A stretch of 64,000 nt of DNA. It comes from a virus (Duplodnaviria; Heunggongvirae; Uroviricota; Caudoviricetes). The notes under the pieces are model-generated. The model was not told where the DNA came from, made no database searches, and saw only the letters and a program-made list of their open reading frames with translations. Where the stretch lies: IMG/VR virus record IMGVR_UViG_3300009614_000107; one strand, written 5' to 3'. The position numbers were made by a program, and so were the translations under genes. Every line of letters begins with the position of its first letter. Within the stretch, counting starts at the first letter, position 1. Shown here piece by piece: positions 1 to 64,000 of the stretch.

Positions 1-44
1 CTGCAACTATGATTACTACTCTACTGACATCAATTGGTTCAGCG

Positions 45-491
45 TCACTCAACTTTCTTTACCACACCTTTGAATAGGTTATCTATTGTTTCCTTAGAAA
101 CAGAGACAATAGAACCATTTAGATTAACTTCAAGACTTTGCGTTTCTATATTGGCTGAGATATCCCAATGTTCTGGCCGACCATTTGGAAAATCGATTCC
201 ATAGTTACCTGTGTCTGTTTTGCTAGGTTGATAATCTAGTGTAATTGTGTTTTGGCTTGCACAGGCAAGTAGAACAATTGCAGTGATTAGCAATAGTATG
301 GTTATTGAGAGATTGATATAGAAGTCTGAAACAAAATTTACTTGTGTAGTCATTGATGTATAAACACCATATAGTAAATAGTTACTATATGTATAGTAAG
401 CTGCAAGTGCTGTTATTAATCCATAGAACATAAAAAGCAAGAATACAATGATGTATAGCTTTTTATTCAGTATTTTTGTATGTTTTGGCAT
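45..491 (-). CDS. hypothetical membrane protein (2 TM)
   Basis: 148 aa ORF, two hydrophobic segments, in operon with 491..772. Confidence 0.6.
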   Translation of the reverse strand: MPKHTKILNKKLYIIVFLLFMFYGLITALAAYYTYSNYLLYGVYTSMTTQVNFVSDFYINLSITILLLITAIVLLACASQNTITLDYQPSKTDTGNYGIDFPNGRPEHWDISANIETQSLEVNLNGSIVSVSKETIDNLFKGVVKKVE

Positions 492-772
492 TACTTTTCA
501 TCCTCAAGATCTGTTGGCTCATATCCCATAGCTTTTATGTATTCTTCAATTGTGTTTGGCTGACCAACTTCGAAATCAAAATCATCATTGAACGGACACA
601 TTTTGCACTGAGAATCGTCATCCTCACCACCCTGATTTGCTTGTTCTATAATTTCCGTCAATGCACCAACAACCGAGTTTTTGTACATTCGTATCGTAAA
701 GATGAATCCAAATACCAGTCCTACTGCTATTCCAACTACTATTGCTGAGACTGTATCAAGTTGTAGGCTCAA
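491..772 (-). CDS. hypothetical single-TM protein
   Basis: 93 aa ORF, N-terminal TM, acidic tail with CxxC. Confidence 0.55.
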   Translation of the reverse strand: MSLQLDTVSAIVVGIAVGLVFGFIFTIRMYKNSVVGALTEIIEQANQGGEDDDSQCKMCPFNDDFDFEVGQPNTIEEYIKAMGYEPTDLEDEK

Positions 773-1235
773 ATGTCTGTTCCTCCTCTACTTCTGGCTG
801 TAATCCCATTAGATATCCCATCGGACCAACCGAAAATGTCCAGTTCCAAAGGAATGCTGTGAGTATCGCCAGTCCATTTGCCATAAATAATGGAAAGATT
901 GTCACAGTACCATAAAGAACGAACATATTAATTATTACTCCAACTCCAGCAACTATAGCATAATTGACCAGAGACATATACCTAACATACAAATCTGCAA
1001 TTTGTGAATAATTGTCCTTGGTCACTTGGTGTAAGATATCTAATACAAGAGCTGGAAAGTACTTTAAACCGACACGCTTTTTGATTCTTTTTGTAACAAC
1101 AACTTTGGCTTTAAGTGCATCACGTAGTTTTGAATTTGTAAGTTCAAGTTTTTGAATTTCTCCGTGAAGCGACTCTATCTCTGCTGTTAGCTCGATTTCT
1201 GTCGGTGTTGGAACTCGTTTACTCAATATCATCAC
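756..1235 (-). CDS. GtrA-like lipid-linked sugar flippase with N-terminal coiled coil
   Basis: C-terminal YAIVAGVGVIINMFVLY...ANGLAILTAFLWNW pattern resembles GtrA; near a GT2 gene; GGTGA RBS. Confidence 0.6.
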   Translation of the reverse strand: MMILSKRVPTPTEIELTAEIESLHGEIQKLELTNSKLRDALKAKVVVTKRIKKRVGLKYFPALVLDILHQVTKDNYSQIADLYVRYMSLVNYAIVAGVGVIINMFVLYGTVTIFPLFMANGLAILTAFLWNWTFSVGPMGYLMGLQPEVEEEQTFEPTT

Positions 1236-1434
1236 CCACTGGTTTTGGAGTATCCTATAATATCAATCTAAGGGGATAATGCAAAATTTATAAATATTAT
1301 CTATTTTTTGATACATTACTCTTGTATTTTTGCTACGATCCAATCGTAAAGTTCCCAAAGATCGAGAAGCATTTGATGTAGTGATTCCCATATCCAATGC
1401 AACCACTCTTCAATTGATGGAAGATCATCTAGAT

Positions 1435-2088
1435 TTACCAACCTATACACATCCAAAGCAATTCTTTTATTATCTTTAATCCAACCTTAGTGGTTGTCTT
1501 TGATTTTCCTTCGGTTCTTTCAGTGAATGTTATTGGTATTTCTTTTAATGTAGGCTTTGCCTTCAATTCAACCTCTAAGCAAGTTTTCCAGGTGATCGGT
1601 TTAAATTGAACACGTTTGAGAACATCCCTTCGGATACCAAAGTATCCAGACATAGGATCAGATAGATTTGTTCCAGCAATATTTGCCAATTTTATACATC
1701 CCCAAGAGATTAGTTTACGGTAAAAAGAAGAATTGAACTCACTGCCCTCAATGAATCTGGAACCAACAACCATTTCATATGTATCAAGTGCTTTCCAGAA
1801 CTCTGGTATATGTTCTGGTGGATGTGAAGAGTCTGCATCCATAACAATAATTTTGTCACCTTTGGAATGAGAGAACCCATTAAGTATCGAGCGTTCTAGA
1901 GAATCACCATATGTCCACACTGTTTTCTGGTGTGGCATCTGTTGATATGGATAGAACTTCTTTTCTCTATCCCCCTGGACAACGATTATTTCATATTGGT
2001 CTGGAATGTCTGTCATAATCTCGTGTAGTGTAAGTAAGAATGCCTCTAGTTTTGGCTCATCCTTAACTGGCACTATCACTGATAACAT
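1435..2088 (-). CDS. GT2 polyprenol/dolichol-phosphate mannose synthase (DPM1-like)
   Basis: LSVIVPVKDE, VMDADSSHPP (DxD), MVVGSRF, SDPMSGYFGIR, PITFTERTEGKSK motifs. Confidence 0.9.
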   Translation of the reverse strand: MLSVIVPVKDEPKLEAFLLTLHEIMTDIPDQYEIIVVQGDREKKFYPYQQMPHQKTVWTYGDSLERSILNGFSHSKGDKIIVMDADSSHPPEHIPEFWKALDTYEMVVGSRFIEGSEFNSSFYRKLISWGCIKLANIAGTNLSDPMSGYFGIRRDVLKRVQFKPITWKTCLEVELKAKPTLKEIPITFTERTEGKSKTTTKVGLKIIKELLWMCIGW

Positions 2089-2666
2089 TAACTTTCTTCC
2101 TTGTTTTCTACCTCAAAGACAACGTTTTGCTTTCTCAACCATTCAGCAAACATTTCTGGGTCTTTGAACTTAATTGTCTCTTTGGGAACCTTTGGTAATC
2201 CTGTAATCCAAAGATAATCAATTAATATAAATCCAATCGCCATCGTCAAAATTGGGGCATATATTGGTGCTGTAATAAATAAAACAATTGTAGAAAGTAC
2301 CATTCCAAATAAAAGAAATGCAGCAAGAACTCTTTTTATTTGTCTAAAATGTGGTATTGATTTAAATTTGAATCTTTCTTGGTAACTTCTAAGTTTTACT
2401 GGTCTACGTGGTGGGAGATGAACTGCCTGTGCCTTTTGTGGTGCTGGTTTTACATTGGCAGTCGGAACGAGAACTTCTGCTTTTTTTGCAGGCCGTCCAC
2501 GTCCACGCCTTGTTTCTTGAGTTTCTGTAACCGTTGCCTGACCATTAACCGTGGGTTGGGTCTTTTTCTTCCACTCCTCTGGGATCCTTGACAGTGGGTC
2601 ATCTGGTTTCTCCTTTGGTTTAAAAAGGAAGGCGAGTGGGTTCTTTATTCTAAACTTCTTTCTCAA
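2088..2666 (-). CDS. basic membrane protein with AT-hook-like RGRGRP motif
   Basis: 192 aa, RRGRGRPAKK, two C-terminal TM segments. Confidence 0.55.
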   Translation of the reverse strand: MRKKFRIKNPLAFLFKPKEKPDDPLSRIPEEWKKKTQPTVNGQATVTETQETRRGRGRPAKKAEVLVPTANVKPAPQKAQAVHLPPRRPVKLRSYQERFKFKSIPHFRQIKRVLAAFLLFGMVLSTIVLFITAPIYAPILTMAIGFILIDYLWITGLPKVPKETIKFKDPEMFAEWLRKQNVVFEVENKEES

Positions 2667-3106
2667 AGAATGTCCCTCAAGAGACTTGTTACTTCTTCAA
2701 CCATATCTCCCCAAAGTATCCTCTCAGGTGTTCGAATTTCAATTGCGTGTGCTATGAAGAACGGAGCTGGAATGAACATGTTTTTATGAAGTTGAAGCAT
2801 ATGGAATCTGTTTACTATCCAATCTGGGTGTTGTCTATGTAATCTATCATAAATTCTGTCAAACCCAACATCTCGATGGGTATGAACTATAAACAGTTTT
2901 GAGTAGTTGTTTACACTAACTTTTTGTAGAGTCCAAGACCAGAAGAATATTTTTCTTTCCTTTACTTCCTCTGGGATAGAATCGTAATCATCAACTTTGA
3001 TTGTTTTTAGCATATTCTTTTGGCGAAGTTCTATTTCCTTTCTTCTCCAAGGTGGTAAATTATTCATTTCTGTATGTCTATGTCCATTACTTTTTCCATT
3101 ACCCAT
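2663..3106 (-). CDS. hypothetical protein
   Basis: 147 aa ORF, 4-nt overlap with the next gene, AGGTGA RBS. Confidence 0.55.
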   Translation of the reverse strand: MGNGKSNGHRHTEMNNLPPWRRKEIELRQKNMLKTIKVDDYDSIPEEVKERKIFFWSWTLQKVSVNNYSKLFIVHTHRDVGFDRIYDRLHRQHPDWIVNRFHMLQLHKNMFIPAPFFIAHAIEIRTPERILWGDMVEEVTSLLRDIL

Positions 3107-3116
3107 CTGACATCAC

Positions 3117-3989
3117 CTATTGTGTACTTGCTACCTTTTTAGGTTTAGCTGGAACCATCATACATATGACCATAATTGCACCTGTTGTGACAACTTTACA
3201 AAGTGTGTTTAACATATGAACCCAATAATCAGGAACATAGAATGGATATCCTGCTGCTATTCCATCATTGTGTAAATGTACTGCATAGAATGTTTGTGGG
3301 AACATATTACTTGATGTCCACGGACCCCAATCTGTCTGAACTGTTATGTGTGCTGCTGGAACTGGATAGAATATCCAGAGAAGCCAAAGTCCTATTGCAG
3401 AGAATACGACTATCCATTTCTTCCAATTCATCTCTATTTTATATCTACACGTGTATAGGTAGAGAAGTGTGAGTATCCCGACTGCTGTCCAGGAATAGAA
3501 ACTAAAGAGATTTGTCCATTGTTTTGGGGCAAATGTAATTGCCCAAGGTTGGTTCTGGAAGTAAGCATACGAGCGATTCCACATTGTTTCGAAAATGCCA
3601 ATATTCATCAGGGAAAGAATTGCCGAACAGAGGAAATTCATTGATTTGTGGATGCCAACTTTTTCAAAATGATATGATAGTATGACGAATGCTATACCAT
3701 AAATTACAGGTGCTGAGAAGTGATTGTCAATACCATAATAATACATTGATGCTTCACGAATTTGTTCTAAGGTCATAGAACCAGTTAGGAACTTCGGAAG
3801 ATCTTGCCAAAAAACATTTAGTTGACCCCAAGTAGAGTCAAACCCTAGCGCAAACCAAGCTGCTGTAGCAATCATAACAACTACTAGGAAATATTGCCTC
3901 CAGCCCTTTGGATTTGAAATCCAACCAATTAGATCAAACTTCCAAACTTTAAAATGAAGTTTGTCTAACTTATCGAAGATAGAGTCCAT
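3117..3989 (-). CDS. multi-pass membrane protein
   Basis: 290 aa, about 7 hydrophobic segments. Confidence 0.7.
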   Translation of the reverse strand: MDSIFDKLDKLHFKVWKFDLIGWISNPKGWRQYFLVVVMIATAAWFALGFDSTWGQLNVFWQDLPKFLTGSMTLEQIREASMYYYGIDNHFSAPVIYGIAFVILSYHFEKVGIHKSMNFLCSAILSLMNIGIFETMWNRSYAYFQNQPWAITFAPKQWTNLFSFYSWTAVGILTLLYLYTCRYKIEMNWKKWIVVFSAIGLWLLWIFYPVPAAHITVQTDWGPWTSSNMFPQTFYAVHLHNDGIAAGYPFYVPDYWVHMLNTLCKVVTTGAIMVICMMVPAKPKKVASTQ

Positions 3990-4187
3990 AATTCATTATA
4001 TATCATTATAATGGTATGATAAAAGCGTTTTATATTTTCTGGCGTTTTTCACATTCTTTTATATAATCTTCTGCCAAAGAACGTGACTTGAAACTCTTCT
4101 TTATGCGCCATAATCCTTTACCACTGTCTGGTGCATCGAAAACGACATACATCTTAGACTTTACATTTCTTTTTATTTTTAACAAAC

Positions 4188-4319
4188 TCAGTTGCCTCTC
4201 CTAGACTTGGTTTCTTTACCGTAGTAATACTTTCTAGATGCTCTGCGCCACTGAGCACGGAGTCTATTTAGTTCGGCATTGGAACTTTTCTTTCTTGGTC
4301 TACCACGTGGTTTTGCCAT
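4188..4319 (-). CDS. small basic AT-hook protein (43 aa; not in ORF track)
   Basis: Hand translation MAKPRGRPRKKSSNAELNRLRAQWRRASRKYYYGKETKSRRGN; GGTGA RBS upstream. Confidence 0.7.
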   Translation of the reverse strand: MAKPRGRPRKKSSNAELNRLRAQWRRASRKYYYGKETKSRRGN

Positions 4320-4329
4320 TCATATCACC

Positions 4330-4617
4330 TTAGAATGACCATCTTTTATGTTTAATCGTTTTCTTGTCTTGGATTCTGTGTTTTGCAGCATCAATAGAGT
4401 CTACTTTATGGCTAGTTTGGACTTCTAATTCGGAGAGATAGTTAGTCAGATATACAATCTGCTTTCTGTTATTCTTTCCTTTATATTCCTCTTTACCCTG
4501 GGAAACCAGATATCTACGATGTCTAATTTCTTCAATAATCTTCTTGCGCTTCTTTTCAAAGGCTTCCTTTACAGCCCTCTTGCGCTTCTCTGCTTGTGCT
4601 GTTACTTGACTGACCAA
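4330..4617 (-). CDS. basic hypothetical protein
   Basis: 95 aa Lys/Arg-rich; preceded by the TTATCATAA-type promoter motif. Confidence 0.55.
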   Translation of the reverse strand: MVSQVTAQAEKRKRAVKEAFEKKRKKIIEEIRHRRYLVSQGKEEYKGKNNRKQIVYLTNYLSELEVQTSHKVDSIDAAKHRIQDKKTIKHKRWSF

Positions 4618-4708
4618 TGTCGTTCTGTATGATAATTCGTTGAATGGGAATAAAAAGATTATGATAATTCTGTGAGGCTGAAAATTAAAAATTAACTAAC
4701 TCTGACTT

Positions 4709-4966
4709 CTATTTCTTTCTGCCAGAATGTTTCTTTGCCACGTGTCCCTCATATTTATTAATATAGAGGTTCCAGATATCCTTACTAAATTTTGACTTTG
4801 CTGGTATTTTTCTGTATCTAAAATCCCTCTTTGGGTTCATTTTCTCAAGAAATTTCTTCCTCTGTTGCAGTTCTTTGAGGGAATAGAACGTATCTTCAAG
4901 CCTATAAGCAACATTGTCTATATGTATTAGACCAAAATCGGGATCCCATCCTCTTCCTCTATACAT
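4709..4966 (-). CDS. basic hypothetical protein
   Basis: 85 aa Lys/Arg-rich ORF. Confidence 0.5.
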   Translation of the reverse strand: MYRGRGWDPDFGLIHIDNVAYRLEDTFYSLKELQQRKKFLEKMNPKRDFRYRKIPAKSKFSKDIWNLYINKYEGHVAKKHSGRKK

Positions 4967-5014
4967 TTGAAATTCCTTCGTTGTGTTATCTTTTTTATGA
5001 TGATTTTTGTGAGG

Positions 5015-6157
5015 CTACTCTACTGCTCTCTTGGTTGAAGGAGAACGAAGAATAGGCTCTGGTGGAGAAGAACGAAGAATAGGAGAAGGACCCGCACGGA
5101 TTTCAGGAGGAGAGATTCGTTCTGGCATACCTGTGTGTACCGTCTGTAGTCCAGACTTAGATTGGAACTTTGCCTCTGCTGCTGATTTGCCAGATGGTGA
5201 TTTGTAGTAACTATGTGTTATGTTTGAGTAGTAACCACCGCCAGCTATATCCTTTGATATTCCTGGTCCCTGAACAACTTGTGACTCTTTTGGCGATCTA
5301 GTACTACCAAAATCAATTGGTCCTTTAGGTGGACTTATTGGATTGCCTATATTTATTGGAACACTGCCACCACCATAGACGTAGCCACCACTCTTATTTA
5401 CACCAACCCACGCTGGCTCTTCTGCCACAGATCTATCTAGATAAAGGGAAATTCCCTTATGCTCTGCTTTTGCTTGTCTTGCGAGTTTACGTAATGCTAA
5501 ACTGTTGTCAAATGATGGCTCTGAGAAATCCATTATGTCATAGACTTCTGGATAGAAGTTCTTTATTGTTGTACGTGCTGCGTTTCTCTTGATTCTGTCT
5601 GATGAATAGGCAGCGTTAATCAGTTTTCTAACGTTTTCCTGTTCAACCTTACTCACATATTCTGTGGCTGTTGCCTTGAGTGCCTGAGCTCCAGCTTTGG
5701 TTCCTTTCTTTGCAACATCAAAAGCAACGTTTCCACCCTTAACAGCATATTTTGCACCAAGTTTGACTGCTGTTTCTCCGTGCTTTCTGATTGCCTGGAC
5801 TCCTCTTGTGGCTGCTTCCTTGGCTGTGTTTCCTATGAATGATAGGACTGAACTTATTGATGGGTCAATGAGATCAACTGCTATTGGTGTTCTTCTGCTA
5901 GTACGCTCTTCGTATGCCTCATCAAGTGCAGAAGCATATGAATCTGCAATAACTACAACTGATTCTCCGTCATCTTTCTTGTTTGAATAGATGAAATTGG
6001 CTGTAAAAGCCTTTGGTCCAATTGCCATTGCTGGCCCACCTTTTTTGGTTTTTACAACTTTTCCACCAGCACCACGTTTATATGTGCGTACTATAGTACC
6101 ATCTGTTTTCTTGTGTCCTTTTACAATGTGCTTTATCGGGTGCTTTCTTCCAGCCAT
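5015..6157 (-). CDS. basic protein with N-terminal HxVxxH tag and shared beta-beta-alpha-beta module (putative virion protein)
   Basis: N-terminus KHIVKGHKKTDGTIVRTYKRGAG; module FTANFIY...VVVIADSYASALDEAYEER; Pro/Ser-rich tail. Confidence 0.65.
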   Translation of the reverse strand: MAGRKHPIKHIVKGHKKTDGTIVRTYKRGAGGKVVKTKKGGPAMAIGPKAFTANFIYSNKKDDGESVVVIADSYASALDEAYEERTSRRTPIAVDLIDPSISSVLSFIGNTAKEAATRGVQAIRKHGETAVKLGAKYAVKGGNVAFDVAKKGTKAGAQALKATATEYVSKVEQENVRKLINAAYSSDRIKRNAARTTIKNFYPEVYDIMDFSEPSFDNSLALRKLARQAKAEHKGISLYLDRSVAEEPAWVGVNKSGGYVYGGGSVPINIGNPISPPKGPIDFGSTRSPKESQVVQGPGISKDIAGGGYYSNITHSYYKSPSGKSAAEAKFQSKSGLQTVHTGMPERISPPEIRAGPSPILRSSPPEPILRSPSTKRAVE

Positions 6158-6165
6158 TTTTTAGA

Positions 6166-6717
6166 TCATCCCAGAATGTTTACTTTTCCACCGTTATAGT
6201 AGTACTCAAAAGTATCTCCATCTTTTCCGATTACCCTATAATATGGAGCATAGTTATGAATTCCTGCTTGTGTCTGGTAGTAGTTTACATCATCGTAGAA
6301 GTCAATGAGTCTGAATTCCTTGAAGCTGTCAAGAACATTCTCCTCACGATAGCCGAAGGGGTTGTTTACTCTCTCCTTGCCTGACTTGCCCTTCCACTGA
6401 TCTAGAAGGAAATCTAGCCCTTTCTTGTTTTGTTCTGCTGTTAGTTTAAAACCCTCTCCATCCTCTGGCCAAGGTATATCATCATACTTTATTCTACCAG
6501 CATTGAGCCTATTTTTCCATAACTTCAAATCACTCTCAGAGACTACTCTGCCTTCTGTGCTGACAGATCTCTTCAAGTAGTGTGGAATTGTAATAGTTCT
6601 CTTGCTAGGCATTCCGTGACCACTGATGTAGTTTCTAACGTGAATTACTTTACCATCAACGTGTCTAGTATGTGAACTTACCTTGTGCTGGACTGGTGAC
6701 TTTCTTCCCATACGCAA
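6166..6717 (-). CDS. protein with N-terminal HxVxxHxR tag (putative virion protein)
   Basis: QHKVSSHTRHVDGKVIHVRNYISGHG. Confidence 0.65.
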   Translation of the reverse strand: MRMGRKSPVQHKVSSHTRHVDGKVIHVRNYISGHGMPSKRTITIPHYLKRSVSTEGRVVSESDLKLWKNRLNAGRIKYDDIPWPEDGEGFKLTAEQNKKGLDFLLDQWKGKSGKERVNNPFGYREENVLDSFKEFRLIDFYDDVNYYQTQAGIHNYAPYYRVIGKDGDTFEYYYNGGKVNILG

Positions 6718-6740
6718 TCCTCTATGGTGAGAATGTATGG

Positions 6741-6766
6741 AGCTGAATATAAAAGGTTTATGATAA
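6741..6766 (-). promoter_or_regulatory. second promoter class TTATCATAA-N4-TTTATAT/TTTATT (copies at 4649-4667, 7169-7194, 58141-58161, 63374-63399)
   Basis: Interrupted palindrome TTAT-S-ATAA at fixed spacing before a TATA-like run; found upstream of putative structural genes. Confidence 0.65.
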
Positions 6767-6777
6767 ATAAAGGACTT

Positions 6778-7140
6778 CTAGTCCTCATCATCTGTGACTC
6801 TAGTCACAAAATGCACAGCAAGATCGTCTGCTGTCCAAGTTTCGCCCTGTCTGAGGGAAAGTATCTTCATTATATCCTCTGGATCATATCCCTTATCCAT
6901 TGTGAAGAACTCTGCATTGACGAAACGCTGTTGTGGCTTGTAGTAACCGCTTCCCCATACTGCAAGGTAGTCTTTCTTTTCCTTATTAACACCACCATAA
7001 TCGAGATATCTGGACGGTAAACCGACCTCTCTTCTTGGTTTGAATCCCTGACCACGATAGTGTCTATGAACATAAACTTTGTGTCCATCTACAAGTCTGG
7101 TATGTGCCTGGACAACGTGTCTTGTTACTTTCTTTGCCAC
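6778..7140 (-). CDS. protein with N-terminal HxVxxHxR tag (putative virion protein)
   Basis: RHVVQAHTRLVDGHKVYVHRHYRGQG; GTG start. Confidence 0.65.
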   Translation of the reverse strand: MAKKVTRHVVQAHTRLVDGHKVYVHRHYRGQGFKPRREVGLPSRYLDYGGVNKEKKDYLAVWGSGYYKPQQRFVNAEFFTMDKGYDPEDIMKILSLRQGETWTADDLAVHFVTRVTDDED

Positions 7141-7200
7141 ACTGTGTCGCCTTTGCAGAGAATATGGTAGCTGAATATAAAAAGTTTATGATAATTAATC

Positions 7201-7611
7201 TTACTTCTTCATCACAGCAGTTCCAACTGCTGCTCCGATTATGAGGCAGACTATAACAGACCAGAACATACACTGCTGGATTGAAGCTGGTGCAAGCATT
7301 GCATCTGTTAGATAGCCTTCATTATGTAGTGCATTGAGAAGGAATGCAACACTTACTCCTATTCCACCGAAAGCAGCAACAACAAAAATTGGGCTGTCAC
7401 TGGACTTTGTTAGAAGGAAGAGACTGATCATTAGAGCAAAGATGAAAGGGAATACATTGATCAGGCTTTTTGACATAGCATCTGTAAACCCAAATGCTGG
7501 ACCATATAGGATTAAGAACATTATGATTACTATTACAACTAACACTATTACAGCAAATGTTCCTACTCCTCTGAGATCTCCCATATCAAATCCACGTTTA
7601 TGTCTGCCCAT
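7201..7611 (-). CDS. 4-TM membrane protein
   Basis: 136 aa, four hydrophobic helices. Confidence 0.65.
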   Translation of the reverse strand: MGRHKRGFDMGDLRGVGTFAVIVLVVIVIIMFLILYGPAFGFTDAMSKSLINVFPFIFALMISLFLLTKSSDSPIFVVAAFGGIGVSVAFLLNALHNEGYLTDAMLAPASIQQCMFWSVIVCLIIGAAVGTAVMKK

Positions 7612-7949
7612 TACCTATTTCTCCTTCTAAATACTACTATGTATAATGCTACCACAACCACACCTATAAATATCACCCACCAAGGGAAGCCCCCTGTGCC
7701 AACTACATTAATAATAGATGTAGATGTGTAGAGTGTTGTGCATGTTGTAAAATTATTAAATGTACTAGTTGTGTTCAGTGTTGCTGTAGTTACATAAGTT
7801 GTCACAGTTGATGATAATATAGCTGTGGCAGTTTCTGTTATGGTTGTATCAGTCGTGGTTGTTGTATCACAGAAGCAAATAATAGGAAATGTTCTAATTA
7901 AAAATATTATGAGAACAAATATTCCTAATAATTTTTTAATTTTTACCAT
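7611..7949 (-). CDS. short Thr-rich exported protein with GGFPWW-TM-RRR C-terminal anchor
   Basis: Signal peptide, poly-Thr, C-terminus GTGGFPWWVIFIGVVVVALYIVVFRRRNR. Confidence 0.7.
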   Translation of the reverse strand: MVKIKKLLGIFVLIIFLIRTFPIICFCDTTTTTDTTITETATAILSSTVTTYVTTATLNTTSTFNNFTTCTTLYTSTSIINVVGTGGFPWWVIFIGVVVVALYIVVFRRRNR

Positions 7950-7951
7950 AC

Positions 7952-10900
7952 TTATCTACGCCTTCTTTCCCTTGCCATGATTGCAACCGCTAAAACTATT
8001 ACTCCTATGAAGATTATCCACCAAGGGAACCCTCCACCACCACTAATAACGCCTGTGGTTGATGTAAGTTCTGTAATTGTTGTAGTTAATATTATTGAAC
8101 TTTCGGTAGAAGTTGCTGTGATTGTTGCTGTTGAGGTGTCAACCGCAGATGTAGAAGTGAATGTTATGTAGGCTGTAATCGTGGTGCTCACGATGAAATA
8201 TGTGGCAGTTTGAGTGGTACTTGTTGTTGTGCTTTCAAATGATGTTGACATACAGGTCATTGTTGTGCTATCAGATATTGTTGCACAAGTTGTGGTTGTT
8301 GTTGCTATTACATATGTTGATGTATCACATGTTGTTGTACAAGTAACTTTAAGAATTAACTGAGTAAATGTATCACATGATGTTGTGCTAGTTAATGTTG
8401 TAAATATAAATGTATCACATGTTGTTGTTGAAGTGTAATTTATTATTGTATCTGTTTCACAATATGTGGTGTAAGTTTCGCTTGTTTCAATAGATGTATA
8501 GCATGTTGTTGTACGTGTGGAAGTAACAGAAGTTTCTGTTGTACAACTTGATGTACATGTAGTTGTAACTGAGATTGTTGTACTACATGTTGTTGTTGAT
8601 GTTATGGTAATTGAAACAAATGTACTACATGTTGTTGTACAAGAAGTTGTAACAGATGTAAATGTACTGCATGTTGTCTCACAAGTTGTGGTTATTGATG
8701 TTTGTGTTTCAGATGTTGTTGTACAGGTTGTTGTGGATGTTATACTAACAGATGTTGAACATGTTGTGGAACATGTAATTGAAGTAGAAATAGAAGTACT
8801 ACATGTTGTTGTGCAAGTGTTTGATGTAAATACACTAGTGGTACATGTTGAAGTACAAGTTAGTGATGTGAAAACTGATGTAGTACAGGTTGATGTACAT
8901 GTGGTAGTAATAGAAGTGAATGTACTACAAGTAGAAGTGCATGTAGTTGTAATGCTAGTTTCAGTAGATGTTGTACATGTTGTTGTAGATGTTGTTGTTA
9001 CTGAAGTAAATGTACTACAGGATGATGTACAAGTTGTTGTGATGCTTGTAAAAGTACTACAGGTAGAGGTACATGTTGTACTGATAGAAGTTGATGTACT
9101 ACATGTTGTTGTTGAAGTTAGTGATGTAGATACAGATGTGGTACAAGTTGTAGTACAAGTTACACTTGTAGAAATAGATGTGGTACATGTTGTAGTACTA
9201 GTTGTAGTTATACTTGTAAATGTAGAGCATGTAGTGGTACATGTTAATAAATTAGAGATAGAAGTTGAACATGTTGTTGTGCATGTATTATATGTTGAGA
9301 AAGATGTTGTGCATGTAGTTGTTGTTGTTTTTGATGTTTCAAAAGATGTTGTACAGGTTGTAGTGCAAGTAATGCTTGTAGAAATTGATGTAATACATGT
9401 TGTCTCACAAGTTGTAGTGCTAGATGCAGCAAATATTTGTAATTTTAGTTCTATATAATCTATGTAGAGAACATGCCCAGCATTACCATTGCTAAGGTGG
9501 TTGATTCTAAAGAAAGCATTACCAGCACCATTCACAAAATCATCATGATCTAATCCAACTGTAGAATTATACCAAACATCTGCTGGTTGGTTAGTAAGTC
9601 TTAAACCATCATTTACCCAAGTTAGTCCAATCCCAGGTTCCTGATAGTAGAACTGGTTTTCAACATCATGTTGGTTGCTCCCAGCGTAGTGTCCATAAAT
9701 GTTAATCCTTGCATTAAAACAATCAGGAACAGCAGTAAAATTATATGGAACTATTAGGACAGGTGCTACACCACCTGACTCATCAACTATGTAATAATGT
9801 CCGTCTTTTGTCTGGACGGACTGGAGATTACCAGATACATAGACTCCTGCTGCCACTGTGATTTTGCTTGGAACCATTGTAAAGAACTGACCACCAGTTA
9901 CTGTCGTTATTGTAGATGTAATTGAGGTTGTTGTGGTTGTTTCTGATGTTGTACATGTTGTGGTAGAGGTTTCTGTTGTTGATTTCATGGTGGAAGAAGT
10001 ACTACAGGACGTTGTGCATGTTGTGGTTACAGATGTTGTAGTGGAACAACTTGAAGTACAAGTTGTAGTTATAGAAGTGAAAGTGCTACAGGTTGAGGTA
10101 CATGTAGTAGTTATAGATGTTGTTGTTGAACAAGAAGAAGTACATGTTGTTGTTGTTGTCTGAGATGTCAATATTGAAGTTGTGCATGTCGTTGTACTTG
10201 TTGTAGTTATAGAAGTAAATGTTGAACATGTAGTAGTACACGTAGTTGTTGTTGTTTTTGATGTTTCTGTTGATGTTTCACAAGTTGTTGTACATGTTGT
10301 AGTAACACTTGTGAATGTAGAACAAGTCGTTGTACATGTAGTATTAACTGAAGTAGATGTACTGCATGTTGTGGTAGAAGTTGTTGTTATAGAAGTAGAT
10401 GTACTACATGTAGTAGTACATGTTAATGATGTAGAAACTGATGTTGTGCATGTAGTTGTACAAGTAACATTAGTTGAGACAGAAGTTGAACATGTTGTTG
10501 TACATGTTAATGATGTAGAAACTGAAGTAGTACACGTTGTAGTACTTGTTGTGGTGATATTTGTTAAAGTTAAACATGTAGTTGTTGATGTTGTTGTTAT
10601 AGAAGTAGATGTACTACATGTAGTGGTAGAAGTTGTATCAATAGATGTTGATGTACTACAACTTGAAGTACATGTTGTGGTTGTTGTTTGTGTAGTTGAA
10701 ATTGATGTAGTACAAGTTGATGTACAGGTTGTAGTTATAGAGGTAGATGTTTCACAGCTAGTTGTGCATGTAGTTGTCACAGATGTGTTTGTTAAACAGG
10801 ATGTGGTGCATGTAGTTGTAACTGAACTTTCTGTCTCACAGGTTGTAGTTGTTGTTTCACTAATTTCTGTCCGTGTCGAACATGTAGTTGTACACGTTAA

Positions 10901-12886
10901 ACTTAATTCTGTTTGTGTCGAACACGAAGTTGTACAGGTTAGTATCTGATTTGTGAATGTTGATGTGGTACAGGTTGTCTCAAAGCCCGTTAAAGTTCCA
11001 GCGGCAGGGACAGTAATATATGCCGTACCAGAAAACGTAGCAAATATTTGTATGGATTGTGTAAGCCATGTTGTACATGTGGCTACATAACTTGTCCATA
11101 AATAGGTTGCTGTAAATGAACGACCAACAGTAGAGGTTACTACAAAACTAGTTAAAATTTGTGTGTATTGATTTGTAACTAAGTTACCACCAGAGAAAAT
11201 TGTCTCTGTCCATATACCAGTTACAAGTACGTTAGAGGTAAATATGGCTGTCGTACTTGTTGTTCCAACCATAACAATTACGTTGGAAGTTATTAAACTA
11301 CTTGTTACAGAGGTTGTTTTTGCCAACCAAGAAGTAACTGTTGTAGTGCGAATGGTTGTTGACATTGTTGAGGAAGTTGAAGGTGATACTGTTGTACAAC
11401 TTGATGTCACTGATGATGATTGTGTTGAACTAACTGCTGTTACTGGTAGCACATAAGATACCCACAATGTTGGTGGTGGATTTACACCGCCCTGAGCAGC
11501 TGTGTAGAATCGTGAATTCCAAGTTGCACCAGTATAAGTAGCTGAGAAACCCAAAGCAAACCATGTTGGATGAAGTCTAATTGCTGACTGTAAATCTGTA
11601 ACTGCTAATGCTCCAAGAATGGCTTCCTGATTTGTGGATGCTACTGGAAATACAGCAGATGAATAATACAAATTTCCAGCCCTAGCATCGTTATATATTA
11701 CTCCATTACCAGTAGGTGTATCTGGTTGTGCGGATGGCTGACTCACCATATCATAGATGTTGACTGTTTGACCACCATTAACATTACCATCATAATCAAA
11801 CCTGACATCAAAAATTGCTGCACCAGATGGTATTGAGGATACATCCCATTCAACGGTTCCTACATAAGTGTAGAAAAGTGTTGAACTATAACCAATTTGT
11901 ATATAGGTTGTTATTGTACGTGTGTAAACAGCACCATTTTGGTTCGTTATATAAGGAGAAAAAGTAGGAGAATTTAGTATGGCAGTATCTGGGTCAATTT
12001 TTAGGCTCTGCCCAAAAGTTAATGTATAATCTCCAAATGTATATGTGATCCTTTTGCTTGTGAAATCTATGTATCCATTTTGTAAACATTGACTTGTGAG
12101 TACAGTTCCGCTTGGAGAGTAATAGGAAATACTTTGATCTTCAATAAGTGTGCAATCATTTGAACCCAAACCACAAATATATATTGGTGATTTTTCTAAT
12201 TTTGTGGATGTTATAACACCGTCAATTGTCTTGACTCTATCAAAATTTGTAGTTTGAACTTGTTTAACTTGTACAGTAATCCTTGATGATGTGGTGGAAA
12301 CCCACATAACTGTGTGTTTTAGTGGTACACCAATACAAAATGAATATATTATCTTTAAAATCCCAGATGGATTGGTTGTTGTTTGTTGTCTAGTTACATA
12401 AACACCTGTACTATTTTGAATAGATGCCCAAGTTATTGTTGGATTTAATGTGGCTTTTATACCATTACACCAAACTTCCCAAGTCTCAAATGCAACTTTA
12501 TTTTTCAGATTCGGGTCATAAAATACGGCTGTACCATTGTTATAGATTTTTGCACTTATAACTCCCGTTTGAACTATATAACATTTAGCTGTATTATCTA
12601 TAGAATACGCATATGGAACATAATTTGTTCCATCAAAAACCCATGCTGGTTGTGATGCCCAAGCATATGTATTTGTGCCTGTTTGATGAATGGTCATTGA
12701 ATTAAAATTTCGTGAAACAACTTTCCAACCTGTTGGAACGTTATATGTAACATTTGGTGATATTAATGGTGATTGATAGTTGGGATTGTTTGGATCATAT
12801 ACTTCTGCATAAATTGGAATATATATTTGAATAATGAACAATACCAAAAGTAACATACTAAATAATTTCTTTTGATTAATGTTCAT
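7952..12886 (-). CDS. giant Thr/Cys-repeat surface protein (1644 aa)
   Basis: Signal peptide; globular N-terminal region with DVSSIPSGAAI (DNRLRE/CBM96-like); two blocks of 14-aa (C/S)TTTCxTxTSITTT repeats around a globular domain; C-terminus GGGFPWWIIFIGVIVLAVAIMARERRRR. Confidence 0.85.
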   Translation of the reverse strand: MNINQKKLFSMLLLVLFIIQIYIPIYAEVYDPNNPNYQSPLISPNVTYNVPTGWKVVSRNFNSMTIHQTGTNTYAWASQPAWVFDGTNYVPYAYSIDNTAKCYIVQTGVISAKIYNNGTAVFYDPNLKNKVAFETWEVWCNGIKATLNPTITWASIQNSTGVYVTRQQTTTNPSGILKIIYSFCIGVPLKHTVMWVSTTSSRITVQVKQVQTTNFDRVKTIDGVITSTKLEKSPIYICGLGSNDCTLIEDQSISYYSPSGTVLTSQCLQNGYIDFTSKRITYTFGDYTLTFGQSLKIDPDTAILNSPTFSPYITNQNGAVYTRTITTYIQIGYSSTLFYTYVGTVEWDVSSIPSGAAIFDVRFDYDGNVNGGQTVNIYDMVSQPSAQPDTPTGNGVIYNDARAGNLYYSSAVFPVASTNQEAILGALAVTDLQSAIRLHPTWFALGFSATYTGATWNSRFYTAAQGGVNPPPTLWVSYVLPVTAVSSTQSSSVTSSCTTVSPSTSSTMSTTIRTTTVTSWLAKTTSVTSSLITSNVIVMVGTTSTTAIFTSNVLVTGIWTETIFSGGNLVTNQYTQILTSFVVTSTVGRSFTATYLWTSYVATCTTWLTQSIQIFATFSGTAYITVPAAGTLTGFETTCTTSTFTNQILTCTTSCSTQTELSLTCTTTCSTRTEISETTTTTCETESSVTTTCTTSCLTNTSVTTTCTTSCETSTSITTTCTSTCTTSISTTQTTTTTCTSSCSTSTSIDTTSTTTCSTSTSITTTSTTTCLTLTNITTTSTTTCTTSVSTSLTCTTTCSTSVSTNVTCTTTCTTSVSTSLTCTTTCSTSTSITTTSTTTCSTSTSVNTTCTTTCSTFTSVTTTCTTTCETSTETSKTTTTTCTTTCSTFTSITTTSTTTCTTSILTSQTTTTTCTSSCSTTTSITTTCTSTCSTFTSITTTCTSSCSTTTSVTTTCTTSCSTSSTMKSTTETSTTTCTTSETTTTTSITSTITTVTGGQFFTMVPSKITVAAGVYVSGNLQSVQTKDGHYYIVDESGGVAPVLIVPYNFTAVPDCFNARINIYGHYAGSNQHDVENQFYYQEPGIGLTWVNDGLRLTNQPADVWYNSTVGLDHDDFVNGAGNAFFRINHLSNGNAGHVLYIDYIELKLQIFAASSTTTCETTCITSISTSITCTTTCTTSFETSKTTTTTCTTSFSTYNTCTTTCSTSISNLLTCTTTCSTFTSITTTSTTTCTTSISTSVTCTTTCTTSVSTSLTSTTTCSTSTSISTTCTSTCSTFTSITTTCTSSCSTFTSVTTTSTTTCTTSTETSITTTCTSTCSTFTSITTTCTSTCTTSVFTSLTCTSTCTTSVFTSNTCTTTCSTSISTSITCSTTCSTSVSITSTTTCTTTSETQTSITTTCETTCSTFTSVTTSCTTTCSTFVSITITSTTTCSTTISVTTTCTSSCTTETSVTSTRTTTCYTSIETSETYTTYCETDTIINYTSTTTCDTFIFTTLTSTTSCDTFTQLILKVTCTTTCDTSTYVIATTTTTCATISDSTTMTCMSTSFESTTTSTTQTATYFIVSTTITAYITFTSTSAVDTSTATITATSTESSIILTTTITELTSTTGVISGGGGFPWWIIFIGVIVLAVAIMARERRRR
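8200..9425 (-). repeat. coding 42-nt (14-aa) Thr/Cys repeat block 2
   Basis: Nearly thirty degenerate units such as CTSTCSTFTSITTT; boundaries approximate. Confidence 0.85.
9900..10975 (-). repeat. coding 42-nt (14-aa) Thr/Cys repeat block 1
   Basis: About two dozen degenerate units such as CTTSCETSTSITTT; boundaries approximate. Confidence 0.85.
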
Positions 12887-13104
12887 CTAGAGAACCTTCT
12901 TCTTTCGCTCGTTTCGCCAAATTCTCATATATTCCTTATGGTAAGTTTGAGGATCCACGCAACTACGTACCTCAATTGCCTTATCTCTATGTTTGTACTG
13001 ACGATGGTACAAGAGTGGTGATATCTTTTAACGCTGTACAATATAAAAGTAATTGTATAAAAAAGAGTTAAAGAGGAATATGATAATACTACTTTTTTAT
13101 ATTA

Positions 13105-14454
13105 TTAGAATACTCTTACTAATCCTATCGGGAAGAACCAGAAGAAGAATATGATAGTTATTGTTAAGTGTATCACCATAGCCTCATATTTGTACTTTGG
13201 TAGGACTTTAGACCAGAACCACGGAATACCAACACATAAGCAGGGTATTGTAAATAAGAAGTAATGGTTAAATGGCATATTCATCTTAAACGGTTCCCAC
13301 AGTAGCCAAGGCAGATAATTTCCACCAATCCAAGCCAATATAAATTTTGATATATCTTCTTTGAAGTTTATGAATGCCAGTATTACGAGTGGAATGGTCA
13401 TCCACCAGATTGGGAAAGTAGACTCTGCTCTATAGTAGACTATTGGGTATGAACTCACACCGTTTGAGACAGTTGTTTCTAGGTAAACGGGTGGGTTGTT
13501 CCAATTCTCACCGATTGGTAAAATCCAGCTCCACGGTGGACGCCAGGTTGAAGTTACTTGTGGAATTGCACCATTAAGTCCTGTAAAATATGTAAACATA
13601 AACCAAACATGAGAGAATGGATCTGTTATGTATTTGTAGCTAAGTATCGTTGATAGTGAAGTTGTTGTTGTAGTTACATTTGCGCCATTGATAACTATCA
13701 CATTTGCAACAACATTGGCAGATGTGCTGGAACTTGGCTTCCAAATCATATCTGAAATGAATAAACCACCACCCCCTACTAAGATACAAATCAAAAGGAA
13801 GATTCCTGTGTTCTTTATAAGCAAGTTCTTTGGAAGAGATGCTTTCAAATCCTTCCAATGGAACTTTGTCATTAATTGGTAGAAGAACATTCCCAAAAGA
13901 ACATAGAGTGCCTTTTCATTACAGAGGAATCCTAGACCAATCATAACGGCAGAAATGAAGTATTTCTTCTTTACAAAGTAATATGCAAATGCTAGTGAGA
14001 ACGTCAGAGCTGGCATTTCGAGCATATAGATATTACCGTGAATGAACCAAATTATATCAAAGCAAGTGAATGATGCTGCAATTAATGCCATCTTCTCATC
14101 TTTCAGGAATGCCTTGGCCAGAAGATAGAAAACGTAGGTTCCAGCTAGTGCAAAGATAACAATTGGGAATCTCCAAGCAAACCAGTAGTCACCAAAGACT
14201 TTCATAAAGATTAATCCAATTATTTTGGTTAAAGGTGGATGCTCTGCGTTTGCTGCAACACCTTGAAGCATTGATTCCGTTGCTTTAACATAATGTACTT
14301 CGTCAAAGATCATACCCCCATCGCTGGGGATTGTCATACAAAAAAATCGAATAATAGCATCTAGCAAAATTATATGCCAAATGTTTATCTTATTAAAAAT
14401 TCCAGTCATTAATTTTATCGGGTTAGGTATCTGGAACTTCCAGTTCACTTCCAT
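13105..14454 (-). CDS. protein O-mannosyltransferase-like GT-C (PMT/GT39) glycosyltransferase
   Basis: FDEVHYV (DE motif), NAEHPPLTK, WR, multi-TM, SxPWSW-like RPPWSW, HYFL. Confidence 0.8.
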   Translation of the reverse strand: MEVNWKFQIPNPIKLMTGIFNKINIWHIILLDAIIRFFCMTIPSDGGMIFDEVHYVKATESMLQGVAANAEHPPLTKIIGLIFMKVFGDYWFAWRFPIVIFALAGTYVFYLLAKAFLKDEKMALIAASFTCFDIIWFIHGNIYMLEMPALTFSLAFAYYFVKKKYFISAVMIGLGFLCNEKALYVLLGMFFYQLMTKFHWKDLKASLPKNLLIKNTGIFLLICILVGGGGLFISDMIWKPSSSTSANVVANVIVINGANVTTTTTSLSTILSYKYITDPFSHVWFMFTYFTGLNGAIPQVTSTWRPPWSWILPIGENWNNPPVYLETTVSNGVSSYPIVYYRAESTFPIWWMTIPLVILAFINFKEDISKFILAWIGGNYLPWLLWEPFKMNMPFNHYFLFTIPCLCVGIPWFWSKVLPKYKYEAMVIHLTITIIFFFWFFPIGLVRVF

Positions 14455-14801
14455 ATCAAGACCTCCATAAGTTTAGGAATGTAGACTAATGTAGCTACTA
14501 GTACTGCTATAACGCATAGAAAAAGAACTGCTCCAGCAGACATATCTTTTACCAACTTAATATCATAATCCCTGTTGATGGTAATTCTATCACACAAATG
14601 CTCGATGGCAGTATTAAACATCTCCGCAGAATATACCATTCCAGCACAGATTAATGTGGTTGCAGACGATGCTACATCTATCGACAGAACCACATTGACC
14701 ATATAAATGCCAACTAGAGCCAACAAAAACCACTTGAGTTTTGTGTTTGCTGCTAGGGCATATCTTATTCCAAAAATCGCTTCTTTAAACATACTTTGCA
14801 C
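14445..14801 (-). CDS. dgkA: diacylglycerol/undecaprenol kinase family protein
   Basis: EMFNTAIEHLCD...KLVKDMSAGAVL signature, 3 TM. Confidence 0.85.
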   Translation of the reverse strand: MQSMFKEAIFGIRYALAANTKLKWFLLALVGIYMVNVVLSIDVASSATTLICAGMVYSAEMFNTAIEHLCDRITINRDYDIKLVKDMSAGAVLFLCVIAVLVATLVYIPKLMEVLIWK

Positions 14802-15210
14802 CCTTCTTGACTAACTCCTTATAGAACACATCATTGACAATATCTGTTGGGATACGAATGATTGTCCAACCAATTGATTTGAGTAGATGATCTCTAATTT
14901 TATCTCTTTCCGTCCAGTCTGGTTCGTTGTGATGCCACCCGTCAATTTCAATATCTAATTTAGATTCTGGGAAGCAAATATCCATCTCGTATGGTCCGAT
15001 CTTCCGACCAAAGTCATTGAATGGACCAAAGACACAATTAGCGTAGAAATCACCAGTATGCTTTACTGATCTGTAGAGTCCCTTATTATAGTATTCCCCA
15101 ATTCTAGTTACTTGACCTTTTTTATATCCCATTTTTTGCATTAATTTAACCATTATTCTTTCAGGATTTGATGGCCGTCTACCATAATATGGAACCAAGT
15201 TAAACACCAT
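14785..15210 (-). CDS. DUF559/Vsr-like endonuclease
   Basis: YEMDICF...IEIDGWHH...RDKIRDHLLKSIGWTIIRI. Confidence 0.75.
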   Translation of the reverse strand: MVFNLVPYYGRRPSNPERIMVKLMQKMGYKKGQVTRIGEYYNKGLYRSVKHTGDFYANCVFGPFNDFGRKIGPYEMDICFPESKLDIEIDGWHHNEPDWTERDKIRDHLLKSIGWTIIRIPTDIVNDVFYKELVKKGAKYV

Positions 15211-16120
15211 AATAATAACTTATCAGTCTCTCGATTCCACTTGGAAGAGATATAAAGTCTTTCTTACCCAAACAAGCCTTCATTCTACCCGTATCTGCCT
15301 GGGTGACTTCCACATAGTTATTGAGATTCTTTGGCTGAAGATAGGATGGCTCTATTGACTTTCCAAGTTTGTTGTTTATCAACCACACTAATTCATTCAA
15401 ACTTATAGTGATTCCTGTACCAACATTAATTACAGATGGTAATGGATGCTGTTTTAACAATTTTTCCATAGCTATTAGGAAGCACTCGACTACATCATCC
15501 ACATACACAAAGTCTCTTGTTTGTTCACCCTTGAAGTAAAGAACTGGATTTCTATCTTCCATCATATCTAGTAGGAATTGGGTTACTAGGTTTGCATATT
15601 TTCCTTTGGATTTCTCTCTAGGACCATAGACTGAAAACAGACGCAAACCAACAGACTTTACATCATAGAGGTGGTCATAAAGTTCAAACAATCTCTCGAT
15701 AGCATATCTGGTTTCTGTGTAGTAGTCTGTCACCATAATGCTTGAAAACTCATCAGATGGAACCATACTTTTATTGTATAGGCTTGATGTTGAGGCAAAG
15801 ACTACTGGAATTTGGTGATCTTTGGCATATTCCATAACTCTTAAAGAATCACTAATTGCGCTTGCAACTAATTGTGGTTTTTCTTTATACATTGGTGACG
15901 AGCTCGGCATTCCAAGATGATATATACAATCTAGTCTCAACTTATCTATTTTTGAATAATCTGTATCAATACTAGTAATATATTTTTGGTTTAAAGGAAG
16001 ATTGTTTGTATTACCAGTTGAAAAATTATCAATTATACTAACAAAATCCTTTTTGTCGAGATGTTTTTTGACTATATGACTACCTATGAAGCCAGCACCG
16101 CCTGTAACTAAAACATTCAT
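15200..16120 (-). CDS. NAD-dependent sugar epimerase/dehydratase
   Basis: VTGGAGFIGSH, FASTSS, YxxxR, RLFSVYGP, TRDFVYVDD. Confidence 0.92.
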   Translation of the reverse strand: MNVLVTGGAGFIGSHIVKKHLDKKDFVSIIDNFSTGNTNNLPLNQKYITSIDTDYSKIDKLRLDCIYHLGMPSSSPMYKEKPQLVASAISDSLRVMEYAKDHQIPVVFASTSSLYNKSMVPSDEFSSIMVTDYYTETRYAIERLFELYDHLYDVKSVGLRLFSVYGPREKSKGKYANLVTQFLLDMMEDRNPVLYFKGEQTRDFVYVDDVVECFLIAMEKLLKQHPLPSVINVGTGITISLNELVWLINNKLGKSIEPSYLQPKNLNNYVEVTQADTGRMKACLGKKDFISLPSGIERLISYYYGV

Positions 16121-16231
16121 TTTTTTACACGTCCTCTACCTGTAACTTGATAGTGTCCATTTCTGGCACGAACCTTGTCACCCTTTCCTTTATGCAAAGG
16201 CTCATTGGGTGAGTTGAAATCCCTACGTTCC

Positions 16232-16705
16232 TCATCGTTTGTTGCTCCTGAATTTGTACCCATTGAAGATGAATCTCCTCTTCGTTTTTTCCAACTTGAA
16301 AAAAGGTGAAGTGAGTTTTTCCAAATCTCCCTGGTTAAATTTGCTTATGTGATCTGGATTTCCCTTTATGGCATCTCTGAACCTGAGTGCCAACATTCTG
16401 GCTATAAAAAGTGAGAAATCATTTGGGTCAACTATGACCATACAACCGTTTGGCTTGAGAACTCTATATGCTTCCTTTATAGCTTCTAGTGGTTTCTTAC
16501 AGTGTTCTAACGTATCTAGAAGGAACAAATTAGCAAACTGACTGTCGTGAAAAAAGTGTAAATCTTCTGCTTCTAGACATAAGTCTGGTTTGTTCTTAGT
16601 TCCCTCAAATTCTAAAAATCTATCAACTCCTATACAGTCCCTGATTTTGTTGGTGTATCGTTTATCACCACAACCAACATCTATGTTAGGGCTATCCTGA
16701 TCCAT
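16232..16705 (-). CDS. class I SAM-dependent methyltransferase (type 11)
   Basis: IDVGCG, DTLEH, EAYRVLKPNG. Confidence 0.85.
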   Translation of the reverse strand: MDQDSPNIDVGCGDKRYTNKIRDCIGVDRFLEFEGTKNKPDLCLEAEDLHFFHDSQFANLFLLDTLEHCKKPLEAIKEAYRVLKPNGCMVIVDPNDFSLFIARMLALRFRDAIKGNPDHISKFNQGDLEKLTSPFFKLEKTKRRFIFNGYKFRSNKR

Positions 16706-16745
16706 TAGAGAAAGAACTGCATTTAATTTGGTGTTGTAAACCCAT

Positions 16746-17714
16746 TCATCGATCAGATTTTGCCACCTCTATGAACATATTCTCAAGCTGGTCAATTACC
16801 TTAACTTTATCAAATTTTTCAGCTTGCTTGAAGAGAATTTGTGCGTATATTTGATAAATTCCACTATCCCACATTTCCTTGATTTCTAAGATCCTTCGGT
16901 GTGCTGATTCTGCTGTGTCTGCGTAAAATAATGGCAATCCAAGTGCTCTATGTGCTAGAACTGAGGAAACTAAAGGAATCGACTTACCCCATAACACAGC
17001 TTCGATTATGGAGAGTCCGAATGTGTCAACTCTTGCTGGTACAAAGATTATATGACAATCATCATAAAATTGGGCAAGTTGTTTGTCTGTCAATCCACCC
17101 GTTTCCATTGTTTTGATGTTGTCCTTCTCTAAAATTGGTTTTAGTTGATTCCAGACATCGTAGCCTTTCGACCAGGTTTTTCTTGAAGCAAATCCTACTG
17201 TAAACTGTTTTGGTTTGTTTCCTGATGGAATATGATATGATGAATCAACAAAGTTTGGGATAGATATCACGTTTGGATGATTAATATGGTACTCATCCAA
17301 TGGTGTATGAACAGCTTTGAACTTTCCTAATTCATATTTGGATGTGAACCAATTTACAACTATTGCTAAATTCGGGAGTAAACCGTATGACCAAGAGAGT
17401 GGTTTCCAATAAGCATTTGAGTGCATTCCAGCTATTTTCTTTCCGTGAATAACCCAGAAATTGAGCCAGTTAAGTGGGTGATATACTATGTACACCACAT
17501 CTGCGTCAATTATGTGAAAGTAGCCTTCGTGGTATGGAATTGATCCCAATTCTTTTTTGGGATCCAGTTTGCCACCATCTTCCAAGAGAAATGGTAGGCA
17601 GTATATTTCAACATCGTGTCCTCTGGCAACGAGTTCCTTGGATAGTTGAATTATCCACCTTTCGCCACCCCCACCATAACGAAGGGAGAGGCCACTACAG
17701 AAGGCTATACGCAC
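16746..17714 (-). CDS. GT4 glycosyltransferase
   Basis: GGGERWIIQL, IPNFVD, RKTWSKG, DTFGLSIIEA. Confidence 0.85.
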   Translation of the reverse strand: MRIAFCSGLSLRYGGGGERWIIQLSKELVARGHDVEIYCLPFLLEDGGKLDPKKELGSIPYHEGYFHIIDADVVYIVYHPLNWLNFWVIHGKKIAGMHSNAYWKPLSWSYGLLPNLAIVVNWFTSKYELGKFKAVHTPLDEYHINHPNVISIPNFVDSSYHIPSGNKPKQFTVGFASRKTWSKGYDVWNQLKPILEKDNIKTMETGGLTDKQLAQFYDDCHIIFVPARVDTFGLSIIEAVLWGKSIPLVSSVLAHRALGLPLFYADTAESAHRRILEIKEMWDSGIYQIYAQILFKQAEKFDKVKVIDQLENMFIEVAKSDR

Positions 17715-17745
17715 GGTAAGTTTAGATCGATAGAATTTATAAATA

Positions 17746-17952
17746 TTAGTCGATTCTTGGTGGCTCTTCTATCCTATTTTTGCCATATCTATGTCTGCTC
17801 TGCTCTCTGACCTTATTACCACAAAATGGACAAAGACGCATACCCTTGGGATTTATTCTCTCTTCTCCGTGTTTGATCCATCCATCGTGTGGACCACAAC
17901 CTCTAGTACAATAATAATGTGTTTTGTATGTGTATGTAATATAGTAAGACAT
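17746..17952 (-). CDS. Zn-ribbon protein (paralog A)
   Basis: YKTHYYCTRGCGP...GWIKHG...CPFCG; tandem paralog of 17954..18157. Confidence 0.7.
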   Translation of the reverse strand: MSYYITYTYKTHYYCTRGCGPHDGWIKHGEERINPKGMRLCPFCGNKVREQSRHRYGKNRIEEPPRID

Positions 17953-17953
17953 T

Positions 17954-18157
17954 TTAACTTACCCTCATTGGTTCTTCTTTTCTATGTGCTCCAAATGCCC
18001 AACGACTCTTTAGTCTAAGATCTCTTCCACAGATTGGACATATTTTACAGCCATTTTTTGCCAATTTTTCTTGACCGTGTTTAATCCATCCTTTGTCTGG
18101 ACCACAGCCTCTTGAGCAGTAGTAGTGTGTTTTGTACGTATATTTTGGAACATTCAC
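17954..18157 (-). CDS. Zn-ribbon protein (paralog B)
   Basis: YKTHYYCSRGCGP...GWIKHG...CPICG. Confidence 0.7.
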   Translation of the reverse strand: MNVPKYTYKTHYYCSRGCGPDKGWIKHGQEKLAKNGCKICPICGRDLRLKSRWAFGAHRKEEPMRVS

Positions 18158-18687
18158 TTCTTATCACACTTCTCATCGTGATGAATAACACCAACTGTTG
18201 GATATCCTGTCCAATTTGGTGGATCAAAGACTATAACTATGCTTGGGAACGGGGCTGGTGTAAGTTTAGTTGGATCAAGAGGATTAATGAACTTCACTCG
18301 ACCCTTAATGAATAGAAGTCTAGAAGCGTGTCCAATTATGTTATGAAACCATCTTGTATCTGTTCTAGCTGGAACTAAGAGAACTGTTATTGTTCTATCT
18401 GAACAGCTTTGGTGTAAATCTCCCCACCAAGATTCAGTATGTGCTTTCTCAGCCCACTTATTCACATTAGTGTATGGTGGATTTATGAAAACAGATTTAC
18501 CTCTCCAAGACTTTGTAAGACCATCATTCTCTTTGGTATAGAAGTTTTTGCATTTTGTGTTTCCAGGTGTAGCACAGGGGTCAAGATCGAAATGATAGTC
18601 TGAGTCAAGCATCTCATATAACCAAGGTGGTGTAATCCACTCATCGGATAAGTGGCTAAAAAGTGCTTTTCTGTCATTATCATTCAT
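18154..18687 (-). CDS. phage-type DNA N6-adenine methyltransferase (Dam family)
   Basis: EWITP, FDLDPCA, DGL..SW, FINPPY, LVPARTDTRWF, KGRVKF, APFPS. Confidence 0.9.
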   Translation of the reverse strand: MNDNDRKALFSHLSDEWITPPWLYEMLDSDYHFDLDPCATPGNTKCKNFYTKENDGLTKSWRGKSVFINPPYTNVNKWAEKAHTESWWGDLHQSCSDRTITVLLVPARTDTRWFHNIIGHASRLLFIKGRVKFINPLDPTKLTPAPFPSIVIVFDPPNWTGYPTVGVIHHDEKCDKK

Positions 18688-18983
18688 TTAACTAGCCTCT
18701 TTGCAAGTTCCACTTCAGATTCACAGTCAACTACTTTACCATTCATTGTCTTGTGAACACCGACTGCAACTATAGTCATATCGTGATCCATTAACCAGCA
18801 TTCAAGATGTAGTGGCTCTCCGTTGATTACAAATATCTTGACATATTGCTGCCCAGCAGTTATTGGTTCAGAGCAACTGGCACAAATGCCAATGTTCCTT
18901 CTTGCTGTGTGTAGTTCTCCATTTACTGTATTAGATGGAATTTCTCTGCCATTTAGCATATATGTACGCTTTTGATACTTCAT
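18684..18983 (-). CDS. Zn-finger-like hypothetical protein
   Basis: CASC...HLEC. Confidence 0.5.
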   Translation of the reverse strand: MKYQKRTYMLNGREIPSNTVNGELHTARRNIGICASCSEPITAGQQYVKIFVINGEPLHLECWLMDHDMTIVAVGVHKTMNGKVVDCESEVELAKRLVK

Positions 18984-18984
18984 T

Positions 18985-19242
18985 TTATTCTAACCTTGGA
19001 ATTACTATCTTCTCATCTATACGTTCTACAGCATTAAAAAGGACTTCGCAGTCACAATACCCACCATATTTTTTAACCATATCTTCTACAGTTTTAAAAT
19101 TTAACTTATTATCATCACAGAATTGTTTTGTGAAAGTAAGTTGACCATCACAATTCCAGATTATCTCCCCATCTGACTTTCTCTTTCTAAAATTACATTT
19201 TTCCTCAAGATACTTGAATAAATTATCATAGGTTATTGACAT
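18985..19242 (-). CDS. DUF2695-like protein
   Basis: CD..L.FT...GGYCDCEVLFN. Confidence 0.7.
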   Translation of the reverse strand: MSITYDNLFKYLEEKCNFRKRKSDGEIIWNCDGQLTFTKQFCDDNKLNFKTVEDMVKKYGGYCDCEVLFNAVERIDEKIVIPRLE

Positions 19243-19248
19243 TTTGTG

Positions 19249-20409
19249 TCACTCCTCAAACTTGATTAGGAATTCTGGATTCATAATTTTGAAGCTAATC
19301 ATACCAGTCCTATTTGTGCCACCAACAAGAGCAAACTCTGGGTCAATTATGGTTTTTAATGGACGAATGACCATTCCCTCTTCCCACACATCAGAGTTGA
19401 GTGTACTCTTTCTGGTTGCCATATTGACTAGGAAGTCAACATTACCTGAGAGAGTGAACTTCTTGGAAATAACAGGAACCATAGGTATGCCCATTATTGT
19501 GAGCAGTTCCTTCATTTCCTCAAAGTCTAGGAATCTCTCGACATCCATATCATAGATACTATAGACTGAGTATTTCAATCCAATTAACTTGTATTTATTG
19601 CCCTGTATTGGGTGGCCACCAGCACTTCCGTGCATCTCCCCTTGGAGAGCAAGATGACGTTTTAAGGCACGTAATTTTTTTTCGATATCGAGTTGGTTTG
19701 TGGCAACCCAGAAGAGGTTTCTATCTGAGAGCTTGAGATCTAGGTTTCGAGAGCAGACACCATACTCTTCATTCTTATTGAGATAGGAAGTACAGGGTTG
19801 ACCATCAATCTTCTCAGTTGCATAACATAGAGTACCTTTGTATTTCTCCAAGATTTCTGGACAAGCCTGAACACGAACTTCATCTGTCTTGGGAATATAA
19901 TCTGGGAAGGTTCCTTTTGCATCAATTGAGATACTTTCTATGATCTCATATTTGGTAACACCAAGGATTTCTGTGAGATCGGTTCCCTCATCTATAATGT
20001 GATTATTATAAAAATCCTCAAGTTCCTTGAGTGTTGGGATTTTTGACCAGTCATTCTTTACTAATTTTGGCTTGAAGTATGTGCTAAGAGGAAGTAATAG
20101 ACCTTGGGAAATTTGACCACGAAGCCTAATTGTCCTTATCCTAAGTCCTTCTACACCTGTGTCAGGATGCTTCTTGAAGGAGTACTTGCGAAGGAACTCG
20201 ACCTCTGGAGTCATTGGAATAAAGCTATCTATCTCAAAATAAATAGCAAGATCACCAACTTGGAACTCATTTTTTTGGACTACAACCTTCCATCCAAGAA
20301 CGTGCGCTATCTCCAAGTTATCAGAATTCTGACAGGGTTCGATAGCAACAATCTTCTGGACAGAAGCAAGTTTCCTAGTTGTATCGTTTATTGTTGGGAC
20401 TAGTCTCAT
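19249..20409 (-). CDS. ATP-dependent RNA ligase, DRB0094 (Rnl5) family
   Basis: N-terminal RKLASVQKI...LGWKVVV...GDLAIYFEIDSFIP; motifs TEKIDG, QGE, YD, EGMV, SFKI. Confidence 0.88.
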   Translation of the reverse strand: MRLVPTINDTTRKLASVQKIVAIEPCQNSDNLEIAHVLGWKVVVQKNEFQVGDLAIYFEIDSFIPMTPEVEFLRKYSFKKHPDTGVEGLRIRTIRLRGQISQGLLLPLSTYFKPKLVKNDWSKIPTLKELEDFYNNHIIDEGTDLTEILGVTKYEIIESISIDAKGTFPDYIPKTDEVRVQACPEILEKYKGTLCYATEKIDGQPCTSYLNKNEEYGVCSRNLDLKLSDRNLFWVATNQLDIEKKLRALKRHLALQGEMHGSAGGHPIQGNKYKLIGLKYSVYSIYDMDVERFLDFEEMKELLTIMGIPMVPVISKKFTLSGNVDFLVNMATRKSTLNSDVWEEGMVIRPLKTIIDPEFALVGGTNRTGMISFKIMNPEFLIKFEE

Positions 20410-20455
20410 ATCACATCTGTGTAATATGATTTGTTTTTATTTATAAATATTATGA

Positions 20456-21376
20456 TTAGGGGGTTTCTTGCTCTTGCTCAGGTTCTAGGTACTCACCACG
20501 CCTTGCATTTGCTATTAGGCTTAGGACGAGCGCAATGATACCACAAGCAACTGCCACCCAAACATAGAACATATCTGCATCCTTGCCAGATGCCCCAGTT
20601 GCTCCTATTGCACCAGTCGCTCCTGTTGCGCCTGTATCTCCTTTAGGACCAAGGGGTCCTATTGCACCTGTGTTTCCCTGTGGTCCTTGTGGGCCTTGGG
20701 GTCCCATTCCACCCGTAGCACCTGTAGCACCGTTTGTTCCAGCAGTTCCCTGTGTACCCTTGAGGTTTGCAATGAGTGTCCATCCTGCTGTTACCTTAGT
20801 ATAGACATCACCAGTCGATTTGTTGAGGAAGTAATCACCAATTGCACCTGTGGCATTGGTTGGGACAACTGTTCCAGATGTCCACTTAGTGCCTGGAGCA
20901 CCTTTTACATATGCAAAGAAGTCTGGAGGAAGATTTAGCCACCAGTCTGATGGAAGTGCTGTAGCATCTGTAATTGTAAAGGTAGCGGTTTTGGTTGATT
21001 GTGTGCCATCATTTACATCCTCTAATATGACCTTAATCGTGTGATCTCCAGGTGTCTGATACTTGGTCATTGAACTAGGAACAACAAATGAATAATCTAA
21101 TGAACGAATATATCCACTCGTTGTATTGCCTAGAAAAATGGAGTTTGTAATCAAATCATCATCATAGAAGATATAATAATGAAGATTTTGTGTTAAAGAT
21201 ACCTTGGGTGTAACACGAATCATCAAAAATATTGATGATGTTGATGTGCCTGAAGTGGGTGTGACATTAATCGTCCAGTTTGTTGGGACGGTTGCGAATG
21301 CTCCCATCATTGGAAGGGAGAGCATAACGATCAATAAGCCAATCACGGCTATGTTCTTTCTCAAGTCTTTCACCAT
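20456..21376 (-). CDS. membrane-anchored collagen-like surface protein
   Basis: Signal peptide, 20 uninterrupted G-X-Y triplets (20579..20758), C-terminal TM followed by RR. Confidence 0.8.
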   Translation of the reverse strand: MVKDLRKNIAVIGLLIVMLSLPMMGAFATVPTNWTINVTPTSGTSTSSIFLMIRVTPKVSLTQNLHYYIFYDDDLITNSIFLGNTTSGYIRSLDYSFVVPSSMTKYQTPGDHTIKVILEDVNDGTQSTKTATFTITDATALPSDWWLNLPPDFFAYVKGAPGTKWTSGTVVPTNATGAIGDYFLNKSTGDVYTKVTAGWTLIANLKGTQGTAGTNGATGATGGMGPQGPQGPQGNTGAIGPLGPKGDTGATGATGAIGATGASGKDADMFYVWVAVACGIIALVLSLIANARRGEYLEPEQEQETP

Positions 21377-21421
21377 ATGACTGTTAGATAATACGATATA
21401 TTGTATTTATAAATATTGTGG

Positions 21422-21961
21422 TCACTGAACCATCGTGACCCTAATGCCACGTTCCTTGATAATTTCCTTGAACAGCTTATAAATATCTGCCTGGTACTGT
21501 TCATCATTTGGACGTTTGGGGTCATCGTAGAGTGCCTTGATTTCACAGAAATAGATTTCATTGTATGTGAGCATTTTGTCTAAGTATCCTGAGATCAGTG
21601 AATCAATTGTGTGAAGTTCAGCGTCTGTCACAACTCCTTTGCGGTTCATATATGTCATATAAACAAGGGAGTCCCAGATTGAACGGTCACAGAGTTCAAA
21701 GACATATGGTGGATGCTTTTCTTTTGCTATTATGGCAAGCACCTTCTCAGTGTATTCCTCATCACGAATCTGCTCGTGAACCATCCACTCCTGAGCTTTG
21801 AATGATTGAAGAGGGTGTGGACACATTCTAGCCTTCTCGATAACCACCCTGTTTGGAATACGTGAATCACTTAACATTCGTGAAACACGGTTGACAGTTG
21901 TTGTCTTTCCTGAACCCTGAGCTCCAATCCAAGCCAGTTTGATAAGTTCGGTTTCTGACAT
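21422..21961 (-). CDS. P-loop nucleotide/nucleoside kinase-like protein (AAA_28/NadR-like)
   Basis: GAQGSGKTT Walker A, CDRSIWD, DD.KR lid. Confidence 0.75.
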   Translation of the reverse strand: MSETELIKLAWIGAQGSGKTTTVNRVSRMLSDSRIPNRVVIEKARMCPHPLQSFKAQEWMVHEQIRDEEYTEKVLAIIAKEKHPPYVFELCDRSIWDSLVYMTYMNRKGVVTDAELHTIDSLISGYLDKMLTYNEIYFCEIKALYDDPKRPNDEQYQADIYKLFKEIIKERGIRVTMVQ

Positions 21962-22446
21962 TATCCATCTATCTCCTCTATTATTACAGTATCTGCTCCA
22001 CTATCATAGTCTGTGACTTTAAATGTCTTTCCCCCATAGTGGAATGGGGTATAATAGTGAACATAGAGTGGAAATGCGTACACATATGCTCCAATACCAG
22101 TTGTACAAGCAAATGTGAATGTAGGTGTTGCCATACCGTTCCATTCAGAGGATCCTGTAAATGTTAATGTTATTGAACCAGAAACTACAAACGCATCTCC
22201 ATTTCTAAGATTACGTATAACAGGTTCATTTGACACAGTTGTTGTGGCATTAACCTGTGGTGAATGATAAAAAGTAAGAGTAATTATTCCTGCAAATACT
22301 GCAATAAGTGAAAGTGCAAGAATTACGTTGTATGTTCTACTTGGCATTCTTACCACTTTCCAATTGCTCCACCACCGCCTGAGTGTCCACCACCGAATCC
22401 CCCACCACCGCCTGAGTGACCGCCTGAACTGGAACCACCTGACCAA
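21961..22446 (-). CDS. single-TM exported protein (true start probably downstream of the ORF-track start)
   Basis: TM followed by a beta-rich domain; first about 30 codons overlap the Gly-rich tail of the TPM gene. Confidence 0.5.
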   Translation of the reverse strand: MVRWFQFRRSLRRWWGIRWWTLRRWWSNWKVVRMPSRTYNVILALSLIAVFAGIITLTFYHSPQVNATTTVSNEPVIRNLRNGDAFVVSGSITLTFTGSSEWNGMATPTFTFACTTGIGAYVYAFPLYVHYYTPFHYGGKTFKVTDYDSGADTVIIEEIDG

Positions 22447-23129
22447 GAACTTCCACTATCACCATCACTATCTCCTGATGTAATTATCACGAGTACTATG
22501 ATAACAGCGATAACATGTATGGCAATCCAGAACCAAGGAATATCATTTGTTGTTGATGTGTCTGTTCCTGTTGTAATTAATGTAGTTCCTGAGTTGTCGG
22601 TACTATCTGTAGTTGTTGAAACAGTAACTGTCTTGTATCCAAGTTTCGCTGCAACAGCTACCATACCATCGTAGAGTCCTTCACCAAACTTTCCTTGCTG
22701 GAAGAGAGGTGTCATAACATCTCTGCCGATTCTACCACACTCAGCATCTGTAAGGTTGCCCTCAACCCCATATCCTGTCTCAAATGCCCAGTCGTGTGTA
22801 TCCATAACAATTAGAATCAGGACACCGTTGTTTTTCTCAGCCTTGCCAATTCCCTTGACACCATCAAGTGGAACACTGTTAAAGTAATCTACTTTGGCTT
22901 GGTCAACTGTAGTACCATTAAGGCTTTTAAGAGTCACTATCACTATTTCGGCTGTAGTTGCATTGTCAACACTATGACCGAAATCATTGATCTTTGCCTT
23001 CCAGGTGGCATCTACAACACCAGCATTGTCATAAATATAATTTGGACGATATGCAAATGCCGATGCCATTGGAAGCATAAGAAGAACCAATAAAAGAATA
23101 CATAACTTTGTTTTCATTTTAATCACCAT
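22350..23129 (-). CDS. TPM domain (DUF477) membrane protein with Gly-rich tail
   Basis: YIYDNAGVV, EIVIVT..SL, GIG..EKNNGVLILI, GYGVEG.LTD, GGGFGGGHSGGGGA.G.W. Confidence 0.9.
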   Translation of the reverse strand: MVIKMKTKLCILLLVLLMLPMASAFAYRPNYIYDNAGVVDATWKAKINDFGHSVDNATTAEIVIVTLKSLNGTTVDQAKVDYFNSVPLDGVKGIGKAEKNNGVLILIVMDTHDWAFETGYGVEGNLTDAECGRIGRDVMTPLFQQGKFGEGLYDGMVAVAAKLGYKTVTVSTTTDSTDNSGTTLITTGTDTSTTNDIPWFWIAIHVIAVIIVLVIITSGDSDGDSGSSWSGGSSSGGHSGGGGGFGGGHSGGGGAIGKW

Positions 23130-23311
23130 TAATCATCATCAATAAATAGCGTAAACGTAATAACAGCAATTGTTATTCCACCCCAAAATAGCTTTGTAAC
23201 CATATCAAAGCCATTTGCCCAAGCAGCAGAATATGTTACAGCAATTCCAATAGAAATTCCTATTCTAATTGGATTTCTCCAAACTGTTCTATAGTTTGTC
23301 ATATTGATCAT
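23129..23311 (-). CDS. small 2-TM protein
   Basis: 60 aa, between lemA and the TPM gene with overlapping stop/start codons. Confidence 0.5.
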   Translation of the reverse strand: MINMTNYRTVWRNPIRIGISIGIAVTYSAAWANGFDMVTKLFWGGITIAVITFTLFIDDD

Positions 23312-23910
23312 CCTATCGGGACAGTCGGATTGGTATCTGCACCAGTGTTAGCAGTATAGTTGGGATATGGTGTGAAACCATTCATACCAGCCACAATATT
23401 GTTAGGGAACATTCTGATATTTGTATTGTATGCCTGAATATCCAATATGTAGCGACCACGAGCGACAGCAACACGGTTCTGAGTGCCAGCAAGTTCATCC
23501 ATAAGCCCCATTACAAGAGTGTCTGCTTTTAGTTGAGGATATGCCTCTGGATTAGCAATCACAAGCAAACGATTAGCAAGTGAATCTATTTCACCCTGAG
23601 TAGCCATTTGCTGATTCTTATCACCCGATGCTAAAGCAGCACCCCATTGTGAACGCAAAGCGGTAACTTCTGTAAGAACCGACTTCTCATAGTTGATATA
23701 CATCTTAGTTGAATTTACGAGCTGGGGGATTAAATCAAACCTACGCTGGTATTGATTTTGAACCTCAGACCAACTAGCATCAACAGCAACACGCTGTTGA
23801 ACAAGTGAGTTGTATGTACCAAAGTACCAAAGAGCACCCATTAATGCAATAAATATAATTACTGCAAACACTGCCAAAACTGCCACAACAGCAGCAATTC
23901 CTTTTCTCAT
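23308..23910 (-). CDS. lemA: LemA family protein
   Basis: YNSLV...WSEVQNQYQRRFDLIPQLV...EAYPQLKAD...L..TQNRVAVAR..Y...YN..IR.FP. Confidence 0.93.
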   Translation of the reverse strand: MRKGIAAVVAVLAVFAVIIFIALMGALWYFGTYNSLVQQRVAVDASWSEVQNQYQRRFDLIPQLVNSTKMYINYEKSVLTEVTALRSQWGAALASGDKNQQMATQGEIDSLANRLLVIANPEAYPQLKADTLVMGLMDELAGTQNRVAVARGRYILDIQAYNTNIRMFPNNIVAGMNGFTPYPNYTANTGADTNPTVPIG

Positions 23911-23949
23911 ACGTACCGTATGAGTTGACTGCGTTTAGATTTATAAATA

Positions 23950-24270
23950 TTATGATAATTTGATTTTTTCTGGTTCTAATTGCCCTTTTGGTTTACCATC
24001 AGAAAATGGACAAAATGGACAGTTCAAAGTTTGTGCATAACTAGTCGGATAGGTTACAACATAGCCATGATCCTTACATTTGATTGCGTAAAAATCAATC
24101 AGACCTCTGCCATACAAGTCTATTGAAAATATTTTCACATAGCCTTTTAGAGACAGTATTGCTTTCTGGGTAAAACTGAGTTTATATCCATTCTTGTAGT
24201 ACTCGTCCTTAAAAGACAAACAAACCACAATAAGAATAAGTAGCAATCGAGTATAAGAGGTTTTATTCAA
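23950..24270 (-). CDS. Zn-binding hypothetical protein
   Basis: C..HG...CPFC. Confidence 0.5.
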   Translation of the reverse strand: MNKTSYTRLLLILIVVCLSFKDEYYKNGYKLSFTQKAILSLKGYVKIFSIDLYGRGLIDFYAIKCKDHGYVVTYPTSYAQTLNCPFCPFSDGKPKGQLEPEKIKLS

Positions 24271-24538
24271 GATCTGGATAATCTACTGGTTTTCTCTCAA
24301 GATTAAAGTTATCTTTGAGGCTTTGTTCACCATACACATTTATGGCATATTTTCTAACCCAGCGATTGTCAGATTCTCTCTGAACCCAAAACCCACGAAC
24401 TACTCCCAAGGTTTCAAGTTCACCAACATATTTGGCTACATCTTTTTTTGGGAGTTTTAGATTTTGTGTTAAATCAGTCAGTGTGTACCCATCTGGGAAA
24501 CTGCTGATCTCAAGAAGAACCCTGTGTTCAGCCTTCAT
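24263..24538 (-). CDS. winged-helix DNA-binding protein
   Basis: TLTDLTQNLKLPKKDVAKYVGELETLGVV...RKYAI. Confidence 0.7.
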   Translation of the reverse strand: MKAEHRVLLEISSFPDGYTLTDLTQNLKLPKKDVAKYVGELETLGVVRGFWVQRESDNRWVRKYAINVYGEQSLKDNFNLERKPVDYPDLE

Positions 24539-24689
24539 CCTTCTTTACCTCTTCTACTATACAGTTATCGGATAAACATATTGGACACTGTAATTTAAAC
24601 TTAAATGTGGGTGGGTCATCTGCAAAATAAACAGATTCATATAAATCCCCTCTATGACCACAATTTTTACAGACTACTTCTCTTGGCAT
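24528..24689 (-). CDS. Zn-ribbon protein (53 aa; not in ORF track)
   Basis: Hand translation MPREVVCKNCG...QCPICLS. Confidence 0.6.
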   Translation of the reverse strand: MPREVVCKNCGHRGDLYESVYFADDPPTFKFKLQCPICLSDNCIVEEVKKDEG

Positions 24690-24691
24690 AT

Positions 24692-25024
24692 TTAGGCTCT
24701 CCTAACAAACGGATAACTACAATATGGACAACTCATAGGATGAGTGTGCATATTAAAACATCCTTCAGTTACTTCCTGTGAGAAATCTCCACCACAGTTT
24801 GGGCATCTGACTTCTCTAGTGTACTTAAATGTCGTTCCTCTGGACTTTGATCCACTTTGATTAAGAAGTTTGAACCCAGGCTCACCTGTATATGGATTTG
24901 TTAATGCCCATTCGTCCCATTCTTTTAATTCTTTAATGAATAGTTCTTCATTAAATTTCTCATAGCAGGAATCCCAGTACTTCTGATCGAACTTCTGTGG
25001 CCGTCTAGGTCGAGTTGATTTCAC
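24692..25024 (-). CDS. Zn-ribbon protein
   Basis: CPNCG...CPYCS. Confidence 0.55.
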   Translation of the reverse strand: MKSTRPRRPQKFDQKYWDSCYEKFNEELFIKELKEWDEWALTNPYTGEPGFKLLNQSGSKSRGTTFKYTREVRCPNCGGDFSQEVTEGCFNMHTHPMSCPYCSYPFVRRA

Positions 25025-25163
25025 GGAAATTTCCCCCTTTCTTCATCCTTGAGTGCTATACGAACTACTACTGTTGGCAATGGACAGATATAGATTACCC
25101 TCTTCTGTTGATTATAAAAAACTCCCATCCAGAGATCAAACCAAGCAAAATGGAAAGAGACAT

Positions 25164-25565
25164 TCATTTAGAATCGCTTCCTACTGGGATTCTATGGAGA
25201 TTGAGATAATAAATGGTGTAAATGAAATTTGGCATATCTTTTGAATCGTATGGTAGTTTTGTGTTTTTAAAGTAAAGTTCAAGACCGAAAAAGGCAGTTG
25301 CTATGTTTCCAAGCACCTTTGCATTGTTTACATCTTCACCTTTTTTCATCAAAACTATGCCATAATTCAGGAGAAATGGGACAATCTCGCTGTTTAGCCT
25401 GTTTGCCATTTTTAGTTGTTGCCATTTGTTTGGTGGATGTTCACGTAAAGTAAAAATGGCTTTTTCAAATTCTAACGAATGTGTATAATTTCCATCAACT
25501 ATTCTAACTAAACCGAGAGAAATCATCTTCTTTAGAAGATCTTCTGAAGGTGGAACTAGGCTCAT
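25164..25565 (-). CDS. hypothetical protein
   Basis: 133 aa ORF just after a TATA motif. Confidence 0.55.
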   Translation of the reverse strand: MSLVPPSEDLLKKMISLGLVRIVDGNYTHSLEFEKAIFTLREHPPNKWQQLKMANRLNSEIVPFLLNYGIVLMKKGEDVNNAKVLGNIATAFFGLELYFKNTKLPYDSKDMPNFIYTIYYLNLHRIPVGSDSK

Positions 25566-25597
25566 TGGTTAAAACGAGTTATAAGGATTTATAAATA

Positions 25598-25900
25598 TTA
25601 TGAGATTAATAAAATGTCAATTGGATCAGCAAATAGGTTAGAAAATGGAGTGGCATAAATTATCTTGTATGTTTTACCAGTGTCTACACTCACTTGTCCA
25701 CCAAATGTAACTATTGTTGGGTCACTACCAATAGTTGTAAAAGTAACAACGGTACACGGATAAGGAGGAGTAGTATTGTATTGAACCTGAACTACCTTAC
25801 CCTCTATAGTAGTTGGGAAAGTCTGATCCCATTTCACAAGACAAGATAAGGAAATTATCACTATTATAATTATAGCAAATGCCCTGTCAAACGATTCCAA
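25598..25900 (-). CDS. single-TM exported beta-rich protein
   Basis: 100 aa, N-terminal TM, TATA upstream. Confidence 0.5.
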   Translation of the reverse strand: MESFDRAFAIIIIVIISLSCLVKWDQTFPTTIEGKVVQVQYNTTPPYPCTVVTFTTIGSDPTIVTFGGQVSVDTGKTYKIIYATPFSNLFADPIDILLIS

Positions 25901-26202
25901 TATTATTTCACCAAGAGGTAATATATGTATAAGTTTATAAATATTTAGAAATTATAGTTCATATTCTTGGATGTTTTATACCAAAAACAAGTATAAAACG
26001 TACAAAAAATGGAACTAAATTGTAACATAAATTATTGTTGGTGGTTTTGTGTCAAAGTAAACTTTGGCAACATCACAACCATCTGTTCGACATTTGTAAC
26101 CACTATGTGAATTATGTGGGGCAGACAGAAGTCTGCCACATTTTGGGCAATGACGATCCACTGTTTTGAGTAGTCTAGTTGGTGTTGTCAATTTTAATCA
26201 AC

Positions 26203-26601
26203 CTAATCAAAAATACCTGGAAACTGAGCATCTAATAATACACAGACAGTAAAGACTATGAATGATACTATCCCAAGCCAAATATTTGATACAATTGAAA
26301 GAAATACAGAACCGCCAATGATTACAGAAAACTGGAATATGAGGATTTTGTACCAGTCTTTATCGTGCAACCATTCAGCCTTGTCAAACATTTTAACTTA
26401 CTTTCCTAATTTTTTGTTTATCCATTCAATTGTCTTTTCTAATGGAGAGGTTCCAGTAGTTGGCACAATTTTAGAAACATCTGGTATAGTTAATGCTAGT
26501 TCAATTTCGTGTATATTTTCTTCTATGAACCAGCCATTATTTTCCTTTATTTGTTTAACTATGTTTTGTATTACTGCCAATCGTTGTTCTGGAGTTGACA
26601 T
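26203..26601 (-). other. two small ORFs downstream of ro60 (26398..26601; 26203..26391, 2 TM)
   Basis: ORF track; tight spacing suggests co-transcription with ro60. Confidence 0.5.
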
Positions 26602-26604
26602 TTA

Positions 26605-28161
26605 TTAACTCTCTTCCTCTTGAACAATTTCTGGGATGGGGTTGTACTTCTCGATAGCCTCAAGTACCTTGCTCCTGTCCTCTTCGAACCTCTTTATGAA
26701 GTCGAAGATGCGGTCACTGAAGCCACCGATGATGGCAACGTTTGGCTCTGTGTCTGGAATCTGAACTGTGCCGTAGCCAGCTAGGTCGAAGAGATAGAGT
26801 CTTACCTTTGGTTGCATTGTCTTGTACTTTAGGAACCACTTATAGAGGCTGTCCTGACTTCCAAATGCACCATATCTGCCATCGGTATCCCATAGCTGTT
26901 CATCAGTGAAGATCATTACACGATCTGTGAGGAGTCTGTTGTCCACTAGGTACTTGAATACTAGATAACCATTTGTTGCAGAGTCAGTGTCTGACATCAG
27001 TATCTTCTTGGCATCTCCTAGGATTGACTTGCCTGATATGTTGACGGTCATAAACCTAGTTCCGAATGCAGAGGCAACGGCAGCTTCACAGAAGCCATTT
27101 GCCATAGCACCCATCACAGCACCAATTTCACGCCTCTCTATCTTTGATCTTTCAGATACTGGTGACTGCATTGAACCTGAGTTGTCTACAGACACAAGTG
27201 TCCTTCCACCAAGGTTAGGGATATTGCTGACTGAGATTGACATTGCGGTTTCAAGAGCATTGAGTATTTTCTTACTGTCGAATGGATCAATGTTCTCTCC
27301 TGCATCTTCGATCATCTTGTAGGCAGAGAGGAATCTATATGGGAACTGCTTGCTATTAGCAACTGCCTTTGGATTAGTCAGGTGCTTTAGGACAGAATCT
27401 AGATCTGCCTTAGCCTGTGCAATGTTTCTGAGGTTACGTAGTTTGGCCATATAGCCCATCTTAGGAATGACTTCGTTCCAGGCTTCCTTGTTGTTGCCCT
27501 TGGCTGAGATTACGGTTTCCCAAGTCTCAGGGACAGCTAGAGTGCCAGTCCTAATCTTCTTGAAGAGTTCTGACTTCTCTGGAGTGTCTGGTACAGGATG
27601 TGTTAGTCTTAGAACGTCTGAGAGCTTGACGGACTTATCATCCATCTTGTATTTTCCAAAGTCATATTCACCGAAGTTATGGAAGGAATCGGCTATGCCT
27701 AACTTGAACTGATTAGGAAGGCTTGCTTTACCATTGCTACCAATCTCACCGTTCTTGTTGATGAAGCAAGAAAGCATCTCTGAGAGTTCGTCTGCTCTCT
27801 TGATTATGAATGGCATCCACCAACGGACATACTTTTTTGCCTCTGGATTAGTAAGTCCCTCAACTGTGAGGAACATTGGGGCAGAGCGCAAGTACATCTC
27901 ATTGCGGAGATATGAGGCTAGTTTGAATATGAATTCAGGATCCTGCTTTGAAACCTGAGCAATAAGTGCCTTGATATCTTCTGTCTCGGTTGCTTTGTCA
28001 CCGTAGAATTTTGGCTCACCAACGAGCCAAGTTGCAGCACGTAGATAGAGTTCGTTCTTGGCATTTGTCTTGAATGCCACACCACCCTCATAATTTGAGG
28101 TTATGTCTGGGTGGGATTCTACCTTTTTCCCTATCGAAGGGTTTCCGTTGAATTTCGGCAT
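26605..28161 (-). CDS. rsr: Ro60/TROVE domain ribonucleoprotein with vWA domain
   Basis: NYEGGVAF, DPEFIFKLASYLR.EMYLRSAP, RADEL, KY...VKLSDVLRLTHP, TWETVIS, MGYMAKLRNLRN, QFPYRF, vWA VDNSGSM and IFTD; start moved to MPKFNG after an AGGAGA RBS. Confidence 0.92.
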   Translation of the reverse strand: MPKFNGNPSIGKKVESHPDITSNYEGGVAFKTNAKNELYLRAATWLVGEPKFYGDKATETEDIKALIAQVSKQDPEFIFKLASYLRNEMYLRSAPMFLTVEGLTNPEAKKYVRWWMPFIIKRADELSEMLSCFINKNGEIGSNGKASLPNQFKLGIADSFHNFGEYDFGKYKMDDKSVKLSDVLRLTHPVPDTPEKSELFKKIRTGTLAVPETWETVISAKGNNKEAWNEVIPKMGYMAKLRNLRNIAQAKADLDSVLKHLTNPKAVANSKQFPYRFLSAYKMIEDAGENIDPFDSKKILNALETAMSISVSNIPNLGGRTLVSVDNSGSMQSPVSERSKIERREIGAVMGAMANGFCEAAVASAFGTRFMTVNISGKSILGDAKKILMSDTDSATNGYLVFKYLVDNRLLTDRVMIFTDEQLWDTDGRYGAFGSQDSLYKWFLKYKTMQPKVRLYLFDLAGYGTVQIPDTEPNVAIIGGFSDRIFDFIKRFEEDRSKVLEAIEKYNPIPEIVQEEES

Positions 28162-28220
28162 TTTCTTGTTTCTCCTTTCTGGTCTGAAAATGTCAATTCC
28201 AATCAACCCCTTTTGGGATT

Positions 28221-28288
28221 GAAGAGGAATGAGTCGCATCGGGAATTTCGGTTTTGGTGGTGAAGTATCCCGATACTACGCCATCTTC
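28221..28288 (-). ncRNA. Y-RNA-like element Y1 (minimal; in the ro60 leader)
   Basis: GAAGA-TGGCGTA-GTATCGGGA-TACTT...TCCCGATGC-GACTCATTCC-TCTTC; TATA at 28312-28319. Confidence 0.75.
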
Positions 28289-28336
28289 GGTATCTAAAAT
28301 AACAGTGCGCCTTTATAAATATTTGTATTATAAAAT

Positions 28337-28468
28337 TAGGCAAGAATTGTCATATGGGGAACATATACTGTGCAAATCTACACTACATCTGCCTTTCGGC
28401 AGACGCTGGGAGTCCCACCCAGTCTAGTACCTCCAGAGGGAAGTATCCCACATACTACGCTATGCCTA
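28337..28468 (-). ncRNA. Y RNA Y2 (YrlA-like permuted tRNA mimic)
   Basis: Terminal stem TAGGCA/TGCCTA; TAGCGTA; T-like arm CTGGG-TGGGACT-CCCAG; acceptor-like CGTCTGCC-GAAA-GGCAGATG; then TAGTGTAG D-like arm; own TATA at 28489. Confidence 0.85.
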
Positions 28469-28511
28469 TATTACAAATACAATATGTCTTTATAAATATT
28501 TGGAGAAAAGT

Positions 28512-28634
28512 GAGAAGGGATAACCGAGTCGAGAGTGACCTTACCATCGGTCAGTCACACCCTTTCGGGTGCGATTGGATTCGAACCAATATACACATCA
28601 TTGTAGTGAAGTATCTCGACTCCACGCCATTCTC
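28512..28634 (-). ncRNA. Y RNA Y3 (YrlA-like permuted tRNA mimic)
   Basis: GAGTCGAGA/TCTCGACTC stem; T arm ATTGG-TTCGAAT-CCAAT; 7-bp CGCACCC-GAAA-GGGTGTG; D arm TGACC-GATGGTAA-GGTCA; own TATA at 28658. Confidence 0.9.
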
Positions 28635-28668
28635 TGGTTGTAAAAACACAGAACGAATTTATAAATAT

Positions 28669-29144
28669 TTAGACTTTGACGAAACTAGATTTCTTAGATC
28701 CCCTAACGTTTTGTTGTGTTTGTGCTTCTTCTCTCTTGAAATATATTCTAATATTTGAACCATTTATCACAAGACAAGCACCTTCACCGTCTAAGCAAGC
28801 AATTGTTGAGTGTGGAAGAAGCGTAGTAAAAACAGATTCAAAAGTAGCCCTATCTGTTGTTTTTAACGTGGCATTATAAACATCCACGTGTGGAAATTCT
28901 ATTCCATTAACAAGTTCTCCTTGAATGTATGTTGCGTCAATCATATTGTTTATTCCTTCTTATTGACTGGATAGGTTTTGTATCCTACCATTTTGAGCAC
29001 ATCTGGCTCTTGTATGTTAAAAAGTTTCTTTAGGAATTTAGAAACTGACTCTTCAACACCAAGAGTAAAATATAAGGGATAAACAAAAACCTTTATCAAA
29101 AAGGTATAGAAGTTATCCCATTTTTTGCTATATGAGAATGTCAT
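28669..29144 (-). other. two small hypothetical ORFs (28669..28944; 28950..29144)
   Basis: ORF track, TATA at about 29185. Confidence 0.45.
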
Positions 29145-29203
29145 ATTGATACGCCTTTCTGTTAAATTAAATATATGCTTGTATTTATAAATATTATGAG
29201 AAT

Positions 29204-29797
29204 TTAGAAGGTAAGTGGATTCCTAGCTGTATTTGACGTGCAGATAGTGAAACTTCCGTCTATGAGCTTTTGCAGGATTGTTTCCTTGTCTAGACTGTCA
29301 ACATCCATTTCCATCCAGCTTGCTCGAAGCTGATAGGGCATATGTAGATCGTCTGAGGCATAGAAGTTCATACCCTGGAACTCGTCAAGATTATTTGATA
29401 TCTGAAGGATACCAGAATTGAACATCTCAAGACCGTTAATTGTTGGGAAGTTTCTCATTAGTACATCAATACTGGCAGATGTTAGATCTGACAGTCTGGG
29501 ATGGGATATCCATTTAACTCTACAGGACTCCCATATTTCGATAGGCATTCCTGTCGTTTTTGTTGGTTCTAATCCTAGGAGATGAGTCATACCATATGCA
29601 CTGTACTCGATTCCCTTGAACAGTAGGTATTTCTTCCTAAGTCCTTTCAGGTGAAGAGGGTGGGGAATAGTTAGAGTGTCGTGATCTGTTATGGCCACAA
29701 CTTGATATTTGGTTGTTAGAAGTTTGAGTAGGCTGTGAATATCCAGCTCGCCATCACTCATATTTGAGTGATTATGTAAACTAAGTGCTATGTGCAT
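29204..29797 (-). CDS. PHP-family metal-dependent phosphoesterase
   Basis: LHNHSNMSDG, AITDHD, GIEY, SHP, ASDDLH. Confidence 0.85.
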   Translation of the reverse strand: MHIALSLHNHSNMSDGELDIHSLLKLLTTKYQVVAITDHDTLTIPHPLHLKGLRKKYLLFKGIEYSAYGMTHLLGLEPTKTTGMPIEIWESCRVKWISHPRLSDLTSASIDVLMRNFPTINGLEMFNSGILQISNNLDEFQGMNFYASDDLHMPYQLRASWMEMDVDSLDKETILQKLIDGSFTICTSNTARNPLTF

Positions 29798-29847
29798 TAT
29801 TGATCATTACCAAAACTGTTGATGTCATTTATAAATATTGTGAATAT

Positions 29848-29950
29848 AGAGAGGAATAGTCCCATCGAGAGTTAGGAGGGAGTCGCACCCTCCAGATACC
29901 CCTTTCGGAATATCTCAAGGACAGAAGTATCTCGGTAGTACGCCATCTCT
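29848..29950 (-). ncRNA. Y-RNA-like element Y4
   Basis: AGAGA-TGGCGTA-CTACCGAGA-TACTT...GAAA hairpin, T-like arm GGAGGG-TGCGACT-CCCTCC...TCTCGATGG-GACTATTCC-TCTCT; TATA at 29972. Confidence 0.8.
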
Positions 29951-30189
29951 GCATAAGGAATACATTCTGAATTTATAAATATTAACTAAGCAATAACTTC
30001 CTTCACAGTAACTATATCATAATAGTTTGGTTTCACAACCTTTTCATTTCCGTGTGCTTTTCCAATATGAATAAAAAGTTTTCCAGATAGCTTGCTTCTA
30101 CACGCAGATACCAAAAGTGGTGAACCTGTATTATTCTGAATTTCAATTTCTTCAGACATAAACATCCACAGAATAAAATATGTTTGTAT

Positions 30190-30372
30190 TTATAAATATT
30201 TGGTAAGTACCTCCATTGCCCCTCCACAACGTGGGCATCCGTTTTTAACGTTAGAGTGGGAAACTCCCCAGTGCCACTGTGGGCCTTCTCTTCCGTTCCA
30301 TCTGTACCTACGGTTCCTACCTGTCCCGTAGTCATATCTAAACACACGTGTACCGCATTTGGTACACCTCAT
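30190..30372 (-). CDS. Zn-ribbon protein
   Basis: MRCTKCG...CPRCGG; start moved to the in-frame ATG at 30372. Confidence 0.6.
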   Translation of the reverse strand: MRCTKCGTRVFRYDYGTGRNRRYRWNGREGPQWHWGVSHSNVKNGCPRCGGAMEVLTKYL

Positions 30373-30465
30373 CAATATCTGTCTGGTTTGCAACTTATGT
30401 TCACACTAGCTCATAGCCAGAATCCGTGAACTTGGGACTCTAGCTTATGAACTAGTCATTCGTTG

Positions 30466-30540
30466 CCTTCACTCCTCTTCACCATACAGCACATCACTTT
30501 ACTATACTTGACTTCACAATACTATACTCCACTATACAGC
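30466..30540. repeat. 5-nt periodic tract (ACNNN)n, 15 units
   Basis: ccttc actcc tcttc accat acagc acatc acttt actat acttg acttc acaat actat actcc actat acagc. Confidence 0.85.
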
Positions 30541-30588
30541 ATCTGTAAAGTCTACCCCATTAGAATTTATAAAGATTTGTGAGAAGTC

Positions 30589-30667
30589 GGTGTGCATAGA
30601 GAACCAATGACCTACCCAGTGAGGCGAGAGCCACCCTATGCACACCTTTTTGAGTGAACGGCTCTCG
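30589..30667 (-). ncRNA. H-type pseudoknot RNA PK1
   Basis: S1 CGAGAGCC/GGCTCTCG interleaved with S2 GGTGTGCATAG/CTATGCACACC; own TATA at 30691. Confidence 0.7.
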
Positions 30668-30700
30668 TGTAAGAAACACACGTGTGTACGTTTATAAATA

Positions 30701-30823
30701 TTATGGATTACTAGTTCCTTTCTTGAGGCTTCTTCGATAAAGCCAAATAAGGAACCAGGCTGTAACAACAGCAGAAACATAGAAGGCTAGAACAACAGCC
30801 TCATCCCAAGACAATTCTATCAC
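30701..30823 (-). CDS. 40-aa single-TM peptide (not in ORF track)
   Basis: GTG start after an AAGG element; hand translation MIELSWDEAVVLAFYVSAVVTAWFLIWLYRRSLKKGTSNP. Confidence 0.55.
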   Translation of the reverse strand: MIELSWDEAVVLAFYVSAVVTAWFLIWLYRRSLKKGTSNP

Positions 30824-30833
30824 CTTGAATCTT

Positions 30834-30935
30834 GGTACGTGAGGTGGGAACTACTTTGTCTCTCTGTCGGGGCTTACTGTCGATGGGAACGGGATTCCTC
30901 ACGTACCCTTGACGATGCCTCTGCCGTTCCCAATC
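30834..30935 (-). ncRNA. H-type pseudoknot RNA PK2
   Basis: S1 TGGGAACGG/CCGTTCCCA interleaved with S2 GGTACGTGAGG/CCTCACGTACC; own TATA at 30953. Confidence 0.7.
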
Positions 30936-31003
30936 TGTACACGGTGTACCAGTTTATAAATTTTTGGGAATAGATGGATATTTTTCTGTATAAATTAAAA
31001 ATT

Positions 31004-31087
31004 TGAAGGGAATTGTCGCAAAGCGATATTGGCTTTCGCCAATCCAATTTTCAGTCAGATGAAGTATCGCTCGGCTACGCCACTTCA
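31004..31087 (-). ncRNA. Y-RNA-like element Y5
   Basis: TGAAG-TGGCGTA-GCCGAGCGA-TACTT...ATTGGC-GAAA-GCCAAT...TCGCTTTGC-GACAATTCC-CTTCA, then a T-run; TATA at 31108. Confidence 0.8.
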
Positions 31088-31132
31088 CCACAAGAATAGA
31101 CTGTGAATTTATAAATATTTGGGTTAAAAATT

Positions 31133-31211
31133 AGAAAGGAATTGTCGAAGGGGGAAACTGGCTTTCGCCATTCCATATACAGTAGAAGTATCCCCATTCT
31201 ACGCCATTTCT
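31133..31211 (-). ncRNA. Y-RNA-like element Y6
   Basis: AGAAA-TGGCGTA-GAATGGGGA-TACTT...TGGC-GAAA-GCCA...TCCCCCTTC-GACAATTCC-TTTCT, then a T-run; TATA at 31234. Confidence 0.8.
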
Positions 31212-31243
31212 GATCCTAAGAACACAATACGAATTTATAAATG

Positions 31244-32626
31244 TTATCCAAACCAATCATCCACAGGCTCTGGAGTGACTGGAATTACGGACTCAAGTCC
31301 ATATATCAGACGCTTTCCAATATAGGTAACAACTCGTGTTGTTACAGCATTTCCACACATTTTATAACGTTGTGTGTCTGATATCCTAACTTCTTTTCCA
31401 TCAACAATGCCTGTTGCTGTCCAATTGTCTGGGAAGGCTTGTAAGCGTTCACACTCGATTGGTGTCAAGCGTCTGATTCTGCGTTCAACATCTCCAACAG
31501 CTTCAGCATCTGCGACAAGAGGTAGATGCCCACCCCCTGCTGGAGTTCGAATAGTAGGTGAGTTCTCGATAGAAACTCTTGGCTTATCTTCACCAAATCC
31601 ACCGTAGATATTGTGAAGCATAACTAAGTTGTCCTTTGCTACGCCTGTAAGGTTGTTTGAGATCTCTTTGGGTGTTTCTAAGTTTCTACCAAGTCCAGCT
31701 TTGGTTCTGGTTCTATCAGCAACTATCATTATGCCCTGTGGCTCTTGCGCTGTAAGAGTGAATGAATCTTCACCATCTTCTTTTATTCGCTCACCGTTCT
31801 GTGTTTTCTTTAATCTATTTGGAGTAAGGACAGGCTGAATGATTAAAGGATTGTTGTTACCAGCATTTGAGGCTGGGATTGTTCTAACCTCATCTTGCAT
31901 ATGATATTGTTTCTTTACGTTTGGCTCTTTAGGGTTGGTTGAGGATATTGCCTTGACTTCATCTGATGCTATGACGGTTCTCTGAGCGTGATTGTCTACT
32001 CCTTTGAAGTAGTTTCCATCGATAGCGTGTGCGACTTCTCCCCATTCTTCAAGTTGTCCAATAGCCGTTTCACCGATGTCGATGAAAGGAAATACTGCTC
32101 TGGAACTTCCTTTTCCAAGATGTCCGACAATGAAGATCCTTTCACGGTTTTGGGGAACACCGAACCACTTAGTATTGAGAACTTGCCATTCGCATCTGTA
32201 TCCGATATGCCCCAATTCTTCCAAGATAATTCTAAAGGTATGTCCCTTATCGTGGTTGAGGAGTCCTTTGACATTTTCCAGAAGGAGTAACTGGGGTCGA
32301 TGATGTTCTGCAATTCTGACAATTTCCCGAAATAGAGTTCCACGTATGTCGTCAAATCCTTCCCTTCTACCAGCGACACTAAATGCTTGGCAAGGAAATC
32401 CACCACAGAGAAGATCGTGCTGTGGAACTTCTTCAGGAGATACGGTTCTGATATCTCTTGTATCGACTGTGGTTTCTGGGAATCTTGCTCTGTAGACGGA
32501 AGAGGCATACTTGTCCCACTCGTTTGCCCAGACACATTTGAAGGAACTGCTTGCTTGAGTGAGTCCGTAATGAAATCCTCCAATTCCTCCGAAGAGGTCA
32601 ATGAACCTGACTTCTTTGATTTGCAT
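31244..32626 (-). CDS. DNA cytosine-5 methyltransferase with extended multi-module variable region
   Basis: IDLFGGIGGF, GGFPCQAFS, LLLENVKGL, QNRERIFIV, RRLTPIECERLQAFPD, RYKMCGNAV. Confidence 0.93.
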   Translation of the reverse strand: MQIKEVRFIDLFGGIGGFHYGLTQASSSFKCVWANEWDKYASSVYRARFPETTVDTRDIRTVSPEEVPQHDLLCGGFPCQAFSVAGRREGFDDIRGTLFREIVRIAEHHRPQLLLLENVKGLLNHDKGHTFRIILEELGHIGYRCEWQVLNTKWFGVPQNRERIFIVGHLGKGSSRAVFPFIDIGETAIGQLEEWGEVAHAIDGNYFKGVDNHAQRTVIASDEVKAISSTNPKEPNVKKQYHMQDEVRTIPASNAGNNNPLIIQPVLTPNRLKKTQNGERIKEDGEDSFTLTAQEPQGIMIVADRTRTKAGLGRNLETPKEISNNLTGVAKDNLVMLHNIYGGFGEDKPRVSIENSPTIRTPAGGGHLPLVADAEAVGDVERRIRRLTPIECERLQAFPDNWTATGIVDGKEVRISDTQRYKMCGNAVTTRVVTYIGKRLIYGLESVIPVTPEPVDDWFG

Positions 32627-32937
32627 TGATCATCACTCACTGGTTCCACCACAAAGACTTGGTTCGTTCCGTGGGAACTGCCCTCTCTGATCGCTGGTGC
32701 AACATCCTTCAGGGTTTGATTCCGATTTTCCATCCCATCCCCAGCTTTGTGCTGGAAGTTGCTGGGTGCTATTATCATCGGAACGTGTCCTCCTCCTGTA
32801 CCCATAGCTTCTTTTAATGTTGGGACTAATCCCTCTCTTGATTTTACTCCTCCCTTCTCTTCTTGGGAACTTTGGTTCCATATGACGGTAGGTTCTTTTT
32901 TTGGGTTTTGGGGTGTGGAACACATTATATCACACAT
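31996..32937 (-). CDS. alternative-frame partner of the C5 methyltransferase (EcoHK31I beta-like) with extra TRD-like modules
   Basis: Open for 313 aa, overlapping the MTase by 631 nt; ends SWKNWG...SSLSDILEKEVPEQYFLS; N-terminal LVPTLKEAMGTGGGHVPMII resembles SPTIRTPAGGGHLPLV in the MTase; TATA directly upstream. Confidence 0.65.
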   Translation of the reverse strand: MCDIMCSTPQNPKKEPTVIWNQSSQEEKGGVKSREGLVPTLKEAMGTGGGHVPMIIAPSNFQHKAGDGMENRNQTLKDVAPAIREGSSHGTNQVFVVEPVSDDQCKSKKSGSLTSSEELEDFITDSLKQAVPSNVSGQTSGTSMPLPSTEQDSQKPQSIQEISEPYLLKKFHSTIFSVVDFLAKHLVSLVEGKDLTTYVELYFGKLSELQNIIDPSYSFWKMSKDSSTTIRDIPLELSWKNWGISDTDANGKFSILSGSVFPKTVKGSSLSDILEKEVPEQYFLSSTSVKRLLDNLKNGEKSHTLSMETTSKE

Positions 32938-32970
32938 AGGAATAGATTATAGATTATAAATATTTGGAGA

Positions 32971-33366
32971 TTATGATACACAGACCATAGGTATGCTTCT
33001 GTGCATTAAATATTTCTTATTAATTTCATCATTATGATATATTTTGTGTGTATAACACATTACAGGCATTGTTGCCTCTACATCTGCTGGTGTTTCTGGA
33101 CAGTGCCTACAAACATTAGTTGTGATTGCCACATAACCACACATTGGGCAAACACATTTTCCACTGCTACTCCAGTGTTCTTGAGGAATGCCTGGAGCGC
33201 ATAGATTTCTTGGCATAGAACTATCATATTTAAATTGGTTTTTAATTGTTTTTTCTCTAGTCCAACCCTCTTTAAGAACCCACTCTTCTAACTTCTTTCT
33301 TTCTTTCTGAGAAAGTCTTACTGAGCCACCGTGATAGTGTTTTGGAAGATCACTTACAGACATCAA
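32971..33366 (-). CDS. Cys-rich hypothetical protein
   Basis: CVCPMCG, CRHC, C..H. Confidence 0.5.
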   Translation of the reverse strand: MMSVSDLPKHYHGGSVRLSQKERKKLEEWVLKEGWTREKTIKNQFKYDSSMPRNLCAPGIPQEHWSSSGKCVCPMCGYVAITTNVCRHCPETPADVEATMPVMCYTHKIYHNDEINKKYLMHRSIPMVCVS

Positions 33367-33640
33367 TCAATTCCTCTATTGCCTTGATTATATCTTTGTA
33401 CTTATGACCACCTGATATGGAACCAATTGGCTTGGCATCTTTATAGACACAAAACATTGGCAGTTTACCATCATTATTTGGAAAATCTCCAATTATTTTG
33501 GTTGCAACCGTGTCTACTCCAAGATTGTAGTGGAAATAATGCCAATCCATCTTTTCTGCCATTATTCTCTCCCAAGCTGGTTGCATCATCATACAGATTC
33601 CGCATCCAGGTCGAGATATGAATATAACATCAATGTCCAT
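33350..33640 (-). CDS. thioredoxin-like protein
   Basis: PGCGICMMM.P, LPMFCVYKD.K.IG...G. Confidence 0.75.
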   Translation of the reverse strand: MDIDVIFISRPGCGICMMMQPAWERIMAEKMDWHYFHYNLGVDTVATKIIGDFPNNDGKLPMFCVYKDAKPIGSISGGHKYKDIIKAIEELIDVCK

Positions 33641-34254
33641 TAGATGTTCCTCCAGATTTTTATCTGGTTCTTAGGACTCCAGATTCCAAAGTCAACATAC
33701 GTCATATCAGGATCTCTCTCAAGTTTGTATGGCACACAACAGGGAATTGCAAGAACATCCCTATGTGGGGCATTGATATGGTCGAGCGTATTCTTTAAGG
33801 TTGCGTGTGAGTGAACACAGACAATAATTGTTCTTGAGTTGAACTTCAAATCCAACTCCTCTATCCTAGACTTGTAACAAGTCAATCTTTCAATTCCCCA
33901 ATCTGTCTTGGCCAGATTAGGATCAACTGAAATGCAGTTCCACCTTGTTCTCAGAGCAAATAACGCTGCGGTTCGTGGTTGCCTACCATCTCCAACCGAA
34001 ATCAGATTGATATCTTTGTAACCAAACTTTGTCATATCCCGTCCAAGGAGATATTTGGTTACTCCCCAGAATGCACCTTGAGATTCAGTGACTTCTTTTC
34101 CATCTGGGAATATCTTTCGAGAGGTTAGATCTGCTAGGCATTGGAGTCCCATAAACTCGTTAATGTACCTGAACAGAGCTGGGTTATAGTTGGTGTGAAT
34201 AATTAACATATCACTTGCCAAGTTGATAATCCTCCCAAGATTCTGTTGTTTCAT
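33640..34254 (-). CDS. putative SAM-dependent methyltransferase-fold protein
   Basis: LISVGDG..PRTAALFA...ISVDP, VCVHSH, PCC. Confidence 0.5.
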   Translation of the reverse strand: MKQQNLGRIINLASDMLIIHTNYNPALFRYINEFMGLQCLADLTSRKIFPDGKEVTESQGAFWGVTKYLLGRDMTKFGYKDINLISVGDGRQPRTAALFALRTRWNCISVDPNLAKTDWGIERLTCYKSRIEELDLKFNSRTIIVCVHSHATLKNTLDHINAPHRDVLAIPCCVPYKLERDPDMTYVDFGIWSPKNQIKIWRNI

Positions 34255-35598
34255 TTAGTGTTTTCTTTGCACCATAATTGTATTTAGTCTGACCTAAAAA
34301 TGTAAAGTACCAGAAATCCAATGTACCATTCGAGATGCTTGTTGTCTTTTTGACAAGCACATTCATAGAGAAAGCGTCTGTTCTATACACAATAGTATCT
34401 GTAACTACATAAACTGAGTTTAATGGTGGCATATTATGGAAACGAATGTAGAGGAATGTGCTGACTGTAAGAATAATTACAAGACCAGCCAACACTAAAT
34501 ATTTTGAGTCATCTTTGTGCTCATCATCATATACATTTAAAATACTCAAAGAATACCCCTCAGATTTTTGTGCTTCTTTATGTATTCTACTTCCTTCTCT
34601 GTGTACTCTGCATTGAAGTTAGTAATTGCTGATTTCAGAGCATCTTTTGCACTGTAGTGCATTGGTTTGTCTATTGTTGGGTGAGACTGGCTATAGTTTT
34701 GTCCAATGAAAACAACCTGTAAAATATAATAAAAGAACTTAGCAGATATATAAGCACCTAAGTCTCTCTCATTTTCTGGGTTCTTTTTATATTCTTCCTC
34801 ATAATATTGCTCACCTTTTGAAATCAGCATTATGAACCTTTCTTCTTCCATTTCACTTGGTTCAAACTCAAAACACCAATTTCCTTTCTCATTAAACCAG
34901 GCATTCATTCTTTTCTCACCATATGTTTATTGTGAATTGGAATGTCACAAATGTATTCAAATTTATATGGGCAAACAGGTGTTTCATTATTATGAACCTG
35001 TTTTATGACTTCTGGGTTCTCACAGAAAACCTGTATCGGAATGCCATTCTCATCTGTCTCTTCTTCATAGAATGGGCATCGACCAAGCCTGAATGTAGCG
35101 TTTGATTTTCCACTTTTACCCATCAAATCACCATTTGGCTATGTTTATACCAAACTTCTTTTTCTTTAGTGGGTCAACTTTCTTTATGTTTTGGAACGCT
35201 TCAAACTCCTTCATAGTCATCATTTTATGACCACAATATACACAGAAAGTTGCTGTATCTGGTATTTGTTTTCCACATTGTGTGCAATACATTTATTTTC
35301 TCTCCTCTGGCTGACCACAGTAGTCACAGGAATCTTCGTTTCCTTTGTCATAGTGACAATAATGATCTGGTGATTTTGGACACCACCAACCGAAATCGTG
35401 ACCACAAATGGCACATCTAACTATACCAACATCATCGTGAAACATATTCACTTCTAGTAGAGTATGTTTACAACTGTTTTTTATAGTCCATAATCTTCTT
35501 TGAAATCTATCTATTGTGATCGTTAAACTTGATATCTGTGCTCTAAGATAATCTTCGTCTTTTGTTAATTCTCTCTCCCTTTTCCAATCATCTTGCAT
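34211..35598 (-). other. run of small hypothetical ORFs (34211..34549, 34546..34908, 34905..35126, 35293..35598)
   Basis: Overlapping stop/start codons; several Cys clusters. Confidence 0.5.
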
Positions 35599-36801
35599 TT
35601 ACATCTCTCCTTTTCTCCTGAGATAGAGGCAGTAAGCATTGTAGACTGCCCCAGGTGACATCTTTGGGTGCATTTTGGTAAGAGTTGGCATTACCTTGGC
35701 TTTGTCATTGTAGGAGTCGAGTTTCATATTGTCTAGGTTGATCCAGACTTTGAATGTCTCTTGTGGGAAAGCGAAGTCAAGCTGCTCTCTAATCTTTGGA
35801 CCAGCAGTGTTGACTAATGTCTCTGGGTAGTCCTCAAGCAACTCCTGACGTGCGGTGTCCATCAGGTCATTGAAGGATTGGGTTGTCCTGATTCCCTCAA
35901 GTGCCTTGCGTACAGCCTTCTTGATCTCTGGGAGTTTGATCTGTCCTCCAGCCATTATGTAGGCTAGGTTCCTGCACTCCTCACATTTGATTTTTCCAAA
36001 GGCTTGGTCTTGTATGGATGAAACCCAAGACTTTGCAACCATTCCCTCTGAACCGTTGTCGATTCCGTACTTCTCGGCTGAACGCCTTACCATCCACTCA
36101 AGTTTGTCCTGAGTAAGGATCCCCTCCCACTCAAGGATGGGCATCTCGATTTGGTAGGTGTTGAAGAGTTTCTTCTTCTCAGCATAGGATAGGAACTTAT
36201 GTGTTTTTCTGTCAACTATGTCAAGTCCCTTTTGTGCGATTGGAATTGTATAGTGGACGTACTCACATGGATTCTCGTATCCGTAGAGCTCGGAGAAAAC
36301 AGTGTAATCGTCCTTGGCTAGTACCCTAATACATTGCATTTGCATAGTTTTTTCAGCAAGTTTAAGGAACTCGATTCCATTGAAGGCTGTCCCTGTAGCA
36401 TCTGGAGTTCCCCTAGTCTTTGTGAAGTACTGATTGATTGATGGCTCGAACCAAGTCCCAAGGTTAGTTCCATCTACCTTCTCCTCACACCAGACATACT
36501 GCTCCTGCATCTCAAAATCATCTGCGTAGGGAATTTTAGGATAAGCCCTGAGTACCTTTGCCTTTCCGTCTAGAAAGTAGAAGAGTGAACCAAACATCAA
36601 GTCTCGTCCTGGTCCGTAGGGAAGGTAAGAATATCCACGGTATGTGTGTCCGTTGACCTTAGTATTGAAGTATTTGAAGAGGTCAGGCAATCGTCCTGTG
36701 TTCTCACAGATTATAGCAAGCATCTTTGTCTTGCTTCTAATCCCCTGGAATGACTCCTCAATTGCCTTGAATTTGGATGCAACATCCTCTACGGGTTTCA
36801 T
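35599..36801 (-). CDS. ATP-dependent nucleotidyltransferase, probably an Rnl2/Rnl3-type RNA ligase
   Basis: YPKIPY, EEKVDGTN (motif I), FSELYG, LDI, EGMVAK, KIK, plus a helical C-terminal domain. Confidence 0.75.
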   Translation of the reverse strand: MKPVEDVASKFKAIEESFQGIRSKTKMLAIICENTGRLPDLFKYFNTKVNGHTYRGYSYLPYGPGRDLMFGSLFYFLDGKAKVLRAYPKIPYADDFEMQEQYVWCEEKVDGTNLGTWFEPSINQYFTKTRGTPDATGTAFNGIEFLKLAEKTMQMQCIRVLAKDDYTVFSELYGYENPCEYVHYTIPIAQKGLDIVDRKTHKFLSYAEKKKLFNTYQIEMPILEWEGILTQDKLEWMVRRSAEKYGIDNGSEGMVAKSWVSSIQDQAFGKIKCEECRNLAYIMAGGQIKLPEIKKAVRKALEGIRTTQSFNDLMDTARQELLEDYPETLVNTAGPKIREQLDFAFPQETFKVWINLDNMKLDSYNDKAKVMPTLTKMHPKMSPGAVYNAYCLYLRRKGEM

Positions 36802-36847
36802 TACTGTTCAGATAAGAAAGCGTGTTTGTGTTTATAAATATTGTGAA

Positions 36848-37258
36848 TTAGTCGTATATCTCAATGGTTGCACTAGACCAATCAAAATCAACTAAGTGTA
36901 TCAGTTTGTTATAAATATAAAAATCACCCATATCAGGATAAATTGTATAAGCAAAGTGGGCTGAACCAGACCAAACCTCAACTATAAATGTGCTTAGATA
37001 TCTGCCACCACCGTCATATCGACCACCGTAAATTAGATTTACATATCTTGTGTTTTCGTATGGACCATTGTTACCCATACTAAAAACATCTGTGCTTTGC
37101 CCCACCATTAAATTGACTGTCTTATATGTTGGCTGTTCGGTGGCATTCACTGGTTGAACAGTGAATATTTGCTTTTGGAATATCAATACAACAACAGTGG
37201 CAGATAGTGCCATAATTATAAGGACAGAGATTGCAATGTATTTGTTCATAATAATCAC
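36848..37258 (-). CDS. single-TM exported protein
   Basis: N-terminal TM, beta-rich domain. Confidence 0.5.
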   Translation of the reverse strand: MIIMNKYIAISVLIIMALSATVVVLIFQKQIFTVQPVNATEQPTYKTVNLMVGQSTDVFSMGNNGPYENTRYVNLIYGGRYDGGGRYLSTFIVEVWSGSAHFAYTIYPDMGDFYIYNKLIHLVDFDWSSATIEIYD

Positions 37259-37800
37259 TCCATTTTAGAACCAGTTCTGGTGCTGATTAGATCGGCTGCA
37301 CATAGGATTCCCTCAAGATATGTCTCTGGGAAAACTGAGGTCTTAGACCAGCCACCCATATGGCACAGTATAGCATTGCAGACTTCTTTTGGCAGAGCCT
37401 TGCCAGTTACTATCGGGTAGTTGATTATTGGGAAGAGAGAATGATCTGGACCCCTTGGAGTTACATATCTCCACTCGGTTAGTGGAAACTCTGGGTTTCG
37501 TTCATAATCGTCCAGCTTTCCAAAATCGTGAAGGAATGCAGAGGCTATGAGATAATCCTGGTTTACTGGATAGGTCACGCAACTTGAGATGTCGAGTGCC
37601 ATCTTCATTACTTCTGCTGTGTGTCGAATAAGACCACATTCCTGATTACCGTGGTGTCCTATTGATGCTGGCCATTTTCTGAACCTATCTTGATAATATG
37701 AAAAAAATAATATGCAACCCTCTTTCAGTTTTTCATCTTCTATTTTACCGAGAAGGTTAAGAATTCTTCTTGTGTACTCTTCGGCTAACTCTTCATACAT
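37255..37800 (-). CDS. HD-domain phosphohydrolase (YhaM-like)
   Basis: PAS..HH...GLIRHT, LHDFGK, H, HMG, AADLIS. Confidence 0.85.
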   Translation of the reverse strand: MYEELAEEYTRRILNLLGKIEDEKLKEGCILFFSYYQDRFRKWPASIGHHGNQECGLIRHTAEVMKMALDISSCVTYPVNQDYLIASAFLHDFGKLDDYERNPEFPLTEWRYVTPRGPDHSLFPIINYPIVTGKALPKEVCNAILCHMGGWSKTSVFPETYLEGILCAADLISTRTGSKME

Positions 37801-37802
37801 TT

Positions 37803-39095
37803 TTATTCCTCTACTATTTCTGCTTCTACTGTGATCTTGTATTTTATTTTTCTATTATACATATCATCTGGAAACATATTATGGAATGAAAAACCAGAGT
37901 TTTGATATTCTTGCCATTCTTTCCAGGCTTTACGTTCAGCCTTGGTTTTTAATTGTGTTGGCATATACTCTTTGGGTGGGGATATAGGATAAATTATACC
38001 TGTATCTTCTTCACCTGTAACAAGTTTTCCAGTTCCTTCAAACACTTTGTTGAACTTAGGTTTCATAGTAGATGGATGTGCGTTTTGCGTTTATAAATAT
38101 TTGGAAATTAAGATTTTAGAAATTTTATCCGTGACTCCAGCAGTATTGTTTTTTTAATTGATCTGCTAGTTCTTCATCATATTTGTTTGGGCTTTTGTGC
38201 ATATTTATTTCTCGATAAAAAGAATGAACGTGTACTTCTTTCTTGTGAATGGGGCAGTAGATTCTGTTGATCTCTGACTCCTTCATCATCACGCCTTGAA
38301 TTATACAACCACAGTCTGTGATCCATTGACTCACAGGTGGATCAAATGAATTTCTTGGCATAACATCAACACTGAATTAGAATTTTTTCTATTTTATTTG
38401 GAAAGAAAGATTTGTTGAATGGTTCGTACTCTTTTCCTTTTGGATCATAAAGTGTAACTACACCATTACCATTTACAGTAACAGACTTACACATAATTTC
38501 CTTTGGAAGAATTGACTTCTTCAGGGTAACAGTAACCTTCAATTTGAACCAATAAGATAGTGTAACTATCTTTTATAAATATTTGGACTATTCTGCATTT
38601 GTTTCTTGGGCTACCAAGAGATTATTCGCCCTGCATCTAGCCATATAGATATCATTCAATATCTTACAGCTTGGGCATTCTATTTCTTCTGGAACTTCGT
38701 TCCTGTACAACTTAAAACTGCCTGAAGGGATCTCCTTCTTGCAGAAACTACACACCATCGTGTCTGTCAACAATGTTCTGTTGGATTACCTTTGCGATTC
38801 TTGCGATAGTATGACAGTATGCGCTAGAAGATAAATATTATCATAATGAGTCGAGTTAAATTCTATCATCGTGTGGTCCTACACTCATAGTCCATAACCA
38901 CTTCCACTCTTTACATCTTGGATTATGATCGTGATAGAGTCCCTGGCATTCTGAACAAAGTGACCACATATCACATCCTGCAAAGTCGCACTTGTCGTTT
39001 GCGTGTAGTATGACAAACTCGTCATATGCTTCCTTTACCTTCTCTCTGAAGGATTCAATCTTTTTCAAAGTCGCTTCGGATAAAACGGTTGACAC
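37803..39095 (-). other. small hypothetical ORFs, several Zn-ribbon-like (37803..38066, 38125..38361, 38588..38773, 38856..39095)
   Basis: ORF track, TATA motifs between them. Confidence 0.5.
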
Positions 39096-39143
39096 AAGAT
39101 CAGCCTCAACCTAAACATAGGAAGTCAGTTAAAATACTTTTTG

Positions 39144-39296
39144 TCAAGACATACTCCTCATATCTGATTTTGCCTTGGCTTCATAAATGCACTTGCTGAT
39201 ATACTGTGAAAGGGAATATCCTTCTTCTCTGGCTTGTGCCTTCAGCCAGATCATAAGATTTGCATCAATGTAGGTTTGCGCTTTTAATTTGCTCAT
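39144..39296 (-). CDS. ribbon-helix-helix DNA-binding protein (not in ORF track)
   Basis: Hand translation MSKLKAQTYIDANLMIWLKAQAREEGYSLSQYISKCIYE... Confidence 0.65.
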   Translation of the reverse strand: MSKLKAQTYIDANLMIWLKAQAREEGYSLSQYISKCIYEAKAKSDMRSMS

Positions 39297-39735
39297 TTTT
39301 TAGCATACCTTATATTTTTATGATGATTGGGAACCCATCTTGTTCTGCTAAAAGAAATTCTATCACCAGATTGAGATATAAATGAAATGTGTGCTGTCTG
39401 TTTGTGCATACCAATTCTTTTTCTATTCATTTTTCTTTACAGCACTCTCTTCTTTTTTAACTGGGGTTCTTACCTGATCTTCACAAGAATGACAGAAATT
39501 ACACACACCACTTGGTTCCTTGTGAACACAATAATTATTTGGATTATAAAAATCTTTACAGTAATAAATCCAAACCATTTATTTTATACCCTTCTTCAGA
39601 TTTTCATTTTCAATGGCCAATCTTTCATTTGCATTTTCAAGTTTTTCTGCTTCAATTGCCATCTCTTCAAGCCAATCTCGTTTTCTATTATTTAGACGGT
39701 AAAGACGTTTCTCGTATCTTATTCTGGCACTGAGT

Positions 39736-40453
39736 TTAGCTGGCATTAATTTCACTTTTTTCCAGCCATTTTTTACAATATTTCAATCCTTGAGGTCTAA
39801 ATTCCATATTACCACCTCTAAGTGAAATGAAATCGTGCAGTTCTAATTCTCTAACTAGTTCTAGATTAAAAATATGTGCTCTTAAAAGCACACCGTCTAT
39901 GTGTAGCATACTATAAAGTATGAATTCGTGATCAGAGGTAATCCAAGGATGAAAAATGTGTTTAACATCAATCATTTTGAATCATCCTATTTGGCTGTGT
40001 TTCTCTAGGTCTGGTAATCTCAGTTGTACACCAAAGAAATGGGCGATTTTAGAACACAGGTTATTGTATAGGTACTCTAGACGATGTGTCACCCTCCCTC
40101 TCCTGATTGGAGTCTTTCTGTGACTTGTGCTCTCAATCCTTTTGAGTAGTATAGGCTTTCCCACTGTCCCACGCATACCCGAAACACAATCCGAATAGGA
40201 TATGTGATTAAAACTTATAAATATTTGGAAATTAGGGAATGGCTTTCCATTCAATATGATTGCATTCCTTGCAGCGATAGATTGAACAGTAGAAAGATTT
40301 TGTTTTAGATATTTTGCCACCACCACTAACGAGAGGAGTTGGCTTGCCCTTAACGTATGTAGTGATTATTATCGGACTTGAAGATTGACCTATGTATTCC
40401 ATCTCTGGGTGATTTTTGCATATTGGACAGGCACAACTTTCAGTTACCGACAT
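39736..40453 (-). other. small ORFs 39736..39975 and 40232..40453 (Zn ribbon)
   Basis: ORF track; CPIC...CKEC in the latter. Confidence 0.45.
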
Positions 40454-40556
40454 ATTCCTTCAATAAACTGAATACATTTCTGGATTTATAAATATTTTTA
40501 GAATATAAACAGACATTATAAGAATTTTAATATGTTTTAATCGGGAATGAGAATTG

Positions 40557-40693
40557 GGTGGGTGCTACCCACCACCAGAAGAGGTCCAGACCACGACTGT
40601 CCTACATCTACCGTCAACGTTAGCCAGGACGGTACGCTATCCCTTTCATTGGAGTAGGGCAACTCCATCCTTCGTCACGTGGTAGTTGAAGGC
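40557..40693 (-). ncRNA. candidate structured ncRNA
   Basis: Own TATA at 40715, no ORF; several stems, 5' loop ACCACG complementary to distal CGTGGT, 3' hairpin GGTGGGT/ACCCACC. Confidence 0.5.
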
Positions 40694-40732
40694 AATTTAA
40701 GAAGTGATTATGAATTTATAAATATTTGGAGT

Positions 40733-41487
40733 TTAGTGGATAATGAATGACACTGAATATCCACGTTTATAACATTCATCTAAAACAAGTATGCCAAAGG
40801 CACGACACATCTGCTCTCGAACCATACGATGCTCTGGACCATTTCCACTGAACGCATCCTGATCTATTCCATCTTCTTCAAAAGTACAAAAACCATCTTC
40901 AGTTGGAATCTCCTTATATCGAGCGATAAGTTCAGATAGTTTACAACTACATGGTAGATCTTCTTTTAAACCATATTCTACACATTTGGCATAAAGTGCT
41001 TCTTGACTGATGGACTTTGCAATTTCTTGAAGCTGTGCTCTAGAAATTTCCTGTGAATGTGTGAAAATGTAACCAGGCTCAATTAGAAAGCTAGTACCCA
41101 TTCATATCACAAAACTATCACAGTTTATGTTTATAAATATTATGATTTCTTCCTGAAAACACAGTTATGCCTAATTGATGACTTGCATTTCCTGCAATTC
41201 TTTCTAAGATTTGATCTTGGTGGACACATATTTGTTCAATATATATTGTATGTATGAACTTATAAATATTCGGATTGAATTTATTTTCTATATCTTATTA
41301 TTGTAAAGGAATATCTATTGTCTTTGACTGAATATTTATCTCCTGTTTTTAAAATACCATTTTTATACATATAATCAACCGATTGGTTATAATAACCCTG
41401 TAATTCCTTTTTTGGGATATCTATGATATTAGTGGAATCTGGATATCCAAATTGGGAAAGACGAACATTGAAATTAGTCTTTTTCAT
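40733..41487 (-). other. hypothetical ORFs 40733..41101 and 41281..41487
   Basis: ORF track. Confidence 0.5.
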
Positions 41488-41489
41488 CT

Positions 41490-42932
41490 TTACAACTCCT
41501 TGGCTCTCTTGAGAAGATATTCTCTGGTGTTCTTCTCAGGATCCTCAATGACTTCTTCTGCTAGAGTTTTGAGGACTCTTCCGACTTCTGGTCCTCTGAA
41601 GCCAAGTTCCATTATATCACCGCCACGGATTTTGAGTGAATGCACACCTGTTGGTTCCTTCTTGGCTCGAACTTCTTTGAGTGCTTCATTGAACTCTTTA
41701 CCAAATACTCTTGTTCTAGGAGTTCCTGAACCCTTAATATCAGCTATGTTGAAGGCAACCAGATCGTCAACAAGTTCTTTGTTACCAAGTCTGTTGATGT
41801 ATCGTCTGACATCTTTTGGTTTTATCTTCTTTGAATAGGAGAAGAAATCCATATGGTGTCCTACCATCTCCTTGAGGTATTCCTTCTCAGGTGTCGAGAG
41901 TTTGAGGTTATTTGCTATTTCCTCTGCACGTTTCTCTCCGAGCTCTGCGTGTTCTTGGCTTGGCTTCTCAATATCGTGTATGAGTCCAACAAGTCTGAGG
42001 ATTGGACGTTCCTTTGGAAGTGCTTCCATTGTTTTAATGCTGTGAGTGAGCACATCGTATTTGTGGTATTTCTTTTCCTGTGGCATACCGTCAAGTCTGG
42101 TGAGTCCTGGGATTACTGTTTCCATAAGCCCAGTGTCAACCATCATTCTGACTGATTTTCCAGCTCCGTCTGTTTCAAGTGATTTGAGTAGTTCGTCACG
42201 AACTCTCTCTGCTGGAATTTTGGTAAGCAGTTTGTTTTCATCTTTGATTGCCTGAACTGTCCTTGGATCAGGCTTTGCTCCAAATCGACCAGCGAATCTC
42301 ACAAAGCGCATCATACGGAGTGGATCTTCTCTGAAGCGTTTGTGTGGATCACCTACAGCACGAAGGACGTTATTCTGGATATCCTTCTGGCCACCGAATG
42401 GGTCAATGAATTTATCGTGAATTGGATCGTAGGCTATGGCGTTTATTGTAAAGTCTCTTCTTGAGAGGTCTTTCACGACATCTGTTTCCCATTTAACTGA
42501 GCCTGGGTGTCGAGAATCTTCATACTTGCCTTCTGAGCGATATGTGGTTATCTCTATTGGAGAACCATTGAAGAGGACTGTAATTGTTCCAAACTCTTCT
42601 CCAGTGGGAATTGCTTTATATCCCTTGCTCTGAAAAAGTTTAGTTACCTCTGATGGGGTAGCATTTGTGGTTATGTCTACATCGTGAATGGGATTGCCCA
42701 TTATGAAATCTCTGGTAGCCCCACCGACAACATAACCTTCATATCCAGCATCGTGGAGAATCTGTATTACATCTCTTCCTATGAGCATTTCGGCTGGTAG
42801 ACGGGAGGTGAAGTATTTTGGTATGGTGGCGAGAGGTCGCCTTGTCTCAGTGCCTCTAACGTAGGAATGTACTCGAATACGGTTTCCATTTGGAGTTGTC
42901 CTAACGTGGGATGAGACACGGTGCTTCAGCAC
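41490..42932 (-). CDS. cca: class II CCA tRNA nucleotidyltransferase with HD domain and N-terminal HxVxxHxR tag
   Basis: YVVGGATRD, DVDITT, DLSRRDFTINAIA, EDPLRMMR, ERVRDEL, H...IHDIEKP. Confidence 0.92.
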   Translation of the reverse strand: MLKHRVSSHVRTTPNGNRIRVHSYVRGTETRRPLATIPKYFTSRLPAEMLIGRDVIQILHDAGYEGYVVGGATRDFIMGNPIHDVDITTNATPSEVTKLFQSKGYKAIPTGEEFGTITVLFNGSPIEITTYRSEGKYEDSRHPGSVKWETDVVKDLSRRDFTINAIAYDPIHDKFIDPFGGQKDIQNNVLRAVGDPHKRFREDPLRMMRFVRFAGRFGAKPDPRTVQAIKDENKLLTKIPAERVRDELLKSLETDGAGKSVRMMVDTGLMETVIPGLTRLDGMPQEKKYHKYDVLTHSIKTMEALPKERPILRLVGLIHDIEKPSQEHAELGEKRAEEIANNLKLSTPEKEYLKEMVGHHMDFFSYSKKIKPKDVRRYINRLGNKELVDDLVAFNIADIKGSGTPRTRVFGKEFNEALKEVRAKKEPTGVHSLKIRGGDIMELGFRGPEVGRVLKTLAEEVIEDPEKNTREYLLKRAKEL

Positions 42933-42967
42933 ATCTACCAGCCTTGGGGTAAATAGGCTGTTTAAGT

Positions 42968-45210
42968 TTAAAAGACTTGTGAGTACTTGGGGGAATAACT
43001 TATCTTATTAAAGTACTCTGTTGTGATCGCTCGAATTAAATCTTCTTTATCTTTAATAGATATTTTATGATATATTATTGGCATTACACTGCCACAACAC
43101 TCTGACCAACCATCTCTTATTCCATACTCTAATCTGAGATATTGTATTCTACCACATTTTGGACAACGTACAACTGTATCAAGATCATATTTTAATATAT
43201 AATCAAAATGTTCAATATCACTTAGAGTGAGTGGTTTGTTTTCCAAATCTTCTTTCCATCTCCTCAAACATATCGTGTTTTCCGTGCTTGTATCCGTGGA
43301 TCATTGCCATTCTATAGTGCCAGCCAATCTTTTCAACAAGTTCTGGAGATATATTATCGTGTTCTAAGATTCCTTTAATATATGACCAGTGATCGGCTGT
43401 TCTCTTTTTAAAATCTGGATCATCTAGCAAAGTGCATTCCAGGCATTGGGCATATCTGGTCCAGTGAGGATTGTGAAGAGGGAATACCCTGTGTAAACAG
43501 GACCATCTTCCTCAACATATGTATCATATGACTTTACAAGAAGTTTGTAGTCATATGTTTCGAAGTCAAAGCTGTGACCCACCTCATCATCTGCATTGAT
43601 TCTTGTTGCCATTTCGTAGAACTGCTTTCGAAGTGCAGCGTGTTTGCAGTCAATATAGAACGTCTTTGGTTCATCAAAGAAGTGGAGCACATTCTTCACT
43701 GTGTTTGCAATAAGCCCAATTGAGTCCTCTAGCTCATAGAAGTGATCTCCGTGCTTGAATACCTTATATGCCTTGAACTGCTTCTCTGCTAGGATGAACT
43801 TCTGTACAGAGTTCTGTGCCTCTGCCCTGACATCAACTAGGTGTGGCTGGGAATAAAGGCTCTTCTCTAGGCTTGTGATGATTGGGTGCATTGCGTGTGC
43901 ATAGATGTTGTGCTTTCCAAGGAGATATGCCATATACCTTGGGTTAGTGTTCTCGGTAAACAGGATCTTGGATACATCCCATGTCTTTTCAATCTCGTCC
44001 ATCGACAAGGTTTATCGGACAAGAATAGGTGTGTTGGTTTATAAATATTTAGGCTACTTTGATTTGGAAAGCTGTTTCTTGTAATATTCCCAGAAGTCAT
44101 AACGGACAAAATTGAATAGGAAAAGGATTGTTGATGATATGATTGCTGGAAGGAATAATAATTGACCTGTTAGCACACCAAGACCGAATGTTATCAGACC
44201 GACAGTGATAAGCCAGAAAAAGACTTCAACAATTATTATTGTAACTATTGCAACAGATCTTGGATACTTACTCAATGGATTATCGTCTGACATTTTTACA
44301 CCACAATGTTTATGTTGGTTCCTTTCTGTTCAAGTTGCTTGACTTCAGCATTTTTTATGTGAACAACAACATAATCATTTTTGCCTTCGATTGTGAACCA
44401 AGTCTGCCCATCTTTCACGGTAAGTTTTGATACGTTCATTTCAATTCCTCTAAGTCCATACCTACCTTGGCTTTCCATATTAAGGTATCCTGTCTGCCAG
44501 TCTCTTTTAATGAATATCCTTTGATGAACCGTGAATCAGAGTTCAAATTCATACTGATTCTTCTGACTGGGATAGTTTTGTGATATTTTGTGTGAATGAT
44601 TGTGCTTAGTTTTCTAGATGTTAATCCCATTGGATTTAAACCTAGTATTTTATAACACAAATCATATAGTTCCGTATCGGTCAGGTTGCCTTTTCCGAGC
44701 TTGCCATATCCACAGTGTGTCAAATCTCTTGCCACCATACCTGACATCCATAAACAGTTTCATCTGTATCAAGAACGATTTTTGGTGTAGATGCTAATGC
44801 AAGTCTCTTTCCAATCTTCTCAATCATTGCTGGCATCTTATCTTCAGGAGGTGGAGAAATCCCGAACTTGGCTGCAAGACCGATAACATTTAAACAGTAT
44901 TTTTCCATTAGGATTTTTGTATTTGTCTCTTTGTAAATTGCCTTGTATGCCTCTATTAGGGGAATATTTCCAACATACTCGCCCTCACCAATATAAGTAT
45001 CTTTATCAATCCAAACTTTTACACGTGTCATTCTTGTGATTGCGCCTCTGCATTTGGGTGGTTGCAATATACACCCTTAACTTCCTTATCTCCATAATCA
45101 GCATCGTGGTAGTTGCATCGTTCATCTCCACGAACCCAACAACTGTTTGGGTTTATTCTCTTGCCTGTTTTTGGACAGATAATTGTGAGTTCGGCAATTA
45201 GAAGTTTCAT
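42968..45210 (-). other. run of hypothetical ORFs (42968..43267, 43218..43430, 43424..44008, 44054..44293, 44296..44478, 44436..44747 HTH-like, 44720..45067, 45028..45210)
   Basis: Overlapping ORFs on the minus strand. Confidence 0.5.
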
Positions 45211-45216
45211 TTTTTA

Positions 45217-46053
45217 TCACTCTGCAAATCTCACGAAATGGTGAATTCCACCCTTACGACAGTAAAGTGTGCCTGGGATCGGTTCCTGAGCATCATTCTG
45301 GAACTCTATGACTGCTTTAGGTTTATCATCAACCATTACAGGTGGATATTTTAAACCAAGCTGTTGTTGTCCACCATTTTCTCCGTGCCAATCTGTGGCA
45401 TCTGCTGCCATTGTTAGATCAAGGACGAAATGATATCCACCAGAGGTTTCAGTTATCATAAACCTTGGATAGGAAGCGGTGAAATCAAAGACATCTTTGC
45501 ATATATTGAGATCGGTTGTGTCAACATCAACTGTAACGAAGTGAGTTCCCTTTGCCTTGCTCTTGTGAAGTGCTCCAAAGAACCTAGAGTTCTCCATAGT
45601 CAGGGATATATTTGAACTTTCGTCACGTGAGAGCATATGTTGGATATTGTCTTTCATAACTAGTGTGATAGCCTGATAGACATTTCTTGGGCTAAGTGTG
45701 GCCAGAATGCCCATTGCTTCCTTTGGTATTCTTGGTATGGATTTCTTCTCGGTCTTGACATCATATTGACCATAGTGCTGGAGTATGGCTAAATTATGTA
45801 TTTTATCGAAGTATCTATCTCTCCAGTTGGCTTCCATTTCACCAACTGAGAGTTCAACACCACCAGAGTGCATTGTGGCACGAATGATATCACGCTCGAC
45901 TACAAGATCGCTAAGTTTGTAACCGAGTAGTTCCTTGACCTTCTTTGAACGGACACAGAGCATAGTAAGATGTACTGTGGGTGGTTCTGTGGATAGGTTT
46001 GGGAGTCGTGATATGAATTCTTTTACATCTGATTCAATATATTCTTCAGGCAT
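45217..46053 (-). CDS. AEP/primase-polymerase-like protein
   Basis: hDhD motif VTVDVDT followed by TETSGGYHF. Confidence 0.5.
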   Translation of the reverse strand: MPEEYIESDVKEFISRLPNLSTEPPTVHLTMLCVRSKKVKELLGYKLSDLVVERDIIRATMHSGGVELSVGEMEANWRDRYFDKIHNLAILQHYGQYDVKTEKKSIPRIPKEAMGILATLSPRNVYQAITLVMKDNIQHMLSRDESSNISLTMENSRFFGALHKSKAKGTHFVTVDVDTTDLNICKDVFDFTASYPRFMITETSGGYHFVLDLTMAADATDWHGENGGQQQLGLKYPPVMVDDKPKAVIEFQNDAQEPIPGTLYCRKGGIHHFVRFAE

Positions 46054-46293
46054 TTAGTTTTCCCTCATCTGCTGTCTCTGGCTGAAACGGACATCAGCAT
46101 CATAATGTAGTAGTATCAACAGATTTTGAACATTATTGTCAATTATATCTGTTTTAAAGCTATCATCTATACTTGCACCAGAAATAAGCATAGATATTTC
46201 ATCATAAAAATCGTCTAAGTCTTTTCCAATTTTATCATCTAAGAGTTTTCTCCACCTTTCCATTCTCTCTTCACTTGTTTCTGGGTTGTGCAT
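46054..46293 (-). CDS. hypothetical protein
   Basis: 79 aa acidic ORF. Confidence 0.45.
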   Translation of the reverse strand: MHNPETSEERMERWRKLLDDKIGKDLDDFYDEISMLISGASIDDSFKTDIIDNNVQNLLILLHYDADVRFSQRQQMREN

Positions 46294-46349
46294 TTAATCA
46301 CCATTCAGTTGTAATAAGAGACTATGTTAGTGTTTATAAACATTGTGAT

Positions 46350-46423
46350 TGGTGCTCTGTCTGGGAATTGAACCCAGCCTATCTGGTTGAGAGCCAGATG
46401 TCCTTCCGACAGACTCACAGAGC
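46350..46423 (-). tRNA. tRNA-Glu(CTC)
   Basis: Cloverleaf GCTCTGT...CT-CTC-AA...TTCAATT...ACAGAGC-ACCA. Confidence 0.92.
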
Positions 46424-46428
46424 TTGAA

Positions 46429-46502
46429 TGGCGGTCAGGACGGGATTCGAACCCGTAACGCCTGGTTGACAGCCAAGCAGTTTACCATTAGCCTACCAGA
46501 CC
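46429..46502 (-). tRNA. tRNA-Asp(GTC)
   Basis: Cloverleaf, loop CT-GTC-AA, G73-CCA; U.U mismatch in the acceptor stem. Confidence 0.9.
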
Positions 46503-46740
46503 ACTGCATCTAAGGAGATGTGTATGTGTTTATAAATTTTGTGATTTGTGATGAGCAGTCATTTCTTTATAGAGTCTCATATCATCTGTTTTTACTCTAT
46601 GTTTGCAGGACGCACCAAAGAAACATACACCATCACTCTCATTCATACATAATTTTCCACCATCTGTTTTTCTGCACTCAAAGACCATCATATGCTTTCA
46701 TACGCTTCAGGTATTGGGGTGCATATAAAACTTGTGAAAA

Positions 46741-46876
46741 TGGTGGCGAGTAAGGGATTCGAACCCTTGTTGGAACTCTACAGTGCCAGGTTTCTCCCGA
46801 AGCGGTCTTGAGCCTCACCTTTAGCCGACCCTCATCGTCCTAAGCCTGGTGCCTTCGACCACTCAGCAAACTCGCC
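46741..46876 (-). tRNA. tRNA-Leu(TAG) with 47-nt intron (46792..46838)
   Basis: Long variable arm, loop CT-TAG-G then intron then A; relaxed BHB. Confidence 0.88.
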
Positions 46877-46882
46877 TCATTT

Positions 46883-46957
46883 TGGTGGACGCAGACGGGA
46901 GTTGAACCCGTAATATCGCTTTGCAAGAGCGACAGTTTACCATTAGCTTACTGGCCC
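46883..46957 (-). tRNA. tRNA-Ala(TGC)
   Basis: Loop CT-TGC-AA, G3.U70; one extra nucleotide in the 3' acceptor strand. Confidence 0.85.
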
Positions 46958-46959
46958 AA

Positions 46960-47034
46960 TGGCGCACTCATATCAGAGTTGCACTGATCCACGAAGGTTC
47001 ACAGCCTCCTATGCTTCTGCTACATCAATGGTGC
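46960..47034 (-). tRNA. tRNA-His(GTG), atypical
   Basis: Loop CT-GTG-AA; TGC T-loop, bulged acceptor stem, no encoded G-1, G73. Confidence 0.75.
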
Positions 47035-47071
47035 AGAGGATATTATTCTTTTATCTTATTTATAAATAGTT

Positions 47072-47148
47072 TGGTCGGAATGGTGGGACTCGAACCCAAC
47101 TCCAGAGGTTCTACGGACCCCGATGCTAAACCCTTACACCACATCCCG
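47072..47148 (-). tRNA. tRNA-Tyr(GTA)
   Basis: C1-G72, short variable loop (archaeal/eukaryal type), loop CC-GTA-GA. Confidence 0.85.
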
Positions 47149-47149
47149 A

Positions 47150-47227
47150 TGGAGAGGACGGAGAGGTTTGCACTCTCGGTTTTACCCTTTTGCAGAGGGT
47201 TGCCTTTGACTACTCAGCCACATCCTC
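47150..47227 (-). tRNA. tRNA-Cys(GCA)
   Basis: Loop CT-GCA-AA, U73-CCA, TGC T-loop. Confidence 0.88.
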
Positions 47228-47230
47228 AAT

Positions 47231-47305
47231 TGGCGCAGAGGGAAGGATTCGGACCTTCACGATCTGCCTCAACAGGGCAGTGTTCTGCCATTAGACTACC
47301 TCTGC
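47231..47305 (-). tRNA. tRNA-Asn(GTT)
   Basis: Loop CT-GTT-GA, G73-CCA. Confidence 0.9.
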
Positions 47306-47339
47306 TCCAAGGTAGAGATAGTGTATTCGTTTATAAATT

Positions 47340-47735
47340 TTATGACTCAGATACACCTTTTTCAACGTCTTTTTTTAATTGCTCAAGTTCAAAATTCATA
47401 ATCTGTTTAGTAGTTGGTTGTAGTCTGTTGAGGCTTGCACTTAGACAACTGCCAAGGACAGATATTATATCTGCTGCCTCTAATTCAGTCATTTCTTTTA
47501 TATCAAAACCAGCATCAAAATCCAGACCATTTCTGCAAACACAAAGTCTAATTCTGTTAAACTTCTCGTGTACATCTTTTGGATCCTTTGGTTTTATGAT
47601 TATGCCAGAGCAGACATATTCATTTCCTATGCCATCCATACTTCCGCTTTCAGCAATGAAAAATATGTCACATTCCTTGCATTTTTCACATATCATCTGT
47701 TTTGGATACTCTTCTTTGGGCATATTATCATACAA
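47340..47735 (-). CDS. Cys-containing hypothetical protein inside the tRNA region
   Basis: 131 aa ORF between TATA motifs. Confidence 0.55.
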   Translation of the reverse strand: MYDNMPKEEYPKQMICEKCKECDIFFIAESGSMDGIGNEYVCSGIIIKPKDPKDVHEKFNRIRLCVCRNGLDFDAGFDIKEMTELEAADIISVLGSCLSASLNRLQPTTKQIMNFELEQLKKDVEKGVSES

Positions 47736-47769
47736 ATGAAGATCAGAGAAAAATTATAAATATTTAGAA

Positions 47770-47853
47770 TGGCGCAGAGGAGGGGAGTTGAACCCCCACG
47801 GTACAGGACCACTAGTTTTCAAGACTAGCGCATTGCCATTCTGCCACCTCTGC
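47770..47853 (-). tRNA. tRNA-Ser(TGA)
   Basis: Long variable arm, loop CT-TGA-AA, G73-CCA. Confidence 0.92.
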
Positions 47854-47856
47854 ACT

Positions 47857-47931
47857 TGGCGCAAAGGGAAGGACTTGAACCCTCAAACCCACCTTCGCAG
47901 GGTGGCGTTTTATCCATTAGACTACCTTTGC
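47857..47931 (-). tRNA. tRNA-Arg(GCG)
   Basis: Loop CT-GCG-AA, CCA encoded. Confidence 0.9.
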
Positions 47932-47933
47932 AC

Positions 47934-48007
47934 TGGTGTCCTAAGAGAGAATTGCACTCCCCCCTCAACCTCTTCAGGGTCGGATGCTCCTGCTACACCA
48001 TTAGGAC
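47934..48007 (-). tRNA. tRNA-Phe(GAA)
   Basis: Loop CT-GAA-GA, TGC T-loop. Confidence 0.88.
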
Positions 48008-48009
48008 TT

Positions 48010-48083
48010 TGGTGTCCATAGAACGAGTTGCACGTTCTCCCAATCTGTGTAAGAGACTGATGCTTCTGTTACACTATACGGAC
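48010..48083 (-). tRNA. tRNA-Val(TAC)
   Basis: Loop CT-TAC-AC, TGC T-loop. Confidence 0.88.
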
Positions 48084-48085
48084 AT

Positions 48086-48159
48086 TGGTGCGACTGCTGG
48101 GTATCGAACCCAGATTTTCGCCTTGGCAAGGCAGGGGTCTACCATTAGCCTACAGTCGC
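48086..48159 (-). tRNA. tRNA-Gly(GCC)
   Basis: Loop TT-GCC-AA, A73-CCA. Confidence 0.88.
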
Positions 48160-48161
48160 TC

Positions 48162-48318
48162 TGGTGCGTCTGTCGGGGATCGAACCCGAATCTTCAGCTT
48201 TCCTCCCCTGTGTTATTTCGACACTTTTCCCATACCGTCTGAGACTATTTGACGGATTTTGAGTCCACTGTTTGGGCAGGGATGGAGGGCTGGAGTGCTA
48301 CCATTACACTACAGACGC
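48162..48318 (-). tRNA. tRNA-Gly(TCC) with 83-nt intron (48200..48282)
   Basis: BHB central helix CCTC/GAGG with 3-nt bulges; intron at position 37/38. Confidence 0.85.
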
Positions 48319-48322
48319 TCTT

Positions 48323-48476
48323 TGGTGCTCTCTTTGGGATTCGAACCCAAGTTGATGGGTATCTTCGAGATGCCGAAACGCCCCACCAGGTTTTACTCGT
48401 CTTAGCGCAATGTTCCTCACGGATACATTCATCTCTTGAAAGCCCACCGTCCTTGACCTAGCTGAACGAAGAGAGC
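48323..48476 (-). tRNA. tRNA-Glu(TTC) with 76-nt intron (48361..48436)
   Basis: Strict BHB: CTTT/GAAG central helix, GAGATG/CATCTC outer helix. Confidence 0.9.
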
Positions 48477-48478
48477 TT

Positions 48479-48548
48479 TAGGACGGTAATCTAAAGGAAG
48501 TGCATAGTGCTGTGCAGTGTGCGGTTTTCCTTTGTGACTACCGTCCTA
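48479..48548 (-). ncRNA. 70-nt rod-like hairpin heading the tRNA operon
   Basis: TAGGACGGTA/TACCGTCCTA and AAAGGAA/TTCCTTT stems; between the TATA (48570) and tRNA-Glu. Confidence 0.55.
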
Positions 48549-48813
48549 TACGTAAAAAAACAGTATGCGTTTATAAATTTTATGCCGTCTTAGGTTCTAG
48601 CTTTTCCTTATCTTTCATCATATCTCTGATTTCTCTGAGATATGAGTTCATTGTACTGACCCTAATTAAGAGCCAGACTGATGCTCCAACAAATATTACA
48701 ACTGCTGGATATACCCAAGAGGCAAGAAGCCAGAATATAATTGTATCCGAGAACGCCAACGTTTTGTCGCCATACAGATAATATATAGTGTATTTATAAA
48801 GATTGTTGAATTT

Positions 48814-48887
48814 TGGTGGGATCGGGAAGAGTTGAACTTCCCTCTCGTGGTTCCAAGCCACGAAGCCTACCGATAGCCCACGATCCC
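48814..48887 (-). tRNA. tRNA-Pro(TGG)
   Basis: Loop CT-TGG-AA, CCA encoded. Confidence 0.92.
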
Positions 48888-48922
48888 ATTTATGGGTAGC
48901 TTCAATTTTTGTTCCGCTACCA

Positions 48923-48977
48923 CCTTTACTGCACTACACTTTACAGCACTTAACTTTACTATACTTCACTCATCTAC
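48923..48977. repeat. 5-nt periodic tract (ACNNN)n, about 11 units
   Basis: ccttt actgc actac acttt acagc actta acttt actat acttc actca tctac. Confidence 0.8.
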
Positions 48978-49037
48978 TTTAACCCAGCTTCAAAGTGCTG
49001 AGTATATTAGATTCTAAGCTAGGATTTATAAATATTG

Positions 49038-49541
49038 TTATTGAAAATCTCTTAGATGTGGATGATCATCTTTTTTATCCAATTTTTTAATCACAGCTTC
49101 AATATTTTTGCCGTTTGGCATTGCTAGATCTCCATCACCTAAAACAATTAGATGATCACCACCACCAAGGGCATTCATTATTAGGCTTAATCTTGGTGTT
49201 CTAATAAATTTGTGGTATAGAACTACTGGGAAGATATCGGACATCTTCTCAATTTTCTCAGGTATTTGTGGATAAGTGCCATCTTTATAATATTTTTCAA
49301 ATGAAACATTACCAACTTTGGTTGGAAGCATTTTGATTAGCCAATATTTCTTTGTCTCTTCTTTGACATAAGGAACTAATTGAAAATCAGCCATACCCAG
49401 AGTTTCACAACGGACTTGGAAGGCTTTGGCATCAATGCCTTTTATAATATATATGCTATCGTCTGGAAGAACAACATCAATGTGAAGATTTGCACACTGA
49501 TCCTCAAACTCCTTCAACTTCTTTTCTGACACAGATAGCAT
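49038..49541 (-). CDS. hypothetical protein
   Basis: 167 aa ORF after a TATA motif. Confidence 0.6.
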   Translation of the reverse strand: MLSVSEKKLKEFEDQCANLHIDVVLPDDSIYIIKGIDAKAFQVRCETLGMADFQLVPYVKEETKKYWLIKMLPTKVGNVSFEKYYKDGTYPQIPEKIEKMSDIFPVVLYHKFIRTPRLSLIMNALGGGDHLIVLGDGDLAMPNGKNIEAVIKKLDKKDDHPHLRDFQ

Positions 49542-49598
49542 ATGATCATCTATAACAAATAGAAATATGTGTATTTATAAATATTTGGACAGGATTGG

Positions 49599-49835
49599 CT
49601 ACTCTTTACGATTTGGGAATTCATACATATGGATCATATATATCCAGACTAAACCATCCTCAAACAGTGAGAAACCGATTGCAATCATAAGACCAGCGAA
49701 GCCTGGGGTGTGTGTGTTATTTTCCCATATATTTAGTCCAGTGAACCATAGACCGAAAGTCATAAAGTCTAGTCCTACTGCAAGGAGCAAGGCTAGATAT
49801 GTCTGGGAAACCCTGCTAAGTGTTTCTTTATACAT
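49599..49835 (-). CDS. small 2-TM protein
   Basis: 78 aa ORF. Confidence 0.5.
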   Translation of the reverse strand: MYKETLSRVSQTYLALLLAVGLDFMTFGLWFTGLNIWENNTHTPGFAGLMIAIGFSLFEDGLVWIYMIHMYEFPNRKE

Positions 49836-49879
49836 CTGTTGTCACTGTAAGAGAAGTAGTGTGTACGTTTATAAATATT

Positions 49880-49957
49880 TGGTAGAGTCAGAGAGATTCG
49901 GACTCTCGTCCCTGGGTTCAAAGCCCAGTGTCCTTGTCCAGGCTAAACGATGACTCT
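49880..49957 (-). tRNA. tRNA-Gln(TTG)
   Basis: Loop CT-TTG-AA; A1-U72 (archaeal GatDE identity element). Confidence 0.92.
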
Positions 49958-49961
49958 TCAT

Positions 49962-50037
49962 TGGTACTCCCACACAGGTTCGAACTGAGGTTTATGCCTT
50001 CAGGGGGCATCGTCCTTGACCACTGAACGATGGGAGT
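49962..50037 (-). tRNA. tRNA-Gln(CTG)
   Basis: Loop CC-CTG-AA; A1-U72. Confidence 0.85.
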
Positions 50038-50079
50038 CCTGAGTGCTATGTTAGATATTGAGATTATAAATATTTGGTA

Positions 50080-50685
50080 TTACACCAATCTCCAATCAAC
50101 TGTCTTATTTTCTGGCTTATTCTGGAAACTAAAGGAGAACATTGGTGTTGTTGTGATTTTATGAATTATCCAGATTGGCTGATAAATGGGATCCCAGCCA
50201 CCTAGAACATAAAGAGCATCAAGAATAAAGAATCCACTGAACCACATATAGGCATAAACACATAATGCTACTATTGGCAAAATTAGCTGTTTTTTGTCAA
50301 AAGTATATATCTTCCGTTTTCCGACCAAGAAATAAACTAAACCCACACCAACAAGGAAATTAAATACAAATCCATACCAGTATGGCTCAGGTAATCCTGA
50401 TGCTAGATGGGATAGAAGTTCCCAGACTAATCCAGAGGCATATAGACCTGTGATTATGAGTGCCAACGATAACAAGGAACGTCTAGGTTGAGAAACGTGC
50501 TGATATTGTTTGCACCCTATGTAGTACGATATCCCGATGAGGACAAAGGTGATGTTGTGCATTAGGTGGAAGGGAAAATCTGCGTACAGCCCAAAGGCAA
50601 CGAACCTGTAAATCCCATAGGAGAGTGTCAAGGCAAGCGGAATATAGAGAAGAATGAAATTAAGTTTCTTGTAATCGTTGAGCAC
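50080..50685 (-). CDS. multi-pass membrane protein
   Basis: 201 aa, 5-6 TM. Confidence 0.65.
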   Translation of the reverse strand: MLNDYKKLNFILLYIPLALTLSYGIYRFVAFGLYADFPFHLMHNITFVLIGISYYIGCKQYQHVSQPRRSLLSLALIITGLYASGLVWELLSHLASGLPEPYWYGFVFNFLVGVGLVYFLVGKRKIYTFDKKQLILPIVALCVYAYMWFSGFFILDALYVLGGWDPIYQPIWIIHKITTTPMFSFSFQNKPENKTVDWRLV

Positions 50686-50721
50686 GGATTAAAAAGACCG
50701 TGTGAGTTTATAAAGATTAGA

Positions 50722-53700
50722 TTAAATTGGTGCTCCTAGTCTCAGAGCATACATTATACGGAACACCATATCTATGACGAAATTCAAGACCCTGAAAAGT
50801 ATGTCTGTGATGTAGCCGATTACCCAAGTGATTATCTGTATATCATTGATGAGGACGTATAGGAAGCCCATACCTGATCTTCTGGTTCTGTCCTCAAGAG
50901 AGTCGAACCACCAGATTAATATGAATATTGGAACTATGCCAATCCAAACTGCTACATTTAAAGTTACCCATAAGTCACCAAGACCTGTTGAAACACCGTA
51001 GACTGATTGTGAGCCACCATTTACTAGTAGTCTCATAAAGTTAAAGATGTAGAGGAAGAGGTTAATCATTGCAACAAACCAATAGAATATGCTACCGAAA
51101 ATGAAGGTAATCATACTCATAATAGCCTGTATAATTGCAATTATGTTTGTAACACTGTATGTGAAATATGTGGCAAAAGCTGTAATCATTCCCTGAACCG
51201 TGGCAACAAAGTCCTTAATTCCGAATACTGAGAATGCCTGGTTGATGATTGCTACAACTGCAAAGAATGATGTTGTTCCAGCAGATAGAAGTGCCTGTAG
51301 GAGTGGCTTCATTACGCCTTCAGTCATCATTAACATCAGGGCTGTGAGGAATCCGTTTGACATAGTTGGTTGAACAGTTGGTGTGTAAACAGGTGTGTCG
51401 ATTCCAACATTTGCACCAACTTTTGCTGGAAGAGTCTGGAAGCCCAATGAGTCATAGTTGATTAACCTCCACTGGTGGCTATCACAATTTGTTGCTCCTC
51501 CACCTTTGGCTATCTTTGCAACTTTTGCCCAGACTTTGAAGAGTTGTATGTCGTTTACGCCTATGATGTTGCTGTTCTTGTCGAGTAGATCATCCTTGAA
51601 GAGTGAATCATCTGAAAGTCCCTTTATTGGGGACCAGCTAGAGAATGGACCCCAACCACCTTCCTGCATACCATAGTATTCTGCGTTTACACGACCAGCA
51701 GCGATTGATGAACCTTCTTCTCCACCAATCCATAAGTCGATGTGTAGTGCAAATTGTGTTGTTGTGTCTGTGTGGCTGATTGCTTCGTAATAGGCATATA
51801 TCTGGTCAGTTTTGACTAAAACACCTCTGTTATACCAAGAAACATCAAGCAGAACCCAAGCCTGGTTAGGTGAGGTTAGGTGTTCACCAGCATCTCCTTT
51901 TGCTACTTCAATGTGAACTTTCCAGCCTTCTATCCAAGCACCTTTAGTCCAGTAATCTACACCATATTCTATATAACCTGTATTGTTGTGTTCAGTTGGG
52001 CAATACCAAATATCATCACCTGGATAGCCATTTGTTGTGTTCTGGAATATGTGTACCAGAATGTTTACGTGCTGGAAATTGCGCCAAGTGACATTTTCTC
52101 TAGCATAACTTCCCAGAGTTGAGTTCTTTGCTTCGAGCTCCCAAACTGTGTTGCCAGGTATTACCTGACCGTCACCAGCAGTTTGGGTTTCTGTTAATCC
52201 ACCATAGTTGTAGATGTTGAAATAATTGAGTTGGTTGAGTTCTATACCATCGTGCTGTCCTGCAATTGTTGTGTTGCAGTACATATAGAGATCTACACCA
52301 AGGGCATCCTGAACGTTCTCTGCAACATAGGTTTCCCAATCCATATTGTAGTCGTTTCCTTCAGTTGAGTTTGTTACCTGTACTTTGTTAGCGTAATTAG
52401 ATGTTACTAAACCAGTGTTGCTAACTCTATTGAAACTTAGAGTTGTGAATGAAACACCATCTGAGAAAATAACGGCCATAAAGTTAAGTGGATATGATGA
52501 ATTCTGTCTAACGAATGTTCCTAAGAAGTGGTAACTCTGTCCTGAGAATACCCAGTTTCCTGCGTTCATATCAGTTATTGATGATACTAGGTTGTATGGG
52601 AATGGAGAGATTGGCTGGAACCTAATTGTTACAGTTTGTGTTCCTACTGGAACATAGTCTAATATACGAACTTCATCTAGCAGACCACTAAAGTGACTAC
52701 TTGTTGTGACTGATGCGCCTATGTAAACTGGGTTAGCGTTTGTGTTAATTGAACCGATTGTTGGTTGTGTTAGGATTAGAGTACCATTGACATAAAGATA
52801 AACATTTGAACCATCATAAGCACCAGCAACATAGCACCAATTTTTATTTGTGACATTTGAAACTGAATCTATATTTACAGCATCAATTGTCATTCTAAGT
52901 CCGTGATTGGACAGAAGTTCTAGACCATAACATCCCTGTTTGGTTATGATACCTTGAACTCCTGTGTTGTTTGATTTTATCCAAGCTGATAGGTAGATGT
53001 TAGTTGTAATATCTAATGATGGTGAATCTGTAACTGTAACGTTGCCAATTCCATTGAAACTAAGTCCACGTCCATAATATCCAAATCCAGTTCTTTTAAC
53101 AGTTAGTGCAATTACACCATTATTACCCTTTGTGCTTGAATCTTTTGCCGTTAATCCTACTTCATCATCAAATGACATAGAAAGTTGGGCATCAATTGTT
53201 ATTATTACTACAACATTTCCACTTGGATCATCCCTTGATACTGCACCATATGGTAGTCCTGTCGAAGATGTTAATATTGTTTCTGTTGTTAGTGAACTCA
53301 ATGTTAGTGAATCTGTGGTTGTTGTGGTAAGTGTGGTTGATGTTAATTGTGTGGTTGTTTCAGTGTTTGTTGTAACTGGAGTAACATCTGTAGTACAAGC
53401 ATTTGCACTTGTAGTTGTTTCTGTAATACATGATGTTGTATATGTTATTGTAGTTGTTGTCGTTGTTTTTGTCGTTGTTGTAACAGAGAATGTAACTGAA
53501 GTTGTTGCACATGTTGTACTTGTAGGTGTTGTTGTTTCAATGGTTGTTGTTGACCAAGTTTGCCAACCAGTTCCTAATGCTGATTCAACACCACCAGTTG
53601 CGCCAAGAACACCATCAGATGATGCGTAATACTGACCAGCGCATCCGTACAAGTATTCCCAAGCTGTTGTTTGGCATCCAGTTCTTGTTAGTGTTGTTAG

Positions 53701-56700
53701 AAGAACTGTTCTTGAAGAATCTGAATATATTTTAAGTGTTAGAGTTGTACCAGTCCTCTGCATTGTAAGATAATAATAAACATTTGGAGAAATTGAATAG
53801 CCTGTTCCACCAGCACCACCAACATCATTTAGACTTAGTGTATATGCTGAACCACCATCAAAACGGAAAACAGCACCTTGGTAGCTTGTTAGTGATTCTA
53901 ATCCACCTATTATGTTTGAGACACCACACATCATTATGTAGACACTGGCGTATGCTCCAGCATTGTCTAATCTAACAGTATCATAAATTGTATAGTCACC
54001 TGTGAACCAGTTTGCACCATAATCTTGGTAGAGGTACATATGGTTCTGTCTGTGGTAGACAATGCTGATCGATGTTGGGCTGTTAATTGTAAGTCTGTTG
54101 TTTGGGTCAACTTCAACCATATCATTGTAATTTATTGTATATGCTGAGTAGGATGATGCTGTAGAAGTAGTAACTAAATTAGTATCCAAACTTGTAATTG
54201 TGGTTCCTTCAATATCTGTGGATGTAACCAGATAAGTAGTTGTTGTGAGTGTTGTTGGTGTGGTTTCTATTGTGGTTGTTGTTAATGTTGTAGTATATGA
54301 TGTTGAAGAGTAACAAGTAGTTTCTGTTGTAAATGATACTGTTCCATCAGCAGCTAAGTGGAAGAAAACATGATATGTGTTGACCTGTACTGATGCTGGT
54401 GCATTGAAAGTTATATTAAAGAAGCCATTCTTTGGTGAGCCACTACCCACTGTTACATCAGATGCGTCCTCTATCTCGATTGCTGTGAATTCTGAGTCTG
54501 GTGGTGAAAGTGTGCTTGGTAGGTTGCTTGATGTTGTTAGAGCATATTTCACATAGCCTGTAAGTCTAACTGGGAAATTTACTGGAACATATGTGCAGTT
54601 TCCAACAAAGTTTGAGGTAATTATACGTGTTATTACATTGAAATAATTAGATTGAAGTGTTAAGAAACCAAGTGTTCCACTTCCAGTACTAATAACTTTG
54701 ACTGAAATGTCATTACCCATAGCCTGTGGATAAAGCCACTCAAATCTTATTGCAAGTGTTAAAGTTCCTGTATCTCCATTTTTACCCCAAGAGCACTGTG
54801 GGCCATTTAATGTTATGAGTGTGGTTCCTGTGAAGATTGTGAATGTTGGTGCTGTGTTTAAGTTGGTTCCTCTGATTTCAAATTGTGTTGAGCCAGATAA
54901 CACACCACGTAGATAGATATCCGTAACCGAGTTTATTCCTGTTGGATCATGAACTGTTACAATAAAGTTGTAATATCTTTTTGTTGCATAGCAGTTTGAT
55001 GTATCATCCATATTTGAAATTGATGCAGTTGCTGTGAATCCTTGGCTTGTAAAAGATGCTACAATTGTGTGTGCTTCATTAACATTTGTAAATAGATAAG
55101 ATGATACTACACCAACTGATACACCGTCAACAACAACATCTGATATTGAGTAGCCTGGACTTGCTGTAATTGTAAATCCTTGGTTAGCACCAGGTGTCAC
55201 TGGAATCGAGCCAGATGGACTTATTGTACCGCTACCACTACCAACACTTGCTTCAATATCATAGGTTGTTATAGACTGAATATAGAAGAGAGAAACATCA
55301 TCCACCCAGACTGGATTGTTGTTATTTCCGTTAAATTCTATTTGTGTAATTATTAAGCCAGGGGTGAAATCTGGAAATGTATAGTGACCCCAAGTTTTTG
55401 GTGAATCTGTAACTGAAAATGTTTGCACTTGTGTTGATGCGTCATTATATGTGATTGTAACTGTAATTGTTGCAAAACCAGCATCGTTGCGAAGTAACCA
55501 GAAGTTGAGATTGCCCTGAACTGTGTTTACATCAATGTTTAATGGCTGACTATAAAAGTTGGAATATGTGAAACCTGAACGAAGTCCAGTGTGTGCATAT
55601 TGTGTACTATAGTCAACACCAGCAGACCAAGCTAGATCATTTTCGAAGCCACCATTAATTATTCCCTGTGCAAGTCCACCTGTTAGCATAAAACTATAAA
55701 CAGTGCTAAGTCCAGCCTGATTGTAATCTAAGGCGTAGAAACCACTGTTGTAGACATCTGCTACTTCATCAAGCTGTAAGAATGTTGGGAAATCACCAGT
55801 TGTTGGTAAGTTTCCAATTTGGATAGGTGTCTGATACACACCAGATATTGTTGAGGAATAGTAAAGGTTTCCATTAAATGGATCCTGATAGAGAATTGTT
55901 TTCTCAAGTGTTTGTCCATTTATTGAAATTGTTGGCATTGCGCCAAAATCTACACTTACACCCATATCGTCTATGAGTGTTGCTGAACCCCAGCCAGAAT
56001 CGTATGTGTCTGCATAAACATCAACGTGGTTTGCATTTTTATAACCGAATGTTAAGTAGGATTTTCCACTTGGATCGGTTTCGGCAGCACCAACTGACCA
56101 AGCATTTGCCCTGATGTTATATCCGAGTATTTGTGAATTATGCCAACCGTTGTTGTTATCCCATTCCTCAGAATTTAATCTGGTTGTTAATGGATTTTGC
56201 CAAATTCCTAGGAATGTGTTGACACCTTCTGCAACTGCTGTCAATTTATCGTGTCCAGCAGCAGTTGTACCAGTAATTGTTGCTAAAACGGTATAAACCG
56301 CACCACCTGACCAAACACCATTGTTTAGTGTGTTTCTTGCTGCTGTAATTGTATCTGTTCCAGTTCCAGAACTGTCATAAACATCATAAAGCACAACATC
56401 ATAATAGTTGCTTGGAGTTACTTCTATTCTACAGACACTAACCGCCTGAATGTTGTTTATACCAGCATTGGATAGGACTTGCTGGTATGGATTATCCCAA
56501 GTTATTGTTCCATCAAAGTTTGGAACACCTGTTCTATATTCTATACATCCACTATAATTTATGTTATCAATGTAAACTAAAATTATTTTATTTGTTGTAA
56601 TATCATATCTAACATCAAATGTGAATGGTGTAGGACCAGCAATTGGAACTAGAATTGTGTAATCACTCCAATTTGGATCACCAATTGGTCTTGTCTGGAA

Positions 56701-58101
56701 TACAAGATCATTAAACTGATTGACCATAAAGTACCAGTTTAAGTTAGCAGCAGTAAATGAATCACGGTTATTTCCGTCTGGTAAAGAATCAGAGTCTTTT
56801 ATTAGAGTTGTTGCAATGTTTGGGAAATACTTAGCGTAAATTCCTGTTATTGCAACAGAACCATAGTTTACTTTTAGTGGACTAGTTGTTGTGCAAACAT
56901 AGTCAATTGATGATGTCATACCATTTGTTGTTGGCCATTCACTCCAACGAATACTTGGGTAATTAACAATTCCATCTGTTTTTATAGGTGCTGGTGTTCC
57001 CCAACCATTGTTGGTTGGTTTTGTGTTAAGCCAGACACAAAGATTTAGAGATGTTGCAGCACCATACCAGATAACATATAGAGTATTACTAGAATCAACT
57101 GCTATAGTTGGTGATAATTGTGCATTGGTTGACATTCCAGCATATGTACTTATACGAACTGGATCACTCCAACCACCACCTGTATTAGCTGAAAACCATA
57201 CTTGTTCTGCTGTAGTAAATCCAGTTGCTTTTCCATAGAAAACGACATAAATATAATTATTAGAGTCAAATGCAATAGAGCCTGGGGATTGATTGTATAA
57301 ATCCATCCCAGCATATGTACTTATGACTACAGGTGTTGACCAAGAACCAGTTGAGTACTCGGAATAGTTAATTCCCTCTGCTGATGGGTTTCCAGCCGAA
57401 ATACCAGTCCAGATGACATGAACATTATTATTACCATCAACTTCAACAGATGCTACATCTTGTGGATTTCCTACCATTCCAGCACCTGTGCTGATGTAAG
57501 CTGGTGTTTCCCAAACGCCAGCAGACAGGAATGTGAACCATATTTTATCTATGCCTGTGCCATCGTTTGCGCCATCCCAGACAAGGTAAACAATATTAGT
57601 TGAACTAACAGCAATTGATGGTCTATTCTGGTTGTTATATTCCATACCAGCATTTGTGCTTATACGAACAGGTGCTGTCCAAGCACCAGATGTGTATTCC
57701 GTGAAATATATTTGTTCGTTAGTTACCAGTGGTTCTGTTGCTAAACCAGCAAATACAACAAAGATATTATCAGAACTATCAACTGCAATGGCTGGTTGCC
57801 AATTTGTATAAAGACTCATTCCTGTTTTGGTGCTGAGTTTGTGTATATATATCCAAGTTATTCCACCATCATTACTGCTTGCAGAATAAATTTGTGGGGA
57901 TCCACCTGTTGTATAAACACTAACAAGTGTATCATTGCTTAATTTCACAATTTTTCTGCCATTAGAATATGCTGTTGCATCATTAGCTGTGACTGTATCG
58001 ATTGGGGTATCTATGGTTGCAAATACCTTTAAAACAGGAAGAACAACTTGTGCTAACATTAACACAAGAATGAGTGTGGCTAGAAACTTATGAGATAGCA
58101 A
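50722..58101 (-). CDS. giant exported multidomain protein (2459 aa): propeller-like repeats, InlB-B-repeat-like domain, Thr-rich stalks, LamG-like domain, C-terminal TM helices
   Basis: TTG start and signal peptide; repeated P.IAVDS.....VVW/F..W..P..IST; TISPSGSIPVTPGANQGFTIT; LSAWIK...WCYVAGAYDG..YLYVNG...LLDEVRI. Confidence 0.85.
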   Translation of the reverse strand: MLSHKFLATLILVLMLAQVVLPVLKVFATIDTPIDTVTANDATAYSNGRKIVKLSNDTLVSVYTTGGSPQIYSASSNDGGITWIYIHKLSTKTGMSLYTNWQPAIAVDSSDNIFVVFAGLATEPLVTNEQIYFTEYTSGAWTAPVRISTNAGMEYNNQNRPSIAVSSTNIVYLVWDGANDGTGIDKIWFTFLSAGVWETPAYISTGAGMVGNPQDVASVEVDGNNNVHVIWTGISAGNPSAEGINYSEYSTGSWSTPVVISTYAGMDLYNQSPGSIAFDSNNYIYVVFYGKATGFTTAEQVWFSANTGGGWSDPVRISTYAGMSTNAQLSPTIAVDSSNTLYVIWYGAATSLNLCVWLNTKPTNNGWGTPAPIKTDGIVNYPSIRWSEWPTTNGMTSSIDYVCTTTSPLKVNYGSVAITGIYAKYFPNIATTLIKDSDSLPDGNNRDSFTAANLNWYFMVNQFNDLVFQTRPIGDPNWSDYTILVPIAGPTPFTFDVRYDITTNKIILVYIDNINYSGCIEYRTGVPNFDGTITWDNPYQQVLSNAGINNIQAVSVCRIEVTPSNYYDVVLYDVYDSSGTGTDTITAARNTLNNGVWSGGAVYTVLATITGTTAAGHDKLTAVAEGVNTFLGIWQNPLTTRLNSEEWDNNNGWHNSQILGYNIRANAWSVGAAETDPSGKSYLTFGYKNANHVDVYADTYDSGWGSATLIDDMGVSVDFGAMPTISINGQTLEKTILYQDPFNGNLYYSSTISGVYQTPIQIGNLPTTGDFPTFLQLDEVADVYNSGFYALDYNQAGLSTVYSFMLTGGLAQGIINGGFENDLAWSAGVDYSTQYAHTGLRSGFTYSNFYSQPLNIDVNTVQGNLNFWLLRNDAGFATITVTITYNDASTQVQTFSVTDSPKTWGHYTFPDFTPGLIITQIEFNGNNNNPVWVDDVSLFYIQSITTYDIEASVGSGSGTISPSGSIPVTPGANQGFTITASPGYSISDVVVDGVSVGVVSSYLFTNVNEAHTIVASFTSQGFTATASISNMDDTSNCYATKRYYNFIVTVHDPTGINSVTDIYLRGVLSGSTQFEIRGTNLNTAPTFTIFTGTTLITLNGPQCSWGKNGDTGTLTLAIRFEWLYPQAMGNDISVKVISTGSGTLGFLTLQSNYFNVITRIITSNFVGNCTYVPVNFPVRLTGYVKYALTTSSNLPSTLSPPDSEFTAIEIEDASDVTVGSGSPKNGFFNITFNAPASVQVNTYHVFFHLAADGTVSFTTETTCYSSTSYTTTLTTTTIETTPTTLTTTTYLVTSTDIEGTTITSLDTNLVTTSTASSYSAYTINYNDMVEVDPNNRLTINSPTSISIVYHRQNHMYLYQDYGANWFTGDYTIYDTVRLDNAGAYASVYIMMCGVSNIIGGLESLTSYQGAVFRFDGGSAYTLSLNDVGGAGGTGYSISPNVYYYLTMQRTGTTLTLKIYSDSSRTVLLTTLTRTGCQTTAWEYLYGCAGQYYASSDGVLGATGGVESALGTGWQTWSTTTIETTTPTSTTCATTSVTFSVTTTTKTTTTTTITYTTSCITETTTSANACTTDVTPVTTNTETTTQLTSTTLTTTTTDSLTLSSLTTETILTSSTGLPYGAVSRDDPSGNVVVIITIDAQLSMSFDDEVGLTAKDSSTKGNNGVIALTVKRTGFGYYGRGLSFNGIGNVTVTDSPSLDITTNIYLSAWIKSNNTGVQGIITKQGCYGLELLSNHGLRMTIDAVNIDSVSNVTNKNWCYVAGAYDGSNVYLYVNGTLILTQPTIGSINTNANPVYIGASVTTSSHFSGLLDEVRILDYVPVGTQTVTIRFQPISPFPYNLVSSITDMNAGNWVFSGQSYHFLGTFVRQNSSYPLNFMAVIFSDGVSFTTLSFNRVSNTGLVTSNYANKVQVTNSTEGNDYNMDWETYVAENVQDALGVDLYMYCNTTIAGQHDGIELNQLNYFNIYNYGGLTETQTAGDGQVIPGNTVWELEAKNSTLGSYARENVTWRNFQHVNILVHIFQNTTNGYPGDDIWYCPTEHNNTGYIEYGVDYWTKGAWIEGWKVHIEVAKGDAGEHLTSPNQAWVLLDVSWYNRGVLVKTDQIYAYYEAISHTDTTTQFALHIDLWIGGEEGSSIAAGRVNAEYYGMQEGGWGPFSSWSPIKGLSDDSLFKDDLLDKNSNIIGVNDIQLFKVWAKVAKIAKGGGATNCDSHQWRLINYDSLGFQTLPAKVGANVGIDTPVYTPTVQPTMSNGFLTALMLMMTEGVMKPLLQALLSAGTTSFFAVVAIINQAFSVFGIKDFVATVQGMITAFATYFTYSVTNIIAIIQAIMSMITFIFGSIFYWFVAMINLFLYIFNFMRLLVNGGSQSVYGVSTGLGDLWVTLNVAVWIGIVPIFILIWWFDSLEDRTRRSGMGFLYVLINDIQIITWVIGYITDILFRVLNFVIDMVFRIMYALRLGAPI

Positions 58102-58178
58102 ACCTCACCCGATCCATCTAAGTCTATCTGTTATAACCTTAGAATAAAGCCTTTATCATACGATTAGCATATTTACGT

Positions 58179-61100
58179 CTAACTTTGTCTCGTTATCATC
58201 GTTTCTTTTGGTGGTAATCCACTCTTTCTGTTCTGTAATCCGAATATAAGAGCAGAGTGGAAGTTCTTTGCTTGTACAGTAACCTTCTCTTGTGCATTAG
58301 GATATTGGAATTTAACAAAGAATGTAACGGGTTCATCTTCTCTTACATCCTTTTTCTGTTCCTCTCTTTGCTGGTCTTGTAATTGCTTGATTCTGAACAT
58401 TGCTGGCTGTCCAATTCTGGCTTCAATGCGACTTAGTTGTGGATCTGTTAGTATTGTTGTTAATTTTGGTAGGACGAGTTCTATTGTGTCAACGTCTAAC
58501 TTCTCAAGGATACTTGTGATTGTTTCGGCATCTAAATCATCAATAACCTTGGGAATTAAATCTACATCTACTTTCTGAACAACATCATTGATAGTATCAA
58601 AGTCTAGTTTGTTTTTAGCTATGTTTAGAGTGTCTGCATCTACATCTACTATAAATTTGTTAAGTGTTGGTGTATCAAGATTAATTATTACTTTACTAAT
58701 AGTATCTGGACTGAGGTTTGGTACTATACGTGAAAGAGGTGTGTCGCTGAGTTTTGGAAGCATTGCATTTATTTCACCAGCAGTCATTGTTGGAACTATC
58801 AAAGATAGTGCCTTATCACTAAGTGCTGGCATATTAGCTATAACATTATCAACAGTTGGATTTACTAGAGCTGGCATAGCACGATTAATCTCAATTTGTG
58901 TCATACCAGTTGCTTTGAGAACTGCATTTAGACCATCACCAAGCGGTGTGTCTACCATTGCAATTCCAGCATAAGAAATGGCATTTAGGAATGCCTGTGT
59001 ATTCCCAGCATTTGCAACTATAAATTCTGTTTTTGTTGGACCAATAGTCATTAAAGATTGAGCGTATGTCATAGCATCTTTTTCAGACATTCCTTCGAGC
59101 ATTGCCTTCTGAGTGAATGCCTGGACTTTATCTAGCTGTTCTACTTGTGCGCCAACATACTTTGAAACTTCAGCATCTGATAATCCTTGCCCAGCTAATT
59201 CCTTAGCCATAGTTCCCGTACCAGTTGCTTTTGCAAGTGTATCTGCTGGTGCTTTGATAAGTCCCTGTTCTACAGCAGACTTTGTTGCGGAATCAACAAG
59301 TTTCTTAGCCAAATCATCAGAGACACCTTTCTTGATAAGTTCGTCTGTGAGTTTGCTTGCGTCTGCTCCTTCTGAAAGTGCCTGTACTAGACCGCTTTTA
59401 GCATCCTGTGACATTGTTCCAATTATCTTTAGTGTAGCATCTCCTTCACCTAGTGGAGGAAGTTGCTGGCCAAGTGTGAATGCTGTCTTTGTTGCAATTT
59501 TTGCATTTGCTTCGGCAATTGCTTCCTCTGGAGTTGCCCCATCTGCAACTAGTTTATCAGCAATTGATTGTGTTGCACCTAGTTCTGTTTTTGCTCTTGC
59601 AATCCAATCGCTGGCTTCACTTGGTGACATACCTTCCTTGAGCAATTGTAATGTGATTCTCTTTTCATCTATACCATTTTGTAGTCCCTGAATAAACTCT
59701 TGTGCCTTACCAGCATTAGTTCCTTCCTCTGGACTGCCACCTGAGAAAAGACTGTCAACAAATCCTTTCTCTCTGTCAACATAGTCAGAAAGATTCTTTA
59801 TCCAGTTTTTGCCTTCATCTGCTTCTAGACCAAGATTTTTCTCTAATGCCTTGATCTGTTCAGGTGTGTATTTCACACCAGCTTCTAGATCATCTGCAAT
59901 TTTTAATGCGTCTTTTTCTTCGAATGGACTACTTGTGATAAATTTGTCTACAAATGTCTTTTCTTCGTTGGCTTTGGCTAAGGCTTCGTTAATCCAATCT
60001 TCAGAAGCACCTGGACTCAAGCCTTCTTTCAGTAACTGGAGTCTAACGGTTTCTGCATCTGCTCCCTCTTTAAGTTGCTTGTAAAGATCGACAGCTTTGT
60101 CACCAGATACTGTCTGCTCTGGATATCCTACACCACTCCAAGGACCACCGACACCAAGTTCCTTATAGAAGGACTTGTTGATTGAATCAACTTCCTTCAG
60201 GACATCTTCTGGTGACATATTAGCTACGTCTAGTCCTCTGGAAACCAATTCATCTAGGGTGTCCTTGCCAAAAGCGTCTACAATTGCGCCTGTGAATTTA
60301 TCTGAAGATACAGCCTTGCCCTTCATTAATTCCTCAAAGGCATCTCCATAGTTACGAACTGCTGGTTCTGCTACACCATCACCCTCAAGCAATCCGTAAA
60401 GGTACTGATCTCCTGCAATTTTTGGGTTTTCTTCCGCTAGGAACTTAGCGATATCATTTGGAATCTCCTTTGATGTAAGTCCAAATTGGACTGTCTTGGT
60501 AATTGCTGTTCCTTCTGCACTACCACCTAGCTGTCCTACACCAAAGGTTGCACTCTTTGGAGAGTCGAGTGGAGTACGTGCAATTCCAGCAGCCTCATCT
60601 GTTGAAATACCACTTTTTACTAAGTTATCAAATGTTGTCTTGGCTACTGAACGTTCTATATTTGCTTGTTTTATAAGCTGTGATGCTTCATCTTTTGTGA
60701 ATCCTCTGTCGATTAAATCCTTTGTTGCAGCCTTCTCATCTATGCCTTTATTTAGATATTCAACTGTGTCTTGTGTGAATGAACCAGACTCTGTAGCTGT
60801 TTCTGCTCTAATTCTTGCACCTGATGCTGATGAGGCTGGTCTTAATAGTGACATACCTGACTCGATACCAGCAGTTGCACCAAGTAGGTTGCCTATATCG
60901 TGGGCAGCACTATTGATAATATCCTCTGGCTTTGTACCCTGTTGCATTTCCTTGTAAACTGTCCCTGCCTCATAACCAGCCATTGAACCCCAGAGCAGTG
61001 CTTGTGCAGCTTTTGGATTGGCTTGGATGAAACTTGATATTGTGGATATTAGTTTAGGTGTGGCTACTTCAATTCCTTTGTCTGCTAAACTCTTAGCAAC

Positions 61101-62354
61101 ACTTCCTGCTAAGTTTGAAGCACCCTGTAGAGTAACACCAACAGGAAGGAAAGCCAGATAACTACCAGCAAATGTAGCTGCCCCACCACCAATGCCAAGC
61201 GCAGCTTTCTGACCAGGAGATAAGTCTTGGAAGTACTGTAGATTTTGTGTGTCGATATCTCTAAGGTGCTCTAATGGCTGTTCACCTGGAATTACAGATG
61301 CCACGAGTCTATATGGAGCAAGTAGAGCCTTTGTGAAATCACCTACGATTGCACCGTAATATTGTGATTCTTTTCCTAAGAATGAGGTTGGTTCGAAGTG
61401 CTCCTTGCCATATTCATAGATCATCTTACCCAGACCTTCCTGCTCGTCAGGAATGTTGAAACCAACACTTTTTAGAGATGCAACCTGAGCATCTGTTAGC
61501 TGGTCAACTGGTCTTGTCAGTGAATATGTCTGTTTTCCTGAAGAATCTGTTGAGGAAGTTAAAAGTCCCTGGTATTTGAGACTATCAAGTTGGGCTATCT
61601 TATTATATTGTGCTAATTCATCTTTTGAAAGCCCAGTAAATTCACGTTCCTGAGCTCTGGTTTCCGATCCTGAAAGATCTGGATTGACTGGACTGATAAC
61701 GTATTCTGGTGCATTTGTTATGCTCTGTAAGGCAAATCCAGCACTTGTGTATTGCTGTATTCCACTTTTTGCAGAGGCAACATATGCACTGTAATCCTTA
61801 TCTGTTTGGGCTTTCTGTGCGTCAAGTTTTTGTAGTTCAGTTTGTGCTTTCTGAACATTGGCTTGATATCCAGAAAATCCACCTGGATATTTTGACCAAT
61901 CATATTTAGTCTGATTCTTTATGACATCGTTGCTGGTATTAAGGAATGTAACTAGGCTTGTTTTTGTGTTGTTATAGTTCTCGGTGAATTTCTGATAATT
62001 TTGTGTTGTTTTGTCTAAATCTGATTGTATTTGGCTTGCATCTGTTTTGTAAAGTGTGGTCTTTAGTCCAGCCTGATATTTAACATCAGTTGCTTGTTTA
62101 GCCTGTGCCTTTTCCTCTGCAATGTGCAAATCTACAGGTGGAGCAGGAGTTGCAGGAACTTCTGCTGCTTTTTGTGTTCTTAACTGTTCCACTGGAATTT
62201 CTGTAACAGTTTTTGGGGAAGATATGATAGTAGATATTGGTTTATTTGTTAGTTCAGCCTCACGCAGAGCCTCAACATTAATTTCTCCTGCTGGAATTAT
62301 TGGAGTAGTTTCACCTATTTTTGCCCCTCTAGCTGCCTGTTGTGCCTCTGACAT
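58179..62354 (-). CDS. large helical-repeat protein (1391 aa), putative virion-internal or tape-measure-like
   Basis: Repeated L..G.S.EEA helix pairs, 12-aa LD.DTI..V..K repeats, central hydrophobic Gly/Ala segment. Confidence 0.65.
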   Translation of the reverse strand: MSEAQQAARGAKIGETTPIIPAGEINVEALREAELTNKPISTIISSPKTVTEIPVEQLRTQKAAEVPATPAPPVDLHIAEEKAQAKQATDVKYQAGLKTTLYKTDASQIQSDLDKTTQNYQKFTENYNNTKTSLVTFLNTSNDVIKNQTKYDWSKYPGGFSGYQANVQKAQTELQKLDAQKAQTDKDYSAYVASAKSGIQQYTSAGFALQSITNAPEYVISPVNPDLSGSETRAQEREFTGLSKDELAQYNKIAQLDSLKYQGLLTSSTDSSGKQTYSLTRPVDQLTDAQVASLKSVGFNIPDEQEGLGKMIYEYGKEHFEPTSFLGKESQYYGAIVGDFTKALLAPYRLVASVIPGEQPLEHLRDIDTQNLQYFQDLSPGQKAALGIGGGAATFAGSYLAFLPVGVTLQGASNLAGSVAKSLADKGIEVATPKLISTISSFIQANPKAAQALLWGSMAGYEAGTVYKEMQQGTKPEDIINSAAHDIGNLLGATAGIESGMSLLRPASSASGARIRAETATESGSFTQDTVEYLNKGIDEKAATKDLIDRGFTKDEASQLIKQANIERSVAKTTFDNLVKSGISTDEAAGIARTPLDSPKSATFGVGQLGGSAEGTAITKTVQFGLTSKEIPNDIAKFLAEENPKIAGDQYLYGLLEGDGVAEPAVRNYGDAFEELMKGKAVSSDKFTGAIVDAFGKDTLDELVSRGLDVANMSPEDVLKEVDSINKSFYKELGVGGPWSGVGYPEQTVSGDKAVDLYKQLKEGADAETVRLQLLKEGLSPGASEDWINEALAKANEEKTFVDKFITSSPFEEKDALKIADDLEAGVKYTPEQIKALEKNLGLEADEGKNWIKNLSDYVDREKGFVDSLFSGGSPEEGTNAGKAQEFIQGLQNGIDEKRITLQLLKEGMSPSEASDWIARAKTELGATQSIADKLVADGATPEEAIAEANAKIATKTAFTLGQQLPPLGEGDATLKIIGTMSQDAKSGLVQALSEGADASKLTDELIKKGVSDDLAKKLVDSATKSAVEQGLIKAPADTLAKATGTGTMAKELAGQGLSDAEVSKYVGAQVEQLDKVQAFTQKAMLEGMSEKDAMTYAQSLMTIGPTKTEFIVANAGNTQAFLNAISYAGIAMVDTPLGDGLNAVLKATGMTQIEINRAMPALVNPTVDNVIANMPALSDKALSLIVPTMTAGEINAMLPKLSDTPLSRIVPNLSPDTISKVIINLDTPTLNKFIVDVDADTLNIAKNKLDFDTINDVVQKVDVDLIPKVIDDLDAETITSILEKLDVDTIELVLPKLTTILTDPQLSRIEARIGQPAMFRIKQLQDQQREEQKKDVREDEPVTFFVKFQYPNAQEKVTVQAKNFHSALIFGLQNRKSGLPPKETMITRQS

Positions 62355-63025
62355 TAACTAACCTCCTCAATGCTTATTACTTTACTACCATCTGGATTGA
62401 CACTCTTCAGAGCTAGTCTTATATTCTTTGCCATAATGTACTTTGGATCCCCGTTATCAATAATGATTTTAAATCTCCTGTCTTTGATAACCTCTTCATT
62501 TTTGTTGGCTATATCAATAACCATATCGTGAATTCTTTGGCTTTTGATACCGTTTGCAATATCTTCAAGTCTGTCTGGTGGGATTGCTCTCACTATTCCA
62601 CGAATGTCTGGACCATATGAGATTATATCCATAGCCTTTGATATTTCTAAGTTGTCGAGTTCTTGAACAACAACGTCTAGAACTCTCTGGGATACCTTTG
62701 TTATCTTTCTAGCAAGCATATCCCCAGTTGGCTCATTTAAAATTTCAACAGAAAGATTGATTTCTCCAGGGGTGAACCCTCTACCAGCTAAGTCACTTCT
62801 AACTTCCTCTTCTGTTTCATCAGGTTTGACTACATCCTCAACAACTGGTGGGTGTTCTTCTGTATCTTCGTTAGTTGGATTGCTTTTTTCTGTTGATTTC
62901 ACTGGCCCACCATAGGCAACTCTAGAGTCCTGTATTGGCTGGTTTGGAATAGGAAGAGGAAAGGTTGTGCCTGTGTGGTTCTTTGTAAGGTTGTCTGGAC
63001 CGCTTGGTGTGGAAGTAATGCTCAT
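62354..63025 (-). CDS. hypothetical protein with C-terminal shared module
   Basis: 223 aa; ends FKIIIDNG...IMAKNIRLALKS. Confidence 0.6.
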   Translation of the reverse strand: MSITSTPSGPDNLTKNHTGTTFPLPIPNQPIQDSRVAYGGPVKSTEKSNPTNEDTEEHPPVVEDVVKPDETEEEVRSDLAGRGFTPGEINLSVEILNEPTGDMLARKITKVSQRVLDVVVQELDNLEISKAMDIISYGPDIRGIVRAIPPDRLEDIANGIKSQRIHDMVIDIANKNEEVIKDRRFKIIIDNGDPKYIMAKNIRLALKSVNPDGSKVISIEEVS

Positions 63026-63345
63026 TGACTTAGACTCCTCAATGTAACCGATCTAACAGCATTTGTGTTCTTTCTCTCTGTAAAACTCTTGTCTAGGGCA
63101 TCTATGAAGGTCTTGGCATCTACATTAAGGTTCTCGGAGTCCTTCCCATCGTAGACTATCATAACATCGTAGCCTGTCCCATCTGGGGCTAGATAGTTAT
63201 TGATTCCAAGTTTGATTACTTTTGTCTTTGGTGGAGCACCGTGACCTCTAACATACTGTCTGACTGGTCTATTCTCCCTTACGTGTTTGTGAACTACGTG
63301 TTTTACAGGAGATTTTCTGTGCTTTGGAGGTGCAGGAAGGGACAT
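63022..63345 (-). CDS. HxVxxHxR-tag plus shared-module protein
   Basis: KHVVHKHVRENRPVRQYVRGHG; YDVMIVY...VDAKTFIDALDKSFTER. Confidence 0.65.
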   Translation of the reverse strand: MSLPAPPKHRKSPVKHVVHKHVRENRPVRQYVRGHGAPPKTKVIKLGINNYLAPDGTGYDVMIVYDGKDSENLNVDAKTFIDALDKSFTERKNTNAVRSVTLRSLSQ

Positions 63346-63419
63346 CTATACTCCTCTCTAGGAGTAGTGTGGGAGCTGAGAATAAAAAGATTATGATAAA
63401 TAAAAGGGGATTAAGTTAT

Positions 63420-63932
63420 CTAAGATACATTTGCTTGTACTATTATTTTATAAACACCATCATTAACAAAAGAGGCGTGTAGTAGTATTGGACAGTAGTT
63501 GTTTACATCTACAGTTACACCAAGTATCAGAGTATATGTGTTACTTCCACTATCATATGTAGCATCATACCATTGCTTTCCATTATTAAGTGAATATTGG
63601 AAAGCAACTACATCTGTTGTGCTATTAACATCTGGATTAGTATTTTTGGTAATCTGTGCGGTTAGTGATGTGACTGATTTTACATATCTTTGACCAGGAT
63701 ATGTGTTTGGATTAGTTAGTGAAACATTCCAGTGGAAAAGCTGATCATCTGTGTATATTGCCTTTGCAACTGTAAAATCTGGTGAAGAAACTACAAGATC
63801 AAGATTTGGTCGAGTAGTGACATTTAAGTTTGGAGATGTCCAAGCTGCCGTCAAAAGAGCATTAATACCCATTGTTGAAATAGCAATCGTTGCTATTAAA
63901 ACTAAACCAATTGTTCCTAACTTACTTACCAT
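63420..63932 (-). CDS. exported beta-rich protein
   Basis: 170 aa with N-terminal hydrophobic signal. Confidence 0.6.
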   Translation of the reverse strand: MVSKLGTIGLVLIATIAISTMGINALLTAAWTSPNLNVTTRPNLDLVVSSPDFTVAKAIYTDDQLFHWNVSLTNPNTYPGQRYVKSVTSLTAQITKNTNPDVNSTTDVVAFQYSLNNGKQWYDATYDSGSNTYTLILGVTVDVNNYCPILLHASFVNDGVYKIIVQANVS

Positions 63933-64000
63933 TTCATTCTCACCTTGTTCATTGCGTGATATATCAAGGGAGAGTGCGTATTTATAAATATTTGGATTAC

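What the first reader, a model, noticed from the sequence alone, without database searches (positions are those of the whole stretch)
30589..30935. Two unrelated sequences with the same large H-type pseudoknot, each starting at a promoter
Seen: PK1 (30589-30667) is S1 8 bp, 13-nt loop, S2 11 bp, 3 nt, S1', 25-nt loop, S2'. PK2 (30834-30935) is S1 9 bp, 16-nt loop, S2 11 bp, 4 nt, S1', long loop, S2'. The primary sequences differ, but stem lengths and the interleaved topology match, and both begin at the predicted start about 24 nt after their TATA boxes (30691, 30953). PK2 leads into a 40-aa single-TM peptide ORF; PK1 has no ORF. Inference: a structured RNA class, for example a 5'-end shield against 5'-3' exonucleases (archaeal aRNase J), a Ro60 substrate or decoy, or an RNA antitoxin and peptide toxin pair. 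It does not fit the HDV/theta ribozyme layout, since no P3/L3 lies between S2 and S1'.
Basis: partly seen in the sequence, partly recalled or inferred. Interest (0 to 1): 0.8.

Follow-up and report, generated by a model that had tools for sequence, protein, structure and literature searches.

The report
Conserved pseudoknot leader RNAs, archaeal virus
Two short non-coding stretches beside a tiny membrane-protein gene of an uncultivated, probably archaeal, peat virus fold into real, evolutionarily conserved RNA pseudoknots that match no catalogued RNA family and most likely act as protective or regulatory leaders on viral transcripts.

Summary
PK1 (30589-30667) and PK2 (30834-30932), on the minus strand, each carry two perfect interleaved helices (8-9 bp and 11 bp). 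They are the only such pair in the 64-kb window, and 0 of 400 shuffles met the tight criterion.

Related virus contigs hold three PK1 homologs (L164, L178, L188) and one PK2 homolog (L188).
- PK1, four sequences: 82 of 84 stem cells pair. Eight pairs change on both sides, three in S1 and five in S2; 0 of 500 shuffles reach this.
- PK2: S2 carries four compensatory double changes.
- G:U pairs fix the transcribed strand as the window's minus strand.
- No Rfam family matches, and no reading frame is kept.

PK1 always starts 21-24 nt after a consensus viral TATA box. No oligo-T terminator follows it, and the downstream gene differs in every genome. PK2 always ends 7 nt before the ribosome-binding site of a conserved 40-43-aa single-TM gene; in L188 it has no promoter of its own.

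Best reading (about 0.4): generic cis-acting leader pseudoknots that shield or control viral transcripts. Ro60 partnership, toxin-antitoxin, ribozyme and riboswitch readings found no support.

The scan noted similar-looking pseudoknots in other archaeal viruses (e1-5302759); I did not check those.

The parts
30953..30960 (-). TATA box (TTTATAAA) of the PK2 promoter, preceded by the consensus flank CCCAAAAA
   Evidence: It is one of 38 exact copies in the window. All share an asymmetric upstream flank: A at -4 in 37 of 38, A at -3 in 36, T at -2 in 33, A at -1 in 33. That orients them for minus-strand transcription.
30834..30932 (-). PK2, an H-type pseudoknot. S1 30924-30932 pairs with 30884-30892 (9 bp). 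S2 30897-30907 pairs with 30834-30844 (11 bp). Loops are 16, 4 and 39 nt. It forms the 5' leader of ORF40.
   Evidence: Stems. The homolog at L188:6649-6733 has a 7-bp S1 of the same sequence and a 10-bp S2 with four compensatory double changes. The rough pseudoknot energy of -33.9 is better than the nested minimum of -23.9 kcal/mol.
30845..30851 (-). Second complement of PK2 S1 (GUUCCCA), directly abutting S2'. It is a possible alternative partner for S1.
   Evidence: 7 bp, all Watson-Crick. Only 20 of 20000 loop shuffles place an equal helix there. It is not kept in the L188 PK2 homolog.
30701..30823 (-). ORF40, a 40-aa protein with one transmembrane helix and a basic C-terminal tail. The AAGGUG ribosome-binding site lies 7 nt after PK2.
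   Evidence: Syntenic homologs in L164 (40% identity over 30 aa, E 8e-5) and L188 (46% over 24 aa, E 1e-6). No Pfam or PHROG family matches.
30691..30698 (-). TATA box of the PK1 promoter (P_up)
   Evidence: Consensus promoter. It is kept 21-24 nt before S1 in all four PK1 homologs.
30589..30667 (-). PK1, an H-type pseudoknot. S1 30660-30667 pairs with 30625-30632 (8 bp). S2 30636-30646 pairs with 30589-30599 (11 bp, 13 with extension). Loops are 13, 3 and 25 nt.
   Evidence: Stems. Homologs: L164:4584-4660, L178:3644-3717, L188:6910-6988. In the four-sequence alignment 82 of 84 cells pair, 8 pairs change on both sides, and 0 of 500 shuffles reach this.
30599..30605 (-). Second complement of PK1 S1 (GGUUCUC, one G:U), abutting and overlapping S2' by 1 nt
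   Evidence: Support is ambiguous. Its 3' bases also belong to the extended S2, and L188 has an A.C mismatch.
30566..30573 (-). Next TATA box (P_down), 15 nt after PK1 in the window and 12 nt after it in L164 and L178. It drives the pentamer-repeat RNA and the Zn-ribbon ORF (30193-30372).
   Evidence: It is present after PK1 in the window, L164 and L178, and degenerate (CTTAAATA) in L188.

Best explanation
PK1 and PK2 are two families of genuine H-type pseudoknot RNAs. They belong to a group of uncultivated, probably archaeal, tailed viruses from peat and wetland samples, and together they frame a tiny membrane-protein gene in a module PK2-ORF40-PK1.

Shown:
- Both helices of each element are under selection as RNA on the gene-sense strand.
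- PK1 sits at the predicted 5' end of a transcript made from its own consensus promoter. No oligo-T stop follows, so that transcript should run on into whatever small gene lies downstream.
- PK2 lies in the 5' untranslated region of ORF40 and ends 7 nt before its ribosome-binding site.

Inferred: the pseudoknots act in cis as generic, shape-dependent leader modules.
- S1 buries the first transcribed bases in a helix.
- The knotted fold is a mechanically tough block that protects the downstream message from 5'-end-dependent decay (archaeal RNase J or aCPSF2-type 5'-3' exonucleases). It may also set the translation level.
- The function depends on architecture rather than on specific loop bases.

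Confidence that these are real, selected pseudoknot-forming RNAs is about 0.9. The figure below is for the cis protective or regulatory leader mechanism.
For: Structure:
- In the PK1 four-sequence MAFFT alignment 97.6% of stem cells pair. Three S1 pairs and five S2 pairs change on both sides, 0 of 500 shuffles reach this, and slid controls pair at 34-63% (three-sequence version).
- PK2 S2 differs at four pairs between the window and L188, and all four changes are compensated.
- Single-sided changes give G:U only on the window's minus strand.

Position:
- S1 starts 21-24 nt after the TATA box in all four PK1 copies and in the window's PK2.
- The same promoter places mature tRNA 5' ends at +25 to +27 and a leaderless ATG at +24.

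No stop after the pseudoknots:
- No T5 run lies on the minus strand between 30997 and 30077. The neighbouring Y-like RNA genes end in TTTTT.
- In L178 the unit reads P_up, PK, P_down, 80-aa ORF, then three T5-T6 runs.
- In L188, PK1 is followed after 56 nt by a 98-aa ORF and has only a degenerate second promoter.

Generic role:
- The gene after PK1 differs in all four genomes: Zn-ribbon, 64 aa, 80 aa and 98 aa.
- PK1 and PK2 share no unpaired bases but have the same stem lengths and a 3-4-nt junction.
- The pseudoknot state is energetically competitive: rough estimates of -27 to -34 against nested minima of -24 to -30.5 kcal/mol.
Against: - There are no transcript data. No RNA run was listed, so starts, ends and read-through are predictions from motifs.
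- The L188 PK2 homolog is not 5'-terminal in its primary transcript. It would need processing of the upstream Y-like RNA to sit near a 5' end.
- In three of four genomes a second promoter follows PK1 within 12-15 nt. The downstream gene therefore does not need the PK-bearing transcript, and PK1 could be a stand-alone small RNA that stops at the U-rich TATA region.
- Covariation shows that both helices are selected. It does not show that they form at the same time.
- No exonuclease-blocking pseudoknot is known from archaea or their viruses. I found none in the papers searched.
Confidence: 0.4

Rival explanations
1. The pseudoknots are trans-acting small RNAs of the virus's Ro60/Y-RNA island. 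They would be made as discrete molecules that bind Ro60 or another viral or host protein, as substrates, decoys or tethers.
For: - They lie inside an array of individually promoted Y-like RNA genes, 2.4-2.7 kb upstream of a TROVE/Ro60 gene.
- The order Y-like, Y-like, PK2, ORF40, PK1 is kept in L188. L164 also carries Ro60 about 3.4 kb from its PK1.
- PK1 keeps its own promoter in all four genomes.
- In L188, PK2 is physically continuous with a Y-like RNA.
Against: - The pseudoknots lack the UGGCGUA...UACUU motif shared by the adjacent Y-like units.
- No Y_RNA or YrlA model matches.
- A descriptor scan and two covariance models found no such pseudoknot in about 0.9 Mb around 80 archaeal-virus-like Ro60 homologs at <=54% identity.
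- Unlike the Y-like genes, the pseudoknots have no T5 terminator.
Confidence: 0.2
2. The pseudoknots are dedicated expression controllers of ORF40, a possibly toxic membrane peptide. PK2 would be a translational operator or switch just upstream of the ribosome-binding site. PK1 would be a partner RNA or 3' element, as in toxin-antitoxin-like or autoregulatory leaders.
For: - PK2 ends exactly 7 nt before AAGGUG in both genomes that have it.
- ORF40 is followed by PK1 in three of four genomes.
- ORF40 has the size and shape of type I toxins: 40-43 aa, one TM helix, a basic tail.
- In the window, S1 of each pseudoknot has a second complement next to S2', which allows an alternative fold.
- The window's ORF40 start region is itself folded (z -2.7).
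Against: - No helix of 7 bp or more links PK1 to the ORF40 start region in the window. The 8-bp match in L164 is not kept in the window or L188.
- L178 has PK1 without ORF40, and L164 has ORF40 without PK2.
- The second S1 complement is lost in the L188 PK2 and mismatched in the L188 PK1.
- The L164 ORF40 message is not unusually folded (z +0.6).
- Nothing is encoded antisense: all 38 promoters face one way.
Confidence: 0.2
3. PK1 mainly serves the upstream gene. It would be a 3'-end cap that stops 3'-5' decay (exosome), or a structure that helps end upstream transcription before the next promoter, insulating neighbouring units.
For: - PK1 begins 18-33 nt after the stop codon of the upstream ORF in all four genomes and sits 12-15 nt before the next TATA box in three.
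- No oligo-T terminator separates ORF40 from PK1, so ORF40 transcripts should include PK1.
- Earlier notes of this scan describe post-stop pseudoknots in other viruses. These are unchecked leads.
Against: - This role would not need the strictly conserved promoter 21-24 nt upstream of S1.
- PK2 has the same architecture but lies 5' of its gene.
- Archaeal termination is not known to need RNA structure (general knowledge).
Confidence: 0.12
4. The pseudoknots are self-cleaving ribozymes or ligand-sensing riboswitches built on an H-type pseudoknot.
For: - The double-helix interleaved topology, with the first helix at the very 5' end, resembles the P1/P2 nesting of HDV-like ribozymes.
- The PK1 family keeps some loop bases: GUYCAC...CAAA in loop 1 and UGGUUC in loop 3.
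Against: - No P3/L3/P1.1 is possible in the 3-4-nt junction.
- No ribozyme or riboswitch model matches at E<=10 in the three PK1 sequences tested.
- PK1 and PK2 share no unpaired nucleotides, so they have no common catalytic or binding core.
- The genes downstream are unrelated to one another.
Confidence: 0.04
5. The stems are chance inverted repeats or DNA-level signals, such as recombination sites or protein operators, with no RNA role.
For: Under a loose definition, interleaved stems turn up in 23% of shuffled windows.
Against: - 0 of 400 shuffles meet the tight definition.
- Both helices covary in independent genomes.
- Several changes keep pairing only as G:U on one strand, which DNA hairpins or protein sites would not explain.
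Confidence: 0.02

Closest known systems
5'-leader pseudoknot of phage T2/T4 gene 32 mRNA (from general knowledge)
   Same: It is a compact H-type pseudoknot at or near the 5' end of a viral message, well upstream of or just before the ribosome-binding site, made by a tailed virus of a prokaryote.
   Different: - The gene 32 knot nucleates binding of the protein encoded downstream, which is autoregulation. Here the downstream genes differ in every genome.
- The stems here are much longer (8-9 and 11-13 bp).
- The host machinery is archaeal.
- There is no sequence or Rfam match.
Exoribonuclease-resistant RNAs (xrRNAs) of flaviviruses and plant viruses
   Same: Both are viral pseudoknotted folds whose proposed job is to block a 5'-3' exonuclease mechanically. 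Shape matters more than sequence, and tandem copies occur.
   Different: - xrRNAs are three-way junctions or stem-loops that form a ring around the 5' strand. They lie in 3' UTRs of eukaryotic RNA viruses and act against Xrn1.
- Here the fold is a plain two-helix H-type pseudoknot at transcript 5' ends of a DNA virus.
- No Rfam xrRNA model matches, and resistance is untested.
5'-terminal stabilising stem-loops of bacterial mRNAs (ompA, aprE leader type; from general knowledge)
   Same: The first transcribed nucleotides are paired, which protects against 5'-end-dependent RNases. The element is portable and works ahead of unrelated genes.
   Different: Those are simple hairpins in bacteria. Here a second interleaved helix is also conserved, and the setting is an archaeal virus.
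HDV-like and theta ribozymes
   Same: The helix order a-b-a'-b' is the same, with the first helix starting at the RNA's 5' end. Theta ribozymes occur in tailed-phage genomes near tRNA genes.
   Different: - There is no P3/L3/P1.1 between b and a' (3-4 nt only).
- There is no G:U at the base of the first helix.
- No model matches.
Bacterial and phage Y RNAs (YrlA/YrlB) with Ro60
   Same: They are small promoter-led non-coding RNAs encoded close to a Ro60 gene, in a virus that also carries RNA ligases and a CCA-adding enzyme.
   Different: - There is no terminal Ro60-binding stem formed from the 5' and 3' ends.
- The motif of the neighbouring Y-like units is absent.
- The topology is pseudoknotted.
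- No such pseudoknot lies near most Ro60 homologs examined.

Membership tests
HDV-like / theta self-cleaving ribozyme | A P3 hairpin with L3, and P1.1, between the 5' strand of P2 and the 3' strand of P1 | tested here: not met
   Only 3 nt (PK1) or 4 nt (PK2) lie there in all six sequences.
HDV-like / theta self-cleaving ribozyme | A match to the Rfam covariance models of the family | tested here: not met
   No ribozyme hit at E<=10 in the window, L164 or L178.
Y RNA (Ro60 partner) | A long stem formed by the 5' and 3' ends that carries the conserved Ro60-binding helix | tested here: not met
   The ends are not paired with each other. The UGGCGUA...UACUU motif of the adjacent Y-like units is absent. 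No Y_RNA or YrlA model matches.
Y RNA (Ro60 partner) | Physical binding to Ro60 | not testable with these tools
   This needs a gel-shift or pull-down with the protein encoded at 26605-28239.
Type I toxin-antitoxin pair | An antitoxin RNA with extended complementarity to the toxin mRNA, usually its start region | tested here: not met
   No helix of 7 bp or more links PK1 to the ORF40 start region in the window. The duplex energy is not better than shuffles (144 of 300). An 8-bp match in L164 is not conserved.
Type I toxin-antitoxin pair | A small hydrophobic peptide that is toxic when expressed | not testable with these tools
   ORF40 has the right size and one TM helix. Toxicity is untested.
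Type III toxin-antitoxin (ToxI-like pseudoknot RNA) | A tandem array of short repeats processed by an adjacent ToxN-type endoribonuclease | tested here: not met
   No tandem repeats lie in 30575-30962. No ToxN-like gene is adjacent.
Recoding pseudoknot (frameshift or stop read-through) | The knot lies 5-9 nt after a slippery site or leaky stop, with an extended frame beyond it | tested here: not met
   PK1 starts 18-33 nt after the stop, behind a promoter. No conserved frame runs through it.
xrRNA | A ring-forming three-way junction or stem-loop pseudoknot that encloses the 5' strand | tested here: not met
   Only two helices are present and no three-way junction. No Rfam xrRNA model matches.
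xrRNA | Stalling of a 5'-3' exonuclease in vitro | not testable with these tools
   This needs an enzyme assay.
New family: PK1 / PK2 leader pseudoknots | Two interleaved helices kept by covariation in independent genomes | tested here: met
   for PK1; for PK2 S2. PK2 S1 is conserved in sequence, so it gives no information.
New family: PK1 / PK2 leader pseudoknots | The two helices form simultaneously, as a true pseudoknot rather than two alternative hairpins | tested here: inconclusive
   Loop lengths allow it. A rough energy estimate makes it competitive, and clearly best for PK2. No pseudoknot-aware folding program or probing data were available.

The most novel reading that the evidence does not exclude
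These elements are the first prokaryotic-virus counterpart of exonuclease-resistant RNAs. On this reading they are portable two-helix pseudoknot 'caps' that archaeal viruses place at or near transcript 5' ends to stall host 5'-3' RNases. The second S1 complement in the window copies would let the very 5' end be tucked into a continuous 17-18-bp stack. An even bolder variant is that they are conformationally bistable RNAs handled by the virus's own Ro60/Y-RNA machinery.
Probability: 0.2. Interest if true: 0.8.

Novelty: new variant of a known kind. Interest (0 to 1): 0.58.

Why it matters
Very little is known about RNA-level control in archaeal viruses, and almost no structured RNA families have been defined for them. 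This finding gives two covariation-supported pseudoknot families with a clear genomic grammar: promoter, knot, gene.

They sit inside an unusual island of Y-like RNAs, Ro60, RNA ligases and a tRNA array. If the knots block archaeal 5'-3' decay, they would extend a strategy known only from eukaryotic RNA viruses. They would also offer a small portable stabiliser for archaeal genetics.

Even if the role is ordinary leader control, the six sequences and two models allow a targeted search of peat metagenomes and metatranscriptomes.

Tried and rejected
Data that were not available:
- No whole genome is held for the window. The records behind L164, L167, L175 and L002 are not searchable.
- No RNA holder was listed for 30560-30960, so nothing can be said about expression.
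- Contigs of four peat runs are identical over the pseudoknots, so they give no population variation.

Homolog searches that found nothing useful:
- Phage GenBank collection, blastn of 30150-31260: no match.
- IMG/VR: Ro60 and PHP protein scans found nothing. Four DNA patterns gave either nothing or chance hits in GC-rich phages and in a metalloprotease gene.
- Ro60-anchored loci from metagenomes and genomes (160 loci, 2 Mb): descriptor hits only in high-GC bacterial DNA.
- Short PHP contigs (L181-L183) lack the upstream region, and one had no DNA.

Ideas tested and dropped:
- A model built from PK1 does not detect PK2, so homology between the two families is unproven.
- Coding potential of PK1 is rejected: the frame is not conserved.
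- A major-groove triplex of the second pyrimidine copy with S1 is rejected: the strand polarity is wrong for PK2 (my reasoning from the sequence).
- An alternative S1 partner as a conserved switch is statistically non-random in the window copies. However, it is lost or mismatched in L188 and confounded with the S2 extension. I keep it only as an observation.
- A 3-bp mini-hairpin after S1' looked covarying in three PK1 copies but is weak in L188, so I do not claim it.
- Cross-pairing of PK1 and PK2 S2 arms is plausible in L188 only, not in the window.
- A PK1-to-ORF40 antisense interaction is not conserved.
- A test of whether all 38 promoter-proximal RNAs have paired 5' ends gave only a weak signal (p 0.04), driven by the non-coding RNA genes.
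Full report
**What is there.** All genes in the window lie on the minus strand. Two non-coding stretches on that strand each contain two perfect, interleaved inverted repeats.
- PK1: S1 30660-30667 pairs with 30625-30632 (8 bp). S2 30636-30646 pairs with 30589-30599 (11 bp, or 13 with one G:U). Loops are 13, 3 and 25 nt.
- PK2: S1 30924-30932 pairs with 30884-30892 (9 bp). S2 30897-30907 pairs with 30834-30844 (11 bp). Loops are 16, 4 and 39 nt.

**Chance.** A script that lists every pair of interleaved perfect stems (>=8 and >=10 bp, loops <=70) returns only these two in 64 kb. Under that loose definition, dinucleotide shuffles yield 0.3 per window on average, and two or more in 5% of shuffles. 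A definition closer to what is seen asks for >=8 and >=11 bp, at least four G/C per stem and a junction of <=6 nt. None of 400 shuffles yields any. That criterion is post hoc, so the comparative evidence below matters more.

**Setting.** The window comes from a 197-kb contig seen in peat and wetland metagenomes.
- It encodes a TROVE/Ro60 protein whose best named relative is in Halogranum tailed virus 1. It also encodes two RNA ligases, a class II CCA-adding enzyme and at least 16 tRNA genes.
- Relatives carry MCM, inteins and PTH2.
- There are 38 exact TTTATAAA boxes. Their upstream flank is strongly asymmetric: A at -4 in 37 of 38, A at -3 in 36, T at -2 in 33, A at -1 in 33. All are therefore oriented for minus-strand transcription.
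- The same box precedes tRNA genes, whose mature 5' ends lie at +25 to +27, the Y-like RNA genes, and an ATG at +24.
- S1 of PK1 starts 24 nt after its box and S1 of PK2 starts 21 nt after its box. So the first transcribed bases are predicted to be inside S1.

This points to an archaeal tailed virus with a dense set of individually promoted small units.

**Homologs.** Nothing similar exists in GenBank phages or IMG/VR. I anchored on neighbouring proteins instead. The PHP-like protein (29204-29797) and the Zn-ribbon ORF (30193-30372) led to related contigs.
- PK1 homologs: L164:4584-4660, identical in L165 and L166 (blastn). L178:3644-3717, found with a covariance model (29.7 bits, E 2e-4). L188:6910-6988 (51.6 bits, E 2e-11).
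- PK2 homolog: L188:6649-6733.

**Covariation.** For PK1 I used a sequence-only MAFFT alignment of the four sequences.
- 82 of 84 stem cells form standard pairs.
- Eight pairs change on both sides, three in S1 and five in S2.
- None of 500 column shuffles reaches the observed values. Sliding the partners by 1-3 columns drops pairing to 34-63% (earlier versions).
- One S2 position runs C:G, U:A, U:G across the genomes.
- Several one-sided changes are tolerated only as G:U on this strand. That fixes the RNA strand and argues against a DNA-level signal.

For PK2, S1 keeps its sequence. S2 reads GGUACGUGAGG in the window and GGCGCGGGGG in L188, each perfectly matched by its partner. That is four compensated pairs.

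**Not coding, not catalogued.** Loop indels of 6 and 7 nt and a shifted frame exclude a conserved ORF through PK1. Rfam finds nothing at its gathering thresholds. It also finds nothing relevant at E<=10 in the window, L164 or L178.

**Energetics.** Nested folding can hold only one helix at a time. Adding the two stacking energies and a 9 kcal/mol pseudoknot penalty gives -27 to -34 kcal/mol. The nested minima are -24 to -30.5. The pseudoknot is clearly best for PK2 (-33.9 against -23.9) and roughly equal for the PK1 copies. This is a rough estimate. Simultaneous formation of the two helices is plausible but not shown.

**A further feature, only partly conserved.** In both window copies a second complement of S1 directly abuts S2': GUUCCCA at 30845-30851 and GGUUCUC at 30599-30605. 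Loop shuffles rarely produce this (20 of 20000 and 195 of 20000), and the nested minimum for PK2 uses it. It would allow a second fold in which the RNA's 5' end stacks inside a continuous 17-18-bp helix. However, the element is missing from the L188 PK2 and mismatched in the L188 PK1. Its 3' bases also double as pairs 11-13 of the extended S2. I record it but do not build on it.

**Genomic grammar.** Three regularities emerge.
1. PK1 always has a consensus promoter 21-24 nt before S1.
2. Neither pseudoknot is followed by an oligo-T terminator.
   - On the minus strand there is no T5 between 30997 and 30077, whereas the two Y-like genes just upstream end in TTTTT.
   - In L178 the order is promoter, PK1, second promoter, 80-aa ORF, then three T5-T6 runs.
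   - In L188, PK1 is followed after 56 nt by a 98-aa ORF.
   - The gene after PK1 differs in every genome: Zn-ribbon, 64 aa, 80 aa and 98 aa.
3. PK2 ends 7 nt before the AAGGUG of ORF40 in both genomes that have it.
   - ORF40 is a conserved 40-43-aa single-TM protein with a basic tail.
   - PK1 follows ORF40 in three of four genomes.
   - L188 reproduces the window's whole order: methyltransferase, two Y-like RNAs, PK2, ORF40, PK1, Zn-ribbon ORF.

Exceptions: the L188 PK2 has no promoter and continues from a Y-like RNA. L164 lacks PK2. L178 lacks ORF40.

**Most likely mechanism.** The architecture is kept while loop sequences, and between PK1 and PK2 all sequence, are free to change. The elements sit at or near transcript 5' ends ahead of unrelated small genes. 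The simplest reading is therefore a generic, shape-dependent cis element. It would be a leader pseudoknot that pairs the 5'-terminal bases and presents a mechanically robust block to 5'-end-dependent decay, and perhaps tunes translation when it lies next to the ribosome-binding site, as PK2 does.
- Where a second promoter follows PK1, two message forms, with and without the knot, would result.
- For the L188 PK2, the same block would protect ORF40 after the upstream Y-like RNA is cut away.

All of this is inference. Transcript starts, read-through, stability effects and exonuclease resistance are untested. I put it at about 0.4.

**Rivals.**
- Stand-alone small RNAs of the Ro60/Y-RNA island, about 0.2. 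These rest on neighbourhood and on PK1's private promoter. The Y-like motif is absent, and no such knot lies near about 80 other Ro60 loci.
- Dedicated control of ORF40, including a toxin-antitoxin-like pair, about 0.2. This fits the fixed 7-nt spacing and the ORF40-PK1 linkage. No conserved PK1-ORF40 complementarity exists, and PK1 occurs without ORF40.
- A 3'-cap or insulator role for PK1, about 0.12. This does not explain the conserved upstream promoter.
- Ribozyme or riboswitch, about 0.04. This fails on the missing P3/L3, the lack of model hits and the lack of shared unpaired bases.
- Chance or DNA signals, about 0.02.

**Comparison with known systems.** The nearest functional analogies are the T4 gene 32 leader pseudoknot, bacterial 5'-terminal stabilising hairpins, and eukaryotic-virus xrRNAs. 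In each case a defining feature is either not met or not testable here (see the membership table). Papers searched gave no description of such elements in archaeal viruses. Earlier notes of this scan report H-type pseudoknots next to small genes in other archaeal or phage genomes. They share no sequence with these and I did not check them.

**Verdict.** These are two new, small families of conserved pseudoknot RNAs in a lineage of uncultivated archaeal-type viruses. The function is open, with a cis protective or regulatory leader role most likely. The sample is small: four PK1 and two PK2 sequences from one virus group.

Noticed in passing
window 48420-48577 (-): Another promoter-led structured RNA. 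A 13+7-bp hairpin starts at the predicted transcript start (MFE -42.2, z -4.0, 0 of 200 shuffles). Its 5' arm AGGACGGU recurs about 95 nt downstream, so the 3' arm has two possible partners. No Rfam hit.
   Followed up: partly
window 30395-30565 (-): A run of about 14 GUNNN pentamers sits behind the promoter at 30566-30573, ahead of the Zn-ribbon ORF. Other peat contigs carry related pentamer tracts (records 2 and 6). The L188 homolog of this leader lacks the pentamers.
   Followed up: partly
window 30193-30372 (-): A 60-aa CxxC...CxxC zinc-ribbon protein, conserved at 67-75% identity in L178 and L188. It matches no Pfam or PHROG family.
   Followed up: partly
window, all 38 TTTATAAA sites: There is one highly uniform promoter, tC(a/c)(a/t)AATA-TTTATAAA, always facing the minus strand. 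It drives tRNAs, Y-like RNAs, pseudoknot RNAs and apparently leaderless mRNAs alike. The region between box and start often reads ACAC...TTCTTA.
   Followed up: partly
window 31004-31087 and 31133-31211 (-); L188 6410-6630: Two Y-like RNA genes (UGGCGUA...GAUACUUC), each ending in TTTTT in the window, are conserved in L188. Diverged copies occur in other peat contigs. In L188 the second one runs into PK2 without a terminator or promoter.
   Followed up: partly
L188 3497-5881; window 31244-32626: The cytosine-5 DNA methyltransferase upstream of the RNA island carries a Hint-type intein in L188 but not in the window.
   Followed up: no
L173 3472-5275, L174 4899-6702: In some relatives a resolvase plus an IS605 OrfB/TnpB-type gene is inserted just downstream of the PHP-like gene.
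   Followed up: no
L164 5226-5771 and 1182-1574: The related virus carries a LuxS (autoinducer-2 synthase family) gene on the opposite strand and a FeoA-domain gene.
   Followed up: no
window 46744-46876 and 48165-48318 (-): Two tRNA matches span 133 and 154 nt, which implies long inserts or introns inside viral tRNA genes.
   Followed up: no
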